Source: a virus | DNA: 64,000 bases | UHGV virus genome: UHGV-1378817 | Reading direction: 5' to 3' (one strand) | Shown: positions 1-64,000 of the stretch, piece after piece | How positions within the stretch are numbered: position 1 is the first letter of the stretch | Layout of the letters: every line of letters starts with the position of its first letter | The notes under the pieces: generated by a model | The model's input: only the letters and a program-made list of their open reading frames with translations | The model's database searches: none | Told to the model about the DNA's origin: nothing | Translations under genes and position numbers: made by a program

Positions 1-321
1 TGCAATAGTCATTACGACATCGGTATCAGCTGCGGCAGCAATACCTTTAAAATCTACAGTGGTCTTTTCTTTGGCCTGTCTGCCGATCATAACGTATTGT
101 GGAGGGAATACACCACCAAAAGCTTTTGCTGCAAACTCATACGCTGCAGAGCCTTGTGCGAAACCATCTTCCACCATCTGATCCAGCTCTGCATATACGC
201 GAGCTCGCTCAGTAAAGTTGTTGTGGATAGCGATGAACAGGGGAGTTTCGAAACCTACAGTGTCTATAGGCTGGGTTCCGAGGTTAACTGTAACATCTAC
301 CACTTTATCTAAATATGGCAT
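1..321 (-). CDS. virion structural protein, N-terminal part only (gene continues past window start); likely tail component by position
   Basis: ATG at 319-321 on minus strand preceded by AAGAGGA SD; frame stays open to the window edge; lies downstream of head/connector genes. Confidence 0.4.
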   Translation of the reverse strand, partial: MPYLDKVVDVTVNLGTQPIDTVGFETPLFIAIHNNFTERARVYAELDQMVEDGFAQGSAAYEFAAKAFGGVFPPQYVMIGRQAKEKTTVDFKGIAAAADTDVVMTIA

Positions 322-393
322 TTGTTTCCTCTTAATATCTGTGCACGGATATCAAACACGCAGTGTAATCATTACACTACACAATTATAACGA

Positions 394-945
394 TTACTGA
401 CCACTGTCTGTAACCGCTTTACCAGAATTGGGTGAAGGGAAGTGTGTGGTTATTTCAGCCTTAATTCCCTGAAGATCCTCAAAAGCCCCAATGTCTGTTT
501 CAACAAACCTTACGTTAAATGTCAGCATCACAGTGGCTCTATTTTCATACATCTGCTTATTCAACGGCACTCTTTGAGGTGAGATTGTTGAATTGTTAGA
601 GTAGGCAAAGCACGATCCCAGAGGGAAATACTTGTCATAAAACATTGGAAGGTTTATTGCTTGCAATACTCTGCTAAGTGCAGCATATGCCCTGCCACGA
701 TAAGCTGTTAACAGATAAGTAACAGTATAGCTGTGGGTGACGTAAGCATTACCCTCCGCGTCTTGAAACTCATTATCTTCCCAAGTGGTTGGATTGATCG
801 CCAAGGTTTGTAAAAGTACAAACTCACCTTCCGGCTTAGGTATGGTAGAGCTTTCTGCCAGAACTACAGTTCTTCCTGTGGCAACCTTGACGAGCTTGGC
901 AATGGTTGTTTCAAGATCAGAAAAAACTTTTTCGAAAGCTTCCAT
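394..945 (-). CDS. hypothetical virion protein (head-tail connector region)
   Basis: 183 aa ORF, co-oriented and tightly packed in morphogenesis block; stop/start overlap with next gene. Confidence 0.35.
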   Translation of the reverse strand: MEAFEKVFSDLETTIAKLVKVATGRTVVLAESSTIPKPEGEFVLLQTLAINPTTWEDNEFQDAEGNAYVTHSYTVTYLLTAYRGRAYAALSRVLQAINLPMFYDKYFPLGSCFAYSNNSTISPQRVPLNKQMYENRATVMLTFNVRFVETDIGAFEDLQGIKAEITTHFPSPNSGKAVTDSGQ

Positions 946-1370
946 CAGTTTTCTCCTTCAGGCTCTTCTACCACAAAAAATCTATATCTCCCACCACCAG
1001 AGGTAACATATGCATCGCATTTTAAAACAGTAAACCATTTCAAGTCACCACGGATGTCGGGCAGCTGAATTTGGTCAGCCATTGCATATGTTCCTTCATC
1101 CGGACTGTACAACTTGGTTGAGGAGTAAACTGTAAAAGCCTCGTACTGTCTGTCACCTTCAGGGTTTATTTGAGAGGAGTAATCTTTGGCTGCCCTTCCT
1201 GTCAACGGCTGCACAACACACTCTAAGACATCAAACTCTTCATACTCAAGTTCTAACCCCTCGTTGGCAAAAGGGCCACCAACTGTTTTGTTATACACTC
1301 TGTGGCGACCTTTGAATGTTTTACGAGGTATTAGTCTGTTCTTTCCTATCAGCTTATAACCTGCTGCCAC
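945..1370 (-). CDS. hypothetical virion protein (head-tail connector region)
   Basis: 141 aa ORF, co-oriented, packed between structural ORFs. Confidence 0.35.
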   Translation of the reverse strand: MAAGYKLIGKNRLIPRKTFKGRHRVYNKTVGGPFANEGLELEYEEFDVLECVVQPLTGRAAKDYSSQINPEGDRQYEAFTVYSSTKLYSPDEGTYAMADQIQLPDIRGDLKWFTVLKCDAYVTSGGGRYRFFVVEEPEGEN

Positions 1371-1385
1371 TCAACCCCCTTATTT

Positions 1386-1856
1386 TCACTGTCCGATTTT
1401 AAAGGTTGCAGATTCAAGCAGCACATCGTAATGCCGCATAGCCTCGTTGAAGCCCTTTTCTTGTGCCCACTGCTCACTAACAGTAGGATTACTAAACTGC
1501 CCAGCCTCAATAACAAACTGAATAGCTTTGGCCCCTGTGTCCCCCATCTGCTTAAGAATATCCTCTGCACTTGATCCTCTAGCCATAGCTCTCAACAATT
1601 TTTCTGTCAAGGTCTGTAGTTGAGTACTATGAAATGCAAAGGCTGTCTCCATGAAATTGCGAACAGGCAGCCCGTTCCAACCGAAGTTGTGAATGGCTGC
1701 CAATGTTGCCATATTTAAGCCTGACGGGTGAGGTTCGTCATAAAAGCCGTAGGTTATTGTTTTACTTTCAAGTCTCACAAGGTCTTTGTAGAAGCGATCT
1801 AAACGCTTTAGGTTGAACCTTGTTTGACATTTAACCTTTAGCATTATATCCCTCAC
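1386..1856 (-). CDS. hypothetical virion protein (head completion/neck region)
   Basis: 156 aa ORF in structural block. Confidence 0.35.
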   Translation of the reverse strand: MRDIMLKVKCQTRFNLKRLDRFYKDLVRLESKTITYGFYDEPHPSGLNMATLAAIHNFGWNGLPVRNFMETAFAFHSTQLQTLTEKLLRAMARGSSAEDILKQMGDTGAKAIQFVIEAGQFSNPTVSEQWAQEKGFNEAMRHYDVLLESATFKIGQ

Positions 1857-1897
1857 TAATGTATTTTACCACAAAGATACATCAAAAGCAACAATTT

Positions 1898-2518
1898 TTA
1901 AAAACTGCGTTTGCGTCTTGGGTGGCGAGGAGGTTGGTTATTTAGACCACTGATAGGTGTAATCCCCTGGACATCAAACGGTCCGTTGCTGTTTTCATTA
2001 AATTTAACCCGAATTCCTTCGTCTACACGAACACCACCAATGATAATCATTCTGCTGTAAGCATCCAGTTCAGAATCTACATAGTCAGGGTGTGCCAGCA
2101 GCCAATCAAGGAAATCTTTCCATTGGGCGTAGGAAGATCCACCACGAATCTCTATGGTCTCATCACCTATTTTTTCCAGACGGGAAGTTATACTTGCATT
2201 ACCGCTGGACACTTCCTGCATCATCAGCCACCTCACAAGCTGCACAAGCACATTGTACTTAAGCAGAGGTAGCTTATCAGGATCTGCCGGATAATTTAGT
2301 TTCAGCTTCTCCATGTCAAGGAATGTTTTAATTACCTCGTCAGGGAGGGTTTCCTCATCAACATTGCCAAGCAACAACCTCATAATATTAATAAGAGGTT
2401 GATCTGGATCAGGTTCCGGAGGTACAGGATCTTCTTTTGGTGGTTCTTCTGGGGTATCAACTACACCATCATGGTTAGGCGGGGACGGGATAATCTCTTC
2501 ATCTTCATACCATGCCAT
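1898..2518 (-). CDS. hypothetical virion protein
   Basis: ORF track 1898-2575 trimmed to internal ATG (MAWYEDEE...) that has a GAGGT SD and no longer overlaps the upstream gene. Confidence 0.35.
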   Translation of the reverse strand: MAWYEDEEIIPSPPNHDGVVDTPEEPPKEDPVPPEPDPDQPLINIMRLLLGNVDEETLPDEVIKTFLDMEKLKLNYPADPDKLPLLKYNVLVQLVRWLMMQEVSSGNASITSRLEKIGDETIEIRGGSSYAQWKDFLDWLLAHPDYVDSELDAYSRMIIIGGVRVDEGIRVKFNENSNGPFDVQGITPISGLNNQPPRHPRRKRSF

Positions 2519-2577
2519 TTGAAAATACCTCGTAAAAATAAAGCCCCATTCCTGATTTGGAAGGGGCCTTAACAAAA

Positions 2578-3426
2578 TTATGCCAGTGCAGCCTCAAAAT
2601 CTTTCATCATATTTTGGAAAGTTTTTGCCTTACTTAAGGTAACACCGTACTCTTTGGCGAAGGCTTGAAGTGCATCTTTTGAACCACTTTTGTCATCTTC
2701 GTTGTTAAGAGCTGCTGCCTGCTGTAGCAGGGCATCAACATCACTGCGAGAAGATCTTGATTCTTGTGCCTGTTCAGGATCCTGCTCAGTGCCTTCCTCC
2801 GGTACAGTCGGGCCTTGGGATTCTTCACCACCACCACCAGGTTCAGTAGGACCTACAGGCGGCTCCGGCTCTGGTTCAGGCGGTGGAGCTATCGTAGAGA
2901 CCAGTCCAAGATTTACAACCTGAGAACGTTTCTTAGGCCACTCAATGGTGAAAGTTTGGGTATCTTCTTCATAAACAATGCTGCATTGCTCATCGTTTAT
3001 GGTCACTTTTTTAGGCATCCCTACAGGGTCCCATAGATGGCCCTCTGCCACGGAAACTTGGAAAGCCGCATCTACCTCTTTAAACACTGACGGGGTGAGT
3101 GTGATATTGACATCCCCGCTTTGCAGTGTTAAAGTGCTTTCATCAAGGTTCTCTGTGAAGAACAGAAGAATAACACCCATACGGATAGTTGAAATACCAG
3201 TATCAATTGGCAGTCCTGTATGTTTTGCAATCTTCTCGAAGAAGTCTACAATCGTTCTGCACGGATAGTGAACACTGCCGATAACGAATTCTGTTGGTGG
3301 CAGCAGGGCTGATAAACCAACATTGATTTCTGGATTATATTGTGCTAAAAATTGATAAAAACTTAACTGATTGTTGAAAACTCTTAATAGAGGATCATAC
3401 TCAACTGGGTAGACGGTTCGCTTCAC
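2578..3426 (-). CDS. virion-associated protein with Pro/Glu-rich linker
   Basis: 282 aa; two domains separated by PPPEPEPEPPVGPTEPGGGGEE low-complexity linker; immediately downstream of capsid gene terminator. Confidence 0.35.
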   Translation of the reverse strand: MKRTVYPVEYDPLLRVFNNQLSFYQFLAQYNPEINVGLSALLPPTEFVIGSVHYPCRTIVDFFEKIAKHTGLPIDTGISTIRMGVILLFFTENLDESTLTLQSGDVNITLTPSVFKEVDAAFQVSVAEGHLWDPVGMPKKVTINDEQCSIVYEEDTQTFTIEWPKKRSQVVNLGLVSTIAPPPEPEPEPPVGPTEPGGGGEESQGPTVPEEGTEQDPEQAQESRSSRSDVDALLQQAAALNNEDDKSGSKDALQAFAKEYGVTLSKAKTFQNMMKDFEAALA

Positions 3427-3446
3427 GGGACACTCCTGTTAAACCC

Positions 3447-3484
3447 TAATAAATAAAAAGGGGAGGGGGAGAACCCCCTCCCCA
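3447..3484 (-). terminator. intrinsic terminator after major capsid gene
   Basis: GGGGAGGGGG-AGAA-CCCCCTCCCC hairpin followed on minus strand by TTTTTATTTATT. Confidence 0.7.
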
Positions 3485-3507
3485 TATGGGATGAATCACA
3501 TCAGTGA

Positions 3508-4518
3508 TTATTCACCACCTTTCAGAGTTGCTTTAACAACCAGCTCTGGACGGGTGTTAACTGCCAGCATGGAAGTTTCAGATTCAATCTTCTCTTCACG
3601 CAGGTATGCAGAGTGTTTATACCACATGTACAGTTCCTGTGCTGGAGTGTTTGCTTCGTTAACATCGTCTGCCGGAGCAAAGTGCAGCTGGAACATCTGA
3701 TCAATACCCATCGGCAGAATGCGAGCTTCTTTCTTAGGAATATTGCCAGAGATATCTTCAATAAAGGTGATACCTTTATGCTCAAACACACGGTATACGC
3801 TGTCTTGACCGCCAGCACCCAGACGGCGACGCAGAGGTTCCTGAGCAGAGCCGTAATAGGTGTATGCCAGTTCTACCAGCGGGTGATGAGTAACAGCACT
3901 GAAGAACTCCGGTGAGCACAGAGCTACAATGCGATAGCCAGCTGCGTTATCACCAGCTTGCAGTGCGATGTGCAGACGAGCTTCTTCCAGAACCTCCATA
4001 GGATCCTGATCTGCTTTTGCAGGGTCGATCTCAACAGACTTCTGAGACACACCCCACAGAGTGTAGTAATCATACTGGCAGGTAGCGTCACCAGGTGCAT
4101 AGGATTTACCAAGAATAGCCTGGAACAGCGCTTTCTCACGCAGTGCTTCATGGGAAACACGGATACGGCGAACAACGCGGGTTACTACGTCCTGAACAGT
4201 TTTCGGAGCATCAGGAGTGAAGTAACGACGGAAGTTCTGGACATCTGCAGCAGTGATACCTTTATCCAGAGGGAAGAACGGGATGTTCAGGTTTTTAACC
4301 TGAGCACGTTCATTACCAACGTAGTTACGCTCACCACCACGACGGCGTGCCGGAATGTCGGTTACAACTTCATCAACACGCTCAATCTGAGCAATTGTTG
4401 AGGTGCCAAGACGAGTTTCGAACAGATCCATGCCGGTAATCAGGCGAAATTGACGCGGAACAAGGTCCAGAGTAGCACCTAAATCGACAATGCCAAATTC
4501 ATCTTTACGAGTAATCAT
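3508..4518 (-). CDS. major capsid protein (putative)
   Basis: 336 aa ORF downstream of scaffold-like and decoration-like ORFs, followed by the strongest terminator in the block; position and size based. Confidence 0.5.
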   Translation of the reverse strand: MITRKDEFGIVDLGATLDLVPRQFRLITGMDLFETRLGTSTIAQIERVDEVVTDIPARRRGGERNYVGNERAQVKNLNIPFFPLDKGITAADVQNFRRYFTPDAPKTVQDVVTRVVRRIRVSHEALREKALFQAILGKSYAPGDATCQYDYYTLWGVSQKSVEIDPAKADQDPMEVLEEARLHIALQAGDNAAGYRIVALCSPEFFSAVTHHPLVELAYTYYGSAQEPLRRRLGAGGQDSVYRVFEHKGITFIEDISGNIPKKEARILPMGIDQMFQLHFAPADDVNEANTPAQELYMWYKHSAYLREEKIESETSMLAVNTRPELVVKATLKGGE

Positions 4519-4569
4519 TTATTTCTCCAAAGTAAAACTTAAATATTTTCCCGAACAATTTAGGGCTTA

Positions 4570-4956
4570 TTATTCACCAAGAGTCTGGACGTGAACTTTG
4601 TTACCTAAAGCTTCCAACTTATCCAGAATTCTTTGGTCTGCTTTAGCTCCATCTGCACCTAACAGCATGTCTTTTGCAAAGGTAACACCATGGACGGCAA
4701 CAACCAGGTTATAGGATTGGCCTACTTCTAACGGTTTTGCAAGATGGACCGTACCAGCATCTTTGACAAGAGCACGGTCAACAAGAACGCCGTACACATC
4801 AGAACCGTCTGCGTTAGCGATGGTACCAGTTTTTGTTACAACAGTGCCAGCGTGGTGATGCTCTGTCAGTGTTACCTTAATCTCTTTAAAATTGTAGCCA
4901 GCATCGCTAGAATCAACTTTGCCGAGCACGATATCAGAATATTGAGCGGTAATCAT
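4570..4956 (-). CDS. putative head decoration/auxiliary capsid protein
   Basis: 128 aa Gly/Val/Thr-rich ORF between scaffold-like and capsid genes. Confidence 0.3.
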   Translation of the reverse strand: MITAQYSDIVLGKVDSSDAGYNFKEIKVTLTEHHHAGTVVTKTGTIANADGSDVYGVLVDRALVKDAGTVHLAKPLEVGQSYNLVVAVHGVTFAKDMLLGADGAKADQRILDKLEALGNKVHVQTLGE

Positions 4957-4976
4957 TTATTTCCCCCGTTAATGTC

Positions 4977-5954
4977 TTATTTGGTAGATTCTGCACGTGC
5001 ACGAGCAAGTGCTTTTGCAACGTTTTCAGCAAGAATTTCTTCTGCGGATTTCGCAATATCATCCACAACAGGTTCGCCATCATTACCATGTTCAGTGGTG
5101 GCAAACTCTTCTTTGGTTTTATGCACCTCTGCTTCCAGCTCTTCAATTTTTGCTTGAGCTTTCTCCAGCATAGCTACGATAGGTTCGTTAGCTTTTTCCA
5201 GCATGAAGTCAACCAGGGTTGCATGATCTTCTTCACCAACAAAGCTTAAAGCTTGAGCCTTAGTCAGCATTTTAGCTTTTTCAACTTCAACCTGGGCCTT
5301 GATGATTTCTTCAGCTTTACTCTGGGTTGCTTTCAGCTCTTCTACTTGCTTCAGCAGATCCAGATACTCTTTAGTTTTGGTTACGTCCACCGGATTCTCC
5401 TCGGTATTTGCGGATTTTGCAACATCATCCACCTCGGCAGTTTTATCCACCTCAGCAGGTTCCTGTACCGCCTTGATCAGGTTCCCTTCTTTATCGAAGA
5501 GATCAGCGGTTACTTGTTCAAAAATCTGTTGTGTTTTTAACAGGCTGTACTGATCTACCACGCTAAGCTGCTTACCTTCTTTTGCAGCTTTATGAATGGT
5601 CACGTTATCACAACGCTCTTCCAGCCATGCAATACAAGACTCTGCGTCAGCTTGCGCCCATTCCCAATCAGGATGCTCTTTAGCCCAAGCCTCCTCTTCA
5701 ATCTCAAAACCAAGCATGTGTGCAAGTGCTTTAGCATCATCATACCACATATCAAAGAAACGACGCAGGTATTCTTCAAAACTAAGCTCCACAGTAACTT
5801 GGCGAAGTGCCTTAACAATATCGTCTGTTAACTGCTCAGGCTTAAGATCACTCTTCATCAAAAGAGATACAGGTCTGTTGTTAGCGCTATAGCCTTGCGC
5901 CTTATGGCACAGGGCAATCCCCTTCTCTTTAATAGTAATCGTTTTTTCAGACAT
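4977..5954 (-). CDS. putative head scaffolding protein
   Basis: 325 aa, highly charged with long predicted coiled-coil stretches (EELKATQSKAEEIIKAQVEVEKAK...); sits between portal-side genes and capsid. Confidence 0.45.
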   Translation of the reverse strand: MSEKTITIKEKGIALCHKAQGYSANNRPVSLLMKSDLKPEQLTDDIVKALRQVTVELSFEEYLRRFFDMWYDDAKALAHMLGFEIEEEAWAKEHPDWEWAQADAESCIAWLEERCDNVTIHKAAKEGKQLSVVDQYSLLKTQQIFEQVTADLFDKEGNLIKAVQEPAEVDKTAEVDDVAKSANTEENPVDVTKTKEYLDLLKQVEELKATQSKAEEIIKAQVEVEKAKMLTKAQALSFVGEEDHATLVDFMLEKANEPIVAMLEKAQAKIEELEAEVHKTKEEFATTEHGNDGEPVVDDIAKSAEEILAENVAKALARARAESTK

Positions 5955-6373
5955 TATTCATTGCCCTCTTCTACAACACTGATCCCGAAGTTTACGTTGG
6001 TAATTTCACCAGTTTCTTCATCAACATTACCTGTTGCCTGAATGCTTAGGCCACCAACAATGCCAGCCTTCTTAGCTTCCCATAATTCAGGATTATTGTA
6101 TTTAACTTTAGCAACCCAAGAGCCAGCCTTGATGACCTGCTCAGTGCCAATTACTACAACATCAAACTCTTCTTGAATCCACGTCTTTTCAATAGTGAAA
6201 GAATCTGTAGAGGTCAAGTGAAAAAGGTTTTCAGAAACTAGGCCTGCGGCGTATGCTGCGTCCCAGTTATCTTTAGCCTTTTTGATGGTGTCTTTACTCA
6301 TCCACTCACCGTGAGCATCTTTAGTGTCAGGTTCGTAGATGATTTCGTAGGAAATCATTTCTTCCTGTGGCAT
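5954..6373 (-). CDS. hypothetical head morphogenesis protein
   Basis: ORF track 5954-6529 overlaps portal; trimmed to ATG at 6373 (MPQEEM...); acidic 139 aa. Confidence 0.3.
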   Translation of the reverse strand: MPQEEMISYEIIYEPDTKDAHGEWMSKDTIKKAKDNWDAAYAAGLVSENLFHLTSTDSFTIEKTWIQEEFDVVVIGTEQVIKAGSWVAKVKYNNPELWEAKKAGIVGGLSIQATGNVDEETGEITNVNFGISVVEEGNE

Positions 6374-6440
6374 CTTATTCCCCATGTGGATTATTTTATC
6401 ACGCCAAAGGAGGTTTTGCAACCCCCTGTGTTGATAATTT

Positions 6441-7997
6441 TTAATTTTCCATGTTGGATATGGAATTATCTCTGGTTGATGACATCTTAGAAGTGCCGTT
6501 GCCAGTGGATCCTGCAGCCATTCCATCACCAGCCCTACTAATGTCCTGGCCCAAGAGCTTCATCAGCTCTTCCTGATCCATGTCCTCGTCAAATCTTTCA
6601 TCAAACCCGCCTACTTCAAGAATCTTATTAATTACTGCAGGAGTTTTTGGCAAGTAACCTACAGCACCGATCCTCTGGACAAACTTGGAGAAGCTCTCCA
6701 TATCCACTTCTTCAATCAGACCAGGTTTCAGTTTAGGCATATCATCATCTTCAAGGATGATACCATTCAATGCCAGAAGCTGTGGAATAAGATCTTTATT
6801 GAAGGCCTCAGTGATAATATCTATATCACGCTGAACAAAATGACCATGGATAGACTGTTTTGACTCAGACAGAGAGAAGGACCCAACGTTATCGTTACCG
6901 AGGTTAATAAAGCCAGCACCGAAACGGTCAAGAATCGCCTTCTTACGGGCATCAATCAAATCTTTAGTGGAATACTGCTTACCCATACCGTCAACCCCCT
7001 TCAGGGTCATGGAGTAAAGCTCTTTACCAGACTTATCTCTATCAGACGGAAGTATAAAGAAACTTTGCTCACCACTATGGGCGTTTGCTGCGTCAAGCAT
7101 AAGGTCTGCAACCATTCTCCCTTCCATTGAATTCGGGTCAATGCTGGCCTTGTTCAAAATATTGGAAGGAATTTTCAGCTCAAGCACACCACCAAGGTCT
7201 TTGGAACAGCCAACAACCTCAAGGTTTTCAATCAGAACTTTCTCACGGAAAGATCTGTAGCAACCTATCATCGGTGACACACCTGCAGGGTTAGATTCTG
7301 TTCCTGACAGGGTCATGAGCATAAGCTTTTTAGCAGGGATGAAAATTTCAGGCTCATTAAAGCCTTTTGAAGGCATTGCAGCAAGAGGTCCAGCCCAGCG
7401 TGCATTCTGAGTGTTTAGAAATGCATTAGGTGATTGATAAATACCTGTCAGTGTTCTACTATTCTTGTCAAAGACAAACGGCTCTGATCTGGACAAACTG
7501 GCCTGAGGTCGGAATGCAATTTTATCAATAAGAAGCATCCCGGTATATTTACCTTCTTTCTCTCTGCGGTATACTTTCTCAAACAGTGAAAAACCATACT
7601 CGTTAAAGGTAGCTGCGCTTCTTGCAATATCTCGAAGAGTTTGTTGGTTTGCCAAATTACGCAAAGAATACTCTATAAGCTCTGCAGCTTTCTTAGAGTC
7701 TTCACTTTTAACATTATAAAGGATCTTAAAATCATTGAATGCTTTCGTGATGAAAACATATTTTGTATCTAAGGCAGTAGCAACTGTGGAATCACATTTC
7801 ATAGTCTCCACTGTGGCAATCAGCTGAGGCCAACGCAATTCCTCAACCATCATAGATTGCGATTCTGCCATAATTTGGGAAAGTGCGCCAGAACCGATCT
7901 CACTCATACGAACATTATGAGTTGGTGCGCCTGCGTTCCCAGATTTATTCACAGTTTTGGCTGTGGCGTTGTGTTTCCTGCGGTTCTTTTTGGACAC
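6441..7997 (-). CDS. portal protein (putative)
   Basis: 518 aa ORF directly downstream of large terminase; size and position typical of portal. Confidence 0.55.
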   Translation of the reverse strand: MSKKNRRKHNATAKTVNKSGNAGAPTHNVRMSEIGSGALSQIMAESQSMMVEELRWPQLIATVETMKCDSTVATALDTKYVFITKAFNDFKILYNVKSEDSKKAAELIEYSLRNLANQQTLRDIARSAATFNEYGFSLFEKVYRREKEGKYTGMLLIDKIAFRPQASLSRSEPFVFDKNSRTLTGIYQSPNAFLNTQNARWAGPLAAMPSKGFNEPEIFIPAKKLMLMTLSGTESNPAGVSPMIGCYRSFREKVLIENLEVVGCSKDLGGVLELKIPSNILNKASIDPNSMEGRMVADLMLDAANAHSGEQSFFILPSDRDKSGKELYSMTLKGVDGMGKQYSTKDLIDARKKAILDRFGAGFINLGNDNVGSFSLSESKQSIHGHFVQRDIDIITEAFNKDLIPQLLALNGIILEDDDMPKLKPGLIEEVDMESFSKFVQRIGAVGYLPKTPAVINKILEVGGFDERFDEDMDQEELMKLLGQDISRAGDGMAAGSTGNGTSKMSSTRDNSISNMEN

Positions 7998-8099
7998 AAG
8001 CTTTACCCCTCAAAACAGTATAACAAAATAGCCCTCGTGTTAGAGGGCTAGTATCTCCGATTACTCTATTCTACCACATCTAATTAAGATTGGCAACAC

Positions 8100-9647
8100 T
8101 TAGATAAAACGCTTGAACATAGAAGGTGATGAGATTGATGGAATCACACAAGGAAGTGCTACCTCCTCTTTCTCCAGGAAATTAATCGCAGAAGCTACAC
8201 AGTCGGCCCAGTCGTCTTTTCTATTAAATGTTGATCTTTCCCCGTTGAATTTTTCAAGTTCAGTCAGAAATGCTTCCAGAGTATCAGGATGGAAACTGGA
8301 TTTTACAATCCTCACCATTCCTTGTTGGGCAAGATTGGCAAAAGGTGAGAACCTTGTCAGTTTAGATTTGTTGGAAGGCATTGGGTCTTCTTCAACCCTA
8401 AACCCTTCGGCGAGCAAGGATCTAGAGGAGGTTAAGAACTCACTCTTACCTGCCTGACCTGGGTCCACAGAGAAGACGATTATGCAATCATCACCATCAA
8501 ACTGCGCCTGTTTCCTGATGATCACATCTCGTTCACCAGCCTTTTTACAGAACTTGCCTTCCAGACCTGTGGAATACCTCCCGTCATCCACGTTCTCAGG
8601 ACAATAATCACCGGACAGGTAATAAAAGCCGTCGCTATCTTTACTTACCTTAACACTGGCGGTAAAGTCAGGAAACTTATTACCAGAAGTTCTCTCGGTT
8701 CCTGCCTTATCCCATGCCCTACAAGATACTGATCCAAGGGGCACTCTGTCGGCATCACGAAGGAAAGATCTTTGAAAATAGTTTGCACCCTCAGGCTTTG
8801 CAAACCAGTTACCATGGAGAAGCTGAGCTTTTTCAAGCTCGGGCAGACCTTCAAGGAAAGCAAGGTATTCTGGGTTGTCTCTTAAGCAGACAGGATTATC
8901 GAATATTGTTGCGCCTATAAACGAGAATGACAACGGTCTTGGCTTGATCTCCACACCCAGTCCGTTAACCGTGGTGTATTTCTCTATCAACTCTTCTTTA
9001 GAGTCTCCCCAGATAAATTCACCGTCGCGTCGGATAAAATATCTTTTCTTACCACATTTCTCCGGATCTGGATACCCTTCATCGTCCAACCACCATCTAA
9101 CCAGTTTGGCAAGCATGTGTTCTGAATCGGGGTTACAGCTGATAACCATTCTTGATGGATACTTTGACTGAGATCGCAGACGAGACATCAGATAGTCTAT
9201 CTGCTCCCATTCGAACTGCGTGCCCTCATCGAAGCAAACCATGGTATACTCAAGCCCTTGATGGTTAAGCTTATCTTGTACATACTCCATGTGGCAGTAT
9301 TTTACAACAGCTCCCTTTTTGCTTCTATCCCACTTGCCAGTGTTCGGATCAAACCGTGGAAAAATGAACTTATGATCCTTCTCTCTGAACTTTGGCTTAA
9401 TGTTTTCAGGCAGATCACTATAAATAGCTACTGCTTTAGGCCATAGTCCACCCTCACCTTCCAACTGTGGGGTTGTTCTTCGGAACATAACCACAGAGCT
9501 GTGGGGGTCATCAATAATTTTAAGTGGCATCAATTGCAAGAGGAACGACTTGCCAGACCCTGCGGCACCGCCGATTACCAAAATATCTGCATCGTTTTCG
9601 AGGATCATCTTCTGCTTTTCAGAACACGGTCCGTAAATCTTAGACAT
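8100..9647 (-). CDS. terL: terminase large subunit
   Basis: 515 aa; N-terminal Walker A VIGGAAGSGKS, central acidic motifs, C-terminal nuclease-like half; first gene of morphogenesis block. Confidence 0.8.
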   Translation of the reverse strand: MSKIYGPCSEKQKMILENDADILVIGGAAGSGKSFLLQLMPLKIIDDPHSSVVMFRRTTPQLEGEGGLWPKAVAIYSDLPENIKPKFREKDHKFIFPRFDPNTGKWDRSKKGAVVKYCHMEYVQDKLNHQGLEYTMVCFDEGTQFEWEQIDYLMSRLRSQSKYPSRMVISCNPDSEHMLAKLVRWWLDDEGYPDPEKCGKKRYFIRRDGEFIWGDSKEELIEKYTTVNGLGVEIKPRPLSFSFIGATIFDNPVCLRDNPEYLAFLEGLPELEKAQLLHGNWFAKPEGANYFQRSFLRDADRVPLGSVSCRAWDKAGTERTSGNKFPDFTASVKVSKDSDGFYYLSGDYCPENVDDGRYSTGLEGKFCKKAGERDVIIRKQAQFDGDDCIIVFSVDPGQAGKSEFLTSSRSLLAEGFRVEEDPMPSNKSKLTRFSPFANLAQQGMVRIVKSSFHPDTLEAFLTELEKFNGERSTFNRKDDWADCVASAINFLEKEEVALPCVIPSISSPSMFKRFI

Positions 9648-9934
9648 TAACCTCTCTCCTTTGGAAACAGTGTTCTAATATAGTCTTGCAAAATGATCAA
9701 TTTAGCTCTATCATTGCTACAAGACAGATTATTATCCCTCATAATGCCAGAATTCACTGCATCTGGAGCACCTTTCTTCAAAGGCATAGCTTTAGCAGGT
9801 GGTTTCATGGCACCTTCCGGGGGTTTAACAATCAACCTTCCTACATCCGGAGGGTCAATCTTGTATTCTCTCTCAACGCTGGTTGCACACCCACATAATA
9901 ACAAGCACACAATAAACAGTGTAGCAACTCTCAT
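9647..9934 (-). CDS. putative o-spanin (Rz1-like outer-membrane lipoprotein)
   Basis: 95 aa; signal peptide with Cys-containing lipobox-like LLLCGCATS, Pro-rich mature part; overlaps preceding gene by 4 nt. Confidence 0.5.
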   Translation of the reverse strand: MRVATLFIVCLLLCGCATSVEREYKIDPPDVGRLIVKPPEGAMKPPAKAMPLKKGAPDAVNSGIMRDNNLSCSNDRAKLIILQDYIRTLFPKERG

Positions 9935-10329
9935 CGATCCTCCTGATTGATACTCTCATTATAAATATCTATAAGCTGATCAGGGAGTGTTGACTTCTTG
10001 CCTTCAGGTGATTGGAGGTAGATAATCTGCTTTTCTTTACCTGCCCTCTCAGCCATATTTAATTTATCCTGCAGATCAGAAAGAGATTTTTCAAGGTTTT
10101 TAACCTCCTCTGCGTGGCCCATTTTAATTTTGTCGGCCTGCTTTTGTTGCTGATCAAGGATCCGTTCCCACTTTAACTCTGTTGCTGACACACCCTCTTG
10201 GTAGGCATCATTAAGCTTGGAGTTAAACCAATACACGGCCCCAAGATAAGCTGTACCTATCGCAGCTGCAAAAACTAAACCTTTTATGATCCCTCTATAC
10301 CTACTCAGCCATGTTAAAACTGAAATCAT
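9931..10329 (-). CDS. putative i-spanin (Rz-like)
   Basis: 132 aa; N-terminal TM helix (GLVFAAAIGTAYLGAVYWF) then charged coiled-coil; immediately upstream of o-spanin candidate. Confidence 0.5.
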   Translation of the reverse strand: MISVLTWLSRYRGIIKGLVFAAAIGTAYLGAVYWFNSKLNDAYQEGVSATELKWERILDQQQKQADKIKMGHAEEVKNLEKSLSDLQDKLNMAERAGKEKQIIYLQSPEGKKSTLPDQLIDIYNESINQEDR

Positions 10330-10434
10330 TTTAAGGCTCCAGAAACGAAAAAACCCCGCAGCTATACAGCTAACGGGGCGGGTTAAAATTGAGTAACCTA
10401 AATAGATCGAAACTAACTAAAAGGAGACTAATAC

Positions 10435-10704
10435 TTATCGAGGCACTCGGTGGATGATTCTAACAGTAACTGCATTTTCATTCATCAAGTATGCATCTAC
10501 ATCTCTGTAAATATAAAACTTCTGCTCACTATCAACAACACAAGCTACCGCCCCTTCAGAGTTGTCTTCAAAAAAGACCACCACTGCATCGCAGCTGAGT
10601 TCATGATATGACTCTCGAAGATTTACAGCCAGAGGATTGAAATCGTCACGAAAATCTACGGTATGGGTTGGATTTACACGCTCTACAATTTTAAGTGTAT
10701 ACAT
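10435..10704 (-). CDS. hypothetical protein
   Basis: ORF track 10435-10794 runs into tRNA-Pro; trimmed to ATG at 10704 (MYTLKIV...) with AAGGA SD. Confidence 0.4.
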   Translation of the reverse strand: MYTLKIVERVNPTHTVDFRDDFNPLAVNLRESYHELSCDAVVVFFEDNSEGAVACVVDSEQKFYIYRDVDAYLMNENAVTVRIIHRVPR

Positions 10705-10750
10705 TTTAAAGGTTCCTTTTGTTTGTATATGTTTAAAGTATAACTGAAAG

Positions 10751-10827
10751 TGGTCTCCACGGAGTGATTCGAACACTCGACCTCCTGATCCCAAATCAGG
10801 CGCTCTACCAAGCTGAGCTACGCGGAG
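10751..10827 (-). tRNA. tRNA-Pro (anticodon UGG)
   Basis: Cloverleaf read by hand: 7-bp acceptor, D arm GCTC/GAGC, anticodon arm CCTGA-TTTGGGA-TCAGG, T loop TTCGAAT, encoded CCA. Confidence 0.8.
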
Positions 10828-10838
10828 TATTTATTATT

Positions 10839-10913
10839 TGGTGGCCCTGGGTGGAATTGAACCACCGTCTGGCGATTATGAGTCGCTTGCTTGAACCTTC
10901 CAGCTACAGGGCC
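10839..10913 (-). tRNA. tRNA-Met or Ile2 (anticodon CAU)
   Basis: Acceptor GGCCCTG/CAGGGCC, anticodon arm GCGA-CTCATAA-TCGC, T loop TTCAATT, encoded CCA. Confidence 0.7.
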
Positions 10914-10914
10914 A

Positions 10915-10990
10915 TGGTGCTGATAGCAGGACTCGAACCTGCAACCTATTGATTACAAATCAATTGCACTACCAATTGTGCTACATCAGC
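10915..10990 (-). tRNA. tRNA-Thr (anticodon UGU)
   Basis: Acceptor GCTGATG, D arm GCAC/GTGC, anticodon arm ATTGA-TTTGTAA-TCAAT, T loop TTCGAGT, CCA. Confidence 0.75.
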
Positions 10991-10995
10991 AAAAA

Positions 10996-11094
10996 GGTGC
11001 TAGGTGATGGAATCGAACCACCTATGTATTCAACGACTACCTCGTCTATTTTCAGGATTAAAAATCCTCGCCCTTGCCAAAGGGCTTACCTAGC
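10996..11094 (-). tRNA. atypical long tRNA-like element (~99 nt; anticodon loop reads UUU with 4-bp stem; long extra arm)
   Basis: Acceptor GCTAGGT/ACCTAGC and canonical T arm GGTGG-TTCGATT-CCATC are clear; anticodon arm and a 30-nt variable region are non-canonical; 3' end ACC not CCA. Confidence 0.35.
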
Positions 11095-11192
11095 TCAGTA
11101 TGTTGACCATGTTGCTAGTCGGCGATGACGACTGTAACATTTGATAATCCGGTTCTGCTTCCGGCTTTCGCTTAATTACAAGGTCAACAATA

Positions 11193-11283
11193 TGGCTGAG
11201 GGTAATGGAATCGAACCATCATCGAGTCATCCTCAACGGGACGGTTTTCAAGACCGCTTGAGCACCATTGCTCCCTACCCTCA
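11193..11283 (-). tRNA. tRNA-Ser (anticodon UGA), type II
   Basis: Acceptor TGAGGGT/ACCCTCA, 3-bp D stem, anticodon arm GCGGT-CTTGAAA-ACCGT, long variable arm, T loop TTCGATT, CCA. Confidence 0.75.
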
Positions 11284-11397
11284 TTTATAAACAATACTGA
11301 TAATGACACTGATTTTCGAGCAGTTAGTGACTAGTATAAACGACGATAAATATCAATGCCATTATCTGTATGATTTATGCATTTAAAACTATAAATT

Positions 11398-11484
11398 TGG
11401 TGGGGAGTGGTGGAGTCGAACCACCCGAGTCGCAATGACAATAGATTTACAGTCTACACCGCTACCTCTACGGGATAACTCCCC
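11398..11484 (-). tRNA. tRNA-Tyr (anticodon GUA), type II
   Basis: Acceptor GGGGAGT/ACTCCCC, anticodon arm GTAGA-CTGTAAA-TCTAT, variable arm, T loop TTCGACT, CCA. Confidence 0.75.
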
Positions 11485-11488
11485 AATT

Positions 11489-11563
11489 TGGCACCCCGTA
11501 CTGGACTCGAACCAGTGTCAACGGCTTAGAAGGCCGCTGCTTTATCCACTAAGCTAACAGGGC
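11489..11563 (-). tRNA. tRNA-Arg (anticodon UCU)
   Basis: Acceptor GCCCTGT/ACGGGGT (two G-U pairs), D arm GCTT/AAGC, anticodon arm GCGGC-CTTCTAA-GCCGT, T arm ACTGG-TTCGAGT-CCAGT, CCA. Confidence 0.7.
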
Positions 11564-11659
11564 ACTGGGTGGCTTTCTTTTACACCTTAGCCGCCAGAAA
11601 AGGTGGGAGACCATGTTTACAATATTACACTGTTAAGCAAAGTTTGTCAAGAAAATATT

Positions 11660-11998
11660 TTAGCTATTGCCAACAGGTTGTATTTCTGTGGTAAATGGCA
11701 TAAAAGGTGCTGGTTTTTCAGCCTCTTCTACTACCACCTCTTCCTCTTCACCAAACATCTCATCATATTCTTCCTGCATTCGGTCTGCCTTATCAAGAAC
11801 ATACTCTGCAATGCTTTGACGAATATTTTGTTTGGTTTTCGGGTCCAACATCAGCTCTCTTAAAACTTTGTGAGCTTCTGGAACCATCGCTATAAAAGAT
11901 TCCTTCATATCAAGGATGTTCTTCTCTAGCTGAATGGCGTTGGACTCCTCTTTCAGAGGTCTGCCTCTACGGCGACGCTTTTTAGTTGTATCCGCCAT
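11660..11998 (-). CDS. small basic/acidic DNA-binding-like protein (AT-hook-like KKRRRRGRP motif)
   Basis: ORF track 11660-12151 trimmed to ATG at 11998 (MADTTKKRRRRGRPLKEES...) with GGAGG SD; acidic C-terminal tail. Confidence 0.45.
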   Translation of the reverse strand: MADTTKKRRRRGRPLKEESNAIQLEKNILDMKESFIAMVPEAHKVLRELMLDPKTKQNIRQSIAEYVLDKADRMQEEYDEMFGEEEEVVVEEAEKPAPFMPFTTEIQPVGNS

Positions 11999-12009
11999 GT
12001 TTCCTCCAT

Positions 12010-12021
12010 TATCACGTGATA
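12010..12021. promoter_or_regulatory. 12-bp perfect palindrome TATCACGTGATA just upstream of AT-hook-like gene
   Basis: Perfect dyad 12 nt upstream of the SD of the 11660-11998 gene. Confidence 0.35.
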
Positions 12022-12039
12022 GGTGGATTTTATCATAGC

Positions 12040-12260
12040 AAATACTGATTGTCAAGTTCGCCGCAGGGTGGTATTCCCTGCGACTTGCCCAGCGTCCTGG
12101 ACCAGCAAGACCCAACAAGTGGGTTTTCCAGCTATACCCATTACCGCACACAGGCTCGACCTTATTACAGGTTGGCTGGGGTCACATCGTCATGTGCTGG
12201 CTGCCCCTACCATTTTAAGTGTGGTGCACTATCAAGCCCTCTAAGGGGAACTCAGCCTTC
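12040..12260. other. GC-rich ORF-poor structured segment (candidate ncRNA)
   Basis: Local GC visibly well above flanks; several perfect hairpins (CGCAGGG-tggtatt-CCCTGCG; ACCCA-acaag-TGGGT; CACA-tcgtca-TGTG); only short multi-frame ORFs without SD. Confidence 0.3.
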
Positions 12261-12346
12261 TCCGAACCCTGTTTCAAAGCATCCGGAGATAAAGCCATCA
12301 AATTCATCTTTAAATTGGATATTCATCATAATACACGAAAACAACC

Positions 12347-12589
12347 TCATTGTAAAGCACAAATAAATAAAACATACTTAATTTGTTTGTTATCAGGCTC
12401 AGGGTAGAAGTAGAAGATCTTGCTATCACCGATCTGAACACCACCATCCCAACAGCATAGCCCATAACCCGTATTCATACAAGCTAAGTCGTTGGCAAAA
12501 TCTATTGCATCATCCAGTGCACGAAATTCACCTTCATCTTCTAAATAATCCTCATTCATGGAACGAAAAACGAGCTTAACCTTAAACAT
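12347..12589 (-). CDS. hypothetical protein
   Basis: 80 aa ORF, co-oriented with neighbours. Confidence 0.4.
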   Translation of the reverse strand: MFKVKLVFRSMNEDYLEDEGEFRALDDAIDFANDLACMNTGYGLCCWDGGVQIGDSKIFYFYPEPDNKQIKYVLFICALQ

Positions 12590-12665
12590 AGCATTACCTG
12601 TAGACCTCGTAAGTTAAAATTGTATCACATCATATTGCAGATCTTATCAGGTAACATTATTTTTG

Positions 12666-12875
12666 TCAACAGATTCCGGCCTTATCTCGCCTGTCTGCGT
12701 ATTCTTTAATCGCAACCTCCTCGGCATGGGTGACTAAATCTTCAAAGTAACTCTCAAGCTCCTCGTCAATGTCAGGAAACCAACTCTTTTTCCTGTCAGT
12801 GTGAATCGCAGACTTGTTGAATTTATTACAGTTCTTTGCTACCGGATTGTTCATTAATCGCCCCTCAGCGTTCAT
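12666..12875 (-). CDS. hypothetical protein
   Basis: 69 aa ORF; overlaps upstream gene by 11 nt. Confidence 0.35.
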   Translation of the reverse strand: MNAEGRLMNNPVAKNCNKFNKSAIHTDRKKSWFPDIDEELESYFEDLVTHAEEVAIKEYADRRDKAGIC

Positions 12876-13443
12876 AGTAAATCTTATTTAACATTACCTC
12901 ATCCTTTGCAGAGAGAATACCGAGATATGCATCACCGAACCTACCTGCAACAACCTCTACATGATACATAACTTCGTTAATATCGTCAAGAGTGATAACT
13001 GGATGACCGTATCTCTCTGAGTATTGTCTCAGAGTGCGATGTAGGGAATCATCATCGTAGGCAGACTTTTTAATATCACAAACACGACGAATAGCCTTGA
13101 TGTCGAAAAACCCTGTGCGATACCAACCAAGAAAAAGGTTTCGTACAGTGTCAACACCTACATCAACACCGTCAAGAACCTTATCTACAAGATAGCTGTC
13201 ATCCTTTGGACCTGCTTCCTTAGTTCGAATGTAGTTGCCATCTTTTCCAGGTGACAGCTCCTTCTCATCACCAACCTGAATGCCATCATTTGGCGGTGTT
13301 AACCACTTATCCGGATGCTTACGATCACGAGCGTTAGAATGATTACGCTGGAAACCTGGCTTCCACTTGAAAGTTTTCTCCATCTGTTCTTCATTCTGAT
13401 AACGTTTTGCAATCTTTTCACGGTCATCTTTGCGTGGACTCAT
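12865..13443 (-). CDS. hypothetical protein
   Basis: 192 aa ORF with complex composition; first gene downstream of GC-rich segment. Confidence 0.45.
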   Translation of the reverse strand: MSPRKDDREKIAKRYQNEEQMEKTFKWKPGFQRNHSNARDRKHPDKWLTPPNDGIQVGDEKELSPGKDGNYIRTKEAGPKDDSYLVDKVLDGVDVGVDTVRNLFLGWYRTGFFDIKAIRRVCDIKKSAYDDDSLHRTLRQYSERYGHPVITLDDINEVMYHVEVVAGRFGDAYLGILSAKDEVMLNKIYYER

Positions 13444-13559
13444 AACTACCTCCTCTTCAAGTTATAGAAAAACTCACTGTATCGCTTTGTAACGAGCTTT
13501 TCTATCAAACTGGTGCGATTGCCTTACCTGGTATAGTTTATATAGCTGTGGAGCGATTT

Positions 13560-13810
13560 AGGTGCCTTCTTGTCCGTTTCCACACATAAACTTCATCCAA
13601 GCTCGCGCGGGAGACTCTCAACCGACTCCTTACGGCGCTGGCAAGCTTTCGTCGGTGGTCCACATCAGTGCTCGGCCTTTGGCCTGCGCTATCGCTTCGC
13701 TCCCACACATGTTAACAGACCTGCATGTATGCACTTCTGTTATTGTGTGCACCAGGGAGGCCCGGCATCTCGCCCCTCGTAGGCGAGTGCCAATGAAGGG
13801 CCGACACTAC
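13560..13810. other. GC-rich ORF-poor structured segment (candidate ncRNA)
   Basis: About 250 bp of high GC in an AT-rich genome; hairpins such as GGCC-ttt-GGCC and CGCC-cctcgtag-GCG; the two ORFs called here overlap in different frames and lack SD. Confidence 0.3.
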
Positions 13811-13947
13811 CCATAGTAAGTAATAAATTTAAAACATGGTACTTAGGATCTAGTATATTCTACATAAGTTAAGTATATGTACTTAGTACCATAAGTACTA
13901 GATCTTTTATTTTTTATTATTTAGTTATTTTAGTTATATTCTTTATG

Positions 13948-14028
13948 TGTCCGTATCACGGACAGTTAGTGTCCGTATTACGGGCAGATGTGTCCGCGTG
14001 ACGGACAGTAGTGTCCGTATCACGGACA
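13948..14028. promoter_or_regulatory. array of four 17-bp palindromic operator-like sites (TGTCCGT-N3-ACGGACA)
   Basis: Sites at 13948-13964, 13970-13986, 13991-14007, 14012-14028; 21-22 bp centre-to-centre; sites 1 and 4 identical. Confidence 0.5.
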
Positions 14029-14103
14029 GTTACTAACCTCTGTTCCATAGCGAACATAAAACATACGAATCCTTATAGTACAGATATTTAAGTTTTTACT
14101 GGT

Positions 14104-14454
14104 CTAACCAGTTGTTGACATTCGAATAACCTCTTCTGGTGGCAAAACTTTGGAAAATGTGCATCTTTTACCTCTCCCTTGTGTGGATATTTCAACCACT
14201 CCTGCACATTCTAAAGTTTTAACGCACGCTGCTGCTTTTGTTTTCTTTATCCCAACATCTGCTGCAATTTTCCTTGTGCTGGGTGTGAAGCGTGAACTTC
14301 CTCCAAGCTTATACCAGTTGTGCAGGTAGCAGTATACGATCTTGTCATACAAGTCAAGAACAACAACCTCCCCAGTTGTGTCATTCAAAACTTTTGACAT
14401 AGACAGTATTTCAAGGGGGACTTTAAGATATAGCAGCTTATCCCCATCTTTCAT
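14104..14454 (-). CDS. hypothetical protein (possible DNA-binding protein)
   Basis: 116 aa basic ORF immediately upstream (on minus strand) of the palindrome array. Confidence 0.4.
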   Translation of the reverse strand: MKDGDKLLYLKVPLEILSMSKVLNDTTGEVVVLDLYDKIVYCYLHNWYKLGGSSRFTPSTRKIAADVGIKKTKAAACVKTLECAGVVEISTQGRGKRCTFSKVLPPEEVIRMSTTG

Positions 14455-14501
14455 ATCTCCTGATTCTCCTTGTGTGGCAATTTTCTTTAAAATAGCAGGG
14501 A

Positions 14502-15056
14502 TTACTCCCCGCTGTCAATAGCAAGACTCATTGCAATACTGTATGCCTCTTCTAATGGTAAGAGTCTACCCCACACATCCCAACCGACATCAAACTGCCT
14601 GCCAAACAACTGTTGTGTGGTTCCGTGAGCATGACCGAACAGTTGTACTGATCCGTGAGGCTTTCTGTTCCACTTTGCAAACTGGTAATGGCTCATACAG
14701 ATCAAATTCTTGTTGTGGCGAAGCTCGTAATAATCTACAACCTCATGATAGAACTCTTTCATAATTCTGACAGTCGTCCTTGTGTCATGGTTGCCACGAA
14801 CAAGAATAATATGTCCGTTCAACATATTTAGAATATCTGGAAGTAAGTTGTTGATATTTTTATCAGTAGTGCACGCAATATCTCCCAAGTGGAACACAGT
14901 GTCTGCAGGTGACACAACAGAGTTCCACTCGGCGATGATTCCCGCATTCATACTGTCAAGATTGTGATCATACTGAGATCTGTGTTTTTGACATGAATCA
15001 AACTCCATGACCCGCTGGTGGAGAAAGTGTGTGTCGCTTGTTACAAAGTATTTCAT
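14502..15056 (-). CDS. calcineurin-like metallophosphoesterase (candidate 2',3'-phosphatase/phosphoesterase)
   Basis: ORF track trimmed to ATG 15056 (MKYFVTSDTHF...) with GAGGA SD; motifs SDTHF (D-x-H), LGDIA (GD), GNHD, GHAHG. Confidence 0.7.
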   Translation of the reverse strand: MKYFVTSDTHFLHQRVMEFDSCQKHRSQYDHNLDSMNAGIIAEWNSVVSPADTVFHLGDIACTTDKNINNLLPDILNMLNGHIILVRGNHDTRTTVRIMKEFYHEVVDYYELRHNKNLICMSHYQFAKWNRKPHGSVQLFGHAHGTTQQLFGRQFDVGWDVWGRLLPLEEAYSIAMSLAIDSGE

Positions 15057-15063
15057 ACATTCC

Positions 15064-15474
15064 TCATTTAAGTTTAATGCAGTTTTTAAGCTGGCGTTCC
15101 ATACGATCCACAACCCTGTCTGGAACATCATGAATGCTTTTATTACCGTGTCGGTTTTCAACCACGATTACGGTATAATTATACCCATGGCTGATTGCCA
15201 TGTCAACATATTCTTGCACATGTTTTTCTTTTGTAAACGTATTACTTACCACGATACGGTCGTATCCCATACGCATCATATCTTCTACGTTATCTTTGCA
15301 CCATTTTGCTGCAAGTGTTACTTTACTTGCATCCCAGTTGTAATTGCCGTCATCGTCGTACCAGAACATGTCGTTCTCAAAATGTGGATACAGACCTTCT
15401 AAAGATAGCGCATTTGCCAGTGTTGATTTGCCAGACCCTGGTAGACCACGCACGATATATAGCATTTTAGACAT
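15064..15474 (-). CDS. polynucleotide kinase-like P-loop kinase
   Basis: Trimmed to ATG 15474 (MSKMLYIV...) with GGAGG SD; Walker A GLPGSGKST; layout resembles T4 Pnk kinase domain (IVVSNTF..., VPDRVVDRM). Confidence 0.6.
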   Translation of the reverse strand: MSKMLYIVRGLPGSGKSTLANALSLEGLYPHFENDMFWYDDDGNYNWDASKVTLAAKWCKDNVEDMMRMGYDRIVVSNTFTKEKHVQEYVDMAISHGYNYTVIVVENRHGNKSIHDVPDRVVDRMERQLKNCIKLK

Positions 15475-15592
15475 AGTAATCCTCCGTTTTAATTTCAAAG
15501 ATAGTATACCTAACTGTTTTGTTAATTTCAAGTGTTGACACTAGGTTATTTGTGTGGCAGGATAGACTGACAAAATGACAAATGAGGAACGT

Positions 15593-16510
15593 ATGATGAA
15601 GTATTTTAATGCAGACGACCTAGTTGACAAAGGTCTTGTAACCAGTAGATATTACCCAGATCTTGGGTTAAAGATCTATAAATACGCCAGAAAAGTATTT
15701 TACAACAATTTATGGCATTTGTCCCCTCGTTTACTGGAGTGCCGAGGCATTGTTGTCGGTAATGAAGGAAATGTTGTGGCATGGCCCTTCACAAAAGTGT
15801 TTAACTTGGGAGAAAACTCCACCAACCTGCCTGACAATAAGCTTGTGACGGCGGTAGAGAAAAAGAACGGATTCCTTGGTGTGGTATCATCTCATAAAGG
15901 TGAACTATTGTTCTCAACAACCGGATCTCTTGATTCTCCATATTGTAACCTTGCAAAGGAAACCATCCAGGAGCAATGCGGTAATTTAGATCTTATCAAG
16001 AAGGTTATGGGCAATGAAAACATGACATTCATGTTTGAAATTTGTCACCCTTCAGATCCGCATATTGTTCAGGAAGATCATGGCGCATATTTGATAGGTT
16101 GCAGGTATAATGATTCTGGAATAATGCTACCAGAGGCAGCTTTAGATGGGATTGCCAAATACCTTGGTGCAAAACGTCCTCACACTGTGCGTGAAATTCC
16201 GTTCAGCTATGCAAAAGAATTGGCTGCAGAAACAAGAGGTGAAGGGTATATGATTCGTAAGCCTTACTATCCTTATGATCTGCAGCTGAAGATCAAGTCT
16301 CCATACTATCTGGCACGGAAGGCCGTAATGAGGGGTAAAGCTTGGAAGATTTGGGATGATGATATCTTTAAACGTGTTGACGAAGAGTTTTACGGCATGG
16401 TAAACTTCATTCGCAACAACTACACAGAGGATGTATGGAACTGCCTCCTGGAGCAGGAACGCCGTGAGATACTTGACTACTATTTCCACAACGAGGACTA
16501 TATGCAATGA
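15593..16510 (+). CDS. RNA ligase-like nucleotidyltransferase
   Basis: Motif I K-x-N-G (EKKNGFLG), motif IV EGYMIRK, motif V LKIKSP; start moved to ATG 15593 with GAGGA SD; divergent from kinase/phosphatase pair. Confidence 0.55.
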   Translation: MMKYFNADDLVDKGLVTSRYYPDLGLKIYKYARKVFYNNLWHLSPRLLECRGIVVGNEGNVVAWPFTKVFNLGENSTNLPDNKLVTAVEKKNGFLGVVSSHKGELLFSTTGSLDSPYCNLAKETIQEQCGNLDLIKKVMGNENMTFMFEICHPSDPHIVQEDHGAYLIGCRYNDSGIMLPEAALDGIAKYLGAKRPHTVREIPFSYAKELAAETRGEGYMIRKPYYPYDLQLKIKSPYYLARKAVMRGKAWKIWDDDIFKRVDEEFYGMVNFIRNNYTEDVWNCLLEQERREILDYYFHNEDYMQ

Positions 16511-16857
16511 AGAAGTTGATTGTGTGGCTGGATGACTTGAGAGACCCGTCAAATTATGGGCTCCCAGACGCTATTTGGCTAAAGAATTCCTCCGAGTTTA
16601 TGGATTTTATTAACGATAATAGAAAGCTCTACAGACGCGTTTCTGAGTGGCATATGGACAACGACCTTGGAGAGGTATTAGAAGGGTACGATTGTCTATC
16701 TATGTTGGAGGAAAAATTTGTATTTGGTAAGCCTCCTGTAGTTGACAACGTGAAGATTTTCGTGCATACTTCTAACCCATCAGCTGCTCGTAAATTCATG
16801 CTTGCAGCTGACTCGTTTAAAAAGTTTGGAATAGAGATTAAACAAAACATCTACTGA
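16507..16857 (+). CDS. hypothetical protein
   Basis: 116 aa; ATGA start/stop overlap with RNA ligase gene; N-terminus MKKLIVWLDDLRDP. Confidence 0.45.
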   Translation: MKKLIVWLDDLRDPSNYGLPDAIWLKNSSEFMDFINDNRKLYRRVSEWHMDNDLGEVLEGYDCLSMLEEKFVFGKPPVVDNVKIFVHTSNPSAARKFMLAADSFKKFGIEIKQNIY

Positions 16858-16865
16858 GGACACTT

Positions 16866-17627
16866 ATGCGACGACTTATTATTATCTCCGGTGCTGGTTT
16901 GAGCGCTGAATCTGGTATTCCCACTTTCCGATCTGGTAGCACTGCAATGTGGGAGAATTTCAGCATCGATGAGGTGTGCAACATCCACACCTTTGCCAAG
17001 AACTACTATAAGGTGCATGACTTTTACAATGCACGTCGTGTAGCTCTAGGCAGTGTTGAGCCTAACCTTGCACATCTTCGGATCGCTGAGTGGTATTCCC
17101 GCTGGTCTGGTCGTGTGATCAACCTTACCACCAATGTAGATGATTTGCTGGAGCGTGCTGGTGTAAAACATGAAGATATTTTACATGTCCACGGGTATTT
17201 GCCAGAAATAGTCTATGAGGACGATGAAGGAAGTGACGTCATTAAGGACATTGGATACTCTGAGGTAGACGCAGGAAAGTATACCTGGGTTAAGCCTAAT
17301 GTGGTGTTCTTCGGAGAAGTAGCTCCGAAGTATACAGACATGTATGACCTGTTGACTTCTCTTACGAGCAATGATATGGTTATCCTTGTAGGGTGCTCCA
17401 ACACAGTTATCAATTTTAACTGGGAGCTATTCCCTGCCTGCAATAAGGGAACAAAACTGCTGATCGTTAACAAATACGACTCACAGCAGCTAGGGGAGAA
17501 TGGCATTTCACGTAGTGATATTTACCAATATGAGGATCGCGGCATCCCAGTTTGGTTTAACGGGGCGGTTGATGCTTTCTCTGATAAAACATTCATTGAG
17601 ACCGTAGAAAACTTTATGGAACTTTAA
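16866..17627 (+). CDS. Sir2-family NAD-dependent deacylase/ADP-ribosyltransferase
   Basis: Sirtuin motifs GAGLSAESGIPTFR, TTNVDDLLERAG, catalytic HG (LHVHGY), VILVGCSNTV; no CxxC zinc module seen. Confidence 0.75.
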   Translation: MRRLIIISGAGLSAESGIPTFRSGSTAMWENFSIDEVCNIHTFAKNYYKVHDFYNARRVALGSVEPNLAHLRIAEWYSRWSGRVINLTTNVDDLLERAGVKHEDILHVHGYLPEIVYEDDEGSDVIKDIGYSEVDAGKYTWVKPNVVFFGEVAPKYTDMYDLLTSLTSNDMVILVGCSNTVINFNWELFPACNKGTKLLIVNKYDSQQLGENGISRSDIYQYEDRGIPVWFNGAVDAFSDKTFIETVENFMEL

Positions 17628-17640
17628 AAGGAGACCTTTA

Positions 17641-18354
17641 ATGCTGAATACCAAATTAATTGACAACCTGGAAAAACTGTCCCAACCTGAAAACTACCTT
17701 TGGTCTGCCAACTGGGTGGAAAACTGGAACCGTGTGGCAGCTAAAGTGAAAAAATCATACACACCATTCGAATTACAGCTTAGCTTCATTGAGGAAGAGT
17801 TCAATGAAGTTTTGGAAGAGCTGGAGAAAGGTGATGGCGGAGATCACCTGCTAAAAGAGGCCTGCGATCTTCACGTTGTCACAAGTTATGCCGCTTATCT
17901 TGTTAATGATAATCACGAAAAGTGGTCAAACCTGTTTGATAATCCACAGGGTCTTAAGTTCAAGATCGGTGAGTTCTATGATACACTGATCGCTGCGAAA
18001 AACACCTCTAAGCAAAAAGCGTCCGCTTACCGCTTAGCAGAGTTGTCAACAGCTTTGCTGTTCCAGCTTCGCGGCGATGTGTGCGGGATGATGCGTAAGG
18101 TTCTCAAATCGAATGACAGCAAGTTTGCACGGGTCAACCATCTACGGTATTCACACGGTGCCAGTGCAGATATGCCTGCTGAACAACTCATCGAGTTGGA
18201 GATTAAAGATCTTGAGCGACGCTTTGATGGTCGATATGAAGGTTTTGTTGCTAAGGAAGAATTCTACAACGGTAATAAAGTTATCATATTCCTTGACAGC
18301 AAAGGTAAGATCATGAAGCCTTCGAGCTTCAAGGATGTAACAGAGTATATTTAA
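17641..18354 (+). CDS. MazG-like nucleotide pyrophosphohydrolase domain protein
   Basis: N-terminal EEEFNEVLEELEKGD...EACDL acidic motifs resembling MazG/HisE fold; 237 aa with an extra C-terminal domain. Confidence 0.4.
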   Translation: MLNTKLIDNLEKLSQPENYLWSANWVENWNRVAAKVKKSYTPFELQLSFIEEEFNEVLEELEKGDGGDHLLKEACDLHVVTSYAAYLVNDNHEKWSNLFDNPQGLKFKIGEFYDTLIAAKNTSKQKASAYRLAELSTALLFQLRGDVCGMMRKVLKSNDSKFARVNHLRYSHGASADMPAEQLIELEIKDLERRFDGRYEGFVAKEEFYNGNKVIIFLDSKGKIMKPSSFKDVTEYI

Positions 18355-18360
18355 CAACAT

Positions 18361-18387
18361 AGCCGGGATTACCCGGCTTTACTTGTT
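18361..18387 (+). terminator. intrinsic terminator-like hairpin
   Basis: AGCCGGG-att-ACCCGGCT followed by TTTACTTGTT, 7 nt after stop of 17641-18354. Confidence 0.45.
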
Positions 18388-18726
18388 GTGGAAAGTATGC
18401 AAGTGAGGAAGATAGTTATGTACAAGCACTCTAGAGATCTTGAAAACGATGCTGTGTTTGGGGATCAGATGAAAGAGTTGGTTAAACTCATAGGCAGGAT
18501 AGAGGATAAGTTTGACACTAAGATCTACATCGACAGCAAAGTATTCAACCACAAAATATGGACAAATCTGTGTGTTGGACTACATGGAGATAAAGATGTG
18601 GTAAATTTAGTTGTAATTAAGTTCATAGTGTGGCAGAATAAAACTATAAATTATTACGATCCACACCTGCTTGTTTACCCGATAAAAGACCTATTAGATA
18701 AGGAGGACTGCAGTGCCGTTATTTAA
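18388..18726 (+). CDS. hypothetical protein
   Basis: 112 aa ORF. Confidence 0.35.
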   Translation: MESMQVRKIVMYKHSRDLENDAVFGDQMKELVKLIGRIEDKFDTKIYIDSKVFNHKIWTNLCVGLHGDKDVVNLVVIKFIVWQNKTINYYDPHLLVYPIKDLLDKEDCSAVI

Positions 18727-18982
18727 TCTTGCTAAACCTGTAGAAGCACACCAGTTTGACGGAAGCTCTTCATCAGTATCTGATCTGCAACGGTGGATTG
18801 ATACAGGTGTGTTTACATCGTCACCTGTTCGTACCAGAGATCTTCGTCGCATGTGTGAGCTTGTCGAGCCGTTTGGTAACCTGGTCTTGTACCAGGGAGA
18901 TTGGTTAGTTGACTTTATGGGAGACTGGTTGGTAATGAGTAAAGAAGAGATGTTTAACATTTTTAAGGAAGAGGCCGAGTAA
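18713..18982 (+). CDS. hypothetical protein
   Basis: GTG start with AAGGAGG SD 6 nt upstream; 89 aa. Confidence 0.4.
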   Translation: MPLFNLAKPVEAHQFDGSSSSVSDLQRWIDTGVFTSSPVRTRDLRRMCELVEPFGNLVLYQGDWLVDFMGDWLVMSKEEMFNIFKEEAE

Positions 18983-20265
18983 TGCATCAGATCAAAACAA
19001 CACTGTACGCACTGAACAAAGATGGCAGCTACCAACAGTGGAAAGTATTCACGGATGGTGATAAGGTTATCGTAGAGTTTGGCAAGCTTGATGGTAAACT
19101 GCAATACAAAGAGACGGTATGCACGCCTAAGAACGTAGGTCGTGCCAACGAGACTACCGCTGAGCAACAGGCCGAGCTTGAGGCTATTAGCAAGTGGGAA
19201 AAACAAGTCCGTCTTGGGTATGTTGAGAATATGGAAGATTGCGAGCAGGGTGTTGACCTTTTACCCATGCTGGTGCATGACTACCTGAAGCGTGGCAAGG
19301 CTCTTAAATTACCTTGCTGGATCTTGCGTAAGTTAGATGGCCTTCGTCTACTTGTTGTTTTCCAGAATGGTGAGCCCAAATTTATTTCCCGTGGTAATAA
19401 GTCCTACCCTATTCAAGGAAAGCTTCTGGAGCAACTTCGCTCTTTCCACCTCACCACTGGGATTAAACAGCTCGACGGAGAGCTCTATATTCATGGTCTG
19501 CCTCTGCAGAAAATAGTTTCTCTTGCTAAACGATGGCGCACACAGGAAGAAATTCAGGCCGAGATCGATAAAGACTACAAGGCAGATAAAAAACGCCGTC
19601 AGGCTGCTATTAAGGCAGGTTTAGCAACATACAAAAACTTCAATAAGATGGACATTCCTGTTGATGTTGAGCCTGTTCGTGATGATTTGCGTTACGGAGG
19701 GTATTGCAGCTACGACTTAGAGTATCATATTTTCGATATCCCTAGCGATAAGGTGTGGTGGGATCCTGAAACAGAGTCTGGGCGCTGTAAGGATCTTATG
19801 GAGGCAAATGGTGCCATTTCTTCTTTGATGCTTGATCATATTAAGGTTGTTGATGCAGAGCTTGCATATACAGTTGATCGGTGCGAAGAGTCTGTTGGTA
19901 TATTTATGTCTGAGGGATATGAAGGTACCATTATGCGTAACTTCTGTGGTAAGTATGAGTATGGTCAGCGAACATCTGAAGCATTGAAATGGAAAAAGTT
20001 CAACGACGCAGAGGTGAAAGTTATTGACGTTGAGAAAGATAAGAATGATGAAGGTGTTCTTATCTGTGTTGACAAGGAGGGTGTTGTTGTTAAAATGAAG
20101 ATGAAAGGCACGCACGAGGAGCGTAGCTATGACAGGATGCAGGAAATGATCGGCAAGTTTGTCACCTTCAAATATCAAGCAAGGACAGAAGACAACAATT
20201 ACCAATTCCCTGTCGGTATCTGCGTCCGAAATGTTAACCCGGACACTTGGGAGGTGCTGGAATGA
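18982..20265 (+). CDS. ATP-dependent DNA ligase
   Basis: Motif I KLDGLR (K-x-D-G), EGTIMR motif IV-like, LKWKK motif V-like; 427 aa. Confidence 0.65.
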   Translation: MHQIKTTLYALNKDGSYQQWKVFTDGDKVIVEFGKLDGKLQYKETVCTPKNVGRANETTAEQQAELEAISKWEKQVRLGYVENMEDCEQGVDLLPMLVHDYLKRGKALKLPCWILRKLDGLRLLVVFQNGEPKFISRGNKSYPIQGKLLEQLRSFHLTTGIKQLDGELYIHGLPLQKIVSLAKRWRTQEEIQAEIDKDYKADKKRRQAAIKAGLATYKNFNKMDIPVDVEPVRDDLRYGGYCSYDLEYHIFDIPSDKVWWDPETESGRCKDLMEANGAISSLMLDHIKVVDAELAYTVDRCEESVGIFMSEGYEGTIMRNFCGKYEYGQRTSEALKWKKFNDAEVKVIDVEKDKNDEGVLICVDKEGVVVKMKMKGTHEERSYDRMQEMIGKFVTFKYQARTEDNNYQFPVGICVRNVNPDTWEVLE

Positions 20266-20389
20266 TGTAGTGAGGTTCAGTAGGTAACGGTAGCCAATTG
20301 AATGATGGTTTTTCAATTGGCACCTACATAACCACACTATGTAGTGTTGTTGATCGGGTTAGTTATGAGTAAACTGGAGAGTATGAAAG

Positions 20390-20860
20390 ATGAAACTTGA
20401 TAAAAATGTTCAACGAAAAGCTTTCTTGGATATGATCGCATATTCGGAAGGCACAGATAATGGTAGACAACCTACCAAGGATCGGGGGTACGATGTCATA
20501 GTCGGAGGCAAGCTGTTCAGCGATTACAGCAAGCATCCCGGTGTTTACGTTAAGCTAAATGCTAAGCTTACCTCCTCCGCTGCTGGGCGTTACCAGGTTT
20601 TGGAGAAGTTTGCTAAACACTACATGAAACAGTTAGGATTACCAGATTTTGGCCCTGCCAGTCAGGACAAGATTGCGTTGCAACTGATCCGTGAGTGCAA
20701 GGCTCTCGCCGACATTGACGAAGGGCGTATCCACGAAGCTATCCGCAAATGCCGTTCCCGCTGGGCTTCGTTACCCGGTGCCGGATATGGTCAGCATGAA
20801 CAGAAGATCGAGAAGTTGATCGAGGTGTTTAAAAAGGCAGGCGGCATTGTTCTGGATTGA
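20390..20860 (+). CDS. endolysin, lambda R-like lysozyme/lytic transglycosylase
   Basis: Near-colinear with lambda R as recalled (QRKAFLDM.A.SEGTDNGRQ...GYDVIVGG...AGRYQ...WASLPGAGYGQ). Confidence 0.8.
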   Translation: MKLDKNVQRKAFLDMIAYSEGTDNGRQPTKDRGYDVIVGGKLFSDYSKHPGVYVKLNAKLTSSAAGRYQVLEKFAKHYMKQLGLPDFGPASQDKIALQLIRECKALADIDEGRIHEAIRKCRSRWASLPGAGYGQHEQKIEKLIEVFKKAGGIVLD

Positions 20861-20923
20861 TCATTGACATAACCACACGGACGTGGTATTGTTACCTCAT
20901 AAGATGTTCAGGAGGGTTTAACC

Positions 20924-21130
20924 ATGAAAGATTTTCTGTTGGCAATTTTGTTCATGGCAGCATGTCTGTCCTGTGGTGTCGTGTTTGCAGGTGAAACAGC
21001 GTATCTTGTCGATGTGTATCGGGACAATGGTAAACGTATTTGCCTTTATGAGACAAGCCAAGGTGAGCTCTACGAGCTTGTGAAACAAGGCGAGGCAGGT
21101 TCCTGCCCTCGCACCCATTTCTTTGAATAA
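20924..21130 (+). CDS. small secreted protein
   Basis: 68 aa with N-terminal signal-peptide-like hydrophobic segment (LLAILFMAACLSCGVVFA). Confidence 0.4.
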   Translation: MKDFLLAILFMAACLSCGVVFAGETAYLVDVYRDNGKRICLYETSQGELYELVKQGEAGSCPRTHFFE

Positions 21131-21139
21131 GGGGGATAC

Positions 21140-21604
21140 GTGGAAGACGGACGTTTAATGAAGTCTGAACGCAGGCTTATTGTGCAACTGATCCCAGAAA
21201 CAGCTTGGTATAATAACCTCCGAAACGCTGTGAAGAAGAGTGAGTGGGATAAGATCCGTAAGAAGTGCTACAGAGAAGCCAACTACACTTGTGAGGTGTG
21301 CGGCGGTAAAGGCAGCAAACATCCAGTGGAATGTCATGAACTTTACACTTTCGAAGAGGGAGTGATCCGGCTTGTCGGACTGATAGCGTTGTGCCCAGAT
21401 TGTCACACATCTGTGCATCCTGGGTTAGCAAATATCCGTGGAAAGTATGCTCAGGCAGTTAGTCAGTTGGCTAAGGTGAATAAGATCACTAAGGGTATGG
21501 CAGAGGCGTATTACCGAGACTGCTTTGCAGAGTGGCGTGAGCTTAGTAAAGTTCCGGAATGGAAGACTGACTTTTCTTGGATACATCAGTATTTGGAGAG
21601 TTAA
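21140..21604 (+). CDS. HNH endonuclease
   Basis: CEVCG...HELY...CPDCH zinc-finger HNH pattern. Confidence 0.55.
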   Translation: MEDGRLMKSERRLIVQLIPETAWYNNLRNAVKKSEWDKIRKKCYREANYTCEVCGGKGSKHPVECHELYTFEEGVIRLVGLIALCPDCHTSVHPGLANIRGKYAQAVSQLAKVNKITKGMAEAYYRDCFAEWRELSKVPEWKTDFSWIHQYLES

Positions 21605-22461
21605 GTGTGGTATACTACAATGACAATGATAAAGATGCAGTTGCTTGGTTGAAGAATCTAATATCTTTAGGACTACTTCCTCAAGGCGAGGTGGATGATC
21701 GTTCTATTACAGAGGTTACTGTAGAAGATCTTAGAGGTTTCACTCAGTGGCACTTCTTCGCTGGCATAGGTGGATGGCCTTTGGCCTTGAAACTTGCTGG
21801 CATTCCAGAAACTTGGTCGGTATGCACAGGATCTCCGTGCTGCCAACCTTTCTCTCAGGCAGGTAAGCAACGTGGAAAATTTGACCCAAGACATCTTGCA
21901 CCAACATACCTCCGGCTCGTTAAACAGCTTAAACCTGAGTTCATGTTTGGAGAGCAGGTTGCAAAAGCGGTTGAATCTGGATGGCTCGACGATATGCAGA
22001 ATGAAATGGAAAACTCTGGTTACAGCTTCGGGGCTTCCATACTTAATGCTGCAATCCTCAACGCCCCGCACCGCCGCGAACGACTTTACTTCGGGGCAGT
22101 TAGCAACGTGGTTAACCCCTACGGTAACTCAGGTAGGGTGCAGATCTCAGGAAGCGATGGAAAGGCGCAAGCAACAACGCTTAGCAACTGGCAGGAAGTC
22201 ATTAAGTCCTGGGAATCTGTGGGAGCAGGTGAGGATGTATTACGGGTGTGGGAGCATACAAGACAGTATCTATGCCGAGACGGAAAATGGCGTAAACTTC
22301 CTGAACCCGGCATTCCCTTGTTGGTTGATGGGCTATCCACCCCAATGGGATTGTCTCGCCACAAAGGCTTCGGTAACGCTATAGTTCCGCAAATAGGGGC
22401 ACTTTGGGTGCAAGAGTTTATGAAGTCAGTGGATGATTGTGTAAGAGGTGAGTATGGCTAA
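21577..22461 (+). CDS. DNA (cytosine-5)-methyltransferase
   Basis: Motif I FFAGIGG, motif IV PCCQPFSQAG, ENV-like FGEQV, motif X GNAIVP; start uncertain (overlaps HNH gene by 28 nt). Confidence 0.75.
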   Translation: MDTSVFGELSVVYYNDNDKDAVAWLKNLISLGLLPQGEVDDRSITEVTVEDLRGFTQWHFFAGIGGWPLALKLAGIPETWSVCTGSPCCQPFSQAGKQRGKFDPRHLAPTYLRLVKQLKPEFMFGEQVAKAVESGWLDDMQNEMENSGYSFGASILNAAILNAPHRRERLYFGAVSNVVNPYGNSGRVQISGSDGKAQATTLSNWQEVIKSWESVGAGEDVLRVWEHTRQYLCRDGKWRKLPEPGIPLLVDGLSTPMGLSRHKGFGNAIVPQIGALWVQEFMKSVDDCVRGEYG

Positions 22462-22744
22462 GAAACCTGTAAAAGAGAAATTTGATAAGACAGCTTTTGT
22501 ATTCGATACACCTCTGGACGACATCATCAGAGGTATGCAATCCTTGTATCGGAAGGCTGAATCTGAGCAGTTGTCTGAATCAGAACTTTACTGGCTTGGT
22601 TGGTGGGAGTTAAACCTGCCTAAAGCTGAAAGTTCTTGTCTGAGAACTGTTAAAACGTGCGCCCAAGAAAACGCTGCACTTGGAATCTACCACAAAAGGA
22701 AAAGATCAACAAAAAGCTCTCCAAGAAAGACCAAAAAGTCTTGA
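22448..22744 (+). CDS. hypothetical protein
   Basis: 98 aa ORF with basic C-terminus. Confidence 0.4.
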   Translation: MSMAKKPVKEKFDKTAFVFDTPLDDIIRGMQSLYRKAESEQLSESELYWLGWWELNLPKAESSCLRTVKTCAQENAALGIYHKRKRSTKSSPRKTKKS

Positions 22745-22770
22745 CAAAAGTGTTATTAATCTGATATTAT
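22741..22770 (+). promoter_or_regulatory. sigma70-like promoter
   Basis: TTGACA, 17-18 nt spacer, ATATTA/TATTAT; upstream of 22804 gene. Confidence 0.55.
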
Positions 22771-22803
22771 CGGTCAGATATCTATAAACTAGGAGAACTA
22801 GAT

Positions 22804-23112
22804 ATGCTTAAAATTTTTATTGTTGAAGATAAAGATATTGTCCAGTTGTATGCAAACGAGAATCATAAAGGTATGATTCTGAAGAAGGCAAGCAACCTTC
22901 ATGAAAACACAATTCAACCTGGCGATGTAATTAAGATCTGTGGTTATATGATATCAGACTCCTTGATGAAAATAACCCACCACTGGGGGTCTAATCCGTT
23001 CCTTTTTGAAAAGTATTGGGATGTTGAGTCACTTATTGCAGAGAGTGATGATGCATTCCATTACAGCATCCAACCATCTTGCAGAATAACTAACAGGAGG
23101 GTCTTTGAGTAG
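22804..23112 (+). CDS. hypothetical protein
   Basis: 102 aa ORF after promoter and AGGAG SD. Confidence 0.4.
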   Translation: MLKIFIVEDKDIVQLYANENHKGMILKKASNLHENTIQPGDVIKICGYMISDSLMKITHHWGSNPFLFEKYWDVESLIAESDDAFHYSIQPSCRITNRRVFE

Positions 23113-24244
23113 AGAATATCCACTTATTGAGTCCATAGATTGTCTGGCTGATCTTCTTGAACCTGACGCTATAGTTTATTATGACTTCGATCAAGTTGCA
23201 TATCAAGCTGCAGCAAGTTGTGAAAAAAGGACAATTGAGGTAACACACAAAGCCTCCGGACGTAAGAAGATGTTTAAAACACGAACAGAGTTCTGGGGGC
23301 GGCAGAAGAACACCGTTGGTGGTTGGTTAAAAGCTGAGAATACCAACCGTGAAGCTGCATGTAAAAAGGCTGGCAAGGAGTTTATTCCGTGGACACGAGA
23401 AGATTTCGATGTCTTGGATATCCAAACCCCTGATCCTGTAGAGAACTGCTTGCACACAATTAAGTGTAAAGCTAATGCAGTCCTTAATTATCTCGGTATT
23501 CCGGAAGATCGGTGCGTGGGGGTACTTGGAGGCACAGGTAATTTCAGACTAGATCTTCCCATGCCGGAAAGATATAAAGCCAACCGTAACAATACTCTTC
23601 GACCACTGCTGCTTGGAGATGCAAGACAGTATCTCCAAAAGCAGTATAATGCTCAAGTGATCAACGGTATCGAGGCTGACGACTGGTTAGCTATCCAGCA
23701 ATTTGAAGGTTGGAACCACTACCAAAAAACAGGTAAGTTCAACAAGTTTATTATCTCTATTGATAAGGACCAAAGAACACTACCGGGGCTTGTGTTCGAT
23801 CCCATGCGAAACGATAAGGGAGATTTTGTAAGAGAAACCCCTATGCTGATCGATAACGGTATGGGAAACATCTTCATGAAGCCTAATGGAGAGGTTGGTG
23901 GTTACGGAATGCTGTTCTTCGGATACCAAATGCTGTGTGGTGATTCTGCTGACAACATCAAGCCGTATCAGGGACTTATCGGTAAGGGTAAGTTCGGAGA
24001 TGCCTCAGCATTCTACCTACTGTCTCAGTGCAGCACTCCAAAGGAGATGTGGATGGCTATTATTGATCAGTACAAGAAGTGGTTCCCGAAAGGTGTTGTT
24101 AAGTATACTGACTTCAATGGTATTGATCGTAGAATTTCCGTAGGTCAATGGATGAGTATAATTTTTGACTGTTTGTATATGAAGCGAACATTCAATGATC
24201 AAACAAAACTTGTTAACGTTCTTAGAAATGTTGGAGCAATTTGA
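23105..24244 (+). CDS. 5'-3' exonuclease / flap endonuclease (RNase H-like)
   Basis: Acidic metal-binding clusters (GIEADDW, IDKDQ) and H3TH-like GDSADNIKP. Confidence 0.6.
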   Translation: MSREYPLIESIDCLADLLEPDAIVYYDFDQVAYQAAASCEKRTIEVTHKASGRKKMFKTRTEFWGRQKNTVGGWLKAENTNREAACKKAGKEFIPWTREDFDVLDIQTPDPVENCLHTIKCKANAVLNYLGIPEDRCVGVLGGTGNFRLDLPMPERYKANRNNTLRPLLLGDARQYLQKQYNAQVINGIEADDWLAIQQFEGWNHYQKTGKFNKFIISIDKDQRTLPGLVFDPMRNDKGDFVRETPMLIDNGMGNIFMKPNGEVGGYGMLFFGYQMLCGDSADNIKPYQGLIGKGKFGDASAFYLLSQCSTPKEMWMAIIDQYKKWFPKGVVKYTDFNGIDRRISVGQWMSIIFDCLYMKRTFNDQTKLVNVLRNVGAI

Positions 24245-24576
24245 TGACTAAAAATTCTGTAGATAACGCAATTATGGAAGCTGTTTTTGAGGATGATCAC
24301 ACAACAGGGACACTTAAAACAAAAAATACATTCGTTGTTGCCACAGGTATGTGGCGGTTGTATGAAGATGACACCATTTCATACATCCTGTACACGGATG
24401 ATTACGCAGATGACCGTGTATGGTCTGCTGTTTTAAAAGAGGATTGTGAGCTGATTGAGGGCGAGCGGTTATGCATGTTCACCAGTGTGGAAACAGATGT
24501 TAAGCTTTGCTCTCTCGTATTGTTCAAAGATAAGGCTTATGCTCCTGATGAAGGAGAGGAGGATGAGGAAGCATGA
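24241..24576 (+). CDS. hypothetical protein
   Basis: 111 aa acidic ORF. Confidence 0.4.
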   Translation: MMTKNSVDNAIMEAVFEDDHTTGTLKTKNTFVVATGMWRLYEDDTISYILYTDDYADDRVWSAVLKEDCELIEGERLCMFTSVETDVKLCSLVLFKDKAYAPDEGEEDEEA

Positions 24577-25202
24577 GAGAGCGTCTATTATCCATAGACC
24601 AGTCGTTGACACACACAGCTTGCGTTGTATGGGACGATGGAAAGCCTGTTCATAAGGTTGTGTTACGAACTCAAAGCTCATCTGCAAAAGAGAAGAAACC
24701 AGGGACGGTTTCTTTTGCAACAGCTGCTGAGCGTATTGACTGGATCTGCAAACAGGTCAGATATTATATCCACACGCACGGCGTTGACACCGTAGTTATG
24801 GAAGGGCTTTCCTTTGGATCACGCGGGGATGCCACACGTGAACTGGCTGGGTTGTTTTACGGTCTTGAAGTTATGCTTTGGGATGCCTTAGCTGATTGTG
24901 AAAATGACGGCCTGTTTAAGGTCCACACAGTGACACCAACAACTGCCAAAAAGTTTGCTCGTAGTCATCTTCCTGAGGAACTGGCTTTCGAGGAGAAGAA
25001 AAAGCTTGACAAAAAGACAGGTAAAGAGCATACTGTGAAGAAACCTGTTACAATGGATAAAAAGTTGATGGTTAAGGCCTGCGAAGTATCTGAACCTGGG
25101 TTCCTAGATGGGATCAATTTGGTACAAGGTAAGGCCGATCTCGCAGATGCTTATTGGATAGGCAGGGCGCATCTGGAGGGATTATCGCAAAGCGTAAAAT
25201 AA
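24573..25202 (+). CDS. RuvC-like Holliday junction resolvase
   Basis: LSIDQSLTHTA (catalytic Asp), VVMEG (Glu), DLADAYWIG acidic motif. Confidence 0.55.
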   Translation: MRERLLSIDQSLTHTACVVWDDGKPVHKVVLRTQSSSAKEKKPGTVSFATAAERIDWICKQVRYYIHTHGVDTVVMEGLSFGSRGDATRELAGLFYGLEVMLWDALADCENDGLFKVHTVTPTTAKKFARSHLPEELAFEEKKKLDKKTGKEHTVKKPVTMDKKLMVKACEVSEPGFLDGINLVQGKADLADAYWIGRAHLEGLSQSVK

Positions 25203-25759
25203 GAAAGAAAGCTGTCAAAGCCCCCGTTCATAACGGGTGGTTAAAAGATTCTAAGGACATAGCCAACTTTCGAAAAGAATTGTCAGAGGAGCAGGATGGT
25301 CTTGATCCGATCTTGTGCGAGCCACTTCGTAAGCCTTGTTTGGATCATGACCATCTGACTGGTCGTTGCAGGGGTGTTTTGTCACAATGCACTAATACCT
25401 TTGAGGGGTATGTGCTTAAATACTGGATGAAATACTGTAACGAGTATACAGATTGCAGTTTATCAGAGGCGTTGCGCCGGATGGCTGACTATTTGGAGAA
25501 AGACTACAGCGACTTCCCGCTCCACAAAAACTACAGAGATGATATGACAAAGTTCTTGAGGAGATGCTCTAAAGCTACGATCATTGCACGAGCAGAATCA
25601 GATCTCAATCTTGTCATTAATCCAGAGTGCACCAAGCATGAGGCTATTGAGTTCTACATGCAGGAGTTTATAAAGAAAACTGAGGAGAGAGATTTCTATG
25701 GGGATGAAAAAGGTATTCAATCCTTGCGACTCAGTCCTGATCAGGATGAAATACCGTAA
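25154..25759 (+). CDS. endonuclease VII-like (HNH-type) nuclease
   Basis: C...CLDHDHLTGRCRGVL.QCTNTFEG matches T4 endo VII zinc/active-site pattern; start unresolved (track start is TTG overlapping upstream gene). Confidence 0.55.
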   Translation: MDRQGASGGIIAKRKIRKKAVKAPVHNGWLKDSKDIANFRKELSEEQDGLDPILCEPLRKPCLDHDHLTGRCRGVLSQCTNTFEGYVLKYWMKYCNEYTDCSLSEALRRMADYLEKDYSDFPLHKNYRDDMTKFLRRCSKATIIARAESDLNLVINPECTKHEAIEFYMQEFIKKTEERDFYGDEKGIQSLRLSPDQDEIP

Positions 25760-25919
25760 CTGGAAAGGTGTTGTTGCAGATCGCTGCGTTACTGAGCCTA
25801 ATTTATGGTTTGGCTCTACAGAGTATCATAAAGAAGAGCAGTGGTTGATGCGTGCCTTCGATGTAGACAAGGGCGAATATCGTGACTTCGCTTTAAAAGA
25901 CATTCTTCAGTTTTACTAA
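25698..25919 (+). CDS. hypothetical protein
   Basis: 73 aa ORF overlapping end of previous gene in another frame. Confidence 0.3.
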   Translation: MGMKKVFNPCDSVLIRMKYRNWKGVVADRCVTEPNLWFGSTEYHKEEQWLMRAFDVDKGEYRDFALKDILQFY

Positions 25920-25931
25920 GGAATCTTAACG

Positions 25932-26915
25932 ATGATGACAAAGTTAACTCTTGAGCAAATTTTAACACTAAAGCAACAGGGATACACTAATAGACAAATT
26001 GCTCGTGAATTTTTAGGCCGTGAGTCACGTGAGAGCTGGATCCGACTACAGCTTAAACGTGCACAAGAGAATATGTCAGAGATTGTAGGAGAAGCAACGG
26101 AGCGCTTCCTTGAAGAGCACAAAGGTGCTAAAGTTTGGGTGTATGATACAGAGACATCTCCAACAAACGGCTGGTTCTTTGGGCACTATAAGACCAACAT
26201 TCAAACCTGCGGTATTGAAATTATGCCCTACATGCTAACTTTCGCAGGTAAGTGGTTAGACAGTCCTAGTGTGGTTGACTGCGCTCTTCCTGATTACAAA
26301 ATGTGGGATGAGGATATTCACAATGATCTCGAATTGATTCAGGATTTGTGGTATTATCTGGATACATGTGATGTCGCAGTAGCCCACAATTCAGGTTTTG
26401 ACTGTGGGTGGGCCAACCAACGATTTGCATTTCACGGATTGCCTCCAACAAGCCCCTACAAAGAGGTTGACACCCTTAAAATGATCAAGAAGGCATTCCG
26501 TTTGAATGCAAACACTTTGGAGTATGCATGCAAATACTTCCAACTTGCCCGACAGAAACTGATTGACCACACATTTGAAATGTGGATCAAGTGTGTTCAC
26601 GGTGATCTTGAGGCGTTTAAACAGATGCGGGAGTACAATGTTGGCGATATCCTATCTCTGGAAGGCCTGTATTTGCTGGCTCGCCCGTTTGCTAAGCAGC
26701 ACCCCAACATGTCATTGTACTACCAGGATGAGGAGCCAAAAGTTCGTTGCCCACGCTGTGGTGGAGAACACCTTCACGAGGAAGAAGCTTTGGCGTATAC
26801 TCAACTGAGTGCATTTAAAACATACCGCTGCGAAGGTTGTGGATCTGTTGTTCGTGACCGTAACAACATCCGCACCAGAGAAGAAATGAAAAATACCCTG
26901 ATTCAGATAATCTAA
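25932..26915 (+). CDS. DnaQ-like 3'-5' exonuclease with C-terminal zinc ribbon
   Basis: Exo I VWVYDTETS, Exo II VAHNSGFDCGW, Exo III YNVGDILSLEGLY; C-terminal CPRCGG...CEGCG. Confidence 0.7.
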   Translation: MMTKLTLEQILTLKQQGYTNRQIAREFLGRESRESWIRLQLKRAQENMSEIVGEATERFLEEHKGAKVWVYDTETSPTNGWFFGHYKTNIQTCGIEIMPYMLTFAGKWLDSPSVVDCALPDYKMWDEDIHNDLELIQDLWYYLDTCDVAVAHNSGFDCGWANQRFAFHGLPPTSPYKEVDTLKMIKKAFRLNANTLEYACKYFQLARQKLIDHTFEMWIKCVHGDLEAFKQMREYNVGDILSLEGLYLLARPFAKQHPNMSLYYQDEEPKVRCPRCGGEHLHEEEALAYTQLSAFKTYRCEGCGSVVRDRNNIRTREEMKNTLIQII

Positions 26916-26923
26916 CAATTATA

Positions 26924-26951
26924 GGGAGGCTTGCGCCTCCCTTTTCCTTTT
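26924..26951 (+). terminator. intrinsic terminator
   Basis: GGGAGGC-ttgc-GCCTCCC followed by TTTTCCTTTT, 9 nt after exonuclease stop. Confidence 0.65.
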
Positions 26952-26960
26952 GGAGGCACT

Positions 26961-27779
26961 TTGAGCAAGAAAGAGTCCAACGACAAATACTACACAAACC
27001 CTGAGTATGCAGAATATCTTGTTGGTAAAGTAAAAGATAAGTATGGGAATTGTGCATACGTTGAGCCTTCTGCTGGAAGGGGTTCTTTTTCAAAACTATT
27101 TTCAGAGATACTGTCGTACGATTTAGTACCAGATCCTGAATTTGAAGGACCAACACCGTGCATTCAGGCAAACTTCTTGGAGGTGCATCCCAAGGCAGAT
27201 GTCTTCATAGGTAACCCACCATTTGGCAAGAATTCATCCTTAGCTTGCAAATTCTTTAACCATTGTGCATCATTGCTAGAGCTTGGAGGGGCTATAGCCT
27301 TCATCTTGCCACGGACATTTGAAAAAATATTTTTTGCAAACAAACTGGACATGTCGATGCACCTTGTCTACAGCGAAAGGTGCCCTAAGAATTCGTTTTT
27401 ACTTAATGGCAAACCTTATGACGTGCCATGTGTTTTCCAAATTTGGGAGAAAAAGGCGTGCAATAGGGATCCTGTAGAGATTGGAGAGAATAAGTTATTT
27501 TCTTTTAGCACACCAGATGACTACGACTTCTGTGTAAGACGTGTTGGGTATAATGCTGGAAAAGTATTGGGGGATGATGACCCAAAATCTGAAGAATCAA
27601 CATATTTCATAAAATCTTTAGTTAACGGTGTTGACAGAGTGTTTGCTGAATGCTATTCTTCTTTTCAAGAAGAAGCAGGTAAGACTGCTGGAATGAAGAG
27701 TATAGGTAAGAAAGAACTACAATACATTTTGGAGACCAGGTATGATCAAAAGCATAGACTTGACCAAAGAACTTACTGA
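26961..27779 (+). CDS. DNA N6-adenine (or N4-cytosine) methyltransferase
   Basis: SAM motif VEPSAGRGSF and catalytic NPPF; track start (TTG 26931) lies inside the terminator, moved to TTG 26961 with GGAGG SD. Confidence 0.65.
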   Translation: MSKKESNDKYYTNPEYAEYLVGKVKDKYGNCAYVEPSAGRGSFSKLFSEILSYDLVPDPEFEGPTPCIQANFLEVHPKADVFIGNPPFGKNSSLACKFFNHCASLLELGGAIAFILPRTFEKIFFANKLDMSMHLVYSERCPKNSFLLNGKPYDVPCVFQIWEKKACNRDPVEIGENKLFSFSTPDDYDFCVRRVGYNAGKVLGDDDPKSEESTYFIKSLVNGVDRVFAECYSSFQEEAGKTAGMKSIGKKELQYILETRYDQKHRLDQRTY

Positions 27780-28200
27780 TGCAAAAGCTTTTGGTGAGAC
27801 AGCGGTACAAAGAGGACAGGCGATGGGACTGGCACTACCTTTCGTCTTAAAAGAGCACTTTACAGATTTTCAACTTATCAAAGGTGATAAGGGAATGCTT
27901 ATCCTGGAGCATAAGTTGAGTAAGAAACGCTATAAAGTCGTTTTTAATTCTAAAGCTCCAACAAAACTGGGATTCAGAACTTACAATCTTAACCCTTCCT
28001 ACACTAAGGGTGTTGGAAGGGTAGAACAACAGCATTTCAGTGCCAGAGCTTCTTTAGCCCCTTTGATGCTAAATTTCTCAGGGGTGGCTTTAGGATACCT
28101 TGATAAGAAAAGGGTTCTTCATGTTCGTTTCACAGACTTTGTAACGCTTTTAGCTAACAACGAGGTTGATGAGAAGGGACGTGTAAAAACAAACTTCTAA
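27742..28200 (+). CDS. hypothetical protein
   Basis: 152 aa ORF. Confidence 0.4.
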   Translation: MIKSIDLTKELTDAKAFGETAVQRGQAMGLALPFVLKEHFTDFQLIKGDKGMLILEHKLSKKRYKVVFNSKAPTKLGFRTYNLNPSYTKGVGRVEQQHFSARASLAPLMLNFSGVALGYLDKKRVLHVRFTDFVTLLANNEVDEKGRVKTNF

Positions 28201-28215
28201 TAACGCATAGTATGA

Positions 28216-28419
28216 TTGGAGACCGAAATGACACTAGAGTTAACAATTCCAGACAGCTTTTCAGAAAACTTTATCCCAGAAATGATGAGTAAGATGCGAT
28301 CATTGCTTGATCAGATTGAGGAGGCTGTTTGGGAAGACGATGCTGTAGTGGCTAACGAGCTGGTAGATAAGTGTAAAAGTATTATTGATGCAGTTGAAGA
28401 ATACCACGGAGGTTTTTAA
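28216..28419 (+). CDS. hypothetical acidic protein
   Basis: 67 aa ORF. Confidence 0.4.
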   Translation: METEMTLELTIPDSFSENFIPEMMSKMRSLLDQIEEAVWEDDAVVANELVDKCKSIIDAVEEYHGGF

Positions 28420-29033
28420 TGGATATTATTGTTCTTAACGCCCCACCCAGCAGTGGTAAGGATCACATTGCAGATCTCTTGTTGGAAGCTATTCCTAACT
28501 CACACCACCGTGAGGTTAAGGAAATGCTCTTCAGTGTGGCAATTAAGGCAGCTGGTGTAACTCCTCAACTCTGGAATGCACTTTATGACCGCCACTACAA
28601 AGAAGAGCCTTGCCCTTTCTTAATGATAGACGGCAAGCATGTTTCTCCGCGAGAATGGATGATCCATTGTAGTGAAAATCTGATTAAACCTATCTTTGGT
28701 GAAGATGCTTTCGGTAAAGCCGCAGTCGCATCTTTGAAGAAAGATTTCCCTGAAGGTAAAGGGGTTATTGTTTACTCCGATGGGGGATTCAAAGAGGAGC
28801 TGGCATGCCTTAGCGAGTACGCATACAGCACAGGTGGAGATCTGTTGTTGTTCCGTATTCACCGTGTAGGATATGACTGGGGAAATGATTCCAGAACCTA
28901 TCTAAGTCTGGAAAAGAACGGAATAAAAGGGGTTGAGTTTGATGTTGTAAACCCTGAAGGTGCACCTTGGGAGTGTGCATCGGAGATTGTGTGCAAGTAT
29001 ATTGATGCTAAAGAGGCCCAAGAAGAATGTTAA
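28419..29033 (+). CDS. P-loop kinase, dNMP kinase-like
   Basis: Walker A-like NAPPSSGKDHIAD at N-terminus, as in phage deoxynucleotide monophosphate kinases. Confidence 0.45.
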   Translation: MDIIVLNAPPSSGKDHIADLLLEAIPNSHHREVKEMLFSVAIKAAGVTPQLWNALYDRHYKEEPCPFLMIDGKHVSPREWMIHCSENLIKPIFGEDAFGKAAVASLKKDFPEGKGVIVYSDGGFKEELACLSEYAYSTGGDLLLFRIHRVGYDWGNDSRTYLSLEKNGIKGVEFDVVNPEGAPWECASEIVCKYIDAKEAQEEC

Positions 29034-29620
29034 TCGGAATTGATGTAGATCTGACACTGGTAGATTCAGGAACAGCATGGTGGGAGTGGTTGGAGCGTTT
29101 GTATGGTCCAGCCAGTAAGACAGTAGCTAAACCTTCTAATGGGCTAATGTATTACGATTTGTCAAAGTATTGGCCTGATCGTCCCAAAGAAAACATCATA
29201 GGACCTTTTGATTTCTGGAGTGATCCGTTCCTCTACGACTTCCTTAAGCCTGAAGAGGGGGCTATTGAGGTTATGAAAGATTTGGTGGCTCGTGGTCACA
29301 AGCTTGCATTTATCTCGGTATGCAAGAAAGGTCACCTTGCATCTAAATCAAGGTTCTTAAAGCGTTGGACCAGTGATTTTATGGACCTGGACGATCACAC
29401 CCAGGGCCACGGCTTCTACGCCACACATTTCAAAGGGAATGTGGCTGTAGATGTTATAATTGACGACAGGCATGAATACCTGAACCAATTCGCTTCACGA
29501 CCTGAAGTTATTAAAATCCTAAAAGATACGCCTTATGAGCAATTCGAGGAGTTAAAGGTCAGTGTTGACTATACCGCTAATAGCTGGTATAAAATAGGAA
29601 AATTTTTAGAAGGTATTTGA
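29027..29620 (+). CDS. HAD-superfamily 5'(3')-deoxyribonucleotidase-like hydrolase
   Basis: Motif I GIDVDLTLVD (DxD), later IIDD. Confidence 0.55.
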   Translation: MLIGIDVDLTLVDSGTAWWEWLERLYGPASKTVAKPSNGLMYYDLSKYWPDRPKENIIGPFDFWSDPFLYDFLKPEEGAIEVMKDLVARGHKLAFISVCKKGHLASKSRFLKRWTSDFMDLDDHTQGHGFYATHFKGNVAVDVIIDDRHEYLNQFASRPEVIKILKDTPYEQFEELKVSVDYTANSWYKIGKFLEGI

Positions 29621-29621
29621 A

Positions 29622-29822
29622 ATGGGCAGATGTTCTAAAGGTGGCGATCCTGTAGTCAGATACGGTGACTGGCTAGAGGTGTATGATCTAGGAGGTAAGC
29701 TAGTGTATGCCTCTAGGATCACCCAAGATATGTGCTCTGACATGTTCAACAGATACCTTGCATTTAAGGCCAACATAAACCCAGACGAAATTTCCAAAAT
29801 TAAAACAAGGAGAGCTAAATAA
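29622..29822 (+). CDS. hypothetical protein
   Basis: 66 aa ORF. Confidence 0.4.
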   Translation: MGRCSKGGDPVVRYGDWLEVYDLGGKLVYASRITQDMCSDMFNRYLAFKANINPDEISKIKTRRAK

Positions 29823-30805
29823 TGCTAAAACTGTGCACTGCAAAGATTATTGCTGACAGCATTTCCGAGAAAGGTAAGCGTATCACCACTTTTGAACTAG
29901 AGTATCCTCGAATTATTCACTCAGAGCTTATGACGCACCGAGTGTTCAGCCGAAACGCCATGTCTTCCCGTGCAGTACCTGTCGGCAAGATGCTGCAACA
30001 GATTGTGGAGAATCCGGCAATGCCAGTTCGCTTCGGTGTAAATAAGCGAGGAATGGAAGATGGTGGGGAACACGATCAAAAGATCCGTGTAGAGTACACT
30101 GACATGGAGCTAACTCCTGAAGAGTTTTGGAAAGAAGCTGCAAAAAACGCCGCTTGGCATGCAGAGAAGTTCGCCCTTGCTGGTTACCATAAGCAAGTAT
30201 GTAACCGCTTAGTGGAGCCGTTCCAGCGCATGAAAACAGTTGTAACAAGCACCGAGTGGAATAATTTTTTCCACCTCCGTTGCTGGCACGATGCGGATCC
30301 TACGATTCAGATGTTAGCTAATTGTATGTGGGAGGCTCTTGAGAATAGCACTCCTGAAATCCTTAAACCGGGTCAATGGCACACCCCATATGTAGAGCAC
30401 GTTTATTTGGACGGAGAGTTTAACTACGCTGTACGTGACACAGAAGGAAAGCTCTGCATTCTCGATACTAAAGAAGCTCTGTCTATCAGTGCTAGTTGCT
30501 GTGCACAAGTATCTTATCGAAATATTGACAGCACGTTTGAAAAGGCAGATAGTGTGGCTAAAAAATTGATTGGTGGGGATCGTATTCATGCAAGCCCTTA
30601 CGAGCACCAGGCAACACCTATGGATCACGATAACGCAATGGAACGTTTAAACTACTACCTGTCTTCATGTGAAATCACACAAGACATCAGTACTTGGCAG
30701 GAAGGTGTAACCCATCAAGACCGTGATGGTAAATTCTGGTCTGCCAACTTTTGTGGGTGGGTTCAGCACAGACAACTGCTTAATAACCACTTCGTGAAAG
30801 GTTAA
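29822..30805 (+). CDS. thyX: flavin-dependent thymidylate synthase
   Basis: ThyX signature RHR-x7-S present as THRVFSRNAMSSR. Confidence 0.8.
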   Translation: MLKLCTAKIIADSISEKGKRITTFELEYPRIIHSELMTHRVFSRNAMSSRAVPVGKMLQQIVENPAMPVRFGVNKRGMEDGGEHDQKIRVEYTDMELTPEEFWKEAAKNAAWHAEKFALAGYHKQVCNRLVEPFQRMKTVVTSTEWNNFFHLRCWHDADPTIQMLANCMWEALENSTPEILKPGQWHTPYVEHVYLDGEFNYAVRDTEGKLCILDTKEALSISASCCAQVSYRNIDSTFEKADSVAKKLIGGDRIHASPYEHQATPMDHDNAMERLNYYLSSCEITQDISTWQEGVTHQDRDGKFWSANFCGWVQHRQLLNNHFVKG

Positions 30806-30834
30806 TCCTATCACAGTGATAGGTAACTTTTGTG

Positions 30835-30863
30835 TTGACTAATAGTATTAGATAATCTATAAT
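30835..30863 (+). promoter_or_regulatory. sigma70-like promoter (consensus)
   Basis: TTGACT, 17-nt spacer, TATAAT. Confidence 0.65.
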
Positions 30864-30891
30864 AATGGCTCACTTTGTTGGTGAGCCAGAA

Positions 30892-31365
30892 ATGGAGACA
30901 GATATGAGTAATGTTATGATTCCTAAAAAGACATTTATTTCAGTTACTTTAGATTTTCTATCTACCGTCCCCGGGTTTAACGTTCGCACACGAAACGGTC
31001 TCCGAGCTGCACTCTTTGCCGTAGGGTTTGATTTAAAAAGTATTGATGTTCTTCGTGGAAAAAACGTTCGATGCAAAAATAAGCCAACACATTATCGAAA
31101 GGCAGATGTATTTGCTGGTGTCATGCGTGCAGACTTTAGATACCCACAAATGTATAACGGTGTAGATATTTTAGATGTAGATAAAGCACCTGGTGAGGCA
31201 ATGCTTGTTCAAGATCTCCCGTATGATATCCCCGTAGAGGATCGTGTTAATGTAAGAAAGTATACAAAACAATCTGAAAAGGCTGAAGATATTCATATTG
31301 TTGATGAACCTTTCAATTTTGAAGATCTGCATCGCCTGGAAAAATTATTCGGTATTGAAAGCTAA
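30892..31365 (+). CDS. hypothetical protein
   Basis: Track start 30865 lies at or upstream of predicted TSS; start moved to ATG 30892 (alternative 30904). Confidence 0.4.
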   Translation: METDMSNVMIPKKTFISVTLDFLSTVPGFNVRTRNGLRAALFAVGFDLKSIDVLRGKNVRCKNKPTHYRKADVFAGVMRADFRYPQMYNGVDILDVDKAPGEAMLVQDLPYDIPVEDRVNVRKYTKQSEKAEDIHIVDEPFNFEDLHRLEKLFGIES

Positions 31366-31375
31366 GGTGGTGAAG

Positions 31376-31606
31376 ATGAATCATAACTCCAAGTGGAAGG
31401 ATCTTGGTTTTGCAAGTCGGGCAGAATATGTTGGTTGGCTTTGGTTCAACGGCCTGACAAACGATATTAAAATGTATGATGATGTTTATTATGACGAGTA
31501 TACAGGTAAAATTATAAATATCTCTGTAGAAGAGGATACCTTTATCCAGCAAGATACTGATACCTGCCTTGATAAATACGTTAATGAAGTGGAGGAAGCA
31601 AATTGA
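31376..31606 (+). CDS. hypothetical protein
   Basis: ATG 31376 with AAGGTGG SD; track 5' extension overlaps previous gene. Confidence 0.4.
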   Translation: MNHNSKWKDLGFASRAEYVGWLWFNGLTNDIKMYDDVYYDEYTGKIINISVEEDTFIQQDTDTCLDKYVNEVEEAN

Positions 31607-33918
31607 TCACCAAGGTAATTAAAAGCAACGGATGTGAAGTGGCATTCGATCCAGAACGTTTAAATAAGGCAGCTATTTTCGGTGACGACGGTAACGGCAA
31701 TTGGTCACACATTGCACTGGATGCATACAAACGACTGTATGATGGATGTACAACCAAAGAAGTTAACCAAGCTATCATAGACTCCTGTGTTAGCCGTAAA
31801 GACGAAGCACATTCCCGTATGGCTGGTCGTGTTCTTATTGGTCAGATTTATAAAGAGGCTTTTGGAGGGTTTACAAAGATCCCTTCCTTACCATCATTTT
31901 ACAATGACATGGTTGAGAAAGGTTATTGGGAGGATATGGGTTATAGCTTTACCGAGCTAAACACTTTAGACGCTGTTATTGACCACAGTAAAGATCTCGG
32001 TTATGGCTATGCAGTCCTTAAACAGTTTCGCGACAAATACGGGATCAAGGATACTCTTAAAGACACCTTGTTTGAATCTCCCCAGATGATGTTTATGGGG
32101 ATAGCAATGGCTGTCATGAAGAATATGCCGAAAGAACGTCGTATCAACGATGTTGTAAAATTATACACTTATCTGTCCGACTTAAAGATCAATGCCCCGA
32201 CACCGTACTTAAACGGGCTACGCACAGGTAAGACAGGGTATGCATCTTGTTGTGTAATAAAAGCTGACGATACAGCAAAATCTATCGGTGTGGCACGTGA
32301 AGTTGCGTACACAATGACGGTTAACCAAGCAGGTATCGGCTACTATTTATCATCAAGATCTGCAGGCGATGGTGTTCGTGGTAACACTATTAAACATATG
32401 GGTAAGATTCCATATTATCGAGGTATTGATGCTGGGGTTAAGGAGAACAGACAACAATCACGTGGCGGTTCTGCAACAGTATCATTCCTTGCACTGGACC
32501 CGCAGATTGATGAGCTAATCCGTTTGAGAAACCCTATGACTGTTGCTTCAAAAAGAATCAACACCATGGACTACTCCATCGGTATTAATAGGTCGTTTAT
32601 CAACCGTGTGGCTAAGAATTTAGATTGGATGCTTGTTTCTTATAAGCACGCGCCTCAACTGCATGAGGGTATCTTCACCATGTCTATGGAGGAGTTTGAT
32701 GCAGAGGTTGATCGTATTGCTAAAGATGACAGTATTCCTAAAACATGGATCCGAGCTAGAGATCTTGCTGTTGAACTGATCACGCAGCGCACTGAGGTGG
32801 GAAGGCTGTACGTATACTGGACAGATGAGATGAATAGACATACACCTTTTAAAGATGTGATCTATTCAAGCAACCTGTGTGCAGAAATAGCCCTCCCGAC
32901 AAAAGGCTATTCAGATATGCGTAATATCTTCAAGTACGATGCTGATGATGGAGAGGTTGCATTGTGCTTCCTGTCATCTCTTGTAGCTGGGAGGGTTACT
33001 CCAGAGGAGTATGAGGATGTTGCATACTATACGGTGCTTATGATTGACAATGTTATGGAAATCATGACATATCCGTATGAAAATATGGAAAGCACAGTTA
33101 AAAAACGCAGATCCATCGGGGTTGGCCTTACCAATGTTGCACATTTTATTGCCAGCCACAAGGTTACTTACGGGTCTCCTGAAAGTAAACAGCTCGTTCA
33201 CGATCTTGCAGAACTTCACAGCTATAGCTTGCATAAGGCAAGTTTACGGTTGGCAAAAGAGCGTGGTGTCTGCGAGTGGATGCATAAAACAAAATATCCA
33301 GAAGGTTGGTTACCAATCGACACCTATAACAAAGAGGTCGATAGCGTGGTGAAAGATCCTTCTCTTAAACAGAATTGGGAAGGGTTACGTAAAGAAATCA
33401 TTGAGAATGGTGGGCTACGTAATAGCGTTCTTGAAGCATATATGCCTAATGAAAGCTCTTCGCTGGCAACAAACACCACTAACGGGGTTTATCCTGTCCG
33501 TGAGCACATTATCTTTAAAAAGTCGCCACAAGGGCAGGTGCTGTTTATCGTTCCTGACTATGATGAGTTGAAAGAGTATTACACCTCGGCTTGGGACGTT
33601 GATACTAACGACATGATCGATATGTATGCCGTGATTCAAAAATTCACAGGTCAGGCAATCAGCGCGGATTTATACATAGACTACACCAAGTTGAAAGATG
33701 GTAAAATTTCAATGAAGGAGCAGTTAGGGTACCTTATCCGTGCCACTAAATTCGGGATGAAGACATGGTATTATTTAAACTCTAGGGTTGGTGCTGGTGA
33801 CTCCTTGGCAGAGGAACTTCATGCCAAGAAACAGGCTGAAGATGAAACCAGAAAGAACTATCCTTTGATTGCAGATAGTTCAGTTGAAGATCCGTATTGC
33901 GAAAGCTGTGCACTATAA
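31603..33918 (+). CDS. nrdA: ribonucleotide reductase class Ia alpha subunit
   Basis: 771 aa; active-site NLCAEIALPT, C-terminal Cys pair CESCAL. Confidence 0.9.
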   Translation: MITKVIKSNGCEVAFDPERLNKAAIFGDDGNGNWSHIALDAYKRLYDGCTTKEVNQAIIDSCVSRKDEAHSRMAGRVLIGQIYKEAFGGFTKIPSLPSFYNDMVEKGYWEDMGYSFTELNTLDAVIDHSKDLGYGYAVLKQFRDKYGIKDTLKDTLFESPQMMFMGIAMAVMKNMPKERRINDVVKLYTYLSDLKINAPTPYLNGLRTGKTGYASCCVIKADDTAKSIGVAREVAYTMTVNQAGIGYYLSSRSAGDGVRGNTIKHMGKIPYYRGIDAGVKENRQQSRGGSATVSFLALDPQIDELIRLRNPMTVASKRINTMDYSIGINRSFINRVAKNLDWMLVSYKHAPQLHEGIFTMSMEEFDAEVDRIAKDDSIPKTWIRARDLAVELITQRTEVGRLYVYWTDEMNRHTPFKDVIYSSNLCAEIALPTKGYSDMRNIFKYDADDGEVALCFLSSLVAGRVTPEEYEDVAYYTVLMIDNVMEIMTYPYENMESTVKKRRSIGVGLTNVAHFIASHKVTYGSPESKQLVHDLAELHSYSLHKASLRLAKERGVCEWMHKTKYPEGWLPIDTYNKEVDSVVKDPSLKQNWEGLRKEIIENGGLRNSVLEAYMPNESSSLATNTTNGVYPVREHIIFKKSPQGQVLFIVPDYDELKEYYTSAWDVDTNDMIDMYAVIQKFTGQAISADLYIDYTKLKDGKISMKEQLGYLIRATKFGMKTWYYLNSRVGAGDSLAEELHAKKQAEDETRKNYPLIADSSVEDPYCESCAL

Positions 33919-33925
33919 TTTTAAA

Positions 33926-33946
33926 GGGGCTTCGGCCCCATTTTAG
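33926..33946 (+). terminator. hairpin between nrdA and nrdB (possible attenuator/partial terminator)
   Basis: GGGGC-ttcg-GCCCC followed by ATTTTAG. Confidence 0.35.
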
Positions 33947-33956
33947 AGGTAGAATA

Positions 33957-35045
33957 ATGGCTGTATTTAATGCTGAGAACACCGCTCATAAAACTGGTGA
34001 CTATCCGCTGTTTCTGGGACAGCAAATGGGTATGTACGATTCTATCAACAAAAAATATCCACAACTGTTTGAACTATACAAAAAACAAAAAGAGCAAGAT
34101 TGGGCAGAGGATGAAGTGGATTTGTCGCAATCTATTTCAGATTTTGTAACATGCTCAAAGTCAACTTATGACGTGATGGTGCAGACCTTGATGTGGCAAT
34201 GGGAGGCTGATAGCGTTGCGGCAAGATCGATCATCTGCCTCTTTTCACCATTCATCACTAATAGTGAGCTTTTCACTCTATTGATGAAACAGTCGGAGAT
34301 TGAAGTTCTTCACGCACTAACTTACTCAGAGATTGTTAGACAATGCCTCCCCAATGCCCGTGAGATTATAGAAGAGATTCAGGAAAACCAAAACGTTCTG
34401 AGCAGATCCGGCGTTATTGTCAAATACATGCAAGAGCTTGAGGTTATTGGTGCAAAATACCGACTGGATCCTTCTAGTGTTGAAGAAGATGTTGTGCGGA
34501 AATGCATTCTTAGAGCGCTTTTTGCACTTTTAGCTCTGGAAAGTATTGAGTTTATTGCAAGTTTTGCATGCACTTTTGCAGTAGCTGAACAGGGTATCTT
34601 TGTTCAGGTGGCGCAGCTTGTTCAAAAAATCATGCTTGACGAAATGCTACATTCGAAAGGGGATTTTGCCATCATTGATATCCTGCTTAATGATCCCGCA
34701 TGGGAGAAAAGCTTCCTTGAGATAAAGGGGGAGTTAAAAGAGATTCTTGATGAAGTACGAACCAAAGAGTACGGTTGGAGTGACTATATTTTCAGCGAAG
34801 GAAGAGCGATTATAGGTCTTAACTCCCCGTTGCTTAAAGAGTGGGTTGACTATAACTGCTCACCGATTTATGATTACTACGACATCGACAAAGACTTTGT
34901 GCCGCCAACAAAGGACCCGCTACCGTTTATGCAGGTGTGGATGAAACCTTCATTGCAACAGACGGCGAACCAAGAAATGTCGAACACTGACTACCGCGTC
35001 AACACAACTGTTAACGACGCTGAAGAAGAAATTTGGGAGTTTTAA
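33957..35045 (+). CDS. nrdB: ribonucleotide reductase class Ia beta subunit
   Basis: Di-iron ligand motifs (EVLHALTYSEIV, EFIASFACTFAV...E, MLDEMLH); start set to ATG 33957 with GAGGT SD. Confidence 0.85.
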   Translation: MAVFNAENTAHKTGDYPLFLGQQMGMYDSINKKYPQLFELYKKQKEQDWAEDEVDLSQSISDFVTCSKSTYDVMVQTLMWQWEADSVAARSIICLFSPFITNSELFTLLMKQSEIEVLHALTYSEIVRQCLPNAREIIEEIQENQNVLSRSGVIVKYMQELEVIGAKYRLDPSSVEEDVVRKCILRALFALLALESIEFIASFACTFAVAEQGIFVQVAQLVQKIMLDEMLHSKGDFAIIDILLNDPAWEKSFLEIKGELKEILDEVRTKEYGWSDYIFSEGRAIIGLNSPLLKEWVDYNCSPIYDYYDIDKDFVPPTKDPLPFMQVWMKPSLQQTANQEMSNTDYRVNTTVNDAEEEIWEF

Positions 35046-35048
35046 TAT

Positions 35049-35327
35049 ATGAGCTGCGAAAAATCTTTTTTCATCATCATTTACGGTAAGGATAACTGCC
35101 CACATTGTGTCAGAGCAAAAGAATTTGCAATCAGCAAAGGTCTGCCTTTTGTATATAAGACACTTGGCGAGGGCTACACAAAAGAAGAGCTTATTGAGAA
35201 GTGCAGTCCAATTGTCCCTAGAACGTTGCCGCAGATCTTCTTAGAAAGCGATCTTGACAGTGTCCATATAGGCGGTGCCGACGATTTCATCTCTTTTGTT
35301 AAGAATGGTTTTGGAGAGAAAAAGTGA
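35049..35327 (+). CDS. glutaredoxin-like protein (NrdH/NrdC-type redoxin)
   Basis: CPHC active site in KDNCPHCVRAKEF; 92 aa; between nrdB and nrdD. Confidence 0.7.
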   Translation: MSCEKSFFIIIYGKDNCPHCVRAKEFAISKGLPFVYKTLGEGYTKEELIEKCSPIVPRTLPQIFLESDLDSVHIGGADDFISFVKNGFGEKK

Positions 35328-37447
35328 AAGTTGTAAAACGGGACGGTAGAGAAGAGTTCTATAACGGAATTAAGGTGATCAAGGCGGCAGAGTCCGCCTT
35401 ACTTGAGTCTGGGCATACTGAAGAAGAAGCTTACCGGATCGCCTGCGCGGTTAATGAAGTTGTTGCTAACAATCTACCAACCGACCAGTGCACGATCTCT
35501 GTAAAAAATATCCATATCCTTGTTGAAGATGCTCTTATGGATATGGGTTTAAAATGTGCAGCCAGAGAATACATCCAGTATAGACAGACAAGAGATAATA
35601 ACAGAGAGGCAGGTGGAAAACTGCTTGCAGATATTAGTGGCTTCTTGGATCGAACTTGTGATGAATTTACAAAAGAAAACGCAAATAAGCCTACTAATCA
35701 TGTACACACTCATCGCGACCTGCTTGCGGGTATTCTTAGCAAACACCTTGCATCAACACAGATCCTGCCAGACCGTGTCTCCGAAGAGCACAATAAGGGC
35801 TTCATCCATGTGCATGATCTTGACTACTTGATCAGTCCGTTAACAAACTGTTGTTTGGTAAACTATCCAGATATGTTGGAAAACGGATTCAACATTGGTA
35901 ACGCCCATGTCAGTAAGCCGAAGTCAATAGGGGTTGCAACAACAATCCTTAGCCAAATCTCTAGTGCGGTAGCTAGTGCTCAATATGGTGGTCAGACTAT
36001 GAGCCATATTGATCATTATCTGGCACAGTATGCTGAAGCAACCTATGAGAAGAACCTTAAATTTTGCCAGGAACATTGGTTGCCAGATGCTGAGAGTGTT
36101 GCAATGCAAATGACAGATAAAGACGTATTTGACAGCATGCAGACTTTGCTCTATCAAATCAATACGTTAACTTCTGTCAACGGGCAAACTCCATTCATCA
36201 CATTGAGTTTAGGACTGGATACCTCGGTCTTTGGTAGAATGATTACCAAAAACTACCTGAAAGTCCACAAAATGGGTCTTGGTGAAGAACGTATTACACC
36301 TGTGTTTCCTAAAGTGCTGTTCTTCCTAGAAGAGGGTGTCAACATGAACCCTGGGGATCCTAACTATGATTTGAAACGATTAGCTCTGGAATGCTGTGCA
36401 GAACGTATCTACCCTGACTTCGTGTCTGTACCACTAAATAGAAAAGTGACAGGCTCGACAGATGGCAAAGTAACGAGCATGGGTTGCCGGAGTTTTCTTA
36501 GCAAATACAATGACTTGGAAACAGGCGAGGAGAAATATCTTGGCAGATTTAACTTAGGCGTTGTTAGCCTTAACCTGCCAATGATTGCGGCAAAAGCTAA
36601 GACGGAAGGTGTTGATTTCTTTGCAGTTCTTGACGAATACTTGGATCTTGCATACGAGGCTCACCTTGTAAGGGTTAATCGTCTAAAAGGAACAAAGGCA
36701 GGGCAGAACCCCATCATGTGGTGTGAAGGCGCTCTTGCTCGCCTGGATCCTGAAGAGAGTATTGATAAACTCTTCTATGACGGGTACGCTTCCATCAGTA
36801 TTGGGTATATCGGTGTGTATGAAACCTGTCAGATTTTGGGTAGAGAGGGTGACAAGGCTTTAGCTCTTGGAATCCTTCAGCACATGAGAGATGCTTGTGA
36901 GCGATACAAGAAGGAAAGTAGACTAGCATTTAGCTTGTACGGCACTCCTTCTGAGAGTCTATGCTATAAAGCTGCAACCTGTCTGGATCGTGAATATCCG
37001 GAAGTGTTAAAGCACGATCATGAATATCTCACCAACAGTTTCCATCAGCCAGTATGGATAAATAGCTCTCCTTTTGATAAGTGGGAGTATGAGGAAGGTT
37101 TTGCTATGATCTCCTCTGGTGGCAACATCGGATACGTAGAGACACCTAACCTGAAAAACAACCTGGATGCTTTAGAGGCTCTTGTTGACTTCGGGTATAA
37201 ACACATTATGTATTTTGGTATTAACCAACCTGTGGATAAATGTCTCAAGTGCGGTTTCTCTGGTGAGTTCAGTGCAACAGCTAAAGGCTTTGTATGCCCA
37301 GAGTGTGGAAACCATGAAGAGGGAACGATCAGTGTAATTCGACGTGTGTCTGGATACCTTTCCAGTCCTAACTCCCGTCCTTACAATAAAGGTAAGCAAG
37401 CGGAAGTTATCGAGCGAGTTAAGCACTACGGAAGTTGTGGTTGCTGA
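35324..37447 (+). CDS. nrdD: anaerobic ribonucleoside-triphosphate reductase
   Basis: 707 aa; C-terminal zinc ribbon CLKCG...CPECG and glycyl-radical motif RVSGYL. Confidence 0.9.
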   Translation: MKVVKRDGREEFYNGIKVIKAAESALLESGHTEEEAYRIACAVNEVVANNLPTDQCTISVKNIHILVEDALMDMGLKCAAREYIQYRQTRDNNREAGGKLLADISGFLDRTCDEFTKENANKPTNHVHTHRDLLAGILSKHLASTQILPDRVSEEHNKGFIHVHDLDYLISPLTNCCLVNYPDMLENGFNIGNAHVSKPKSIGVATTILSQISSAVASAQYGGQTMSHIDHYLAQYAEATYEKNLKFCQEHWLPDAESVAMQMTDKDVFDSMQTLLYQINTLTSVNGQTPFITLSLGLDTSVFGRMITKNYLKVHKMGLGEERITPVFPKVLFFLEEGVNMNPGDPNYDLKRLALECCAERIYPDFVSVPLNRKVTGSTDGKVTSMGCRSFLSKYNDLETGEEKYLGRFNLGVVSLNLPMIAAKAKTEGVDFFAVLDEYLDLAYEAHLVRVNRLKGTKAGQNPIMWCEGALARLDPEESIDKLFYDGYASISIGYIGVYETCQILGREGDKALALGILQHMRDACERYKKESRLAFSLYGTPSESLCYKAATCLDREYPEVLKHDHEYLTNSFHQPVWINSSPFDKWEYEEGFAMISSGGNIGYVETPNLKNNLDALEALVDFGYKHIMYFGINQPVDKCLKCGFSGEFSATAKGFVCPECGNHEEGTISVIRRVSGYLSSPNSRPYNKGKQAEVIERVKHYGSCGC

Positions 37448-37510
37448 TTCTTGACAAAAGCCACAAGGATGTGGCATATTATTGACACACAGTGAGCTAG
37501 GAGGTGCAGT

Positions 37511-37627
37511 ATGTCATCAGGTATTTATAAAATTTGCAAGTGCGGCTGTAGTTGCAATCTTCGTTGGTGCAAGGCACTAGACGATTTTATTTGGCATTGC
37601 CCTAAATGTGATGCGGAGTATCTATGA
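37511..37627 (+). CDS. small Cys-rich zinc-ribbon-like protein (38 aa)
   Basis: MSSGIYKICKCGCSCNLRWCKALDDFIWHCPKCDAEYL; GGAGGTG SD 6 nt upstream; ATGA overlap with nrdG; below ORF-track size cutoff. Confidence 0.4.
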   Translation: MSSGIYKICKCGCSCNLRWCKALDDFIWHCPKCDAEYL

Positions 37628-38097
37628 ACATTGTCGGATACACAGAAATATCTTACACCGAAGGGCCAGGTATTAGAACTGCCTTGTGGGTATCTGGGTG
37701 CCCACACGCTTGCCCTGGTTGCTTTAATCAGGCATTTTGGTCAAAAGATAAGGGGAGGGAGTTCACTGAAGAAGACTTGCAAAAAATCTTGTCAGATTTA
37801 GATAACCCGTCTGTGTGCGGTATCTCTCTACTGGGTGGAGAACCCTTAGCATACTATAATGAGCCAGATATTATTAGCCTGATGGAGAAAATTAAGGAAA
37901 AATTTGGTGACAAGAAAACTATTCTTGTATATACTGGGTTCACATTTGACCATATCTCTAGTGATGTTCTTAAACTGGCTGATATCATCATTGACGGTAA
38001 GTATGTAAAAGATTTACCAACCAAGAAACCGTTCAGAGGCAGTGATAACCAAAGAATGTTTAAAAAAGTATCAGGCGGTTGGGTTCAGGTAGACTAG
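37624..38097 (+). CDS. nrdG: anaerobic ribonucleotide reductase activating protein (radical SAM)
   Basis: Cys cluster GCPHACPGCFN near N-terminus. Confidence 0.85.
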   Translation: MNIVGYTEISYTEGPGIRTALWVSGCPHACPGCFNQAFWSKDKGREFTEEDLQKILSDLDNPSVCGISLLGGEPLAYYNEPDIISLMEKIKEKFGDKKTILVYTGFTFDHISSDVLKLADIIIDGKYVKDLPTKKPFRGSDNQRMFKKVSGGWVQVD

Positions 38098-38100
38098 TTG

Positions 38101-38130
38101 TTGACAAAGCTTTGTTGAGTTGGTTATAAT
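38101..38130 (+). promoter_or_regulatory. sigma70-like promoter
   Basis: TTGACA, 18-nt spacer, TATAAT. Confidence 0.6.
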
Positions 38131-38159
38131 TGCCGTAATGAAAGCAGAGGAGGTGCAAA

Positions 38160-38273
38160 ATGGCTAAAAAAGCCTTGAAGAAGGCGTACAAGAAAGAGAT
38201 TGCGCTTGAGCTTAAGAAAAAACACAAGCGTGAAAAGAAACATCATGAAGATGAAGAGGGGGTGCAACAGTGA
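38160..38273 (+). CDS. small highly basic protein (37 aa)
   Basis: MAKKALKKAYKKEIALELKKKHKREKKHHEDEEGVQQ; AGAGGAGGTG SD; below ORF-track cutoff. Confidence 0.35.
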   Translation: MAKKALKKAYKKEIALELKKKHKREKKHHEDEEGVQQ

Positions 38274-38620
38274 CACAAGAACGTATCGATTTGGCTAATA
38301 AGTTTGTAGACCTCATTTTGCCACGGTTAGTTACTCAACATGCAGATGCTATTTCTACTAATCTTGATGGCTTACGCCTAATGCTGAATCGCACAGATGA
38401 CCCTCGTATTCGGGCTGATTTAGAAGCCTCTGCCAACAAACTGGAAAAGTTCTTGCAAGTAGACACGCAAGAAGCCTTGCACAAGATTATGGTGGAAGGT
38501 TTCTCTAAAGAATTTACCATTAAAGAGCTTAAGGAGCTGATCCACCAAGAAGAGATGAATATCCGAGTTCAGGCTGTTGCAAGCAGCATGGAAGCGGCTA
38601 TTGAAAAACTGTTGCAGTAA
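38270..38620 (+). CDS. hypothetical protein
   Basis: GTG start overlapping stop of previous small ORF; 116 aa helical. Confidence 0.4.
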   Translation: MTQERIDLANKFVDLILPRLVTQHADAISTNLDGLRLMLNRTDDPRIRADLEASANKLEKFLQVDTQEALHKIMVEGFSKEFTIKELKELIHQEEMNIRVQAVASSMEAAIEKLLQ

Positions 38621-38658
38621 AAGTACTTGGCACATCTCAATCTGAAAGGAGTCCCAAC

Positions 38659-39447
38659 ATGGGTCGAGCTAAAGAAACAAAACGCATGCGTGATGAAGCT
38701 AGAGAGGCTCGCAAATCTGATCGCCTGCGTAAGGCTGCTGAGAAATTTGCTGACGAACGAGAGCACACTGCTCCAGCTCTCCGACCAATGAATAAGAAGC
38801 AGCAAAAGTATCTTGATTATCTAGGGTCACGTAAGATTATTATTGTAAACGGTGTGTTTGGATCCGGTAAGACATTCATGGCATCTGCATATGCAGGTGA
38901 TCTTCTGCGTAAGAACGAGATTGATAAGATCATTGTTGCACGTCCTTACGTTCAGACAGGAAAGACTTCAGGATTTAAACCTGGAAATGCAATGCAGAAA
39001 TTGTGGCCCTATCTTCGAAGCATGATGGACACGATTTGTCGTCGTGTTGGCAAAGGTGCTTTTGCCGCAATGCTGGGAGACGGTCAGAACAGCCGTATCG
39101 AGATTTGTGAAGTTGAAAGCATTCGTGGTCGTAGTTTCGATGAGCGATGCTTTGTCCTGATTGACGAGGCACAGCAAACTAACCCTGAAGAAATGTTGTC
39201 AATTATCACAAGGATCTCTGATCAAGCCACCCTTGTAATTATGGGTGATAATAGCCAACGTGACATCCCTGGTAAATCTGGCCTTGCATGGGTGACGGAT
39301 TTCTTTACTCGTCATCCAGATCCTGAGGTTGGAATGATCAGCTTTGATAGTCCAGACGATGTCGTTCGTTCCGGGTTGGGTCGTCAGATCGCACTCAATC
39401 TTATTGAGGATCGTGCAAATCATATTTGGACCCCTGTTTCCGAGTAA
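38659..39447 (+). CDS. phoH: PhoH-like ATPase
   Basis: Walker A GVFGSGKTF, Walker B VLIDEAQ, PhoH-type C-terminal region. Confidence 0.8.
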   Translation: MGRAKETKRMRDEAREARKSDRLRKAAEKFADEREHTAPALRPMNKKQQKYLDYLGSRKIIIVNGVFGSGKTFMASAYAGDLLRKNEIDKIIVARPYVQTGKTSGFKPGNAMQKLWPYLRSMMDTICRRVGKGAFAAMLGDGQNSRIEICEVESIRGRSFDERCFVLIDEAQQTNPEEMLSIITRISDQATLVIMGDNSQRDIPGKSGLAWVTDFFTRHPDPEVGMISFDSPDDVVRSGLGRQIALNLIEDRANHIWTPVSE

Positions 39448-39492
39448 TACAGAAGGGTGGTTATTCCACCCTTAAAATGTCTAAAACGGTTG

Positions 39493-39521
39493 TTGACAAA
39501 TAGGTAAGCTTTAGATATTAT
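39493..39521 (+). promoter_or_regulatory. sigma70-like promoter
   Basis: TTGACA, 17-nt spacer, TATTAT. Confidence 0.6.
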
Positions 39522-39549
39522 TATCGGACAAAACAGAGAGAAGGACAGT

Positions 39550-39861
39550 ATGGCTACAATACAAGAGAAACTGAATAAAATATACTGCCTGTTTGTCTAT
39601 AACGGCGAGACAATTTTGGCAAATAAAGGATCCAAGAATGTGTGGATCAAGGACAGCGGTGGTAACATAATTAACTTAGCGTTGCTACGTGAGCGCCGAC
39701 ACAGATTCTTTATCGAGTCTCGAATTATTGAAAGCAGCACTTGCTACAGAACAGGCGATAAAGTAATTGTTGACAATGATACGTGGTATGTGGTAGACTG
39801 GCAATCATTGAGTTGTGATGCTTCTGACAATCGTAAGTATTCCATAGTGATTGCTAAATAA
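39550..39861 (+). CDS. hypothetical protein
   Basis: 103 aa ORF after promoter. Confidence 0.4.
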   Translation: MATIQEKLNKIYCLFVYNGETILANKGSKNVWIKDSGGNIINLALLRERRHRFFIESRIIESSTCYRTGDKVIVDNDTWYVVDWQSLSCDASDNRKYSIVIAK

Positions 39862-39921
39862 AGGTAAATGTGAATCAGGTTTAAATAAATAGCTTTCAAC
39901 TTCCAATATTAAGGATTTCTC

Positions 39922-40971
39922 ATGAATTTAACACCTCGCAGCACCATGGTACACGGCATGAAAGAAAAACAGAACGGTTTCGAACCTATGAGTAATAAAA
40001 TGTTTGGTATGCCGGGCGGTATTATGGAAACATACAGCTACCCAACACCTGTTGTTGACCACGTTCTTTATATCGACGATTTGGAGGACCTGCAGGATCA
40101 TATGTCTCGTCTGCAGACGATTCGTATGGCTCAGCCGGAAGAAAGCATTCGCGTGATCATCAATAGCCCCGGGGGTTGCGTGCACATTGCAATGGCTTAT
40201 CTGCAGGCATTCCGCGAGTCTCAGGCAAGCGTTGTTGCACATGCTGAAGGGATGTGCTGCTCTGCTGGAACAATCTTATGGCTTGGTTGCAAAGAACGTA
40301 CTGTGGCTCCGGACACAGAATTTATGTTCCACTACTATCAAGGTGGCACTTATGGTAACGGTGTTAACATGAATATTCAGGTCAGCTACTGGAAAAAACG
40401 TTTTGAACACCTGATCGAAAAATACTACGGTGGGGTGCTGACAGAAGATGAGATCGCATCCATCACAGCTGGTGGCGAAGTGTGGTTGGACGGAGAAGAG
40501 TTGGCAGCACGTACTGGAGCTATTATTCTGGATGAAGGTAACATACAACGCATCCAGAATGGACAAAAACCGAAAAAGCTTCTGGCAAAAGGGGATGAAG
40601 AAGGCGTGTTAGGTGAAGCAGGTCTTCCGGAGATTCACCAGTGCACCTCTTTAGATGAGTTAGTTCATGCTGTTGAATCTGCAAAAGCGGGTGGTTCGAA
40701 AGGTGATGTTCACACTGTGTTCCTGAACCTGCAGATGGAAAGTGGTGAGACCGTTAAGATTGCCTTAGGTGAGATCACCTCAGAAGATTTGCAGCGATTC
40801 TCTGTTGTTGAACTTCAAGACATTCTGTCCCAATTGAAGACAACCCTGAACGGCGGTGAAGAGGTTAAGGTAAAAGATAAGACTCGTAAGCGTCTGGTGG
40901 ACAATATTATTAAAACAGCAAAAGAGCTTAATGAAAAAATCCTGGGTGCAGGAATTGTCGAAGAAGCTTAA
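39922..40971 (+). CDS. ClpP-like serine peptidase with C-terminal extension
   Basis: INSPGG and catalytic-Ser context GMCCSAGT resemble ClpP/S14; about 150 aa extra C-terminal region. Confidence 0.6.
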   Translation: MNLTPRSTMVHGMKEKQNGFEPMSNKMFGMPGGIMETYSYPTPVVDHVLYIDDLEDLQDHMSRLQTIRMAQPEESIRVIINSPGGCVHIAMAYLQAFRESQASVVAHAEGMCCSAGTILWLGCKERTVAPDTEFMFHYYQGGTYGNGVNMNIQVSYWKKRFEHLIEKYYGGVLTEDEIASITAGGEVWLDGEELAARTGAIILDEGNIQRIQNGQKPKKLLAKGDEEGVLGEAGLPEIHQCTSLDELVHAVESAKAGGSKGDVHTVFLNLQMESGETVKIALGEITSEDLQRFSVVELQDILSQLKTTLNGGEEVKVKDKTRKRLVDNIIKTAKELNEKILGAGIVEEA

Positions 40972-40983
40972 ACATTAATTCTA

Positions 40984-41006
40984 AAGCCCTCTTCGGAGGG
41001 CTTTTA
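40984..41006 (+). terminator. intrinsic terminator
   Basis: AGCCCTC-ttcg-GAGGGCT followed by TTTATGAT, 13 nt after ClpP-like stop. Confidence 0.55.
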
Positions 41007-41022
41007 TGATCTGGAGATTTGC

Positions 41023-41556
41023 ATGACTTGTGCTAGAAAACCTGATGAACAACGTAACGCCTACGACGAGTATGTGACACCGGAGTGGTGTGCAGAAGGG
41101 CTGTATGACCTTATTCCGTTCCCAGAAGACTGGACCTACTTAGAGCCTTGCAGGAATAGTGCCTCAGGTGTGTTTTACTCCCGTATGCCGTTAGGATCTG
41201 CATGGGGAGAAATCCAAGAAGGTGTTGACTATCTGAATACAGAATACAACCATGTTGACTGTATTATCACCAACCCACCATACAGCCTAGCTCGTGAGTT
41301 TGTAGACAAGGCGTTGAAAGATGCTGACGTAGTTATTATGCTTTTGCGTCTTAATTTTCTGGAAAGCAAAGCCAGATTTGAATGGTGGCTTGATAATGCA
41401 CCCACTACTGTGATCACAATATCTAAGCGTCCATCATTTCAATCAAATGGTAGAACTGACGGGCAAGCATATGCGTATTTTGTGTGGGATAAGAAAAACC
41501 GTTTAGGCTTGCCGCCATTTATGTGGTTGGCACCACCAGAGGTGGACCTGAAATGA
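41023..41556 (+). CDS. small N6-adenine methyltransferase-like protein
   Basis: Catalytic-type motif IITNPPY; 177 aa. Confidence 0.5.
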   Translation: MTCARKPDEQRNAYDEYVTPEWCAEGLYDLIPFPEDWTYLEPCRNSASGVFYSRMPLGSAWGEIQEGVDYLNTEYNHVDCIITNPPYSLAREFVDKALKDADVVIMLLRLNFLESKARFEWWLDNAPTTVITISKRPSFQSNGRTDGQAYAYFVWDKKNRLGLPPFMWLAPPEVDLK

Positions 41557-41837
41557 AAATGAGTGCTAAGGACAAATTACACCAGTTAGCGCTAAAACGT
41601 CCTGTAACGCTCCCTGACGAGCTTAACTCCATTTATGATGCGATTGTAGGGGAGATACAAAATAAAGCGTTAGCAGGCTTTCTGGGATGCGGATTTTCGA
41701 TAAATCTACCCTCGCATCTCTCAGACTACTTCCCGCACATTGTTGGAGATTTAAGGGCAGGAGGTCTGCAGGTAGATGTTGTTGGCATCTCCCCAGAGAA
41801 AAATAATACGGTTGCCTACTTGACAGTAACCTGGTAG
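41553..41837 (+). CDS. hypothetical protein
   Basis: Start set to ATG 41553 (ATGA overlap; GAGGTGG SD). Confidence 0.4.
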   Translation: MKMSAKDKLHQLALKRPVTLPDELNSIYDAIVGEIQNKALAGFLGCGFSINLPSHLSDYFPHIVGDLRAGGLQVDVVGISPEKNNTVAYLTVTW

Positions 41838-41873
41838 TTGTGTATTGTTGTTTTCAACAAGAGGGGGTCATTT

Positions 41874-42113
41874 ATGTACAAGTCATTTTCAATCTACTCA
41901 AGACAGGCGAAACACTACACAGAGATCCTGATCACTCAGAAAAAATCTGTGGAAGGTGAGTGGGAATATCACCATAAAATGTTGCGTCCAGACTGGGTTT
42001 TTGATAGACTTATTGCTATGATCCCTCTCGGAGAAGTATACCCTCTGACAGCCCATCGCGATGCTTGGGATTTAATTGATTACATAGATTCATTTAAGGA
42101 GCCTAGATTATGA
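41874..42113 (+). CDS. hypothetical protein
   Basis: Start set to ATG 41874 with AGAGGGGG SD. Confidence 0.4.
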   Translation: MYKSFSIYSRQAKHYTEILITQKKSVEGEWEYHHKMLRPDWVFDRLIAMIPLGEVYPLTAHRDAWDLIDYIDSFKEPRL

Positions 42114-42508
42114 AGATTGAGATTACTAAAGAAGGTAATAAAGTGTCCGGCAACTATGCAACAGTAATTCGGGATTTAATGTTTGAAGCCACCAAGATCG
42201 GTACATCTAAAGTTGGTCAAACTGTTAGTGTGAAAAGTAATATCGCCACAGGAGAGAAGGTATTCATTGTGGTCAAAGGGCAGGATCCCGTGGAAGGAAC
42301 AGTGGGCCGAGGTGGCTACCTGTGCATTTCTGAAGAGCCGCGTATGTTAGTGGCTGACGCTACTATGGGTGGGAAACGTGTGTGCGAGGCGGATGAGGTA
42401 ATGATTATCCAACCTGTTGATCCAGATGACCCAGCAACTTGGGTGGTAGGAAATGAAATCTTCTCTTTAGAAGAGTTATCCTTCCCAGCACCGCGCTCTG
42501 TTCAGTAA
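42110..42508 (+). CDS. hypothetical protein
   Basis: 132 aa; ATGA overlap with previous gene. Confidence 0.4.
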   Translation: MKIEITKEGNKVSGNYATVIRDLMFEATKIGTSKVGQTVSVKSNIATGEKVFIVVKGQDPVEGTVGRGGYLCISEEPRMLVADATMGGKRVCEADEVMIIQPVDPDDPATWVVGNEIFSLEELSFPAPRSVQ

Positions 42509-42545
42509 TAATTTATCTTACCAGGGACGGTAGGTAGGAGGTAGC

Positions 42546-42779
42546 ATGAAAGTTAAATTTCTTACAGATTTAGGGTACCCTTCCTTGGTTGACTGTGTTG
42601 GTAAAATTGTGGAAGCAAAACGGCTATCTGCAAACGAGAATGTTGTCCTGGTTAAAGGGAAGGATTTACTAGCTGCAGGTGCAGAGTCTGGCAGGATCTC
42701 TCCTGATTATATGTATTACCTATCTTTAAGTAATCTGCCAGAGCGAGGCGGTAAAGGCCTTGAAGTTGTGGAGGAGTGA
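42546..42779 (+). CDS. small protein, paralog family A (MKVK...G.DL[IL]AAGA...VEE)
   Basis: Shares N-terminal MKVKFL, central KGKDLLAAGAESG and C-terminal EVVEE with 46201 and 46418 ORFs. Confidence 0.45.
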   Translation: MKVKFLTDLGYPSLVDCVGKIVEAKRLSANENVVLVKGKDLLAAGAESGRISPDYMYYLSLSNLPERGGKGLEVVEE

Positions 42780-42784
42780 CAGGT

Positions 42785-43309
42785 ATGCTTCTGATTAACT
42801 GGGAAGACCTCTATGGGGACAAAGACCCTGTTGCGTTTGTTGATCGTAGGTGGAGATACACTGAAGAACAACTGGCGGCAAAAAATTTAACTGCAAAACG
42901 CAGAAAGATCATCCAGTGCAAGTACAAATACGCACAGTTTGCTGCAAAAGTGTCTCCACAAATCGAGAGCTTTGTGCTTAAATTGTATGACGAGTACCTC
43001 AAATTCCAATTGGATTTTGTGCAGGTGTACCGTGCACAGGTACGACCAGATACCAACATATGTAGATGGAAGGTTGTTTGTGAAGGTAAAGATTTGCCGC
43101 TCAGCTTGACAATTGAGTGGCGTTATGGGTATCATGAGTGTGGTCTGTATGATATTTGGGATGTCATTGTAGATCCTGCTAAGCATCTGAACACAGAGGA
43201 GCTGGAATATATCAATAAGGTTATTCTCGATATGTTTTTCAGCTACACACATGAAAACTCTGAGAAAGAACGGGATAATTTTCTTGACACCCTCAGCGAC
43301 CATTTGTAG
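42785..43309 (+). CDS. hypothetical protein
   Basis: Start at ATG 42785 with GGAGGAG SD; 174 aa. Confidence 0.45.
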   Translation: MLLINWEDLYGDKDPVAFVDRRWRYTEEQLAAKNLTAKRRKIIQCKYKYAQFAAKVSPQIESFVLKLYDEYLKFQLDFVQVYRAQVRPDTNICRWKVVCEGKDLPLSLTIEWRYGYHECGLYDIWDVIVDPAKHLNTEELEYINKVILDMFFSYTHENSEKERDNFLDTLSDHL

Positions 43310-43339
43310 TATACAATTTAACCTACAAAGGGAGGACCA

Positions 43340-43567
43340 ATGAGTATAAATGTTGTGCTAATAGGTTACCTGGTAATGTCCGTTATAACAGCGGTATTCT
43401 TGACAGGTGTATGCATCGTGTCCAGACGAAGGGTGAAGTTTGATGATTTTATCACCATCATCACTGCTGCACCTTTTTGGCCTGTTGTTATCTTCATCGT
43501 AATAATGTGCCTAGTTGATTACTACAAGAATATCAGGAAGGAGAGTAGGGATGGAGGCCGCACCTAA
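43340..43567 (+). CDS. small membrane protein (two predicted TM helices)
   Basis: 75 aa; hydrophobic segments VVLIGYLVMSVITAVFLTGVCIV and ITAAPFWPVVIFIVIMCLV. Confidence 0.45.
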   Translation: MSINVVLIGYLVMSVITAVFLTGVCIVSRRRVKFDDFITIITAAPFWPVVIFIVIMCLVDYYKNIRKESRDGGRT

Positions 43568-43786
43568 AACTATCTATACTGTTCTTAAAGAGATTGCGTT
43601 CTACGCAGATCTTAGCCAGGCACCTTTATGGGAAAAGAGCATGTATTTAAAATGGTGCGTTAATTTAGGGAGACCTTCCAGTGTTTCAAGCCATGTTTAT
43701 TGAGATGCTATCTGGGATATTGTTACTGGTAGCCATCTTAGGTGGTGCAGTTCTGATGTATAACTATCTTGAAAAAGGAGACAGCA

Positions 43787-43972
43787 ATGGTAAAAAATAA
43801 ATCTTTAGAGCAGGCTGAAAACCTTCTCCACGAGCTGGTAAAGGAGTGGAAAGTTGAATACTCAGATTTTAATGCACGAGAGGGTGAAGATTATTGGCCT
43901 ACGGAGCGCTCAGAGGGCGAATGGTATCAAGATTTTATAGAGTGGTTATATCAGACGTGCGATGAGGGGTGA
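43787..43972 (+). CDS. hypothetical protein
   Basis: ATG 43787 with AAGGAG SD (track start is upstream TTG). Confidence 0.35.
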   Translation: MVKNKSLEQAENLLHELVKEWKVEYSDFNAREGEDYWPTERSEGEWYQDFIEWLYQTCDEG

Positions 43973-43974
43973 CG

Positions 43975-44439
43975 ATGTTTGTTAAATATGTAAAAACGTG
44001 CCTCAACAGTCTTGGCAGAGAGCATTGGTACACCTTGCTTGAAAAAGGGGAAATTTTAACAAAATCTGGAAAGATAACTTTGATACCTCTTGATAGTAAA
44101 GGTAAAGACCCGTCACGACTTGTTATAGATGATTACGTTACAGGTGTGACGTTCGAGGTCTCTGTGGAGAGGTTAATACGCAGAGCTGGCGGCCCTTATG
44201 ACCGAAGAGAGTATGTTTTCGATTCCGTTACAGAGATGGGGGAGCATCCGTCTTTAATGTTCAGGATGGTAATCAGAGATATGAGGTCATCTATAGATAG
44301 GATCGTAAAGGACATTAAGGAACCTTTTAGAGTAAAAGTTAAGAAGTTTTTCGATTCTAAGATTAACATACTCGCCGTTGCACTAGGTGTAGTTCAACTT
44401 CTGTTAATTTTGCACTATTTTGAACTACTATTTAAGTAG
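43975..44439 (+). CDS. hypothetical protein
   Basis: ATG 43975 with GAGGGG SD; C-terminal hydrophobic segment. Confidence 0.4.
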   Translation: MFVKYVKTCLNSLGREHWYTLLEKGEILTKSGKITLIPLDSKGKDPSRLVIDDYVTGVTFEVSVERLIRRAGGPYDRREYVFDSVTEMGEHPSLMFRMVIRDMRSSIDRIVKDIKEPFRVKVKKFFDSKINILAVALGVVQLLLILHYFELLFK

Positions 44440-44501
44440 TAGTTGAGATATGGCACAAAGGATGTGCCATAGTGAAATAAACTAAGAAAGAGGTAGAGAG
44501 A

Positions 44502-44849
44502 ATGCCAAAGATTAAAACGTTATTACTGTGGGTAGCTGTTTTAGCTTTTATAGGGTACTGGACTTGGGAAACTGAATTAAAAGATATCGGATATACCAGT
44601 CTTGAGAGCAAGGCGTGCATTGGCATAACCGATGCGTTCAGGCAAAATGCTATGGATCACGAATGTGTTGATGCAGATATAGATGAGAAACTGTCTAAGG
44701 ACAAAGATTTTTACCATGGGCATGCTTTACTTGATAGTGGTGACACTGTAGAGTTCTGGTCGTGGTTTCGTGAAGATGGAACAATAAAAACAGCAGTAAA
44801 GATCTCTAACAAAGAGTTAATGCTGTTGCAGCAAAAGGAGGCTCAATGA
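44502..44849 (+). CDS. membrane-anchored hypothetical protein
   Basis: N-terminal TM (LLLWVAVLAFIGYW); 115 aa. Confidence 0.4.
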   Translation: MPKIKTLLLWVAVLAFIGYWTWETELKDIGYTSLESKACIGITDAFRQNAMDHECVDADIDEKLSKDKDFYHGHALLDSGDTVEFWSWFREDGTIKTAVKISNKELMLLQQKEAQ

Positions 44850-45133
44850 TCTGGATATCCTATGCTGATGGCACCATGCTGTATACTGCAGGTACCAGAT
44901 ATGAAGTTCAGGAGAACGATAAAAAATTTATCGTAAAAACATTTGACAAGGACGACAACCTTTTGCTAGAATTGACTTACAAGGTTGGAGAGGTATCCAA
45001 TATCCAATTGGATTGTGGTCATAAAGATAATCCACTCAAAAAACCTGGAATAGGCAAGGCTTCAGAAGAACGTTTGTCTCGTATTGCAGAAAGCGTTTCT
45101 ACACAAAAATCTAAGAAGGGGACTAGAAAATGA
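44846..45133 (+). CDS. hypothetical protein
   Basis: 95 aa; ATGA overlap. Confidence 0.4.
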   Translation: MIWISYADGTMLYTAGTRYEVQENDKKFIVKTFDKDDNLLLELTYKVGEVSNIQLDCGHKDNPLKKPGIGKASEERLSRIAESVSTQKSKKGTRK

Positions 45134-45324
45134 AAAACTTACGTTTTAACACTTATTACTACAACACATTAAATGATTTGTACTATATTGTTCGAAGTAA
45201 AAGTCCTGAAACAGTCCTATTCTGCCGTGAACCCTTCAAAGGGGAGGAAGTAGAGTCTGAGATGAATGTTAGCCAAATCACCTCTTTGTTGCTCTCAGGC
45301 GCAATGGAAGAAGTAATATTCTAA
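45130..45324 (+). CDS. hypothetical protein
   Basis: 64 aa; ATGA overlap. Confidence 0.35.
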   Translation: MKNLRFNTYYYNTLNDLYYIVRSKSPETVLFCREPFKGEEVESEMNVSQITSLLLSGAMEEVIF

Positions 45325-45342
45325 ACCAGGCGGGAGGGTTTT

Positions 45343-45528
45343 ATGAAGCACTATTGCCTGTCTGGTAGAATGGGTGCAGATTGTGATTGGGTTTTCTTAA
45401 AACTTGTCAGCATTCGAGAGTTCATCCCAGAGGAAGAGCAAGAAAGTGAGCTGATGTCATGGATCAACCATTACGGTAACACTTTTCGACATGTTAAGGT
45501 AGAAGAGTTGCCAAGCGAGGCTGATTGA
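45343..45528 (+). CDS. hypothetical protein
   Basis: 61 aa ORF. Confidence 0.35.
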   Translation: MKHYCLSGRMGADCDWVFLKLVSIREFIPEEEQESELMSWINHYGNTFRHVKVEELPSEAD

Positions 45529-45530
45529 CT

Positions 45531-45620
45531 ATGATTGCATCAATATTAACGTTTATGGGTGGCGTGGCATTCGGATTCATTGTTTGCCTGTTTATAGTGA
45601 TTATGTCTATGCGAGGCTGA
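45531..45620 (+). CDS. small hydrophobic peptide (29 aa, single TM)
   Basis: MIASILTFMGGVAFGFIVCLFIVIMSMRG; starts 3 nt after previous stop; below ORF-track cutoff. Confidence 0.3.
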   Translation: MIASILTFMGGVAFGFIVCLFIVIMSMRG

Positions 45621-45623
45621 ATT

Positions 45624-45920
45624 ATGAAACTTTTTGAGTGGTTTAAAAAGTTTAAATATAAAGCTGTAGCCATCGTGCCGTGGTCAATTCAGTGGGTTGA
45701 TGAAGGTGGTCTACCAATACCTGGTGACAAAGATACTGGGTACTGGATTATGATGGAGAACGGGTTTGGAAAGCGAAAGTATACGTGCACAAACTCTACT
45801 CGATCTGCACTTAATAGAGTGCCTGGTTACAAACTTATGGTTGTGTGGAAAATGTCAGGCGTCCCTCCAGCCAATGCTCAATTTCTTACTGACAATCCTA
45901 CCACGGTAGAGGGAGATTGA
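45624..45920 (+). CDS. hypothetical protein
   Basis: 98 aa ORF. Confidence 0.4.
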   Translation: MKLFEWFKKFKYKAVAIVPWSIQWVDEGGLPIPGDKDTGYWIMMENGFGKRKYTCTNSTRSALNRVPGYKLMVVWKMSGVPPANAQFLTDNPTTVEGD

Positions 45921-46204
45921 TAATGAAAAAGATTAACAGTAGTGAAGTCGAGTTTAAACTTGTCGGAAAAGGCACTTACTGGGAAGTTCGTCAAAAGGTA
46001 TATTTGTTCGGTCTTATTCCTTACTGGTCTAAATTCTACTGGGGAGCTAACGAGTGGGGAAGATACGCCACCAAATCAATGGCACTTATTGGTATAGCAG
46101 AGTACATTGCAGCCAGAGATAGGGTTGGAGACACTTATTACTATACTGCGGACGATATTCGTAACAGTGTTTACGTCCCACAACCACCTGATGGAGACCG
46201 TTGA
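45917..46204 (+). CDS. hypothetical protein
   Basis: 95 aa; ATGA overlap. Confidence 0.4.
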   Translation: MIMKKINSSEVEFKLVGKGTYWEVRQKVYLFGLIPYWSKFYWGANEWGRYATKSMALIGIAEYIAARDRVGDTYYYTADDIRNSVYVPQPPDGDR

Positions 46205-46428
46205 TGAAAGTTAAAGTTTTAGATTCAAGCTTCTATATTGGTCAGGAGCCCTTAGTGGGGAAAGTGTTTACTGCTGTCCCTAACGAAGATTACCCCGACC
46301 TTTTAAAAATAAAAGGGGCAGATCTTATTGCCGCTGGTGCATCTCAGGAATGCTTTGACAGTCAGTGGACCTACAACTTTGCCCTAGGTGAGGATGTAGA
46401 GATAGTGGAGGACAATCATGAAGGTTAA
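46201..46428 (+). CDS. small protein, paralog family A
   Basis: MMKVKVL...KGADLIAAGASQE...VEIVED; paralog of 42546 and 46418. Confidence 0.45.
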   Translation: MMKVKVLDSSFYIGQEPLVGKVFTAVPNEDYPDLLKIKGADLIAAGASQECFDSQWTYNFALGEDVEIVEDNHEG

Positions 46429-46672
46429 AATTCTTGATTCTAACGTCTACTTGGGACAATCCTTCCTGAAGGGAAAAGTCGTTCCTGCGGTATACTTTGA
46501 AGGGTTGCCGTGGGATGATCCTGTTCGGCAACATCACAGTTATGTAGGCCACAACGTAGTGTTTATCTTAGGAGCAGACCTGATCACCGCTGGTGCACCT
46601 GAATATTATTTCGGGGAAGAGTCCTATTATGCCTTTGGGGTAGGGTCAGATGCAGATATTGTAGAGCTGTGA
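46418..46672 (+). CDS. small protein, paralog family A
   Basis: MKVKIL...LGADLITAGAPEY...DIVEL. Confidence 0.45.
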   Translation: MKVKILDSNVYLGQSFLKGKVVPAVYFEGLPWDDPVRQHHSYVGHNVVFILGADLITAGAPEYYFGEESYYAFGVGSDADIVEL

Positions 46673-46684
46673 TGGGTAACCGTT

Positions 46685-47083
46685 GTGAAAAATAAACTGT
46701 TCAAAGTTACAATGAAAATTCGCGGAGCTTGGAGCGTAAAGCAAGGGCGTATTCCAGAATTTGAGAAAGACTTCTACGTAGTCTCCACCTCGGAGGAGGC
46801 TGCATGCTGGCAAGCTGGCTATGCCTATGCAAGAACCTGGTACGAAGGATACCAGACTGGGGGCTATGACGGAGAAATTATCAGCAAGAGTGTAGAAGAA
46901 ATTAATGTGTTGACAAGTGAAAAAGTTTTTGTTATAGTGCATCCAGATTCCAGAGTGAAGCATTACTGGAATGCCAGAACAAAAACTTGGACACCGTTTG
47001 CAGATTCTGCTACGCCACTTTTAAACCAGAAAGCTCTTGACTCTGCCCCAAGTTATGGGGTTGTTGAAGAAAAGCTAAACTGA
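46685..47083 (+). CDS. hypothetical protein, paralog family B
   Basis: Paralogous to 48894-49289 (FVIVHPDSRVKHYWNARTKTWTP vs FVMRHPHSNIAYYWDVLNNEWTP); GTG start. Confidence 0.45.
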   Translation: MKNKLFKVTMKIRGAWSVKQGRIPEFEKDFYVVSTSEEAACWQAGYAYARTWYEGYQTGGYDGEIISKSVEEINVLTSEKVFVIVHPDSRVKHYWNARTKTWTPFADSATPLLNQKALDSAPSYGVVEEKLN

Positions 47084-47100
47084 AACAGTGAGGTGCCACT

Positions 47101-47391
47101 ATGATGGATTTAGTTCTGAATATTGATAACGCAGGAGAGCTTAAAGACGATGGTGTAACAAGTATGGACAAACCCTGCTCTGCCGAGGTTGACTCAAAAT
47201 GGACCTACAAGTTTGACGGAGAGATCTTCGCAAATGATGAGAAGGTTGTAGATGCTGCAGCCATTTTGAACGCTTTAGGGTACGACCCTGTGAATTCTTT
47301 GATCAAGGATCCTGTTGAGTTTGCAGAGTATGTTCGAAAAATGGCAGATCTTGCTGTAGATATTTTAAGAACTATCGACAACAAGCTATAA
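47101..47391 (+). CDS. hypothetical protein
   Basis: 96 aa acidic ORF. Confidence 0.4.
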   Translation: MMDLVLNIDNAGELKDDGVTSMDKPCSAEVDSKWTYKFDGEIFANDEKVVDAAAILNALGYDPVNSLIKDPVEFAEYVRKMADLAVDILRTIDNKL

Positions 47392-47396
47392 AACTG

Positions 47397-47425
47397 TTGA
47401 CACAACGCTTCGGCTATAGTATTAT
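47397..47425 (+). promoter_or_regulatory. sigma70-like promoter upstream of hpf-like gene
   Basis: TTGACA, 17-nt spacer, TATTAT. Confidence 0.6.
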
Positions 47426-47474
47426 TGTTTTCAAAGAGAGATAGTTATTCCCTCTTCCTTAAAAGGAACACGTT

Positions 47475-47795
47475 ATGCAAATTGAAATCACTGGCAACAA
47501 TGTAGAAATCACAGAAGGTATGGTATCTTTTATTTCCCGCAAAATGTCCAAGCTGGAGCGTTTACATCCCTCTGTTAACTATGCACGTGTGAGTGTAAAA
47601 GTTGAAAATGATCACCAGGAAGTTATGGCGTTCATTTTTGACAATTCTGGAAAAGAAGTTATTGCCAAGGCTAAAGGCAGTGATGCTTACGAGGCAACTG
47701 ACCGTATGGTAGATGTTGCAGCACGTCAGCTGGCTAAATGCGGTGGAAAGAAAGGTAAGGGGAAAGGCAAAGTAAAGATTGACTTTGGAGAATGA
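47475..47795 (+). CDS. hpf: ribosome hibernation promoting factor / RaiA-like protein
   Basis: N-terminus MQIEITGNNVEITEGM...KLERL...VKVE close to E. coli HPF/RaiA as recalled; Lys/Gly-rich C-terminal tail. Confidence 0.7.
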   Translation: MQIEITGNNVEITEGMVSFISRKMSKLERLHPSVNYARVSVKVENDHQEVMAFIFDNSGKEVIAKAKGSDAYEATDRMVDVAARQLAKCGGKKGKGKGKVKIDFGE

Positions 47796-47804
47796 GGTGC
47801 TACA

Positions 47805-47906
47805 ATGGGTGTGATTAAGAAATTAGTCCCAAATGTAGAGATTGCATGCTTTGAAATTATGTTTGCAATCGCAGTTGTAGTTAATGTGTTAGGTTACGGC
47901 TATTAA
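47805..47906 (+). CDS. small hydrophobic peptide (33 aa)
   Basis: MGVIKKLVPNVEIACFEIMFAIAVVVNVLGYGY; GAGGTG SD; below ORF-track cutoff. Confidence 0.3.
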   Translation: MGVIKKLVPNVEIACFEIMFAIAVVVNVLGYGY

Positions 47907-47932
47907 TATCAAATAATTGAGGAGACCTCTAA

Positions 47933-48202
47933 ATGAAAATTAAATTATTCAAAACTGAGCTGGCAGACAAAAACTGTGGACTGGTTGAAGGCATGATTGT
48001 TGAAGCACAACCAGTGGACTATATGAAGGTGGTTCGTGATGCCCTGGGTGAAGGTTTTGATCTGATGGAGCCAGCTCTGCGAGAAGATGTTATCGAGATG
48101 GCTAAAAAGCACACACCTGAAGGTTTGGTGGTGTTTGTTGCACCGGGTAACGGAGAAGAGTTGATTGTAACTCCTGATGTGTATGAGATTGTAGAGGAAT
48201 AA
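47933..48202 (+). CDS. small protein, paralog family A-like (C-terminal EIVEE)
   Basis: MKIKLFK... N-terminus and ...YEIVEE C-terminus. Confidence 0.4.
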   Translation: MKIKLFKTELADKNCGLVEGMIVEAQPVDYMKVVRDALGEGFDLMEPALREDVIEMAKKHTPEGLVVFVAPGNGEELIVTPDVYEIVEE

Positions 48203-48293
48203 TCCTACTTGGATTAGCATACTTCCTCGATAAGGAAGATCTGTAATTATTTGTGGGAAAGGAATCCCAATCTCTTACCAGAGGTGATACTAT

Positions 48294-48557
48294 ATGATTG
48301 TTTATTTTAAAACTTCAGGTGGATACCCTGATTCTCAAAGTTTGATCGGAAAAACGTGCACAGCATACTCACCTCTTGATGAGGAGGTAAGCGATATTCT
48401 ACGAAATATGTATCGGATTGACCCACAAGAAGCCTTTGATCAAAACCTTGTATTTGTCAAGGGCTCAGACATGAAGTCTTTGGGAGCATTCCCTGAAGCA
48501 GATGATGATGCCGTTTATTCGTTCATGACCCCTTTTGAAGCTATGGTTGTTGGGTGA
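48294..48557 (+). CDS. small protein, family A-like
   Basis: 87 aa; VFVKGSDMKSLGAFPE resembles the family A central motif. Confidence 0.4.
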   Translation: MIVYFKTSGGYPDSQSLIGKTCTAYSPLDEEVSDILRNMYRIDPQEAFDQNLVFVKGSDMKSLGAFPEADDDAVYSFMTPFEAMVVG

Positions 48558-48561
48558 TAAT

Positions 48562-48894
48562 ATGAAAGTACGCTTTATTGGTGAAACAATTCCTGTGCAT
48601 CTCCGGTCTCCTGAGGATTCTGCAGATCTTGCATCTCAAAAGGCGAGAGGTTATGATAAGAAAGTAACCTCAACCGATGTAGTGCTTGAGGCTACCAGTC
48701 TACCTGACCCTGCTGCATTCTTTAATCATTATGGGTACTATTTCAGCAATCTGATGAATATCGGTGAGCTTGTGTTTATCAGTGGTGGAGAGATTGTTAG
48801 CAAGCTTGGCGGCGATCCGGATGTCTTTCATGAAACCTGTCCTTTTGCATTTGTGGTAGGTTCAGATGTGGAAGTTATTGAGGAGGTGCGGTAA
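48562..48894 (+). CDS. hypothetical protein (C-terminal VEVIEE)
   Basis: Start at ATG 48562 (MKVRFIGE...); track 5' extension overlaps upstream gene. Confidence 0.4.
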   Translation: MKVRFIGETIPVHLRSPEDSADLASQKARGYDKKVTSTDVVLEATSLPDPAAFFNHYGYYFSNLMNIGELVFISGGEIVSKLGGDPDVFHETCPFAFVVGSDVEVIEEVR

Positions 48895-49289
48895 TGGTAA
48901 GCCTATACCGTGTTGAGTATAGCTCAGATACTGTATACAACGTAAGAAGCAAAGATCGCAGCGACAGAGTGCAAGAAATGTATGTTCTTGCCGACAGTCC
49001 GTTATCTGCAGCGTTCAAGGCAGGGGCTCTTGCATCTCGTTGGAAATTCGAAGGTGGATCTTTCTATGAAGAAACCCTTGAAGATTCTGTTGTTATTTCT
49101 TCTGTAGAGGTTTCAGATGACTACGAAGGGAAAAAGTTCGTAATGCGGCACCCACACAGCAACATTGCGTACTACTGGGATGTTCTGAACAACGAGTGGA
49201 CCCCAGATCTTCAGAAGGCTACTGTGCTAACACCGTTTTTGGCAGATAAGTTCCCACCAGAAGGTAATTTATCCGCACTGTTTCAGTAA
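48894..49289 (+). CDS. hypothetical protein, paralog family B
   Basis: Paralog of 46685-47083; GAGGAGGTG SD. Confidence 0.45.
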   Translation: MVSLYRVEYSSDTVYNVRSKDRSDRVQEMYVLADSPLSAAFKAGALASRWKFEGGSFYEETLEDSVVISSVEVSDDYEGKKFVMRHPHSNIAYYWDVLNNEWTPDLQKATVLTPFLADKFPPEGNLSALFQ

Positions 49290-49308
49290 TTTTCTTGCAC
49301 ACAGGTGT

Positions 49309-49337
49309 TGACAACGCCAACCCTGTGTGAAATAATA
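49309..49337 (+). promoter_or_regulatory. sigma70-like promoter
   Basis: TTGACA, 17-nt spacer, AATAAT; embedded in inverted repeat CACAGG...CCTGTG. Confidence 0.45.
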
Positions 49338-49365
49338 CCTTCATCTTAACAAGACAGGAGACCGA

Positions 49366-49626
49366 TTGATGAAGATTAAATTGAAAAACCTTGAAACGGC
49401 AGAGATTCAGGACGGTGTTGATTTCCGTTCTAAAGATGGTGACATCTTAGAGGTAAATATTCCAACCTACGAGCTGATTAAAGGTTTTGGCAACGTCCCA
49501 GAGGAAGGTATCGCAGACGTTCTTCTAATGTTAATCGTTAGTGGGACAGTGTTCTTGGGTGAAGGTGAGAACGCTATTGCAATCCCAAGCCATTTTTATG
49601 AAGTAGTTGACGAAGAGGTGCTGTAA
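49366..49626 (+). CDS. small protein, family A-like
   Basis: MMKIKLKNL... N-terminus and ...YEVVDEEVL C-terminus. Confidence 0.4.
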   Translation: MMKIKLKNLETAEIQDGVDFRSKDGDILEVNIPTYELIKGFGNVPEEGIADVLLMLIVSGTVFLGEGENAIAIPSHFYEVVDEEVL

Positions 49627-49977
49627 ATGAAAGTAGAAATTACCGGTTTTGATATTAATATGGTTCCGGAAGATATTTTAGCTAAATTGCCGGAAGGTTT
49701 TGGTAACGGTGTTGTGGTGGATGCTGTTCCTCCTACCAAAGACATTCTGCTGCAGTATGGTGTAGCAGAGGAAGATGTCGATAAAGTTCTTACAATGATG
49801 GCAATCGATCGTGTTGTCGTTGTTAAAGGTCTCGATAATTTTGAGAGTGATCCCCTGATTATTCGTGGAGATGACTACAAAATCATCGATAATGAAGGCC
49901 AAGAGTTCTATGAGCCTTGTGCAGAAGATATTCTTAACTTATTACTGGAAGCAGGTACCGAAGAGGAGGACGAATAA
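49627..49977 (+). CDS. hypothetical acidic protein
   Basis: 116 aa, MKVEITG N-terminus, acidic tail. Confidence 0.4.
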   Translation: MKVEITGFDINMVPEDILAKLPEGFGNGVVVDAVPPTKDILLQYGVAEEDVDKVLTMMAIDRVVVVKGLDNFESDPLIIRGDDYKIIDNEGQEFYEPCAEDILNLLLEAGTEEEDE

Positions 49978-50306
49978 TGAAGATTGACCCGTTACTGAAG
50001 GCTCGTGCAGAAAAAGCGTACACCATTAAGCTGACCAACCTGGTTCCTACTTGTCATCCAGATGTAGGTTGGCCTGAAGGTCTGGTAGAGGGGACTGTAA
50101 CAGCTGCATACCTCCCTAACATCAAATACCTCATGGAGATCTTAGAGATGGATGAGGAAACTGCAGAACAGTTCCAGTTGGACATGAAACAAAGTGGGAC
50201 TCTGGTTATTCACGGGTGGTACAATACTAAAGATGCAGAAGACCCTCTTGTAACTTCTAATCTGGCATATGAAATCTTAGGACCTTTGAACCTGGGGGAA
50301 GACTAA
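49977..50306 (+). CDS. hypothetical protein
   Basis: 109 aa; ATGA overlap. Confidence 0.4.
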   Translation: MKIDPLLKARAEKAYTIKLTNLVPTCHPDVGWPEGLVEGTVTAAYLPNIKYLMEILEMDEETAEQFQLDMKQSGTLVIHGWYNTKDAEDPLVTSNLAYEILGPLNLGED

Positions 50307-50593
50307 TGAAAGATCTGGTTAAGATTAAGATTAAAGATACCAACGGCGAACTCAGCCATTTTGGAATTAATGATGGTGACGAGCTGATCGCACACCTACC
50401 TACCAAGGAAGTTGTAAGCAAAGCAGTTGCCGGAGAAGAAGATGCAATGCAGGCTGCAGGTGTGGATGAAAACTATGTAGCCATGTGTATGTGCCGAGAT
50501 CAGGTTGTTCTGTATAAAGCGTATCGACCAAACGGAGCCACGGAGTGGCTTGTATTCCGACCTGAAGGATATGAAATCCTAGAGGCACTATGA
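50306..50593 (+). CDS. hypothetical protein
   Basis: 95 aa; ATGA overlap. Confidence 0.4.
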   Translation: MKDLVKIKIKDTNGELSHFGINDGDELIAHLPTKEVVSKAVAGEEDAMQAAGVDENYVAMCMCRDQVVLYKAYRPNGATEWLVFRPEGYEILEAL

Positions 50594-50682
50594 TAAATCT
50601 TGCCAAGGTTGCAATGGTCCTGCTAATTATTTGCTGGTCAGTAACCTTAACACTGTGTCTTGTATTTCAGTAAGGTGCTTAT

Positions 50683-50946
50683 ATGAACATCCTGATGTGG
50701 GTTGTAGCAGTGGCGTTTGTTGCATGTTTTTGCTGCTGGGTTGCGGTGAGGATTTCTGTAGCTACCCTTCGGAAGTTGGGGTTCTCAGAGTGGGATATTA
50801 ATATTCTTTCTTTTCGCAATGAAACAATCTCAGCCGCCCTGCTCTGTAAGAAATTCAAGTGGGAACCTTGTGAGGTCATGAGCTATCTAAGAACAGGTGA
50901 TATCCCTGAAAGATTTAAAAAAGTTCTTGACGGCGATGATAAATGA
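50683..50946 (+). CDS. membrane protein (N-terminal TM)
   Basis: 87 aa; MNILMWVVAVAFVACFCCWVAV hydrophobic N-terminus. Confidence 0.4.
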   Translation: MNILMWVVAVAFVACFCCWVAVRISVATLRKLGFSEWDINILSFRNETISAALLCKKFKWEPCEVMSYLRTGDIPERFKKVLDGDDK

Positions 50947-51101
50947 CAGTATAGTGACTAACAAGAGGTGGTGAGTGATTGATTTTACTGAAGCTTTAAT
51001 GATGGCCTTGTCTGTTTTAGCGCTATCGGTGTGTTTTGGGGCGTTATTCACATCTCTGGTTAAAGTTTTACATACAGTATTATTACCCAAGGAGCGCAGT
51101 A

Positions 51102-51353
51102 ATGACGAAGATTGACTTGAATGCTGGCGACCATGTTGTTGTCAAATGCATTGGAGATTATCTTGGATTCACAATCGGCAATACTTACGAAGCGGTAGTG
51201 GCGAAGGTTTATCATGATAAAGTCCTCAGTCTTGTATTTGACTGCGATGATGATGGGGATGACCGATACGTCTGTGAGGTGCTGGCACGAGACGATAGTG
51301 AAGACCAGAAATTCCTGGTTATTGAACTGAACGGTATTTTTGTAGAACGTTAA
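51102..51353 (+). CDS. hypothetical protein
   Basis: ATG 51102 with AAGGAG SD (track start is further upstream). Confidence 0.4.
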   Translation: MTKIDLNAGDHVVVKCIGDYLGFTIGNTYEAVVAKVYHDKVLSLVFDCDDDGDDRYVCEVLARDDSEDQKFLVIELNGIFVER

Positions 51354-51381
51354 TTTAAAACAACATAAGGAGACTCTTACT

Positions 51382-51687
51382 ATGGCTAAATCTAAAGTTG
51401 AACTGTTCACCTCTCTTCCTTCTGACACTGCAGAACGTGATCGCCTTCGCAAAACAATCGAAGAGCTGGTGGAACTCCAGCTTCAGATTAAAGATCTGAA
51501 AGATGCCATCAAGGATATCATTCTCGTTGAGAAGCAGGATCATCTGTATTCTCCTAAATTCATCAAATCTCTGGTGGCTACAGAGTTCGATATTCGCTAT
51601 GAGGCTGAAAAACGTCGCGCTAAAATCGAAGAAGAGGTTGAGCACATGTCTGAGGCAGACATTCTGTTCAAACGCTCTGTAGAATAA
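51382..51687 (+). CDS. hypothetical protein
   Basis: 101 aa helical ORF. Confidence 0.4.
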   Translation: MAKSKVELFTSLPSDTAERDRLRKTIEELVELQLQIKDLKDAIKDIILVEKQDHLYSPKFIKSLVATEFDIRYEAEKRRAKIEEEVEHMSEADILFKRSVE

Positions 51688-51692
51688 TGACA

Positions 51693-51725
51693 AAGAGAGG
51701 GGCCTGGGCCCCTCTTTCACTATTT
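51693..51725 (+). terminator. intrinsic terminator-like hairpin
   Basis: AGAGGGGCC-tgg-GCCCCTCT followed by TTCACTATTT, directly after 51687 stop. Confidence 0.5.
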
Positions 51726-51741
51726 GCAAAAGGAACCAGCT

Positions 51742-52068
51742 ATGAGAATGCCAATCACTGTGAAAGAGCTAAATGAACGTGATGCAGGTGGTCTATGGCC
51801 TGCACGAAAAATCCGCTGCGTCTATATGAAAGAGAATCTTGAACATCTTGATCAACAGATCAAGGTCGGTGATATTTTTGAGGTCTTCTATTCCAATCGT
51901 CGTAACTGGGAAACCATTCAGCCTTCTGGTTTTGTTCTTGCCAAACTTGACACTGGAGAAGTGATTATCCCTGGGTTGGATATTGTCTTCGAAATTATCC
52001 AGGAGTGGGATCCGGATAAGATTAGATACGAAGAATTATTCGGTAAAGGTATTATCAAACCTGTGTGA
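51742..52068 (+). CDS. hypothetical protein
   Basis: ATG 51742 with AAGGA SD. Confidence 0.4.
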   Translation: MRMPITVKELNERDAGGLWPARKIRCVYMKENLEHLDQQIKVGDIFEVFYSNRRNWETIQPSGFVLAKLDTGEVIIPGLDIVFEIIQEWDPDKIRYEELFGKGIIKPV

Positions 52069-52076
52069 GGTGGATT

Positions 52077-52376
52077 ATGTCTACAAAGGCGGCTAAATAC
52101 TCCTACATGCCATCAACCTCTGCAGAGGTAGACTTTAGTTTCGATGTGTTTCCACTGTTTGAGGCGGTTCTGGCATACCCAACAATACTATCTACTCCTG
52201 AATCACTTGTGCCTGTTAAGTTGCAGAACGCTATGCATTCTATGCACTACAACAATAAATGTAGGCACAGATGGTGTCAGGACGAGGAAAAAGATTTGGA
52301 CAGTTTGAGAGATTTTGACAGTCACCTTTTGACACCTTTCAGCTACTCCAACCTTGATAAGCCCTCATGGGTATAG
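52077..52376 (+). CDS. hypothetical protein
   Basis: ATG 52077 with GAGGTGG SD. Confidence 0.4.
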   Translation: MSTKAAKYSYMPSTSAEVDFSFDVFPLFEAVLAYPTILSTPESLVPVKLQNAMHSMHYNNKCRHRWCQDEEKDLDSLRDFDSHLLTPFSYSNLDKPSWV

Positions 52377-52531
52377 CAAAATATCAAATTTAAGACACCT
52401 AGGACGCTCTGTGGCGTCCTTTTCTTTATCTGGTGCACGATTGCATACCTTGGACAGGTAATCTCATTATAGAGCGCTTTAGAAAGAATTTGACTGTTTT
52501 CCTAAACCACCAACATCTTGAGGTATCATTT

Positions 52532-52753
52532 ATGAAAATTGTTCTATACGACGATAACGATATTGCTCTCAGTACTGTATATTTTGAAGATGATGATCTG
52601 CCAGATTTTCTACGTGTCTCCACATTTGCTGCAGAATACGGTGTGAGCCGTCAGGCAATGCATAAGTACCGAGAGTATCAGAATTGCTCATGGGCTGAGA
52701 CCTTTATGCACTTTATCCAACGTAAGCAGGCTCTGGACCGCAAAAAGCTTTAA
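52532..52753 (+). CDS. hypothetical protein
   Basis: ATG 52532 with GAGGT SD (track start is far upstream). Confidence 0.4.
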   Translation: MKIVLYDDNDIALSTVYFEDDDLPDFLRVSTFAAEYGVSRQAMHKYREYQNCSWAETFMHFIQRKQALDRKKL

Positions 52754-52853
52754 GTGTATATACTTTTTATTTCGAGCGTAGCGAGAACGCACGTCCGTTT
52801 TGACCCAAATCACCATACGCTCGGATTTTAACCAAACCCTCGCGGCGTTTCTG

Positions 52854-52882
52854 TTGACACATTACCGCTCTCGTGATAGTAT
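52854..52882 (+). promoter_or_regulatory. sigma70-like promoter
   Basis: TTGACA, 17-nt spacer, TAGTAT. Confidence 0.5.
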
Positions 52883-52902
52883 CCACACATCGTTTGGAGA
52901 AT

Positions 52903-53004
52903 ATGGGATACACAATGAGAACATTGTCCGAAGTTTTAGTGGTGATCCTGATGATCATTACGTCCATAGCGGCTGTTGCCGGAATACTCACGGGTGGAAC
53001 ATGA
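52903..53004 (+). CDS. small membrane peptide (33 aa)
   Basis: MGYTMRTLSEVLVVILMIITSIAAVAGILTGGT; GGAGA SD; ATGA overlap with next ORF; below ORF-track cutoff. Confidence 0.35.
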   Translation: MGYTMRTLSEVLVVILMIITSIAAVAGILTGGT

Positions 53005-53213
53005 TCAACACGCATGCATCTGAAGAGACATCTGAAGGAGTGACCATATGTCCATTGGCTGATCCAGTGAAAGGGGAAAACTTCGATTCTGAAGATTCTC
53101 CATCTTCGCTCCAGATAGATCCTGAGGCTGATGACTTGACGTGGGGAGACATCGTAGATATCTGGTTCTCTATTATGCCTGAGCACGAAGAGTTCAGAGG
53201 TGGTAGACTATGA
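53001..53213 (+). CDS. hypothetical acidic protein
   Basis: ATG 53001 overlapping stop of the small TM ORF; the track ORF 52800-53213 begins upstream of the promoter so was trimmed. Confidence 0.35.
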   Translation: MINTHASEETSEGVTICPLADPVKGENFDSEDSPSSLQIDPEADDLTWGDIVDIWFSIMPEHEEFRGGRL

Positions 53214-53334
53214 AGCACCGAGCCCACACAGGTTCCTCATGCTAAAGCATGGCCTGAAGAGGCAAACGTGCATAATTCCCGTGCATTGGAACGTATAAAA
53301 CCCTGTTCACACTCTCATTTCCAGAGGAGATTTC

Positions 53335-53550
53335 ATGAAGATAGAAATATTTGGTGGGGCTGACAACACTCGTGGCCTGATTTACCTTGAATTTGATGAA
53401 TCATACCTGCCAGAGGTGTTAAATATAGACTCTGTTGCTGAGGCTTTGGGAGTAAACCCTAAAGAACTCCACTCTTGTGCTGAGATCGATGGTTGGGAAG
53501 AGACCATGAACATTGATTTCAGTGAAGTAGAGGACGAACCGCTGGACTGA
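53335..53550 (+). CDS. hypothetical acidic protein
   Basis: 71 aa; MKIEIFGG N-terminus; last plus-strand gene before non-coding region. Confidence 0.4.
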   Translation: MKIEIFGGADNTRGLIYLEFDESYLPEVLNIDSVAEALGVNPKELHSCAEIDGWEETMNIDFSEVEDEPLD

Positions 53551-53679
53551 CACACAATTAGCTGCCCGGCTAAAGTGCTGGAAGCGCACCTATAACACAT
53601 CTTTCAACTAAATTTCCTACCACCACAATCACTTACCTCCAACACATGACTGTTTGCTTGTTTAGTGAGCAGTCATGCC

Positions 53680-53707
53680 TTGACATTCTTGCCTATCCTG
53701 ATAAAAT
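53680..53707 (+). promoter_or_regulatory. sigma70-like promoter firing into ORF-poor region
   Basis: TTGACA, 16-nt spacer, TAAAAT; no convincing ORF downstream. Confidence 0.4.
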
Positions 53708-55021
53708 TAAGTTCTTCTCTTTTCTTTTACCGAGTAATTCGGGTTTTCTGTTCTCTTCGGTTTGAAGGGGTATGGAGATACACCTGAGTGAACAGGGTGA
53801 ACAACCGAACCATTGGCTATGGCATTAGCATGGCGAAGCGGACGGGTGACGAAAGAGGGGCCGGAGGACACCAGTCACTGCCATATGATATATGGGTGAT
53901 AACCTGAAGAGTCTGAATAAGTGTTTAAGTACCAGTCAGAGGAAAAGGTGAATGGTAGCCGAAGGGGGAGGGGGGTTTCTTGTATCTTTAATTTGTATAT
54001 TATGTATACACTTGTAAACCAATATCATCTAGATCTGTTTACCACACAAAGTGGATAGAGACAAATATTACCTATTAAACTTGAATTATTTATAGAAAAT
54101 ACCACAACACCACTTAAGTCTTTGATTTTACACACAAATCTTACAGATATTCAACCTCCATATTTAACATACCTGTAACATATTCCATACTCTACCTGCC
54201 TGATCAATTTCCCCAACTACATCCCTCATATTTCCCCTGTCTGTACTACCCTGCCCCACCGGGAGTCCCGTCATATCTGGCTTTCCAGCAAATATCACAC
54301 CCACAAATATCATGCCTGAAGAGGGTTTCATCCCATAATACCTGCCTTGCCTGAAGAGCGCTTCATACACCACGTAAATTTTTTAATTGACCTCCCCTGC
54401 CCCGCCGGAGAGGTTGGCTTTTCCCACACAGACCTGAAGAGTCAGCCAGAAATATCTGAATAGGCCCAGTTCTACCACGATTTTGACCTGACCTACAGGA
54501 GCGCTGCCAGGCGGACGAAATGGGAATACTTCTCATTCTTATAACAATTCTCAAATATCGAGGCAGTGAGGCAAATTAATAGGCCAGGCCGTTCACACAG
54601 TGGCACAACATTTGCAACCTATCTTGTGGGGGTGAATGAGAATACCTATCATTGTGAGAACCATTATCATTACGGGCAATTTAACATAATACCCATTATG
54701 CGCACCACTGGTGATACATACAGGGATTGATAACACGAGTTACAGTTTACGCATATAACAATCATATTTCTTACTATTTGTGTGGGATATAGTTAGCAGC
54801 CGATAGATTAGATATTGACCTGTGGACTTCCAACCGTCTAGACGTCTAAGCGCCCACACAACAAGGCTTATACATACATTACTGAATGTAAACAGGGCCG
54901 CAAAAATGCTACCATACCAGTTTGTAAATTTTCATGCAGCACTTGACAAAGAGGAGGAAAACTTGTCTGACACAATGTCACACAATATGACACAATAACG
55001 GCTGTTACCATTCCATATCTC

Positions 55022-55077
55022 ACTGTTTACGCATAGACTGTTTACGCCTGGATAGTTTACACCTTGACAGTTTACAC
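55022..55077. repeat. four direct iteron-like repeats with exact 15-bp periodicity (ACTGTTTACGC x2, ATAGTTTACAC, ACAGTTTACAC)
   Basis: Repeat starts at 55022, 55037, 55052, 55067; further copies of the core at 54742-54752 and 55493-55502. Confidence 0.7.
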
Positions 55078-55150
55078 AGATATGATAAGCCATGACATTC
55101 GTTTGCATGAAAACAATTAGCAAGTTAACAATTAACAAGTTAATAATATA

Positions 55151-55303
55151 TGACATAATATAAAAGCAGGGCAACTATTAGAAGATCTATAGTTGCCTTG
55201 CTTGTTATGTCATGATTAACTAAATACAAGGCAACTATGATCTGATTAATAGTTTGCAGACAAACTATCACGGGGGTGATGGTTACTGCTTTTATATTAT
55301 GTC
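55151..55303. repeat. ~150-bp element bounded by perfect 18-bp inverted repeats, containing internal GGCAACTAT palindromes
   Basis: Left arm GACATAATATAAAAGCAG (55152-55169), right arm CTGCTTTTATATTATGTC (55286-55303); inside, GGCAACTAT-N10-ATAGTTGCC. Confidence 0.6.
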
Positions 55304-55946
55304 GCGACTCCGTCGCGCCATGCCATTCGTTTGCATAGTTGCCTTATTGTTACAGATAAAATAATTGTATTGTTAATTATTTCTTATCTTTCTATTAGTC
55401 ATCTAATGATTCCGGTTAGTATAGTAACGTACAGTAAACATTAGACGACTAAATATTTCTATGTTTATGATAACCTATCGTGACAATTCCGGACTGTTTA
55501 CGAAAAATGTTGACACCTGAGCTGATTTATGTTATGCAATTTAAACGAATAATTATTTTATGCAGGTATTGACTATTCCGTTATTCTATGGTTGGAATAA
55601 ATACTTAGCAAGCTATAGAATGGTGAGCGTACGTAAATTCTGAGATTTGTCGGCTATAGTTATACTCGATTTTTCACGTAGAACACGCTTTTTGGTTTGT
55701 GTAAGTGTATGACTTATAAAGATTTTTAGTTGTTGACAAGATATTGAAGATGTGCATCAGGTTAAATTTTGTGCAATAGCTGCATTACGTGCAATTTTGG
55801 AAGGAAAACTGGTAAAAATAGCACCGATACCACACAATGAAAGGTTATGCAATAGCTATTTTATATGTATATTTGTACAGTGTGCAGGATTGATGGCTCG
55901 TCAATTATTCCACTTGCCAGGTAGGGCCGTTTATGGTAGGGGAAGA

Positions 55947-55977
55947 GCAGACAAAAAGAAAGGGGCCTAAGCCCCTT
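55947..55977 (-). terminator. intrinsic terminator closing the minus-strand gene block
   Basis: AGGGGC-ctaa-GCCCCT hairpin followed on minus strand by TCTTTTTGT, about 20 nt after stop of 55996-56415. Confidence 0.6.
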
Positions 55978-55995
55978 GATAATTCAGTTAAAAAA

Positions 55996-56415
55996 TTATA
56001 ATGATTCGTATATTTCAAAAATCCGATTTGCCAGGTCGTTACGGTAGCGGAATTTTTCCTCACGTTTGATCATCAGATCTTTAAAGCCGTATTCTTTAAG
56101 CACTTCATTAACTTTATGGCGGCATACCTTCATATTATCTTGAGCGTCACCAATAAACTTGTTGCTGTGGTGCATTGCTTTAATTTCTTCTTCCAGGACC
56201 AGGGCAACTACCCGTACCGGATCAAGCTGGTAGGCGGTAACATCGATGCGGCATTGTAGACGGCTTTTAACGTCTGCCACCGGATATACTGCAACCTCTT
56301 CCCCGTCAACATTGACAATAATTAGTTTACCATCGATTTCGAATCCTTTCGCCGCCGGACCGTGACAAAAAGCGTTATCAAAGCTATATGCCGGATTATT
56401 AGATTTAATGTTCAT
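55996..56415 (-). CDS. hypothetical protein
   Basis: 139 aa ORF with own promoter and terminator. Confidence 0.45.
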   Translation of the reverse strand: MNIKSNNPAYSFDNAFCHGPAAKGFEIDGKLIIVNVDGEEVAVYPVADVKSRLQCRIDVTAYQLDPVRVVALVLEEEIKAMHHSNKFIGDAQDNMKVCRHKVNEVLKEYGFKDLMIKREEKFRYRNDLANRIFEIYESL

Positions 56416-56464
56416 GGTGTTTTTACCTCTTAGTTAATTTTCTTACAACTTCCCTTCAAAAAAG

Positions 56465-56493
56465 AATATAGCAAAACTGCCGATCCCTGTCAA
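56465..56493 (-). promoter_or_regulatory. sigma70-like promoter (minus strand)
   Basis: On minus strand TTGACA, 17-nt spacer, TATATT; upstream of 55996-56415. Confidence 0.55.
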
Positions 56494-56559
56494 CCAAGGA
56501 TGGCATAATTTTTATGTGATCAAGGGGCTTTATTGCCCCTGACCATGTAACTTGTTGTA

Positions 56560-56823
56560 TTATTTGTTATTCATCCAGTTTTCCCAAGCTGCCTGATAAT
56601 CTGCCTCACTGCGGCGGATCTCTTCTTGCTCTTCAAGCCGGATCTCTTCTTCTAGGTACCCCAAGATATCGGCTTTTTTGGTCTGGCGTAACATCCAATC
56701 ATCTTTTTTACGGGTAAAGATCTTATATGCTTTCTCGCAAACCTCTTTTTTGCTACCTTTTTGGACTTCAAGAACTTTGTAGGCCATGTACTGAACTAGT
56801 TTGAGCTGATCAAGACGTTTCAT
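56560..56823 (-). CDS. hypothetical protein
   Basis: 87 aa charged ORF. Confidence 0.4.
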   Translation of the reverse strand: MKRLDQLKLVQYMAYKVLEVQKGSKKEVCEKAYKIFTRKKDDWMLRQTKKADILGYLEEEIRLEEQEEIRRSEADYQAAWENWMNNK

Positions 56824-56886
56824 GATGTTTACCTCTTTATGGGGTTCTGGTTTGGTGTGGGCCTTTTGGCCCGTGTCATTATCTTA

Positions 56887-57159
56887 TTACTTACGGCGGC
56901 AAAATTCAAGTGTTTTTAATTGATAATCTTCCTCAGCTTGGAGTACAACCGCCTCGATCATTTCGTTGGCATTGGTGAAGCCATACCCTTGAGCGAACTC
57001 ATCCGCGCCACCTTCGTGATCATGTTCTGCGTTCATCGCTTCCACAAAATGGAATTCAAGATTATTGAGGTAAGGGCTTGATGTTCCGTCCTCTTTTTCG
57101 ATGAGATCCCAGATAGCATTAAAACGTGATTCGACTTCTTGATTAATCCAGCTTGACAT
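56887..57159 (-). CDS. hypothetical acidic protein
   Basis: 90 aa ORF. Confidence 0.4.
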   Translation of the reverse strand: MSSWINQEVESRFNAIWDLIEKEDGTSSPYLNNLEFHFVEAMNAEHDHEGGADEFAQGYGFTNANEMIEAVVLQAEEDYQLKTLEFCRRK

Positions 57160-57321
57160 AATGTTTTCCTCTCTTCTGGTTGTTGTGTGGGCACTTTTGC
57201 CCCTTCAAGATAAATGATACCCCCACCACCTGGCAGATGTCAACGGTTTTTATAGTTTTTTATATAACAGGCACCCCCGGTGATTGTCTCCCCCCGTCGC
57301 CAGGTGCCTGCCGTGAAACAA

Positions 57322-57356
57322 GTATAACAAAAAACAGGACCATTGCAAGCCCTGTT
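57322..57356 (-). terminator. intrinsic terminator
   Basis: AACAGGGC-ttgcaatgg-TCCTGTT hairpin followed on minus strand by TTTTTGTTAT, after stop of 57373-57564. Confidence 0.55.
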
Positions 57357-57372
57357 TTGTAGTTTATAAATA

Positions 57373-57564
57373 TTATATTTTTTCGCCTATGTAGTCCGGT
57401 CGGTTTTTCTCTGTCATGCGCTTTAGCAATTCTTGCATGTTGCTTATGGCTTGTAGTGTATCCCCTTCCAGGCTTGAATCGACATAATCAGGATCGTCTA
57501 TGACCTTTCTATGATTATGATAACGCAGTACCGCCAATACCTTTCTAACTTGTTCGATATTCAT
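57373..57564 (-). CDS. hypothetical protein
   Basis: 63 aa ORF. Confidence 0.4.
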   Translation of the reverse strand: MNIEQVRKVLAVLRYHNHRKVIDDPDYVDSSLEGDTLQAISNMQELLKRMTEKNRPDYIGEKI

Positions 57565-57713
57565 TTTTACCGCTCTTTAAAACAAGGTGCCAACCGTTTC
57601 CAATAGATCACTAACTATCAGGACAATACTGATCAGCACATATCTAACCATAAGGGGAAAGAGCGCCAGCGATCCCGCCACAATCCCCAAGGTGATGATT
57701 ATCTTTCTCATGG

Positions 57714-57998
57714 TTAACGGTTTACGTAAGTTTTCCCGTTCACGGTTATGGGCAGATCCTCCAGGTCTGGATCTTCCTTAAGGTCGCGAGCAAGCTCACC
57801 GCACCGGATACCCTCGAATCCGTAGTACTCTGTCGTGCCGTCCTTAAAAGTTTTAGCGGCAAGGCATAAGCGATAAGTAACCCCGATTCGATTGACGGCA
57901 TGAATATCCGTTAGATTAACCTCTTTTGCCAGCTCTTTAGCCATTACAGGCGCATTAAGTCCAACAACCAGGGCAACCACTGCGATCATCTTTTTCAT
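57714..57998 (-). CDS. secreted/periplasmic small protein
   Basis: 94 aa; signal-peptide-like N-terminus MKKMIAVVALVVGLNAPVMA. Confidence 0.45.
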   Translation of the reverse strand: MKKMIAVVALVVGLNAPVMAKELAKEVNLTDIHAVNRIGVTYRLCLAAKTFKDGTTEYYGFEGIRCGELARDLKEDPDLEDLPITVNGKTYVNR

Positions 57999-58089
57999 TG
58001 TGTCTATCCTCTTTCTGCTACGTTTAAGGCGGAGGTAACCGCCTGTTTATGCTTTGTTGGTTAATTTTCGGGTATCGGTATAAATTAAA

Positions 58090-58305
58090 CTATGCTGTAC
58101 GTTCAACTATAACAACGGTTTGGGGGATCTCACCTTCCACCACTAATAAGGCCTTTTTCTGCGTGATGGATATCTTTACCCGTTGCAGCGTGGCGGTGAA
58201 GTCTTTCATTTCGTCACGTGGTGTTTTAGTGCAATACCAGATCTCAGGCTTGCCGATCTGTAAGTTGCGTAAAAATTCCGTTTTGCCTGTTTTGTTAGTG
58301 ATCAT
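58090..58305 (-). CDS. hypothetical protein
   Basis: 71 aa ORF. Confidence 0.4.
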   Translation of the reverse strand: MITNKTGKTEFLRNLQIGKPEIWYCTKTPRDEMKDFTATLQRVKISITQKKALLVVEGEIPQTVVIVERTA

Positions 58306-58314
58306 TTGCCAACC

Positions 58315-58419
58315 TCACCCGATACCGTTGGAAGACAAGATCACATTAGCCATGGTTGCAATCAGGCCAATACCCAGGGCAATAACCAGGATCACCGCAT
58401 CAATTAATTTCTGTTTCAT
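58315..58419 (-). CDS. small membrane peptide (34 aa)
   Basis: MKQKLIDAVILVIALGIGLIATMANVILSSNGIG; below ORF-track cutoff. Confidence 0.3.
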   Translation of the reverse strand: MKQKLIDAVILVIALGIGLIATMANVILSSNGIG

Positions 58420-58496
58420 GGTGTTTATTCTCTTCTGTTAGTAACCTTATTCATGGGGCCGCTACTACAGCCCCAGGGTAAGGCGGCTATGTGCTT

Positions 58497-58742
58497 TTAG
58501 TGTTTCATTCCAACCATCGCGGCACGGATCGCCGTAGTGCTGTACTTGAAGCCGTCCGGGGTCTTATCTTGTCCGGTTAGCTCCAGAAAAAGCATCATAT
58601 CCCGCGCCGCATCATTACGATTAGCATTAGCGTTAATAAAGCCTTGGGCCAACCGGTACAATGACTCATCGTTATTAATCCAAAGGCTTACATTCCAATG
58701 AGTTTTGTTTTTGTAACCGTTATAACCTTTATTGCTTTTCAT
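58497..58742 (-). CDS. hypothetical protein
   Basis: Start set to ATG 58742 (MKSNKGYNGYKNKTHW...) with AGAGGT SD. Confidence 0.4.
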   Translation of the reverse strand: MKSNKGYNGYKNKTHWNVSLWINNDESLYRLAQGFINANANRNDAARDMMLFLELTGQDKTPDGFKYSTTAIRAAMVGMKH

Positions 58743-58833
58743 GGTGTTTACCTCTTCTTTGTTCCAGGTGGCGGACCATTCCACCGCCTTATGTATTATG
58801 CTTTGTTAGATGGTTGTTTGTTGTCAAACTATT

Positions 58834-59013
58834 TTAACGATAATCATCGTACGCTTTATTAACCTGGCGAATATAACATTCAAAAGCCAGATCAATAGAT
58901 TTATATTCACGGATATATTCACCATAGGAAACCACATACATTTCTATAGCTTCCTCATATGCGAGGAGAATAGAATCTAAGCCTACGATCTCAGTCTTTG
59001 CAATAATAGCCAT
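58834..59013 (-). CDS. hypothetical small protein (59 aa)
   Basis: MAIIAKTEIVGLDSILLAYEEAIEMYVVSYGEYIREYKSIDLAFECYIRQVNKAYDDYR; GAGGATAAAAATC-ATG; below ORF-track cutoff. Confidence 0.35.
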   Translation of the reverse strand: MAIIAKTEIVGLDSILLAYEEAIEMYVVSYGEYIREYKSIDLAFECYIRQVNKAYDDYR

Positions 59014-59088
59014 GATTTTTATCCTCTTTGTGGTTGGTGGGGCTTGTTGCCCCCTTTGATTTATATACTACAGTCTTATATGGTCATG

Positions 59089-59322
59089 TCAACTATTTTC
59101 AAAAAATTTTTCTGCTGTAATATTTTTCCCGGTAGGGTTCGCTACTTTCAAAATTTTATCATGCACTGGACGCCCAAAAGAATAAGCGCCGTACACAGTG
59201 CACCAATAATCGCCGTCAGGCTGTACTATTACCGCCGCATAGGGTACGCCTTTTTCGTTTTTGCTGACAAAATAGATCACGTTGCCATTAATAGCCTCGG
59301 CGCGTTTAATTTGTTCCATCAT
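59089..59322 (-). CDS. hypothetical protein
   Basis: 77 aa ORF. Confidence 0.4.
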   Translation of the reverse strand: MMEQIKRAEAINGNVIYFVSKNEKGVPYAAVIVQPDGDYWCTVYGAYSFGRPVHDKILKVANPTGKNITAEKFFENS

Positions 59323-59378
59323 GATGATTTGCCTCTCTTTATTTTCATAATTGGGGGGCCTTTTCGGCCCAGCCAGGT

Positions 59379-59663
59379 TTATTTATTGATAGCGTGCAGC
59401 GGGAAAGGTACGCCAGGTTGATAGATAACTTTTACAACCTCATCAGGACAAAAGAAGTTGCAGAACTCACCGCAATAGGCCTCATCCTCTTTCAACTCTT
59501 CATCAATATACTCAAAAAAGTAGTCGATGCTTGGATAATCTTGCCCTGGGTTATAGTCAACCATTGTCAGGACCAGTTCAAGATCGTTGCGTAGGATATG
59601 CATACCCGCTTTTAAGTATTTTGCTTCCATTTCTACTACATCGCCAGCGGTAACAATAGCCAT
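59379..59663 (-). CDS. hypothetical protein
   Basis: 94 aa ORF; promoter-like TTGCAT/GATAAT plus G-rich hairpin upstream. Confidence 0.4.
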   Translation of the reverse strand: MAIVTAGDVVEMEAKYLKAGMHILRNDLELVLTMVDYNPGQDYPSIDYFFEYIDEELKEDEAYCGEFCNFFCPDEVVKVIYQPGVPFPLHAINK

Positions 59664-59890
59664 GGTTTTAACTCCTATCTATCCGGTTAATGATTGGGGG
59701 CCGCCCCCCTGATGAGTCCTATTATCCATATTGTAGGGCTTGATGCAAGTACTTATTTAAAAAATTTTTTAAGCGCTCCGTATGCCGTTGTAACGCCAAA
59801 ATAATAAAGGCCATGCAACCGCATAGCCTTTATGTGATTATATCGCTGCAGGCCCTGCCAGGGGCCTTATTTTGCATCATTTTACCGGAA

Positions 59891-60199
59891 CTATACAGAG
59901 AAAACATCGTTCACAATAGCGATCACAATGCCGCCCACCTTGTCACGGTCAACAATGCACAAATCACCATAAATCATGTGGTAGTCTGGATGATCTTTCA
60001 CGGAATAGTCAATGAGTGTTTTCTTGTCGTCCAGCTTTGTAACTTCCATTCTCATAACGATATGAGAATCATCAAAGGCATTATTCCGAAAAGTCATAGC
60101 CTGACCACCAGGGCACCCAGTGATCTCAACTTCCACACCGTCTACGATCTGACCATCAAAGAAATAAAGATTATTAGCCGGGATAAACATGTTTATCAC
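59891..60199 (-). CDS. hypothetical protein
   Basis: 102 aa ORF with AAGGAG SD; preceded by conserved 40-bp intergenic element. Confidence 0.4.
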   Translation of the reverse strand: MINMFIPANNLYFFDGQIVDGVEVEITGCPGGQAMTFRNNAFDDSHIVMRMEVTKLDDKKTLIDYSVKDHPDYHMIYGDLCIVDRDKVGGIVIAIVNDVFSV

Positions 60200-60240
60200 T
60201 CCTTGTTAACTGCGTGTTATTTTACCACGATTAAAATTTA

Positions 60241-60280
60241 CTTTACCGATGGCCCTGAAGTCAAGGCCATCTAAAAATAA
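60241..60280. repeat. conserved intergenic element, copy 1 (hairpin GATGGCC...GGCCATC with TTGACT in loop)
   Basis: 37/40 identical to 63961-64000; perfect 7-bp stem GATGGCC/GGCCATC enclosing TTGACTTCAG on minus strand. Confidence 0.6.
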
Positions 60281-60282
60281 AT

Positions 60283-60483
60283 TTACAGGCCTACAATCTC
60301 TTTGATTCGTTTTACTGCTGCCTCAGCGCCTTGGGGGTAGAAATTATGGTAACCGATCACGCGAGTGATACTAATCGCCGTTTGATGATCTTCATAATCG
60401 CCCTTGAAGATTTCTTGACCGTCAATCAGCACGGCAATTTTTTCTTCTTTTTTGAAGTTAATAACGCGGATATTGTTGCTCAT
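60283..60483 (-). CDS. hypothetical protein
   Basis: 66 aa ORF. Confidence 0.4.
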   Translation of the reverse strand: MSNNIRVINFKKEEKIAVLIDGQEIFKGDYEDHQTAISITRVIGYHNFYPQGAEAAVKRIKEIVGL

Positions 60484-60621
60484 TTTGTTTCTCCTTTCTG
60501 GTTTTTGTGTTGGTGGGGATTAGCTCCCCGTTGATTGTCATTATCCACATTCTGGACCGGATTGCAACACCCCGGAAGAAAAATTTTTTAAAAAGATAGG
60601 CCCCATGATCGGGGGCTGTTC

Positions 60622-60741
60622 TTAGTTACTTACTGCGATAAAGTACATCCCTACGCCTAGCAATATTTCAAGGGCGATGATCTCAAGCCATACCATAACC
60701 CGGCGCGCCTTATCGGTGCGGGGCTTATCCTTGGTTGTCAT
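60622..60741 (-). CDS. small membrane peptide (39 aa)
   Basis: MTTKDKPRTDKARRVMVWLEIIALEILLGVGMYFIAVSN; strong SD AGGAGGAAAGGGGGAG; below ORF-track cutoff. Confidence 0.35.
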   Translation of the reverse strand: MTTKDKPRTDKARRVMVWLEIIALEILLGVGMYFIAVSN

Positions 60742-60910
60742 CGTCTCCCCCTTTCCTCCTGGTAGTAGTGACGCGATCTACAATGACCCCCAGGAGTCCT
60801 ATCACGACACACATCACGAGAAAAATTATCTCCGCTGTTGTTCGGTCCATTATTATAAAAGTCCTCAAGATCAGGCCTGAAAATAAAGCTTTCGTTATTG
60901 AATCCATCAC
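60725..60910 (-). CDS. small membrane protein
   Basis: 61 aa with hydrophobic core (IIFLVMCVVIGLLGVIV). Confidence 0.3.
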   Translation of the reverse strand: MMDSITKALFSGLILRTFIIMDRTTAEIIFLVMCVVIGLLGVIVDRVTTTRRKGGDDDNQG

Positions 60911-60960
60911 GCCAGGCGGCTGGCTTCAAATCTTCATTAAAGGGATTAATTAACGTGGTA

Positions 60961-61332
60961 TTATTTAAACGGCTGGCCCACATATTTTCTATTCCTCTCA
61001 AATAGGCGATCCGCCTCAGTTAAACATATCTCATGGGCTTGATCTCTGGTTTTAGCTTCATCAAAAACCTGTTGCGCCAGGCTGCAACGTAGGGAGACTG
61101 GAAGATCACTATAATAGGCGTTGACAAACGTTTGAGCGTCGTACAGGTCTGAAAATACTTTACCCTTTCTATTATCGCCTTTGTCAACAATTGCAAGGAT
61201 AACAAGTACAATAGTTGCAACCACCCCCAGGAAAATAGATATAATAAACCATAAAAAGGCGGATCTACCTATCTTGCCAGCGATCCAGGCGTTGAACAAG
61301 GCAACTACTACAGCCAAAATAATAAATTCCAT
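60961..61332 (-). CDS. membrane protein
   Basis: Start set to ATG 61332 (MEFIILAVVVALF...) with AAAGAGG SD; two hydrophobic segments. Confidence 0.4.
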   Translation of the reverse strand: MEFIILAVVVALFNAWIAGKIGRSAFLWFIISIFLGVVATIVLVILAIVDKGDNRKGKVFSDLYDAQTFVNAYYSDLPVSLRCSLAQQVFDEAKTRDQAHEICLTEADRLFERNRKYVGQPFK

Positions 61333-61396
61333 TCTATGTACCTCTTTTGTAGTTCTGTTTAACAATAAGGCGGCAAATATGCCGCCTGTTACCTGA

Positions 61397-61777
61397 TTAA
61401 AAATTATCGCCGTAAATCTTTCCGCTTTCTACCCATACCACCACGCGAGGCATACTATCCCACACGTCTTGTTTTAGATTGAGCGCGTGCAATTCTTCGG
61501 TGGTGCTCATACCGGGCACGGGCTGATTGTATACTGCAAAACGACCGCCTGCATAATCATAGGCCAGGGTTAAATCACACTGGATCATCTTTTTGATCAT
61601 GGCATTAAGCATGGCGTTAGCCGCATATTGATCACGTTTTAAAGGCAACTCTTTGATTAGTTTGCGATAGTTTTCGATATGGTCGCACACTGTTTCACGA
61701 GGAAGATCTTTCATATCTTCACGGAATGTAACCAGGTTAAACATAACGGTGTCAATAGCCTTGGTAGTGTTTTTCAT
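61397..61777 (-). CDS. hypothetical protein
   Basis: 126 aa ORF; promoter TTGCAA/TATATT and 5' hairpin upstream. Confidence 0.4.
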   Translation of the reverse strand: MKNTTKAIDTVMFNLVTFREDMKDLPRETVCDHIENYRKLIKELPLKRDQYAANAMLNAMIKKMIQCDLTLAYDYAGGRFAVYNQPVPGMSTTEELHALNLKQDVWDSMPRVVVWVESGKIYGDNF

Positions 61778-61867
61778 GATGTTATCCTCTTTGTTTTGTG
61801 TTGGGGCAAACGTCTTGCCCCCTTGAGTTTTAATATAGCAGGTTTTTAGGTTATTGCAACACTTTAT

Positions 61868-62491
61868 TTATGAAAAAGTCATCTCACCATATTCATCGAC
61901 ATCAAACCGCCAATCATTGGCCTCGATAAGGCCGATCAGGTTTTCTGCGGTGAACTGTTCTAGATAGGCCTCCTTCAGGTCTACGTAAACCTTGCGGGAT
62001 AGCTCCCGTACCGTCTCGGTGATCAGTTCTTCCAGGTCTTCCACTTTGTTTTCTTGTTTGGCGGTCAGATCTAGCCAAGTGGTATCAATGTACCCGCTTA
62101 CAGTGTTTTCATGGCTGTAATGGCTGTACTTGTCGCGTTCAACACTGGCTGATAACTCGCCATCGTGCATTGTGCCGAACAAGTGACGAATTGATCGGAA
62201 CTTGGTCAGGGCCTTTACTTTACGCAAAAATTTTTCTAAATCCACGTTTTCAGCACTGATTGACGCGCCGTCACCCTGGCACCAAAAGCCGGACCAATGT
62301 ACTTCGGTATCTTCAAGGCCGTACTCTGGAAAGATATATTCTTTGTAGTGTTCAATTACACTTTCTGCAAAAAAGTTATCCCCGCTGTGTTCTTCTCTTT
62401 CGCGGACCATTTCAATAGCTTTTTCTTTTTGTTCGTCGGTCAGCACGTCGAAAGATAAATTGTAACCTGTGGTAATGTTAACGGTGGTCAT
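61868..62491 (-). CDS. hypothetical protein (207 aa)
   Basis: Largest gene of the block; conserved-looking HWSGFWCQGDGASI motif; own promoter. Confidence 0.45.
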   Translation of the reverse strand: MTTVNITTGYNLSFDVLTDEQKEKAIEMVREREEHSGDNFFAESVIEHYKEYIFPEYGLEDTEVHWSGFWCQGDGASISAENVDLEKFLRKVKALTKFRSIRHLFGTMHDGELSASVERDKYSHYSHENTVSGYIDTTWLDLTAKQENKVEDLEELITETVRELSRKVYVDLKEAYLEQFTAENLIGLIEANDWRFDVDEYGEMTFS

Positions 62492-62548
62492 GATATTTTC
62501 TCCTATTTTCTTTGTTAGTGGCGGGAAAACTTCCCGCCTGTGTGCTTA

Positions 62549-62576
62549 AGTATACTTATTGAGATTTACTTGTCAA
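62549..62576 (-). promoter_or_regulatory. sigma70-like promoter (minus strand) with 5' leader hairpin
   Basis: On minus strand TTGACA, 16-nt spacer, TATACT, then GGCGGGAA-gttt-TCCCGCC hairpin before SD. Confidence 0.55.
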
Positions 62577-62826
62577 CACTATTTTTTAAATTATTGTGGC
62601 GTAAAATATTCAAGATCTCTTCAACGTCATCAACACGGCGGCAATTTTTAAACGCTACCAATTGCCCCAGGATTTTAATCACTGGACGGCCTTGCCAGTG
62701 CCCTTGGAGAAAGCGCGCTTTAACTTTATCGGTGGAACTATCACGCCACCAAATAGCCTTGTTGTTGCAGTAGTAAAAATTATTCAGGATAACATCAACT
62801 TTATCAAAATTTTTTAATTTACGCAT
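62566..62826 (-). CDS. hypothetical protein
   Basis: 86 aa basic ORF. Confidence 0.4.
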   Translation of the reverse strand: MRKLKNFDKVDVILNNFYYCNNKAIWWRDSSTDKVKARFLQGHWQGRPVIKILGQLVAFKNCRRVDDVEEILNILRHNNLKNSVDK

Positions 62827-62858
62827 GGCGTTTACTCCTTTCTCTCTTTGATGTGGTT

Positions 62859-62886
62859 AGTATAGCTAACCTGTTGACGATGTCAA
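62859..62886 (-). promoter_or_regulatory. sigma70-like promoter (minus strand)
   Basis: On minus strand TTGACA, 16-nt spacer, TATACT; upstream of 62566-62826. Confidence 0.55.
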
Positions 62887-63002
62887 TGATATTTTTAACG
62901 CCATGAAACGGCCCTGGGCGATGTTTTCAGGTTAAAGGGGGCGATTGCATAGGTGGGGCCTTTTTGGCGCTTACAGGGCCAACCAGGGGCGCTATTCGTA
63001 GG

Positions 63003-63036
63003 ATAGAAATAAAAAGCCCCGCACAATGGCGGGGCG
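63003..63036 (-). terminator. intrinsic terminator
   Basis: GCCCCGC-acaatg-GCGGGGC hairpin followed on minus strand by TTTTTATTTC, just after stop of 63044-63265. Confidence 0.65.
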
Positions 63037-63043
63037 TTGGTTG

Positions 63044-63265
63044 TTATTTGCCTTTGTGGCGGTATCGTTCCGCCTGTCGTTCACGTTCCAAAAGCAGGCC
63101 CGGTAATTTGCGATCATAATGATTCCGCCAGATCTTCCCAAATCTTTTTGGCTTATTCAGTTTATTGTTGCGCTGGCGGCGTTCCGGCAGCTCTTCGGAA
63201 GCATGAGATCGCTTTACAATCTTCTCAAAATTAATCTTCATATATTCCCCCCTTGCTAACTTCAA
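63044..63265 (-). CDS. hypothetical basic protein
   Basis: 73 aa, Arg/Lys-rich. Confidence 0.35.
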   Translation of the reverse strand: MKLARGEYMKINFEKIVKRSHASEELPERRQRNNKLNKPKRFGKIWRNHYDRKLPGLLLERERQAERYRHKGK

Positions 63266-63584
63266 TATTGGCCTGAATAGCCCGGATACGGCGCTTTATA
63301 ACTTCCTGATCTGTGTGATCGTATCCCCAAAAGTCTACGATTTTTGCGCCTCCAGCCTTTAGGCGGTATAGTGTTTCTTGCATCTTGTAAGCCGGGATCG
63401 GTCGCGGTGTTACCTGGTCGCCCTTCTCATTCTTGTACTTGATAATGTAGTCTTCATTGTCGTTGAATACCCAAAATGGGTATTCTGTGAGCGCGTTGCT
63501 CTCTTTTTCGTTTTTAGATTGGATCTTGTTTACAATTAAAGCCGTAGCAATAGCGCCAATAATAAAACTTGCCCCGCTGATCAT
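63231..63584 (-). CDS. membrane-anchored hypothetical protein
   Basis: Start set to ATG 63584 (MISGASFIIGAIATALIV...) with AAGGAG SD. Confidence 0.4.
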   Translation of the reverse strand: MISGASFIIGAIATALIVNKIQSKNEKESNALTEYPFWVFNDNEDYIIKYKNEKGDQVTPRPIPAYKMQETLYRLKAGGAKIVDFWGYDHTDQEVIKRRIRAIQANIEVSKGGIYED

Positions 63585-63659
63585 GTACTTTCTCCTTTCA
63601 TTGTGTTGATAAACTGTCTTTATAGATGGCCCTGCTACCAGGACCACCGAAAAAACAGC

Positions 63660-63905
63660 TTATTTGACGATACCGACAAAACAGATCCCGCCTTCCCCTA
63701 TATAGGCAATATCGGTAATTTTATAATTTGTCAAGATCCGCGTGTTCAGATCATTAATAAAATCGGTCATCGCGTTGGTGTAGTTGTCTTCCGTGTCTAA
63801 GGCATAATCCCAGGTGTAAACCTTTTTACGTCCGAAGCCTTTTACCATGATACGGGCGCTTTTGGTGTTGGTAGGGGCATAATATTTAGTGATTAGTGCT
63901 GCCAT
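63660..63905 (-). CDS. hypothetical protein
   Basis: 81 aa ORF preceded by copy 2 of the conserved intergenic element. Confidence 0.4.
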   Translation of the reverse strand: MAALITKYYAPTNTKSARIMVKGFGRKKVYTWDYALDTEDNYTNAMTDFINDLNTRILTNYKITDIAYIGEGGICFVGIVK

Positions 63906-63960
63906 GGTTTTAACTCCTATGCATTAGTTCAGTGTTAACAGTATAAAGTTTACTTTATTG

Positions 63961-64000
63961 ATGGCCCTAAAGTCAAGGCCATCTAAAAATAATCTTACTC
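63961..64000. repeat. conserved intergenic element, copy 2
   Basis: 37/40 identical to 60241-60280, including GATGGCC/GGCCATC hairpin and TTGACT. Confidence 0.6.

What the first reader, a model, noticed from the sequence alone, without database searches (positions are those of the whole stretch)
53551..55995. 2.4-kb ORF-poor hub between convergent gene blocks with several repeat systems
Plus-strand genes end at 53550 and minus-strand genes begin at 55996. The interval has no convincing ORF but does have a good plus-strand promoter (53680), G-rich runs (GGGGGAGGGGGG at about 53965) and three distinct repeat architectures (listed separately). This density of cis-elements suggests a replication origin, packaging/terminase recognition region or genome terminus, possibly also encoding small RNAs.
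Basis: seen in the sequence. Interest (0 to 1): 0.7.

Follow-up and report, generated by a model that had tools for sequence, protein, structure and literature searches.

The report
Phage chromosome-end region with conserved non-coding elements
This gene-free 2.4-kb stretch of an rV5-like E. coli phage holds the 458-bp repeat that forms both ends of the packaged chromosome; that much is already known for close relatives, but it also carries two almost invariant non-coding elements that no paper or database record I searched describes.

Summary
Window 53551-55995 is truly non-coding. It has a near-consensus sigma-70 promoter at 53680, a G5AG6 run at 53964 and several repeat systems. The window is a Vequintavirus (rV5-like myophage): 122 phage records match at 90-96%.

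The centre of the interval, 54510-54967, is the 458-bp direct terminal repeat (DTR) of the virion DNA. Ten independent relatives' records start or end exactly at these two positions. Two papers report 458/459-bp terminal repeats. A replication origin remains untested. The rV5 paper of 2013 already drew this stretch as a "non-coding" box, so the core finding is known.

Two parts seem undescribed:
- **UCE1 (53716-53980):** a 265-nt block that starts at the promoter's predicted start site and ends at GGGGGAGGGGGGUU. It is at least 97.7% identical in 119 genomes, about 7-fold less diverged than neighbouring silent sites. It is probably an early non-coding RNA.
- **UCE2 (55146-55352):** a branched nested inverted repeat 185 bp inside the DTR. 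Unrelated sequence of the same shape sits 188 bp inside the DTR of a Phapecoctavirus.

The functions of both are inferred, not shown.

The parts
53335..53550 (+). Last gene (71 aa) of the rightward gene block. It marks the left border of the non-coding interval.
   Evidence: ORF list. PHROG phrog_12108, unknown function. Synonymous:non-synonymous 65:25 across relatives.
53680..53707 (+). Near-consensus sigma-70 promoter, TTGACA-16 nt-(TG)TAAAAT. It is the last of 16 perfect -35 promoters on the plus strand, and no ORF follows it.
   Evidence: In the most diverged relative (L006) both hexamers are kept while the spacer diverges.
53716..53980 (+). UCE1: an ultraconserved 265-nt block from the predicted transcription start to GGGGGAGGGGGG-UU(UCUU). 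It is a candidate early non-coding RNA. It has a 5' hairpin at 53726-53801 and the G5AG6 run at 53964-53975.
   Evidence: At least 99% identical in 70 and at least 97.7% in all 119 matching Vequintavirus records. Mean pairwise difference is 1.3%, against 8.9% at third codon positions of the adjacent gene and about 9% in the non-coding flanks. Conservation edges are sharp. The 5' hairpin has z = -3.7 on the plus strand only. No Rfam match.
53985..54140 (.). AT-rich, sequence-variable stretch directly after the G-run; 54000-54099 is 26% GC.
54141..54509 (.). Right-end unique flank. It is C-rich on the plus strand (GC skew -0.33 to -0.71) and carries paired boxes: CTNCCCTGCCCCRCCGG at 54246 and 54392, TGCCTGAAGAGSGYTTCAT at 54313 and 54348. 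A length-variable site with GGAGYGCTGCC repeats lies just before the cut site.
   Evidence: A similar CC(C)TCCCGCC box pair occurs in the A7_1/LTH01 lineage.
54510..54967 (.). The 458-bp direct terminal repeat (DTR) of the virion chromosome. Inferred terminase cut positions are 54509/54510 and 54967/54968.
   Evidence: It aligns to the repeat_region at both ends of Gotham MT682716. Records bov11CS3, bov25_3, bov10K2, bov22_2, Pr121LW, ECP2309, EdH4, HdK5 and EcoIv14a_Aya start or end exactly at these positions. Literature: PMC6563267 and PMC7471380.
54968..54997 (+). Array of about 10-bp GACAY(AAT) repeats starting at the first base after the DTR. Relatives have 3-7 copies.
55022..55082 (+). 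Tandem 15-bp repeats with core ACTGTTTAC(R)C. There are 4 copies here and 2 to about 14 in relatives. This is the most variable part of the interval (46-78% identity). Further single copies lie at 54742 and 55493.
55083..55147 (+). Conserved box GATAAGCCATGMCATTCGTTTGCATGA (repeated at 55317-55336), followed by 15-bp AACAATTARCAAGTTA repeats. Many relatives carry an extra hairpin/terminator insertion here.
55146..55352 (.). UCE2: a nearly invariant branched nested inverted repeat. An outer 18-bp perfect stem (55152-55169 / 55286-55303) encloses two hairpins and four alternating GGCAACTAT sites. The stem arms carry a -10-like CATAAT, and their complements form U-rich terminator tails.
   Evidence: Fold z = -7.5 to -11 on either strand as RNA or DNA. 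Mean pairwise difference 2.2%. Elements of the same shape occur in Phapecoctavirus Mt1B1_P17, 188 bp inside its DTR, and in A7_1/LTH01. It is deleted in the FV3 record.
55353..55959 (.). AT-rich (30-37% GC) left-end spacer, moderately conserved, with no conserved ORF. It holds several TTGACA boxes without good -10 elements, and one copy of the rV5 late-promoter-like motif TGGTAAAAATA at 55810.
   Evidence: The late motif is described in PMC3606486.
55960..55977 (-). Intrinsic terminator of the leftward gene block: AAGGGGCTTAGGCCCCTT followed by a T-run.
   Evidence: It is annotated as a terminator in the Murica, Alma and Gotham records.
55996..56415 (-). First gene inside the left chromosome end (139 aa, unknown function). 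It marks the right border of the interval.
   Evidence: phrog_12277, no Pfam match. About 90% amino-acid identity in Phapecoctavirus, where it is also the first gene inside the DTR.

Best explanation
The interval is the chromosome-end region of a Vequintavirus, seen here as it appears in a concatemer or in a circularly rearranged assembly. From left to right it reads: right-end unique flank (53551-54509), one copy of the 458-bp DTR (54510-54967), then left-end unique flank (54968-55995).

In the virion the DNA is linear, with the DTR at both ends. Both neighbouring gene blocks are transcribed outward toward the ends, which is why the ends look like a gene-free hub between convergent blocks.

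Mechanism:
- Shown by homology: the chromosome ends lie at 54510 and 54967.
- Inferred: terminase recognises sequences in the flanks of the concatemer junction and cuts precisely at 54509/54510 and 54967/54968. The single junction copy of the DTR is duplicated, so each packaged genome carries two copies, as in T3/T7-type exact-end packaging.
- Inferred: the phased GACAY and TTTAC arrays that begin at the first base after the DTR, and the branched inverted repeat UCE2 185 bp further in, are the most likely protein-binding or hairpin-forming cis-elements for this process.
- Inferred: the promoter at 53680 makes an early host-polymerase transcript of about 265 nt (UCE1). It is either a stable structured RNA or a transcript acting in cis at the right end.
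For: - The window is a Vequintavirus: 122 records match at 90-96%.
- The 459-bp repeat_region features at both ends of Gotham align to window 54510-54967, with unique right-end sequence continuing to the left and unique left-end sequence to the right.
- Nine further records from several laboratories begin or end at exactly these two positions.
- The interval has no conserved ORF.
- Both outer flanks of the DTR are the most variable and most repeat-rich parts, and the repeat motifs cluster only here within the 64 kb.
- The same layout occurs in another subfamily, in Phapecoctavirus Mt1B1_P17: an exact 328-bp DTR, a branched inverted repeat 188 bp inside it, then the same 139-aa first gene.
- UCE1's conservation starts at the predicted transcription start and stops at the G-run/U-tract.
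Against: - No read data exist for this phage itself, so its ends are inferred from relatives that are 93-96% identical.
- The rV5 paper calls the genome circularly permuted.
- A PhageTerm run on BpE1AUH suggested headful packaging with partial permutation.
- No experiment links any of the repeats or UCE2 to terminase. The FV3 record lacks UCE2, so UCE2 may be dispensable, or that assembly may be faulty.
- The CM1 record carries a 523-bp duplication rather than 458 bp, starting at the same left boundary. The right cut may therefore vary.
- The terminase type was not examined.
Confidence: 0.8

Rival explanations
1. UCE1 is a free-standing, trans-acting structured non-coding RNA of about 265 nt, made early from the sigma-70 promoter. 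It might act in host takeover, in anti-defence, or as a packaging or replication cofactor. Its position next to the chromosome end would then be incidental. This does not exclude the terminus explanation.
For: - A promoter with 11 of 12 matches and an upstream TG, with no ORF downstream.
- Conservation begins at the predicted start site even in L006, whose promoter spacer has diverged. It ends within 2-4 nt after GGGGGAGGGGGGUU.
- 1.3% pairwise divergence against about 9% nearby, and at least 97.7% identity in 119 genomes.
- The plus-strand fold is far more stable than the minus-strand fold (-82 versus -53 kcal/mol). The 5' hairpin has z = -3.7.
- The predicted 5' pyrimidine tract pairs with the 3' G-run, closing the molecule.
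- None of the 84 consensus pairs is broken in any of 13 distinct variants. Changes in paired columns are G.U to A-U or C-G to U-G.
Against: - The whole-molecule fold z is only -1.26.
- The RNAalifold consensus shows no double-sided compensatory change. The one candidate, C53810U with G53841A in L006, depends on the pairing register.
- There is no compact intrinsic terminator hairpin before the U-tract.
- There is no Rfam match.
- No homologue exists outside the genus in the phage, E. coli, IMG/VR, metagenome or GTDB scans, so covariation cannot be tested.
- No expression data were found.
Confidence: 0.45
2. The interval contains the phage replication origin. Two forms are possible. In the first, a transcript-primed (R-loop) origin, RNA from the 53680 promoter forms a persistent hybrid at the G5AG6 run and the adjacent 26%-GC stretch unwinds. 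In the second, an iteron-type origin is built from the 15-bp arrays, the AT-rich DNA and the UCE2 hairpins. This does not exclude the terminus explanation.
For: - The order promoter, then G-rich RNA run, then AT-rich DNA is present. It resembles ColE1 RNA II, T4 oriF/oriG and mitochondrial CSBII (from my own knowledge, not tested here).
- A G5AG5AG5 run followed by a T-tract is also present in the A7_1/LTH01 lineage.
- Tandem 15-bp repeats, AT-rich DNA at 28% GC (55100-55199) and strong hairpins are classic origin ingredients.
- The cumulative GC skew of the window peaks here.
Against: - The GC-skew switch coincides with the change in transcription direction. The rV5 authors judged it uninformative.
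- There is only one DnaA box and one IHF core.
- No initiator gene is recognisable next to the arrays.
- The repeat copy number ranges from 2 to about 14 among close relatives, which is unusual for essential iterons.
- R-loop priming alone would not require all 265 nt of UCE1 to be invariant.
- Rightward synthesis from 53980 would run off the right end after about 1 kb, unless the genome is circular or concatemeric.
Confidence: 0.25
3. The genome is packaged by a headful mechanism and is circularly permuted, as first stated for rV5. In that case the interval is not a terminus. It would be only a transcription-termination zone with leftover repeats, and the shared record ends would be an assembly or annotation convention.
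For: - The rV5 paper calls the genome circularly permuted.
- PhageTerm on BpE1AUH suggested headful packaging.
- Most deposited Vequintavirus records are opened elsewhere.
Against: - Ten records from different laboratories share the same two end positions to the base. Records opened by copying the rV5 start would not give this.
- Three of them carry the same 458/459 bp at both ends.
- Two papers derive the repeat from read coverage or assembly.
- rV5 was assembled from 3.6-fold Sanger shotgun coverage, which cannot detect a 458-bp repeat.
- BpE1AUH came from a phage cocktail assembly.
- Two blocks are about 7-fold and about 4-fold more conserved than silent sites, which argues against leftover sequence.
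Confidence: 0.05

Closest known systems
The DTR and 'non-coding' box of other Vequintaviruses (rV5, Gotham, EdH4, HdK5)
   Same: It is the same locus at 90-96% nucleotide identity. The same 458/459-bp repeat has the same two boundaries. The same ORF-free stretch lies between rV5 genes 163 and 164 and is drawn as 'non-coding' in the rV5 map.
   Different: Nothing of substance differs. This phage has 4 TTTAC repeats, against 2 to about 14 in relatives. It lacks a 32-bp insertion just left of the DTR and lacks the hairpin insertion before UCE2. The literature I could search gives only the repeat length. It does not describe UCE1, UCE2 or the arrays.
T3/T7-type exact-end packaging at the concatemer junction
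   Same: Both have short direct terminal repeats cut precisely from concatemers (PMC13595956) and a non-coding junction. In T7, transcription reaching the right end of the junction is coupled to maturation: the polymerase-lysozyme complex pauses there and recruits gp18/gp19 (PMC3276506). From my own knowledge, not checked here: T7's repeat is flanked by arrays of short repeats (SRL/SRR), and a hairpin end near the junction was proposed as an intermediate in duplicating the repeat.
   Different: This is a 137-kb myophage that uses host RNA polymerase and has no T7-like polymerase. There is no sequence similarity. The terminase was not compared. The repeat is 458 bp, against 160-230 bp. The role of the arrays and the hairpin is only an analogy.
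Phapecoctavirus (phAPEC8-like) chromosome ends, for example Mt1B1_P17 and Schickermooser
   Same: A short exact DTR of 328 bp. A non-coding left end of about 0.9 kb. A branched nested inverted repeat 188 bp inside the DTR, against 185 bp here. The same 139-aa first gene at about 90% amino-acid identity. Short shared motifs in the DTR: ACAATTCYCAAATATC about 35 nt from the left end, and GAATGAGAATA..TATCATT.
   Different: The non-coding DNA cannot be aligned overall (global alignment z = 1.9). There is no UCE1 homologue. The right-end gene block there is on the other strand, so the ends are not flanked by convergent genes.
Transcript-primed origins (ColE1 RNA II, T4 oriF/oriG, mitochondrial LSP-CSBII)
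   Same: A promoter, then a G-run in the RNA-like strand (G5AG6, resembling CSBII), then an AT-rich unwinding-prone stretch.
   Different: The resemblance is recalled from memory and only the sequence layout was checked. No hybrid, processing or initiation data exist. The 265 nt of invariant sequence is not explained by this model.
phi29 packaging RNA (pRNA)
   Same: A structured RNA encoded next to a chromosome end, made from an early host-type promoter.
   Different: No match to any Rfam model, a library I expect (from memory, not verified) to include the pRNA family. The packaging system is different (terminase and DTR, against terminal protein). This is a loose analogy only.

Membership tests
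Short direct-terminal-repeat (exact-end) phage chromosome | The same sequence is present at both ends of the virion DNA. | tested here: met
   Met in relatives. The Gotham record has the repeat at 1-459 and at 136567-137025. ECP2309 and EdH4 have two places at their record ends. The window segment 54510-54967 is the homologue.
Short direct-terminal-repeat (exact-end) phage chromosome | The ends are fixed and non-permuted, and reproducible between isolates. | tested here: met
   Ten records from several laboratories start or end at exactly window 54510 or 54967. Supported by PMC7471380 and PMC6563267.
Short direct-terminal-repeat (exact-end) phage chromosome | Two-fold read coverage over the repeat, and sharp read-start and read-end peaks, in this phage. 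| not testable with these tools
   No sequencing reads are available for the window's source.
Short direct-terminal-repeat (exact-end) phage chromosome | The large terminase belongs to a clade of exact-end (DTR) packagers. | not tested
   From the window's alignment to rV5 coordinates, the terminase gene appears to lie outside the 64-kb window (not checked); no terminase phylogeny was run.
Headful (pac) packaging with circular permutation | The ends are spread over the genome, with no fixed terminal repeat. | tested here: not met
   End positions are identical in ten records, and the same 458/459 bp sits at both ends. The 'permuted' statements rest on low-coverage Sanger data or on a cocktail assembly.
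Iteron/DnaA-type replication origin | A cluster of repeated initiator-binding sites next to an AT-rich unwinding element. | tested here: inconclusive
   15-bp tandem arrays and 28%-GC DNA are present. The copy number varies from 2 to about 14 between relatives, and no initiator is known.
Iteron/DnaA-type replication origin | A cluster of DnaA boxes. | tested here: not met
   One TTWTNCACA match in 2445 bp.
Iteron/DnaA-type replication origin | Replication initiates here. | not testable with these tools
   This needs marker-frequency or 2D-gel data. The GC-skew switch is confounded by transcription direction.
Transcript-primed (R-loop) origin | A promoter followed by a G-rich RNA segment and a downstream unwinding element. 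| tested here: met
   Promoter at 53680-53707, G5AG6 at 53964-53975, and 26% GC at 54000-54099. This is layout only.
Transcript-primed (R-loop) origin | A persistent RNA:DNA hybrid that is processed into a primer. | not testable with these tools
   Experimental only.
Any described RNA family (Rfam 15; expected from memory to include phi29 pRNA, 6S, tmRNA, RNase P and the ribozymes) | A match to a curated covariance model. | tested here: not met
   No match in 53400-56100 even at E up to 5. Only tRNAs match elsewhere in the window.
Structured non-coding RNA (generic) | Compensatory base-pair changes that support a fold. | tested here: inconclusive
   Across 13 distinct variants, 84 consensus pairs show 0 broken and 0 double-sided changes. 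One register-dependent candidate pair exists in L006. There is too little variation to decide.

The most novel reading that the evidence does not exclude
UCE1 (53716-53980) is an undescribed, genus-wide, almost invariant early RNA of about 265 nt, closed by pairing of its 5' pyrimidine tract with the 3' G5AG6 run. It would act at the chromosome end, as a packaging or DTR-duplication cofactor or as an R-loop primer, rather than being an ordinary regulatory sRNA.

UCE2, the branched hairpin kept at about 185 bp inside the DTR in two phage subfamilies, would be the fold-back element used to duplicate or process the terminal repeat.

Together they would give a first handle on how exact-end, short-repeat genomes are matured in large myophages.
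Probability: 0.15. Interest if true: 0.7.

Novelty: already known. Interest (0 to 1): 0.4.

Why it matters
The main point is practical. Many Vequintavirus records, and this window, are opened at an arbitrary position, and the type phage is still described as circularly permuted. Placing the true ends at 54510/54967 corrects genome maps, annotation (several records call spurious ORFs across this stretch) and engineering designs for a phage group widely used against E. coli O157 and in the BASEL collection.

There is also a wider point. How short exact terminal repeats are recognised and duplicated is acknowledged to be poorly understood, even for T7 and T5 (PMC13595956). This locus offers compact, testable cis-elements: two arrays that start at the cut site, a shape-conserved hairpin at a fixed distance, and an invariant promoter-driven element. 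If UCE1 is a real RNA, it would be a new, strongly constrained phage non-coding RNA with no known relatives.

Tried and rejected
- **Protein-coding reading.** All ORFs of 30 aa or more in the interval were tested across 17 relatives and rejected, being broken or having more non-synonymous than synonymous changes. Some GenBank records annotate up to 14 'hypothetical proteins' here. I regard these as overcalls.
- **Known RNA families.** Rfam at gathering threshold over the whole window, and at E up to 5 over the interval, found nothing but tRNAs.
- **Host origin of UCE1.** There is no match in 5,426 complete E. coli genomes and none in GTDB species genomes for a 22-mer.
- **Distant homologues for covariation.** A sensitive blastn against 50,697 phage records found only the genus (the four short Pasteurella phage hits, about 29 nt at E near 1, are chance). 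An 18-mer scan of metagenomes gave 3 true Vequintavirus contigs and 3 chance hits. IMG/VR gave 2 contigs. A palindrome pattern for UCE2 gave 28 loci; all except the two Vequintavirus contigs already in hand (L006, L007) were unrelated.
- **Global homology of the DTRs of Vequintavirus and Phapecoctavirus.** Not significant (z = 1.9). Only short motifs are shared.
- **DnaA, IHF and Fis site clusters.** Absent.
- **Function of the flanking genes.** No Pfam hits above threshold, and only PHROGs of unknown function.
- **The duplication in the I29 record as extra end evidence.** Rejected. It is a 546-bp repeat with an inverted 60-nt junction that does not coincide with the ends, probably an assembly artefact.
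- **Literature searches** for a Vequintavirus transcriptome or non-coding RNA returned nothing relevant.
Full report
**1. What the window is.** The interval 53551-55995 matches 122 phage records at 90-96% identity. All are Vequintavirus (rV5-like E. coli myophages); the best is phage A51.2 at 96%. A sensitive blastn search found the same 122 records and nothing outside the genus. Nineteen matching records are labelled 'Campylobacter phage'. The two I opened are marked UNVERIFIED and are classified as Vequintavirus.

**2.
- The 71-aa plus-strand ORF ends at 53550, and the 139-aa minus-strand ORF has its stop at 55996. Two gene blocks therefore converge on a 2,445-bp gap.
- I aligned 17 relatives and tested every ORF of 30 aa or more inside the gap. 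Most of the longer ones are interrupted in most relatives. All that could be scored show more non-synonymous than synonymous differences. The two flanking genes show 65:25 and 204:62 in favour of synonymous changes. The gap is genuinely non-coding.
- The promoter is TTGACA-16 nt-TAAAAT with an upstream TG, at 53680-53707.
- The G-run GGGGGAGGGGGG is at 53964-53975.
- The repeat systems are real and are confined to this part of the 64 kb.

**3. The centre is the chromosome end.**
- The rV5 paper (PMC3606486) draws a grey 'non-coding' box between genes 163 and 164. It notes a GC-skew switch at 104425-105475 that coincides with a change in transcription direction, and it calls the genome circularly permuted.
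- Later work disagrees on permutation. [quoted passage not shown] - The Gotham record carries a repeat_region at 1-459 and at 136567-137025. Aligned to the window, both copies fall on 54510-54967. Gotham's unique right-end sequence continues leftward to 53540, and its unique left-end sequence continues rightward to 56010.
- Nine further records start or end exactly at window 54510 or 54967: bov11CS3, bov25_3, bov10K2, bov22_2, Pr121LW, ECP2309, EdH4, HdK5 and EcoIv14a_Aya.
- Identical ends in records from independent laboratories cannot arise under random circular permutation.
- I therefore place the 458-bp DTR at 54510-54967. The part to its left is the unique right end of the chromosome, and the part to its right is the unique left end. 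The window shows them joined, as in a concatemer or a re-opened assembly.

**4. Anatomy of the flanks.** The conservation profile is very uneven.
- **Just left of the DTR.** A length-variable site holds GGAGYGCTGCC repeats. Gotham has 32 extra bp there.
- **Just right of the DTR.** From the first base after it, there is an array of about 10-bp GACAY repeats (3-7 copies in relatives). An array of 15-bp ACTGTTTACRC repeats follows (4 copies here, 2 to about 14 in relatives). Then come a conserved box, GATAAGCCATGMCATTCGTTTGCATGA, and 15-bp AACAATTARCAAGTTA repeats. This stretch is the least conserved of the whole region (46-78% identity to the window), yet the core motifs are kept.
- **The DTR itself** shows a mean pairwise difference of 6.6%. 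The outer spacers show about 9%, the same as third codon positions of the neighbouring 71-aa gene at 8.9%.

**5. UCE1 (53716-53980).**
- Mean pairwise difference is 1.3%. In a search of all phage records, 70 of 119 matches are at least 99% identical and the lowest is 97.7%. For the DTR only 1 record is at least 99% identical and 84 fall at 90-95%.
- The edges are sharp. In the most diverged relative (L006, an IMG/VR contig) the promoter spacer has diverged and gained 2 nt while both hexamers are kept, and near-identity resumes at 53716. In four relatives the sequence diverges within 2-4 nt after GGGGGAGGGGGGTT. This is the pattern expected for a transcript, not for a protein-binding DNA site.
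- The promoter is the last of 16 perfect -35 plus-strand promoters in the window, and the only one in this interval's neighbourhood with no ORF after it.
- Folding gives a plus-strand energy of -82.2 kcal/mol, against -52.7 for the complement.
- The 5' hairpin (53726-53801) has z = -3.7 on the plus strand only.
- A closing helix is predicted between the 5' pyrimidine tract and the G-run.
- The whole-molecule z-score is only -1.26.
- Across 13 distinct variants, none of the 84 consensus pairs is broken, but none shows a double-sided change either.
- The one candidate compensatory pair, C53810U with G53841A in L006, exists in the single-sequence fold but not in the RNAalifold register.
- There is no Rfam match, no E. 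coli homologue, and no homologue in metagenomes, IMG/VR or GTDB genomes beyond Vequintavirus contigs.
- I conclude that UCE1 is probably an early non-coding RNA. Its structure is supported only weakly and its function is unknown.
- The G-run is followed by DNA of 26% GC. This layout recalls transcript-primed origins; that is from memory and was not tested.
- A G5AG5AG5 run followed by a T-tract also occurs in the A7_1/LTH01 lineage. There it directly follows a TGCCAGGC motif like the one at the Vequintavirus left cut site.

**6. UCE2 (55146-55352).**
- Mean pairwise difference is 2.2%.
- It is a nested inverted repeat. A perfect 18-bp outer stem (55152-55169 / 55286-55303) encloses two hairpins and four alternating GGCAACTAT sites.
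- It folds into a branched structure on either strand, as RNA or as DNA, with z from -7.5 to -11.
- The outer arms carry a -10-like CATAAT. Their complements form U-rich tails after hairpins. The element could therefore be a pair of convergent small transcription units, a bidirectional terminator (Murica and Alma annotate a terminator here), or a DNA hairpin or cruciform.
- The strongest evidence for function is comparative. The 139-aa first gene to the right (phrog_12277, no Pfam match) is about 90% identical in Phapecoctavirus, a different subfamily, and there too it is the first gene inside the chromosome end. Mt1B1_P17 has an exact 328-bp DTR at both record ends. At 188 bp inside that DTR lies a 24-bp-stem branched inverted repeat of unrelated sequence. 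In the window the distance is 185 bp.
- The unclassified Vequintavirinae A7_1 and LTH01 have a third version, with arm sequence GACACTATAAAACGAG, against GACATAATATAAAAGCAG here.
- Shape and position are thus kept while sequence is not.
- The FV3 record lacks the element. Either it is dispensable or that older assembly collapsed it.

**7. Most likely mechanism.**
- Shown by homology: the ends of the packaged DNA lie at 54510 and 54967, and the DNA between them is present at both ends.
- Inferred: in replicating concatemers a single DTR copy joins two genomes. Terminase recognises sites in the junction flanks, cuts at the two boundaries, and the DTR is duplicated. This is the T3/T7-type strategy, whose details are acknowledged to be poorly understood (PMC13595956).
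- The arrays that begin at the cut site have periods of 10 and 15 bp. They are the best candidates for small-terminase binding sites.
- UCE2, at a fixed distance from the DTR, is the best candidate for a fold-back or protein-binding element in end processing.
[quoted passage not shown] The outward-facing promoter at 53680, 830 bp upstream of the DTR, could play a similar role. If UCE1 ends at its U-tract, however, it does not reach the DTR.
- A replication origin here is possible but unsupported. There is one DnaA box, no recognisable initiator, variable repeat numbers and a confounded skew.

**8. Novelty.** The ORF-free box has been published since 2013. The DTR has been published since 2019-2020 and is annotated in GenBank for phages that are 93-96% identical in this segment. 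I therefore rate the finding as already known.

In the papers and records I could search, I found no description of UCE1 or its promoter (no promoter is annotated there in the rV5 or Gotham records), of UCE2 as a conserved branched element, or of the cut-site arrays. These justify a moderate interest score.

**9. Limits.**
- No reads or expression data exist for this phage.
- All end positions are transferred from relatives.
- The terminase was not analysed.
- The analogies to T7 short-repeat arrays and hairpin intermediates, ColE1, T4 origins and mitochondrial CSBII rest on my own knowledge, not on tests made here.

Noticed in passing
window 55996-56415 (-); L020 1245-1664; L055/L056 3501-3920: The 139-aa gene next to the interval (phrog_12277, no Pfam domain) is about 90% amino-acid identical and 84% nucleotide identical in Phapecoctavirus, a different subfamily. 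It is about 87% identical in unclassified Vequintavirinae (A7_1, LTH01). In Phapecoctavirus, and by homology in Vequintavirus, it is the first gene inside the left chromosome end. This suggests a shared or exchanged end module.
   Followed up: partly
L016 (Shigella phage CM1, MK962749) 1632-2677: The CM1 record carries a perfect 523-bp tandem duplication. It begins exactly at the DTR left boundary but ends 65 bp beyond the usual right boundary, after the GACAY array. Either both terminal copies were kept when the contig was re-opened and CM1's repeat is 523 bp, or it is an assembly artefact.
   Followed up: partly
L028 (phage I29, ON286975) 72-1211: The I29 record has a 546-bp duplication joined through a 60-nt inverted segment. 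It overlaps the left DTR boundary but is not aligned with it. It looks like a chimeric assembly artefact.
   Followed up: partly
L018 (phage FV3, NC_019517), equivalent to window about 55083-55320: The FV3 record lacks most of UCE2 and the adjacent arrays, while all 15 other relatives aligned across this position keep UCE2 almost unchanged. This is either a real deletion, making the element dispensable, or a collapsed hairpin in an older assembly.
   Followed up: no
window 10996-11094 (-): Within a cluster of seven tRNA genes (10751-11563), ARAGORN reports a 99-nt tRNA-like gene with a four-base anticodon 'atcc' and no assigned amino acid. Rfam scores it only 35.5 bits. It may be an intron-containing, frameshift-suppressor-like or degenerate tRNA.
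   Followed up: no
phage records MG0656xx (for example L012, L013): Nineteen 'Campylobacter phage' records match this E. coli phage region; those listed are 85-95% identical. The two I opened are marked UNVERIFIED and are classified as Vequintavirus. They are probably mislabelled hosts or contaminants.
   Followed up: no
L056 (reverse complement) about 678-710; L055 (reverse complement) about 857-890: In the A7_1/LTH01 lineage a G5AG5AG5 run followed by a T-tract directly follows a TGCCAGGC motif like the one at the Vequintavirus left cut site (CTGCCA^GGCGGACG). In the window the G5AG6 run lies 535 bp upstream of that site. The G-run may therefore be linked to end function in a wider group.
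   Followed up: partly
window 54544-54559 and 54530-54651; L020 36-75 and 233-254: The DTRs of Vequintavirus and Phapecoctavirus cannot be aligned overall but share two motifs: ACAATTCYCAAATATC about 35 nt from the left end in both, and palindrome-like GAATGAGAATA..TATCATT motifs that look somewhat like a Fur box. These could be binding sites for a shared protein.
   Followed up: partly
window 53551-55995: GATC is about 3-fold under-represented in the interval, with 4 sites against about 13.6 expected from the window-wide density of one per 180 bp. Two of the four sites lie inside UCE2 (55184, 55239).
   Followed up: no
window 55810-55820 (+): The only copy in the 64 kb of TGGTAAAAATA, which fits the rV5 late-promoter-like motif TggTAaAAtA. 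It points toward the terminator at 55960 and runs antisense to the 139-aa gene.
   Followed up: no
L014 (MiataMamis), L015 (Mangalyan), L003 (JEP1): Some deposited records annotate 3 to 14 'hypothetical protein' genes across this non-coding interval and across the DTR. The conservation test indicates that these are overcalls.
   Followed up: yes

Follow-up and report, generated by a model that had tools for sequence, protein, structure and literature searches.

In phages T7 and T3, Dunn and Studier reportedly described in 1983 two sets of short degenerate repeats, SRL and SRR, that flank the 160-bp terminal repetition. In T7, these consist of about ten or more copies of one heptamer, arranged as tight arrays on both sides of the repeat; duplication of the T7 terminal repeat by strand-displacement synthesis has been proposed, and the coupling of replication and end formation is debated for this phage. 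Sites bound by small terminases include the R-sites of lambda cosB with their IHF site, the pacL and pacR boxes of SPP1 and the pac hexamers of P1. Typical iterons, for their part, are 17-22 bp long and form regularly spaced tandem arrays. The general principle of terminase recognition has been reviewed, and the mechanism by which direct terminal repeats (DTRs) are recognized is described as less understood (PMC13595956). Within the Vequintavirinae, the pseudo-ToxI repeats of phage phiTE act as a mimic of a type III antitoxin (PMC3475682). Here we describe a set of short repeats next to the genome ends of a vequintavirus and compare it with these systems.

The window, that is the whole 64,000-nucleotide stretch of the virus genome UHGV-1378817 that was analysed, belongs to an rV5-like E. 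coli phage of the genus Vequintavirus. Indeed, megablast and blastn searches of the region matched 122 phage records at 85-98% identity, nearly all of them Escherichia phages of this genus, and A51.2 was the closest relative. Nineteen records of the MG0656xx series, 82-94% identical to the same region, are labelled 'Campylobacter phage'; the two that were opened are flagged UNVERIFIED, and the series probably represents mislabelled or contaminant vequintaviruses. The repeats lie within a 2.4-kb ORF-free stretch (53551-55995), between a plus-strand gene block that stops at 53550 and a minus-strand block that starts at 55996-56415; an ORF scan of this stretch detected no ORF of at least 70 aa. 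Shorter frames were considered and rejected as coding, since the MPEEGFIP mini-ORF and an 18-aa ORF at 53772 lose their start codons in relatives, most relatives have lost the ATG before the second repeat copy through a 1-nt insertion, and the length of many indels is not divisible by three. In the genome paper of rV5, the 2.4-kb stretch is drawn as a grey box labelled "non-coding", without assigned function; its authors, seeking the origin by skew, found a GC/AT-skew change at this region, which by their account coincides with the switch in gene orientation (PMC3606486).

In related phages, the genome ends map inside this stretch. Gotham (MT682716.1) has an annotated 459-bp repeat_region at both ends, which maps to 54510-54967 of the window with 94% identity. 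The terminal repeat of ECP2309 (PP464953.1) is exact, measures 459 bp and agrees with that of Gotham at both boundaries, with GGCGGACG at its start and AACTTGTC at its end; both records start with GGCGGACG, and that of EcoIv14a_Aya (OX460980.1) is linearised at window position 54967. A 458-bp terminal redundancy has been reported for two vequintaviruses (Korf 2019, PMC6563267), and Klebsiella phage KPP-1, a Mydovirus of the same subfamily, was assigned a 514-bp DTR from coverage and PhageTerm (PMC9862379). The left boundary of KPP-1, GCGGTGCTA/GACGGACA (the slash marks the cut), aligns nucleotide for nucleotide with GCGCTGCCA/GGCGGACG at 54501-54517, and its right boundary, CTTGACAAGGAGAGAGAATTGTGTT/, aligns with CTTGACAAAGAGGAGGAAAACTTGTC/. 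By homology to these records, the termini of the window's own phage would be at 54510 and 54967, with the left cut between 54509 and 54510 and a 458-bp DTR (54510-54967) that is present in the window as a single copy. Since the related termini map inside the region, the window appears to be the concatemer-junction form of the genome. With the DTR so placed, the repeats are spread over the final 70-600 bp of unique DNA ahead of it, the nearest copy ending about 70 bp before the putative left cut. The packaging mode is not uniformly reported in the group, since a PhageTerm run in one paper called a vequintavirus headful/pac (PMC13211470).

Some further features of the termini were recorded along the way. 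Most relatives have a 32-50-bp insertion at 54496 that duplicates ACAGGAGnGCTGCC, the sequence preceding the left cut; it is absent from the window, A51.2, FV3, rV5 and PDX. Inside the DTR, at 54637-54669, TGAGAATAccTATCA and TGAGAACcATTATCA differ by 3 and 2 mismatches, respectively, from the Fur-box 7-1-7 motif TGATAATnATTATCA, and in phage naswa a repeat_region is annotated at this spot. GAATGAGAATAnnTATcATT occurs in the terminal repeats of three genera, the places outside the window being 2413-2440 of contig L030 and the DTR of Mt1B1_P17. Since a window-wide scan showed that such Fur-box-like matches are not rare, Fur binding is to be taken as no more than a lead.

The repeats are real and strand-biased. 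The sequence-only reading had listed four copies of CCTGAAGAG; all four exist, at positions that differ from those listed by 0-6 nt, and all are on the plus strand: copy 1 at 53903-53911, with the extended form ACCTGAAGAGTC-TCTGAATAAG at 53902-53921, copy 2 at 54315-54323, copy 3 at 54350-54358 and copy 4 at 54433-54441. The same reading had proposed a count against shuffled sequence and a comparison with related genomes as checks, and both came out in favour of the motif. In the whole window CCTGAAGAG occurs 8 times, always on the plus strand, against 0.52 expected from dinucleotide shuffles, and a 9-mer present at four copies arose in 1 of 1000 dinucleotide shuffles of the 561-nt segment 53890-54450 (P about 0.001). 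When the window was sampled in steps of 100 nt, no other stretch of this length held a 9-mer four times. Three of the other copies, at 29249, 30116 and 36749, are in-frame Pro-Glu-Glu codons in the middle of genes and are probably coding by-products. The remaining one (53253-53261, plus strand) is located in the intergenic gap 53214-53334, so that five non-coding copies are found within 1.2 kb. They are spaced by 650, 412, 35 and 83 bp, and no helical phasing is apparent from these spacings.

Several copies are embedded in longer sequences. Two degenerate plus-strand modules, at 54246-54331 and 54392-54464, share the order C-rich block, TGGCTTT(T)CC, CACAC and CCTGAAGAG. The first one, module A, comprises the C-rich block CTACCCTGCCCCACCGGGAGTCCCGT, TGGCTTTCC, two AAATATC motifs at 54290 and 54305, and copy 2 (54315-54323) with the tail GGTTTCAT. 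The second one, module B, comprises the C-rich block CTCCCCTGCCCCGCCGGAGAGG, TGGCTTTTCC, CACACA and copy 4 (54433-54441), followed by AGCCAGAAATATC-TGAATAGG. Copies 2 and 3 also form a 35-bp tandem pair, TGCCTGAAGAGsGyTTCAT, with units at 54313-54331 and 54348-54366; the second unit contains copy 3, the units share 19 of 35 nt and their copy number does not vary in 19 genomes. On the other hand, ACCTGAAGAGTC and TCTGAATArG are common to copies 1 and 4. Both C-rich blocks include the 16-mer CCCTGCCCC(A/G)CCGG, as CCCTGCCCCACCGGGAG at 54249 (module A) and CCCTGCCCCGCCGGAGAG at 54395 (module B) and nowhere else in the window. This pair had been described correctly from the sequence, but its second copy is found in just 8 of the 19 aligned genomes. 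A further recurrent element of that reading, TACCTGCC, is indeed present at 54193 and 54339; it was dropped as a feature since most relatives do not have it at these positions.

Conservation within the genus was assessed in the window and 18 aligned relatives, 19 genomes in all. All four CCTGAAGAG copies are retained in 16 of them, and each of the three exceptions loses one copy by a singleton substitution. Copy 1 is invariant, copy 3 is retained in 17 of the 19 genomes, and the intergenic copy at 53253 is retained at the homologous place in 16 of the 18 relatives. For copies 2-4, in the variable part of the flank, variation affects 3 of the 27 motif columns as compared with 34-40% of the background columns, with a permutation P of 0.03-0.07, a value at which conservation beyond background within the genus is suggestive only. 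According to the alignment, indels and duplications are also frequent in the region, examples being an insertion of 21 nt at 54393 and a duplication of 32-50 nt at 54496.

A more diverged relative was compared as well. L060, an IMG/VR contig found via the flanking 139-aa protein, is 69% identical to the window in the left flank, with many indels. In this background, all 18 positions of copies 2 and 4 and all 21 positions of three AAATATC motifs are matched, so that they stand as islands among the indels: GGAGTCCCGT, both AAATATC motifs of module A, and CAAATATCAT..GCCTGAAGAGGGyTTCAT. The AAATATC of module B is exact as well, and the GGAGTCCCGT and TCCCCTnCCCC cores are conserved in the same order. 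Copy 3, however, is lost, with 5 of 9 positions matching. The AAATATC family had escaped the sequence-only reading; each of the four lineages examined has AAATATC/AATATC-type motifs close to the left boundary.

Outside the genus, the picture varies between lineages. The KPP-1 flanks show no BLAST-detectable similarity to those of the window, yet the KPP-1 terminus region carries 3 CCTGAAG sites against 0.10 expected; two of them are on the opposite strand, inside the DTR. Its left flank carries GACCTGAAGTGTCAGCC, the top 17-mer shared with the non-coding region of the window: GACCTGAAGaGTCAGCC of module B matches it at 16 of 17 positions, and the consensus GACCTGAAG(A/T)GTCAGCC ranked first in an unbiased search for shared 17-mers, a score that was also reached in 1 of 30 shuffles. 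Among phages that share the packaging machinery, the motif is retained in 16 of the 19 vequintaviruses (all four copies), in L060 (copies 2 and 4) and, as related sites, in KPP-1, but not in Phapecoctavirus, where the flanking gene is shared at about 90% identity, the DTR is 328 bp long and CCTGAAG is absent. The Phapecoctavirus Mt1B1_P17 has, in its 285-bp left flank, three copies of TCATGGCAA plus two degenerate ones. This array was rejected as an independent left-flank example, since an 83%-identical relative keeps only a single copy; an architecture with repeats in the left flank is therefore not conserved throughout. As for the reach of these comparisons, homology search showed that the 139-aa flanking protein extends to Phapecoctavirus, whereas the 71-aa and 101-aa flanking proteins are genus-restricted and offered no route to other genera. 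A scan of IMG/VR for GACCTGAAGNGTCAGCC returned 26 matches, about the chance number by a rough estimate of the collection size, and only one of them was a vequintavirus.

The repeats have distinctive neighbours. Copy 1 is located inside an ultra-conserved block (53640-53975) that is 99-100% identical across the 19 genomes, against 80-96% in neighbouring DNA. This block contains a hairpin (53645-53677) and a near-consensus sigma-70 promoter on the plus strand (53680-53707; TTGACA, 16-nt spacer, TG-n-TAAAAT), which agrees with the consensus at 11 of 12 hexamer positions and in the TG, shows three singleton substitutions among the 19 genomes and reads toward the repeats and the DTR. A terminator-like hairpin (53730-53742) lies about 16 nt past the predicted transcript start. 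A 262-nt G-rich ORF-free stretch ends in GGGGGAGGGGGG (G5AG6, 53964-53975); this last element resembles mitochondrial CSB II. Between copy 1 and copies 2-4 lies an AT-rich block of 190 bp with 27% GC (53976-54165), so that the composition passes from 262 G-rich nt through these 190 AT-rich nt to 344 C-rich nt. The AT-rich block holds a single IHF-consensus match on the minus strand (54115-54127) and a single DnaA-box-like TTTTACACA at 54126, the two together spanning 54115-54134. The ultra-conserved block may encode an ncRNA that has escaped annotation, or act as an origin element that forms an R-loop. A known RNA family was rejected, as an Rfam search at E<=1 over 52500-57000 gave nothing, and so was a structured RNA, as neither strand of 53714-53990 gave a better fold than shuffled sequence (z = -1.05 and -0.09).

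The right flank is organized differently. A plus-strand TGACAYAAT array (54968-54997) starts exactly at the right DTR boundary and is followed by a plus-strand array of the ACTGTTTACGC type (55022-55082). Their copy numbers vary among relatives, from about 1 to 6 and from 1 to 7, respectively, and 54968-55082 is the least conserved part of the region, with 52-58% column identity. Further on, 55164-55352 contains several inverted copies of CAGGGCAACTAT / ATAGTTGCC, and a perfect inverted repeat of 18 bp is found at 55152-55169 and 55286-55303. The right flank is well conserved in this part, which may be an element that resembles an operator or forms a cruciform.

The closest counterparts of this arrangement would be T7 SRL/SRR by architectural analogy, and lambda cosB and SPP1 pac by functional analogy. 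As in T7, short repeats (7-9 bp) in the same orientation are irregularly spaced in non-coding DNA beside a short exact DTR, concatemers would be cut at fixed sites, and a promoter reads toward the junction, as phiOR does; the function is putative in both cases. In contrast to T7, the window's phage is a large myovirus, unrelated to T7, and CCTGAAGAG is present at 4-5 copies over 1.2 kb exclusively to the left of the DTR, the arrays on the right, TGACAYAAT and ACTGTTTACGC, being unrelated to it. The copies do not form a dense abutting array of about ten or more units either: the nearest one is about 70 bp away, and it is the right-flank TGACAYAAT array that abuts a DTR boundary. Both hallmarks of the T7 arrays, namely one repeat on either side of the terminal repeat and its dense packing against it, are thus missing, and we do not file the repeats in the SRL/SRR family. 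In the cosB and pac sites, likewise, a short motif is repeated several times at no more than a few hundred bp from the terminase cut, with an AT-rich or IHF-type bendable segment between copies. They differ in that they are footprinted and belong to cos or headful systems, whereas here the binding sites are putative and packaging would be of the DTR type.

The conserved 9-mer, in gene-free DNA just before the putative packaging cut, would most likely be a protein-docking signal for the processing of genome ends. Location, strand bias and island-like conservation taken together are best fitted by putative cis-acting sites of the terminus region. We therefore favour, tentatively and with somewhat less than even confidence, the reading that CCTGAAGAG, AAATATC and the C-rich blocks are cis-acting protein-binding sites of the concatemer junction, for terminus recognition or processing. 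The repeats are conserved beyond their surroundings and adjacent to the termini mapped in relatives; from this we infer that a protein binds them, which protein that would be and that packaging is the purpose. The recognition protein would be an oligomer, with the small terminase or an accessory factor of terminus processing as the most likely candidates; it would bind several sites of the same orientation and wrap the DNA, possibly assisted by a host bending protein at the AT-rich block. The bound complex would then position the nuclease for the cut at 54509/54510. The mature ends would result from a second cut at 54967/54968 and from strand-displacement synthesis that duplicates the 458-bp repeat, in the manner proposed for T7. 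The earlier suggestion of a terminase-binding or other protein-recruitment region, made from the look of the repeats, is thus supported in part, by the location about 70 bp from the cut and by the conservation of the copies beyond their surroundings; the second 16-mer copy and TACCTGCC did not hold up, being unconserved. Against a role at the termini speak the irregular spread of the 4-5 copies, copy 1 being 600 bp from the cut, the two KPP-1 sites on the opposite strand inside the DTR, the marginal significance within the genus, the 1 of 30 shuffles that equalled the KPP-1 match, the lack of the motif in Phapecoctavirus, the inconsistent reports on packaging mode and the origin-like features of the region.

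The same neighbourhood could also be read as a replication origin, in which the repeats would be sites of an initiator or an accessory protein, the 53680-53707 promoter would drive a G-rich transcript up to G5AG6 and the AT-rich block flanked by repeats would unwind. We regard this as unlikely, though deserving of attention. The nearly invariant promoter with its 11 of 12 matches plus TG, the G-rich, AT-rich and C-rich series (262, 190 and 344 nt), the position of copy 1 on one side of the AT-rich block and of copies 2-4 on the other, the IHF and TTTTACACA matches at 54115-54134 and the skew change at the region (PMC3606486) are all consistent with it. Furthermore, as in iteron origins such as lambda ori, a repeated motif is found near an AT-rich block with DnaA- and IHF-like sites and a nearby promoter, so that an adjacent AT-rich unwinding element (53976-54165, 27% GC) is indeed in place. 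However, the 9-bp core and the spacings (650 bp from the 53253 copy, then 412, 35 and 83 bp) depart from the regular tandem repeats of 17-22 bp that make up iterons, no initiator protein was identified, the single DnaA and IHF matches could be due to chance and the skew change coincides with the gene-orientation switch (PMC3606486). KPP-1, moreover, has CCTGAAG sites without a G-rich block or an obvious 190-bp AT-rich block. The promoter could alternatively mean that the motif acts as RNA: a transcript from 53680 through 53714-54509 would expose CCUGAAGAG and AAAUAUC to a protein or another RNA, for example as a decoy like the pseudo-ToxI repeats of phiTE. A strong conserved promoter facing the repeats with no ORF downstream, the presence of all copies on the strand that would be transcribed, and the repeat-based ncRNA decoy encoded by a relative of the same subfamily (PMC3475682) point in this direction. 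The phiTE locus resembles the one described here in its short direct repeats in non-coding DNA, and the period of the tandem pair, 35 nt, is nearly that of ToxI, 36 nt. On the other hand, the terminator-like hairpin lies about 16 nt past the predicted start of the transcript, there is no Rfam match at E<=1, the fold of 53714-53990 (z = -1.05) is no better than that of shuffles and two KPP-1 sites are on the other strand. The tandem pair, with two poorly matching units (19 of 35 nt) and no copy-number dynamics in the 19 genomes, does not amount to the near-identical tandem 34-45-nt repeats of a known antitoxin family, and the phiTE locus is not at an analogous position. A ToxI-like decoy, without similarity to the phiTE repeats, without an Rfam match and with its locus elsewhere, was rejected, and an action as RNA in general seems to us quite improbable.

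It is also improbable, if slightly less so, that the repeats are functionless relics of local duplication in a fast-evolving spacer whose apparent conservation stems from close kinship. The embedding of the motifs in longer duplicated modules (the 35-bp tandem pair and modules A and B), the frequent indels and duplications, the unstable conservation of the second 16-mer copy, copy 3 and TACCTGCC and a within-genus P of just 0.03-0.07 would be expected from such relics. Yet copies 2 and 4 and three AAATATC motifs persist as exact islands in the 69%-identical, indel-rich flank of L060, and the motif recurs in the terminus region of KPP-1, a different genus whose flanks are beyond BLAST detection; both observations speak against mere relics. 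Finally, the sites could serve another DNA-binding protein unrelated to ends or origins, such as a phage transcription factor that controls the convergent operons, a nucleoid or host factor, or a site-specific nickase. Two long transcription units converge at the region, the copies at 53253 and 54315 have CATAAT 9-10 nt downstream, and the KPP-1 sequence shows a promoter-like TTGACC-N17-TATTCT that overlaps the motif. Nevertheless, the five copies have no consistent promoter geometry in common, those within genes lie mid-gene as Pro-Glu-Glu codons and are not upstream elements, and no candidate regulator was identified, which leaves this explanation very unlikely.

Several of these elements could also work together. 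In a speculative extension of the terminus-recognition reading, which we hold to be very doubtful, the 1-kb left flank would serve a DTR myovirus as a composite cis element in which end formation is linked to replication. A G-rich non-coding transcript from the host-type promoter at 53680 would stop, or form an R-loop, at the CSB-II-like G5AG6 beside the AT-rich block; either event would prime the synthesis that duplicates the terminal repeat, and the CCTGAAGAG, AAATATC and C-rich sites would act as an array positioning terminase at 54509/54510. If true, DTR packaging would have its first defined recognition architecture outside the T7-like phages. That vequintaviruses have a DTR was known before; of the conserved motifs that flank it, we found no prior description in the literature searched. 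The termini are now placed inside the 2.4-kb "non-coding" region of rV5, which should help consistent annotation of genome ends, since many deposited records are linearised arbitrarily. The motifs that survive divergence, namely CCTGAAGAG, AAATATC, the C-rich blocks and the cut-site TGCyA/GrCGGAC, provide mutable targets for packaging and replication experiments.

Two observations concern other parts of the window. In an intergenic segment at 13947-14035, a palindromic unit of about 22 bp, GTGTCCGTAtcaCGGACAg, is repeated four times in tandem, with the appearance of an operator or iteron array. On the minus strand, ARAGORN reports a 99-nt tRNA-like gene with a four-base anticodon (atcc) at 10996-11094, in the middle of a seven-gene tRNA cluster (10751-11563).

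What the first reader, a model, noticed from the sequence alone, without database searches (positions are those of the whole stretch)
55022..55077. Four iteron-like direct repeats at exact 15-bp periodicity, with extra copies nearby
ACTGTTTACGC, ACTGTTTACGC, ATAGTTTACAC and ACAGTTTACAC start at 55022, 55037, 55052 and 55067. Further copies of the GTTTAC(G/A)C core lie at 54742 and 55493, the latter abutting a TTGACA promoter box. Direct repeats with fixed phasing are characteristic of replication-initiator binding sites or of a transcription-factor array.
Basis: seen in the sequence. Interest (0 to 1): 0.65.

Follow-up and report, generated by a model that had tools for sequence, protein, structure and literature searches.

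The report
Protein-binding repeat array beside phage genome end
The four 15-bp-spaced repeats are real and look like docking sites for a DNA-binding protein, but they lie 55 bp inside the left end of an rV5-like coliphage chromosome, so they more likely serve end cutting or packaging than replication, for which a better origin candidate lies 41 kb away.

Summary
ACTGTTTACGC (twice), ATAGTTTACAC and ACAGTTTACAC start at 55022, 55037, 55052 and 55067. The degenerate 11-mer occurs 5 times in 64 kb against 0.27 expected.

The window is an rV5-like coliphage (Vequintavirus). Published termini and nine GenBank records place the 458-bp direct terminal repeat (DTR) at 54510-54967, so the array starts 55 bp inside the left chromosome end.

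In 22 genomes the zone between the DTR and a conserved 20-mer varies in length. It holds a 10-bp array that starts exactly at the DTR boundary, then this array. Copy number runs from 0 to at least 8, always at 15-16 bp spacing. An 11-bp core, A-Y-W-G-T-T-Y-A-C-R-Y, is conserved while the 4-5 bp spacer is not. That is the signature of a protein-binding site.

Genome-wide, the motif is confined to this terminal zone.

A classical origin-like locus lies elsewhere, at 13905-14032. It has four palindromic 21-22 bp iterons and an AT-rich tract beside a gene for a RepA_N-like winged-helix protein.

Best reading, at confidence 0.4: a recognition platform for end processing or packaging, comparable to T7 SRL, P1 pac or lambda cosB. 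Origin iterons score about 0.2. No binding protein was identified, and phage V18 lacks the array. Interest is moderate.

The parts
54510..54967 (.). Direct terminal repeat (458 bp) of the virion chromosome, present once in this window. 54510 is the left physical end and 54967 the right physical end.
   Evidence: Korf 2019 (PMC6563267) reports a 458-bp terminal redundancy for HdK5 and EdH4. Dias 2020 (PMC7471380) reports 459 bp for Gotham. The HdK5 record starts at GGCGGACGAAATGGG and ends at AAAACTTGTC. Eight further records start or end exactly at these points.
54742..54752 (+). Isolated copy S1 of the 11-mer (ACAGTTTACGC), inside the terminal repeat.
   Evidence: The core is invariant in 22 of 22 genomes. 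At motif positions that vary among array units, the changes are at -1, +6 and +7.
54968..54997 (+). Array A: three copies of a 10-bp repeat (TGACACAATG / TCACACAATA / TGACACAATA) that starts exactly at the terminal-repeat boundary. Relatives carry several more such units.
   Evidence: family D1; period 10, score 42; segments from relatives.
54996..55007 (.). Conserved palindromic linker TAACGGCTGTTA between arrays A and B.
   Evidence: Read from the sequence. It is present as AATAACGRCTGTTAYYATT in most relatives.
55022..55077 (+). Array B, the finding: four 11-bp sites AYWGTTTACRC at a 15-bp period.
55089..55108 (+). Conserved 20-mer GCCATGACATTCGTTTGCAT, first copy. It marks the right edge of the variable zone.
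   Evidence: family D7. It served as the anchor found in all 21 aligned genomes.
55112..55147 (+). AT-rich tandem repeat (15-bp unit AACAATTAACAAGTT, 2.4 copies). Local GC is 0.28-0.30.
55153..55302 (.). Large interrupted palindrome or hairpin with 18-nt perfect outer arms. The arms begin with the array-A-type word GACATAAT.
   Evidence: I1, I7, I11. DNA fold -50.9 kcal/mol, z = -8.5. GACATAAT at 55152 (+) and 55296 (-).
55317..55336 (+). Second copy of the 20-mer (GCCATGCCATTCGTTTGCAT).
   Evidence: family D7, 95% identity, 228 bp from copy 1.
55493..55538 (+). Isolated copy S2 (ACTGTTTACGA, 55493-55503), then an A-tract and a sigma-70-like promoter: TTGACA at 55510-55515, a 17-nt spacer, and TG-extended TATGCA at 55533-55538. 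The promoter points rightward.
   Evidence: Read from the sequence. The block is strongly conserved in relatives while the DNA just upstream varies. The promoter call is an inference; the consensus scanner did not list it.

Best explanation
The four repeats are head-to-tail binding sites for a sequence-specific DNA-binding protein, not yet identified. Each site has an 11-bp core, A-Y-W-G-T-T-Y-A-C-R-Y, and a free 4-5 bp spacer. Together with the 10-bp array that starts exactly at the terminal-repeat boundary, they would form a nucleoprotein platform just inside the left end of the rV5-type chromosome. I propose that this platform positions or limits the terminase or end-processing machinery at the concatemer junction. 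It would thereby help define the cut at 54967|54968 and the regeneration of the 458-bp terminal repeat. Shown here: the repeats exist, the core is conserved and the spacer is not, the period is kept at 15-16 bp, copy number changes quickly, the motif is confined to the terminal zone, and the array lies 55 bp from a physical genome end as mapped in relatives. Inferred: that a protein binds, that it belongs to the packaging or end-processing machinery, and the direction of action.
For: Position. The terminal repeat is 54510-54967. Array A begins at 54968 and array B at 55022.

Selection on the core. In 46 distinct units, position -3 is A in 45, positions -2, -1, +6 and +7 are Y, W, R and Y, and the spacer positions carry 0.02-0.5 bit. 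The period is always 15 or 16 bp, or 30-32 bp across a decayed unit.

Confinement. In the complete genome of the closest relative the motif occurs 6 times, 4 of them in this zone. The other 2 are at chance level, with 2.9 expected for the same pattern. In the window all 5 matches lie within 54742-55077.

Site S1 inside the terminal repeat has an invariant core in all 22 genomes, and within the motif it varies only at -1, +6 and +7, positions that also vary among array units.

A different genus, Phapecoctavirus, also has a repeat unit of variable copy number beginning at the right boundary of its 328-bp terminal repeat.

A separate, better origin candidate exists.

Precedents, from my own knowledge and not tested here: T7 SRL/SRR repeat arrays flank its terminal repeat, P1 pac has hexamer clusters flanking the cut, and lambda cosB has R sites next to cosN.
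Against: No small terminase subunit or other binding protein was identified. The genes just upstream of the large terminase gene match spanin families, and neighbouring ORFs have no DNA-binding domain hits.

V18 lacks array B altogether, and CM1, PDX and FFH2 keep one unit. The array therefore cannot be strictly essential unless S1, S2 or array A are redundant with it.

The physical ends were mapped in relatives, not in this phage.

No IHF consensus site lies in the zone, unlike lambda cosB and P1 pac.

There is no experimental evidence for binding.
Confidence: 0.4

Rival explanations
1. The repeats are replication-origin iterons. A phage initiator binds them and opens the adjacent AT-rich stretch at 55110-55165. 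This could be a second origin.
For: The anatomy fits: direct repeats, followed within 35 bp by a region of GC 0.28-0.30 and a large palindrome. The locus is a 1.9-kb non-coding gap. A local minimum of cumulative GC skew falls at about 55050-55100 within that gap.
Against: The core is 11 bp at a 15-16 bp period, not 17-22 bp at about two helical turns. Copy number runs from 0 to at least 8 and V18 lacks the array. The only initiator-like gene (14104-14454) is 41 kb away and has its own four palindromic 21-22 bp iterons and an AT-rich tract directly beside it. That locus is conserved at 91-99.7% with 3-4 copies in 119 records. The skew dip spans only about 2 kb and rests on C-rich and G-rich words.
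Confidence: 0.2
2. The repeats are an operator or titration array for a transcription regulator. That regulator controls the conserved rightward promoter at 55510, or other terminal promoters, through sites S1, the array and S2.
For: S2 lies at about -48 of a conserved TTGACA-17-TATGCA promoter, and that block is more conserved than its upstream flank. The array has the conservation pattern of a binding site.
Against: The motif is not used at other promoters in the genome. Promoter-like sites are not enriched in the zone: 14 found against 9.5 +/- 3.1 expected. The array is 430 bp from the promoter. The conservation of S2 can be explained by the promoter's own A-tract or UP-like element. No gene or Rfam RNA lies downstream of that promoter.
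Confidence: 0.15
3. The repeats are functionless tandem repeats, made and lost by slippage or unequal recombination near the recombinogenic genome ends.
For: Copy number changes between very close relatives. The window has 4 units and A51.2 has 3, with 99% identical flanks. One phage has none. Assemblies often break or duplicate here.
Against: Slippage would homogenise whole units. Instead the 11-bp core is kept while the spacers diverge to about zero information. The period is held at 15-16 bp across all lineages. Single copies S1 and S2, which are not tandem, keep an invariant GTTTAC core.
Confidence: 0.1
4. The repeats are sites for a host protein with a similar half-site, such as DnaA, or an OmpR-family regulator such as PhoP or CpxR.
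For: GTTTACACA in unit 4 matches the relaxed DnaA box TTWTNCACA at 8 of 9 positions. TGTTTA and TTTAC resemble PhoP and CpxR half-sites. These consensus sequences are from my own knowledge.
Against: The other units match the DnaA box at only 6-7 of 9 positions. The positions DnaA needs are only 52-61% conserved (+6 A, +7 C, +8 A), while the invariant A at -3 lies outside the box. OmpR-family dimers need 10-11 bp spacing, and here it is 15-16 bp.
Confidence: 0.05

Closest known systems
T7-group SRL/SRR short-repeat arrays flanking the terminal repeat (Dunn and Studier 1983; my own knowledge, not retrieved here)
   Same: Both are arrays of short direct repeats in the unique DNA directly next to a short direct terminal repeat at the concatemer junction. 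Inverted-repeat or hairpin-forming DNA lies nearby. Their function has been linked to concatemer processing rather than to the origin.
   Different: The repeat sequence, unit length and phage lineage differ: 11-bp core at a 15-16 bp period in a myovirus, against 7-bp units in a podovirus. On the other flank only three CCTGAAGAG words lie within 200 bp of the boundary. No sequence homology was tested or is expected.
P1 pac site and lambda cosB (terminase small-subunit recognition sites; my own knowledge)
   Same: Both have several short sequence-specific protein-binding elements placed tens of base pairs from the terminase cut. They lie on the DNA that stays with the chromosome end.
   Different: P1 uses Dam-methylatable TGATCA/G hexamers on both sides of the cut, plus IHF. 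Lambda uses three 16-bp R sites plus IHF. Here there is no GATC, no IHF consensus, no identified small terminase subunit and a highly variable copy number.
Iteron-type origins (lambda ori with O protein; plasmid RepA or RepA_N iterons)
   Same: Phased direct repeats lie next to an AT-rich stretch.
   Different: The unit is shorter and the period is 15-16 bp. Copy number is not stable, and there is no adjacent initiator gene. The same genome has a far closer match to this class at 13905-14032.
T5 injection-stop or terminal non-coding repeat region (my own knowledge)
   Same: Both are a large gene-free region rich in direct and inverted repeats, associated with a terminal repeat.
   Different: The T5 terminal repeat is about 10 kb and carries pre-early genes. 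Here the repeat is 458 bp and gene-free, and there is no evidence for two-step DNA entry.

Membership tests
Iteron-type replication origin | Several direct repeats of about 17-22 bp phased at about two helical turns | tested here: not met
   The informative core is 11 bp and the period is 15 or 16 bp in all 21 genomes that carry the array.
Iteron-type replication origin | Adjacent AT-rich unwinding region | tested here: met
   GC is 0.28-0.30 at 55050-55200, starting about 35 bp after the array.
Iteron-type replication origin | Cognate initiator gene in or beside the origin | tested here: not met
   Flanking ORFs have no DNA-binding or initiator domains. The only initiator-like gene is at 14104-14454 and has its own iterons.
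Iteron-type replication origin | Stable presence and copy number among close relatives | tested here: not met
   Copy number ranges from 0 to at least 8 and the array is absent in V18. The 13.9-kb locus, by contrast, keeps 3-4 copies in 119 records.
Iteron-type replication origin | Replication initiates there | not testable with these tools
   This needs marker-frequency sequencing or 2D gels of infected cells.
Terminase recognition site (pac/cos type) | Lies next to the mature chromosome end or cut site | tested here: met
   The array begins 55 bp from the terminal-repeat boundary at 54967|54968, and array A begins at 54968. The boundaries come from nine records and two papers.
Terminase recognition site (pac/cos type) | Multiple short sequence-specific protein-binding elements | tested here: inconclusive
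   The conservation pattern fits binding sites, but no binding data exist.
Terminase recognition site (pac/cos type) | Bound by the small terminase subunit and required for packaging | not testable with these tools
   No small terminase subunit is recognisable. V18's lack of the array argues against strict necessity.
T7-type terminal-repeat-flanking repeat arrays | Short repeat arrays in unique DNA on both flanks of the terminal repeat | tested here: inconclusive
   The right flank has arrays A and B. The left flank has three CCTGAAGAG words at 54315, 54350 and 54433, but the word also occurs elsewhere, partly in what looks like coding sequence.
DnaA-box cluster | Matches to TTWTNCACA with a conserved CACA | tested here: not met
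   One unit matches 8 of 9 and the others 6-7 of 9. Positions +6, +7 and +8 are only 52-61% A, C and A, and the invariant A at -3 is outside the box.
OmpR/PhoB-family response-regulator boxes (PhoP, CpxR) | Direct half-sites spaced 10-11 bp centre to centre | tested here: not met
   Spacing is 15-16 bp throughout.

The most novel reading that the evidence does not exclude
Arrays A and B would together be the missing packaging signal of rV5-type short-terminal-repeat myoviruses, which have no recognisable small terminase subunit. An unidentified protein would polymerise head to tail on 15-16-bp-spaced 11-mers just inside the left end. That filament would set where terminase cuts and how the 458-bp repeat is duplicated. 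The rapid change in copy number would tune packaging or help the phage escape satellites or defences that read the same signal.
Probability: 0.25. Interest if true: 0.65.

Novelty: new variant of a known kind. Interest (0 to 1): 0.45.

Why it matters
rV5-like phages (Vequintavirus) are common coliphages, present in the BASEL collection and in phage-typing and candidate therapeutic sets. How they define their 458-bp terminal repeat and recognise their own DNA for packaging is unknown, and no small terminase subunit is annotated. A conserved 11-bp site arrayed next to the chromosome end is a concrete, testable handle for finding the recognition protein, for engineering these phages, and for explaining why assemblies break or duplicate at this point. 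The work also redirects the search for the origin: the rV5 genome paper could not define one, and the 13.9-kb iteron locus is a better place to look than this array.

Tried and rejected
I did not inspect them and take them for unrelated 15-bp-period repeats. This was not informative.

2. Rfam found no RNA family in 53900-56100 at E<=1, and only tRNAs in the whole window.

3. The promoter and terminator scan showed no enrichment of promoter-like sites in the zone.

4. Pfam and PHROGs on ten flanking small ORFs gave no DNA-binding domains. The 'DNA translocase FtsK' and 'Rel homology' labels in some GenBank records are not supported.

5. The 139-aa first gene (55996-56415) was considered as the binding protein and rejected. 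It is about 90% identical in Phapecoctavirus, whose terminal zone has no GTTTAC array.

6. The search for related loci with that protein returned only 3 IMG/VR loci.

7. No IHF consensus site lies in the zone.

8. DnaA, PhoP, CpxR, Tus, MatP and LexA similarities were considered from memory and rejected on spacing or on the conservation pattern.

9. The I29 and CM1 duplications of the terminal repeat were examined as possible end-junction evidence. I29 is a scrambled assembly and CM1 is ambiguous.

10. Single-sequence AlphaFold of the winged-helix protein was unusable at pLDDT 43. It was redone with an alignment.

11. Literature searches found no description of these repeats or of an rV5-type origin.

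Full report
**1. Observation**

All are on the + strand with an exact 15-bp period.
- The pattern AYWGTTTACRC has five matches in the 64-kb window against 0.27 expected. No shuffle out of 100 reaches five, and all five matches lie between 54742 and 55077.
- Tandem Repeats Finder calls the array independently: period 15, score 60.
- The shorter word WGTTTAC is also clustered, with 9 of its 30 window matches between 54036 and 55501. Two are on the - strand, at 54888 and 55434.
- Two details need correcting. The copy at 55493 is ACTGTTTACGA, and the TTGACA box starts 6 nt after it, at 55510.

**2. What the window is, and where the array sits**

The region 54500-56000 matches 120 phage records at 80-95% identity. 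All are rV5-like coliphages (Vequintavirus), including records mislabelled as Campylobacter phages.

The array lies in a gene-free gap of about 1.9 kb (about 54058-55996) between convergent gene blocks. Genes on the left are on the + strand and genes on the right are on the - strand. The rV5 genome paper draws this gap as a 'non-coding' box. It reports a skew change there and could not define an origin (PMC3606486).

Vequintaviruses have a short direct terminal repeat (DTR). It is 458 bp in HdK5 and EdH4 (PMC6563267) and 459 bp in Gotham (PMC7471380).
- The HdK5 record begins GGCGGACGAAATGGG, which is window 54510. It ends ...AAAACTTGTC, which is window 54967.
- Eight further records from several laboratories start or end exactly at these two points: YN3, bov10K2, bov11CS3, bov22_2, bov25_3, Pr121LW, ECP2303 and ECP2309.

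By homology, the DTR of this phage is therefore 54510-54967. The array occupies roughly positions 513-568 of the packaged chromosome, 55 bp inside the right boundary of the left terminal repeat. These ends were mapped in relatives, not in this phage.

**3. Comparative anatomy**

I extracted the stretch between the DTR boundary (..AAACTTGTC|) and a conserved 20-mer (GCCATGMCATTCGTTTGCAT) from 21 genomes, and read a 22nd, I29, directly. Excluding V18, where the first 20-mer is deleted, the stretch ranges from 126 to 239 bp. It has a fixed order:
- Array A: TGACAYAAT-like units at about 10 bp. It has three copies here and more in several relatives, and always starts at the first base after the DTR.
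- A conserved palindromic linker, AATAACGRCTGTTAYYATT.
- Array B, which is the finding.

Array B behaves as follows:
- Counting units with an intact RTTYAC core, V18 has none; CM1, PDX and FFH2 have one; nomine and LL12 two; A51.2 and phita32 three; the window has four; HdK5, DrSchubert and HMD-6 five; Murica and one IMG/VR contig eight.
- Spacing between cores is always 15 or 16 bp, or 30-32 bp where a decayed unit intervenes. The window-type arrays use 15 bp and the HdK5-type arrays use 16 bp.
- The window and its closest relative A51.2 (DTR 99% identical) differ by exactly one unit. Gain and loss are therefore recent and frequent.

**4. Selection on the core**

I compiled 46 distinct units, chosen only by RTTYAC. 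The positions not used for selection still carry information:
- Position -3 is A in 45 of 46 units.
- Position -2 is C or T, -1 is mostly T or A, +6 is mostly A or G, and +7 is C or T.
- Positions -5, -4 and +8 to +10 carry 0.02-0.5 bit.

The conserved object is thus the 11-mer A-Y-W-G-T-T-Y-A-C-R-Y, separated by 4-5 unconstrained bases. Slippage alone would homogenise whole units. A conserved core with free spacers and a held period is what a row of protein-binding sites looks like.

The isolated copy S1 inside the DTR (54742) has an invariant core in 22 of 22 genomes. Within the motif it varies only at -1, +6 and +7, positions that also vary among array units.

The 16-bp period of many arrays rules out a coding repeat.

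**5. Is the motif used elsewhere?**

I assembled the complete genome of A51.2 (137,300 bp) and scanned both strands.
- AYWGTTYACRY occurs six times. Four are in the DTR and array zone.
- The other two are at 19114, inside a large gene, and at 126051. They are what chance predicts, at 2.9 expected for that pattern.

The motif is therefore not a genome-wide promoter or operator word. It is specific to the terminal zone.

**6. A better origin candidate elsewhere**

While looking for a possible binding protein, I found that ORF 14104-14454 (- strand, 116 aa) matches PHROG families annotated 'replication initiation protein' (8.5e-80 and 5e-6).
- Its Pfam hits are winged-helix families just below threshold, HTH_36 and DUF6945.
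- An AlphaFold model built with an alignment has pLDDT 84.
- After an uncharacterised Vibrio domain, that model is most similar to the N-terminal iteron-binding domains of staphylococcal RepA_N plasmid initiators: 4pql, 4pt7 and the 5kbj Rep-DNA complex. Foldseek E-values are 3e-4 to 3e-3 and TM-scores 0.56-0.60.

Directly downstream of this gene lie four direct repeats of 21-22 bp at 13947-14032. Each contains a 17-bp palindrome of the form TGTCCG-N5-CGGRCA; two units read TGTCCGTATCACGGACA. An AT-rich tract with T-runs precedes them at 13905-13937.
- The palindrome occurs nowhere else in the window or in the whole A51.2 genome.
- The locus is conserved at 91-99.7% in 119 records. Its length varies by one unit, giving three or four copies.
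- Several RefSeq records already call the gene a replication initiation protein.

This is lambda-ori-like anatomy: palindromic iterons at two helical turns, an AT-rich tract and an adjacent initiator. It makes the GTTTAC array a less likely origin, although a second origin cannot be excluded.

**7. Surroundings of the array**

To the right of the array lie these features:
- The 20-mer, at 55089.
- An AT-rich 15-bp tandem at 55112-55147, with GC 0.28-0.30.
- A 150-nt interrupted palindrome at 55153-55302. Its DNA fold is -50.9 kcal/mol with z = -8.5. Its arms begin with the array-A-type word GACATAAT.
- A second copy of the 20-mer, at 55317.
- Copy S2 at 55493. It sits at about -48 of a conserved sigma-70-like promoter: TTGACA, a 17-nt spacer and a TG-extended TATGCA, pointing rightward. 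The conservation of S2 may simply reflect the promoter's own upstream element.

To the left of the DTR lie three CCTGAAGAG words, at 54315, 54350 and 54433.

Within the gap the GC skew is inverted relative to the flanking genes, and the local cumulative minimum falls near 55050-55100. This is weak evidence, because it spans only about 2 kb.

No Rfam family matches. No IHF consensus site lies in the zone.

**8. A parallel in another genus**

The first gene to the right of the gap (55996-56415, 139 aa) has about 90% identical homologues in Phapecoctavirus. There too it is the first gene next to a terminal non-coding zone of about 1.2-1.6 kb.
- Phage Mt1B1_P17 has a 328-bp DTR.
- At its right boundary begins a palindrome-containing unit of about 60 bp. 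It is present once in Mt1B1_P17 and twice in UP17.
- There is no GTTTAC array.

Variable repeats starting at the right DTR boundary thus recur with different sequences. This fits a role tied to the terminus. It also argues that the 139-aa protein is not the protein that binds the array.

**9. Mechanism**

The most likely reading, at confidence 0.4, is that arrays A and B form a nucleoprotein platform at the concatemer junction. The platform would position or limit the terminase or end-processing machinery, and so help define the cut at 54967|54968 and the duplication of the 458-bp repeat. From my own knowledge, this is comparable in logic to the T7 SRL/SRR arrays beside its terminal repeat, to the P1 pac hexamer clusters and to lambda cosB.

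What is shown: position, conservation pattern, confinement to the terminal zone and rapid turnover. What is inferred: binding, the identity of the protein and the role.

Weaknesses:
- No small terminase subunit is recognisable. The genes next to the large terminase gene match spanin families.
- V18 lacks the array, and three phages keep a single unit. The array is therefore accessory, or redundant with S1, S2 or array A.

Rival readings and their confidences:
- Origin iterons, 0.2.
- A regulator array for terminal promoters, 0.15.
- Neutral tandem repeats, 0.1.
- Host DnaA-like or response-regulator-like sites, 0.05.

**10. Novelty and verdict**

I found no description of these repeats in the literature searched. 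GenBank records at most carry an unnamed repeat_region.

The array is a new variant of a known kind: short repeat arrays beside phage terminal repeats, or terminase recognition sites. Interest is moderate at 0.45. It gives a concrete handle on how short-DTR myoviruses without a recognisable small terminase subunit mark their ends, but its function is untested and it is dispensable in at least one relative.

Noticed in passing
window 13905-14032, with ORF 14104-14454 (- strand): A candidate replication origin. Four direct 21-22 bp repeats each contain a 17-bp palindrome of the form TGTCCG-N5-CGGRCA, preceded by an AT-rich tract with T-runs. They lie directly downstream of a 116-aa winged-helix protein whose model resembles RepA_N plasmid initiator N-terminal domains. 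The palindrome is unique in the genome, and the locus is conserved with 3-4 copies in 119 records. The rV5 genome paper could not define an origin.
   Followed up: partly
window 55153-55302: A 150-nt interrupted palindrome with 18-nt perfect outer arms. Its DNA fold is -50.9 kcal/mol with z = -8.5. It is flanked by two copies of a 20-mer, GCCATGMCATTCGTTTGCAT, at 55089 and 55317. It could be a cruciform, a hairpin used in terminal-repeat duplication, or a small RNA. Rfam has no match.
   Followed up: partly
window 55510-55538: A conserved sigma-70-like promoter (TTGACA, 17-nt spacer, TG-extended TATGCA, upstream A-tract). It points rightward into gene-free DNA and then runs antisense to the first - strand genes. 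No product was identified.
   Followed up: partly
window 54315, 54350, 54433 (also 53253 and 53903): CCTGAAGAG occurs 8 times in the window, all on the + strand, against 0.52 expected. Five copies cluster in the 1.3 kb left of the terminal repeat, and two of these form a 35-bp tandem, CCTGAAGAGNNNTTCAT. The three distant copies look like coding Pro-Glu-Glu.
   Followed up: partly
window 54840-54847: A perfect MetJ-box-like palindrome, AGACGTCT, lies inside the terminal repeat, preceded by a 6-of-8 second box (AACCGTCT). It may be chance.
   Followed up: no
window 54637-54671; L144 positions 55-75 and 235-255: The word GAGAAT-N4-TATCATT occurs twice in the Vequintavirus terminal repeat. Similar words (GAGAATAATTATCATT, GAGAATGATTATTATT) occur in the Phapecoctavirus terminal repeat, although the two repeats are otherwise unrelated.
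   Followed up: no
window 55996-56415 (- strand); loci L144 and L145: The 139-aa first gene at the left chromosome end is about 90% identical between Vequintavirus and Phapecoctavirus. In both it is the first gene beside the terminal non-coding zone. Phapecoctavirus Mt1B1_P17 has a 328-bp terminal repeat, followed by a palindrome-containing unit of about 60 bp whose copy number varies.
   Followed up: partly
L013 (CM1), L150 (I29), L023 (V18): Public assemblies are unreliable at this locus. CM1 carries a tandem duplication of the terminal repeat plus array A. I29 has a scrambled partial duplication with a palindromic joint. V18 lacks array B and the first 20-mer and has a poly-A tract followed by a stem-loop module that I29 also carries.
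   Followed up: partly
window 13560-13800: A GC-rich stretch of about 240 bp, apparently structured, lies in the intergenic gap next to the origin-like repeats. It has no Rfam match at gathering thresholds.
   Followed up: no
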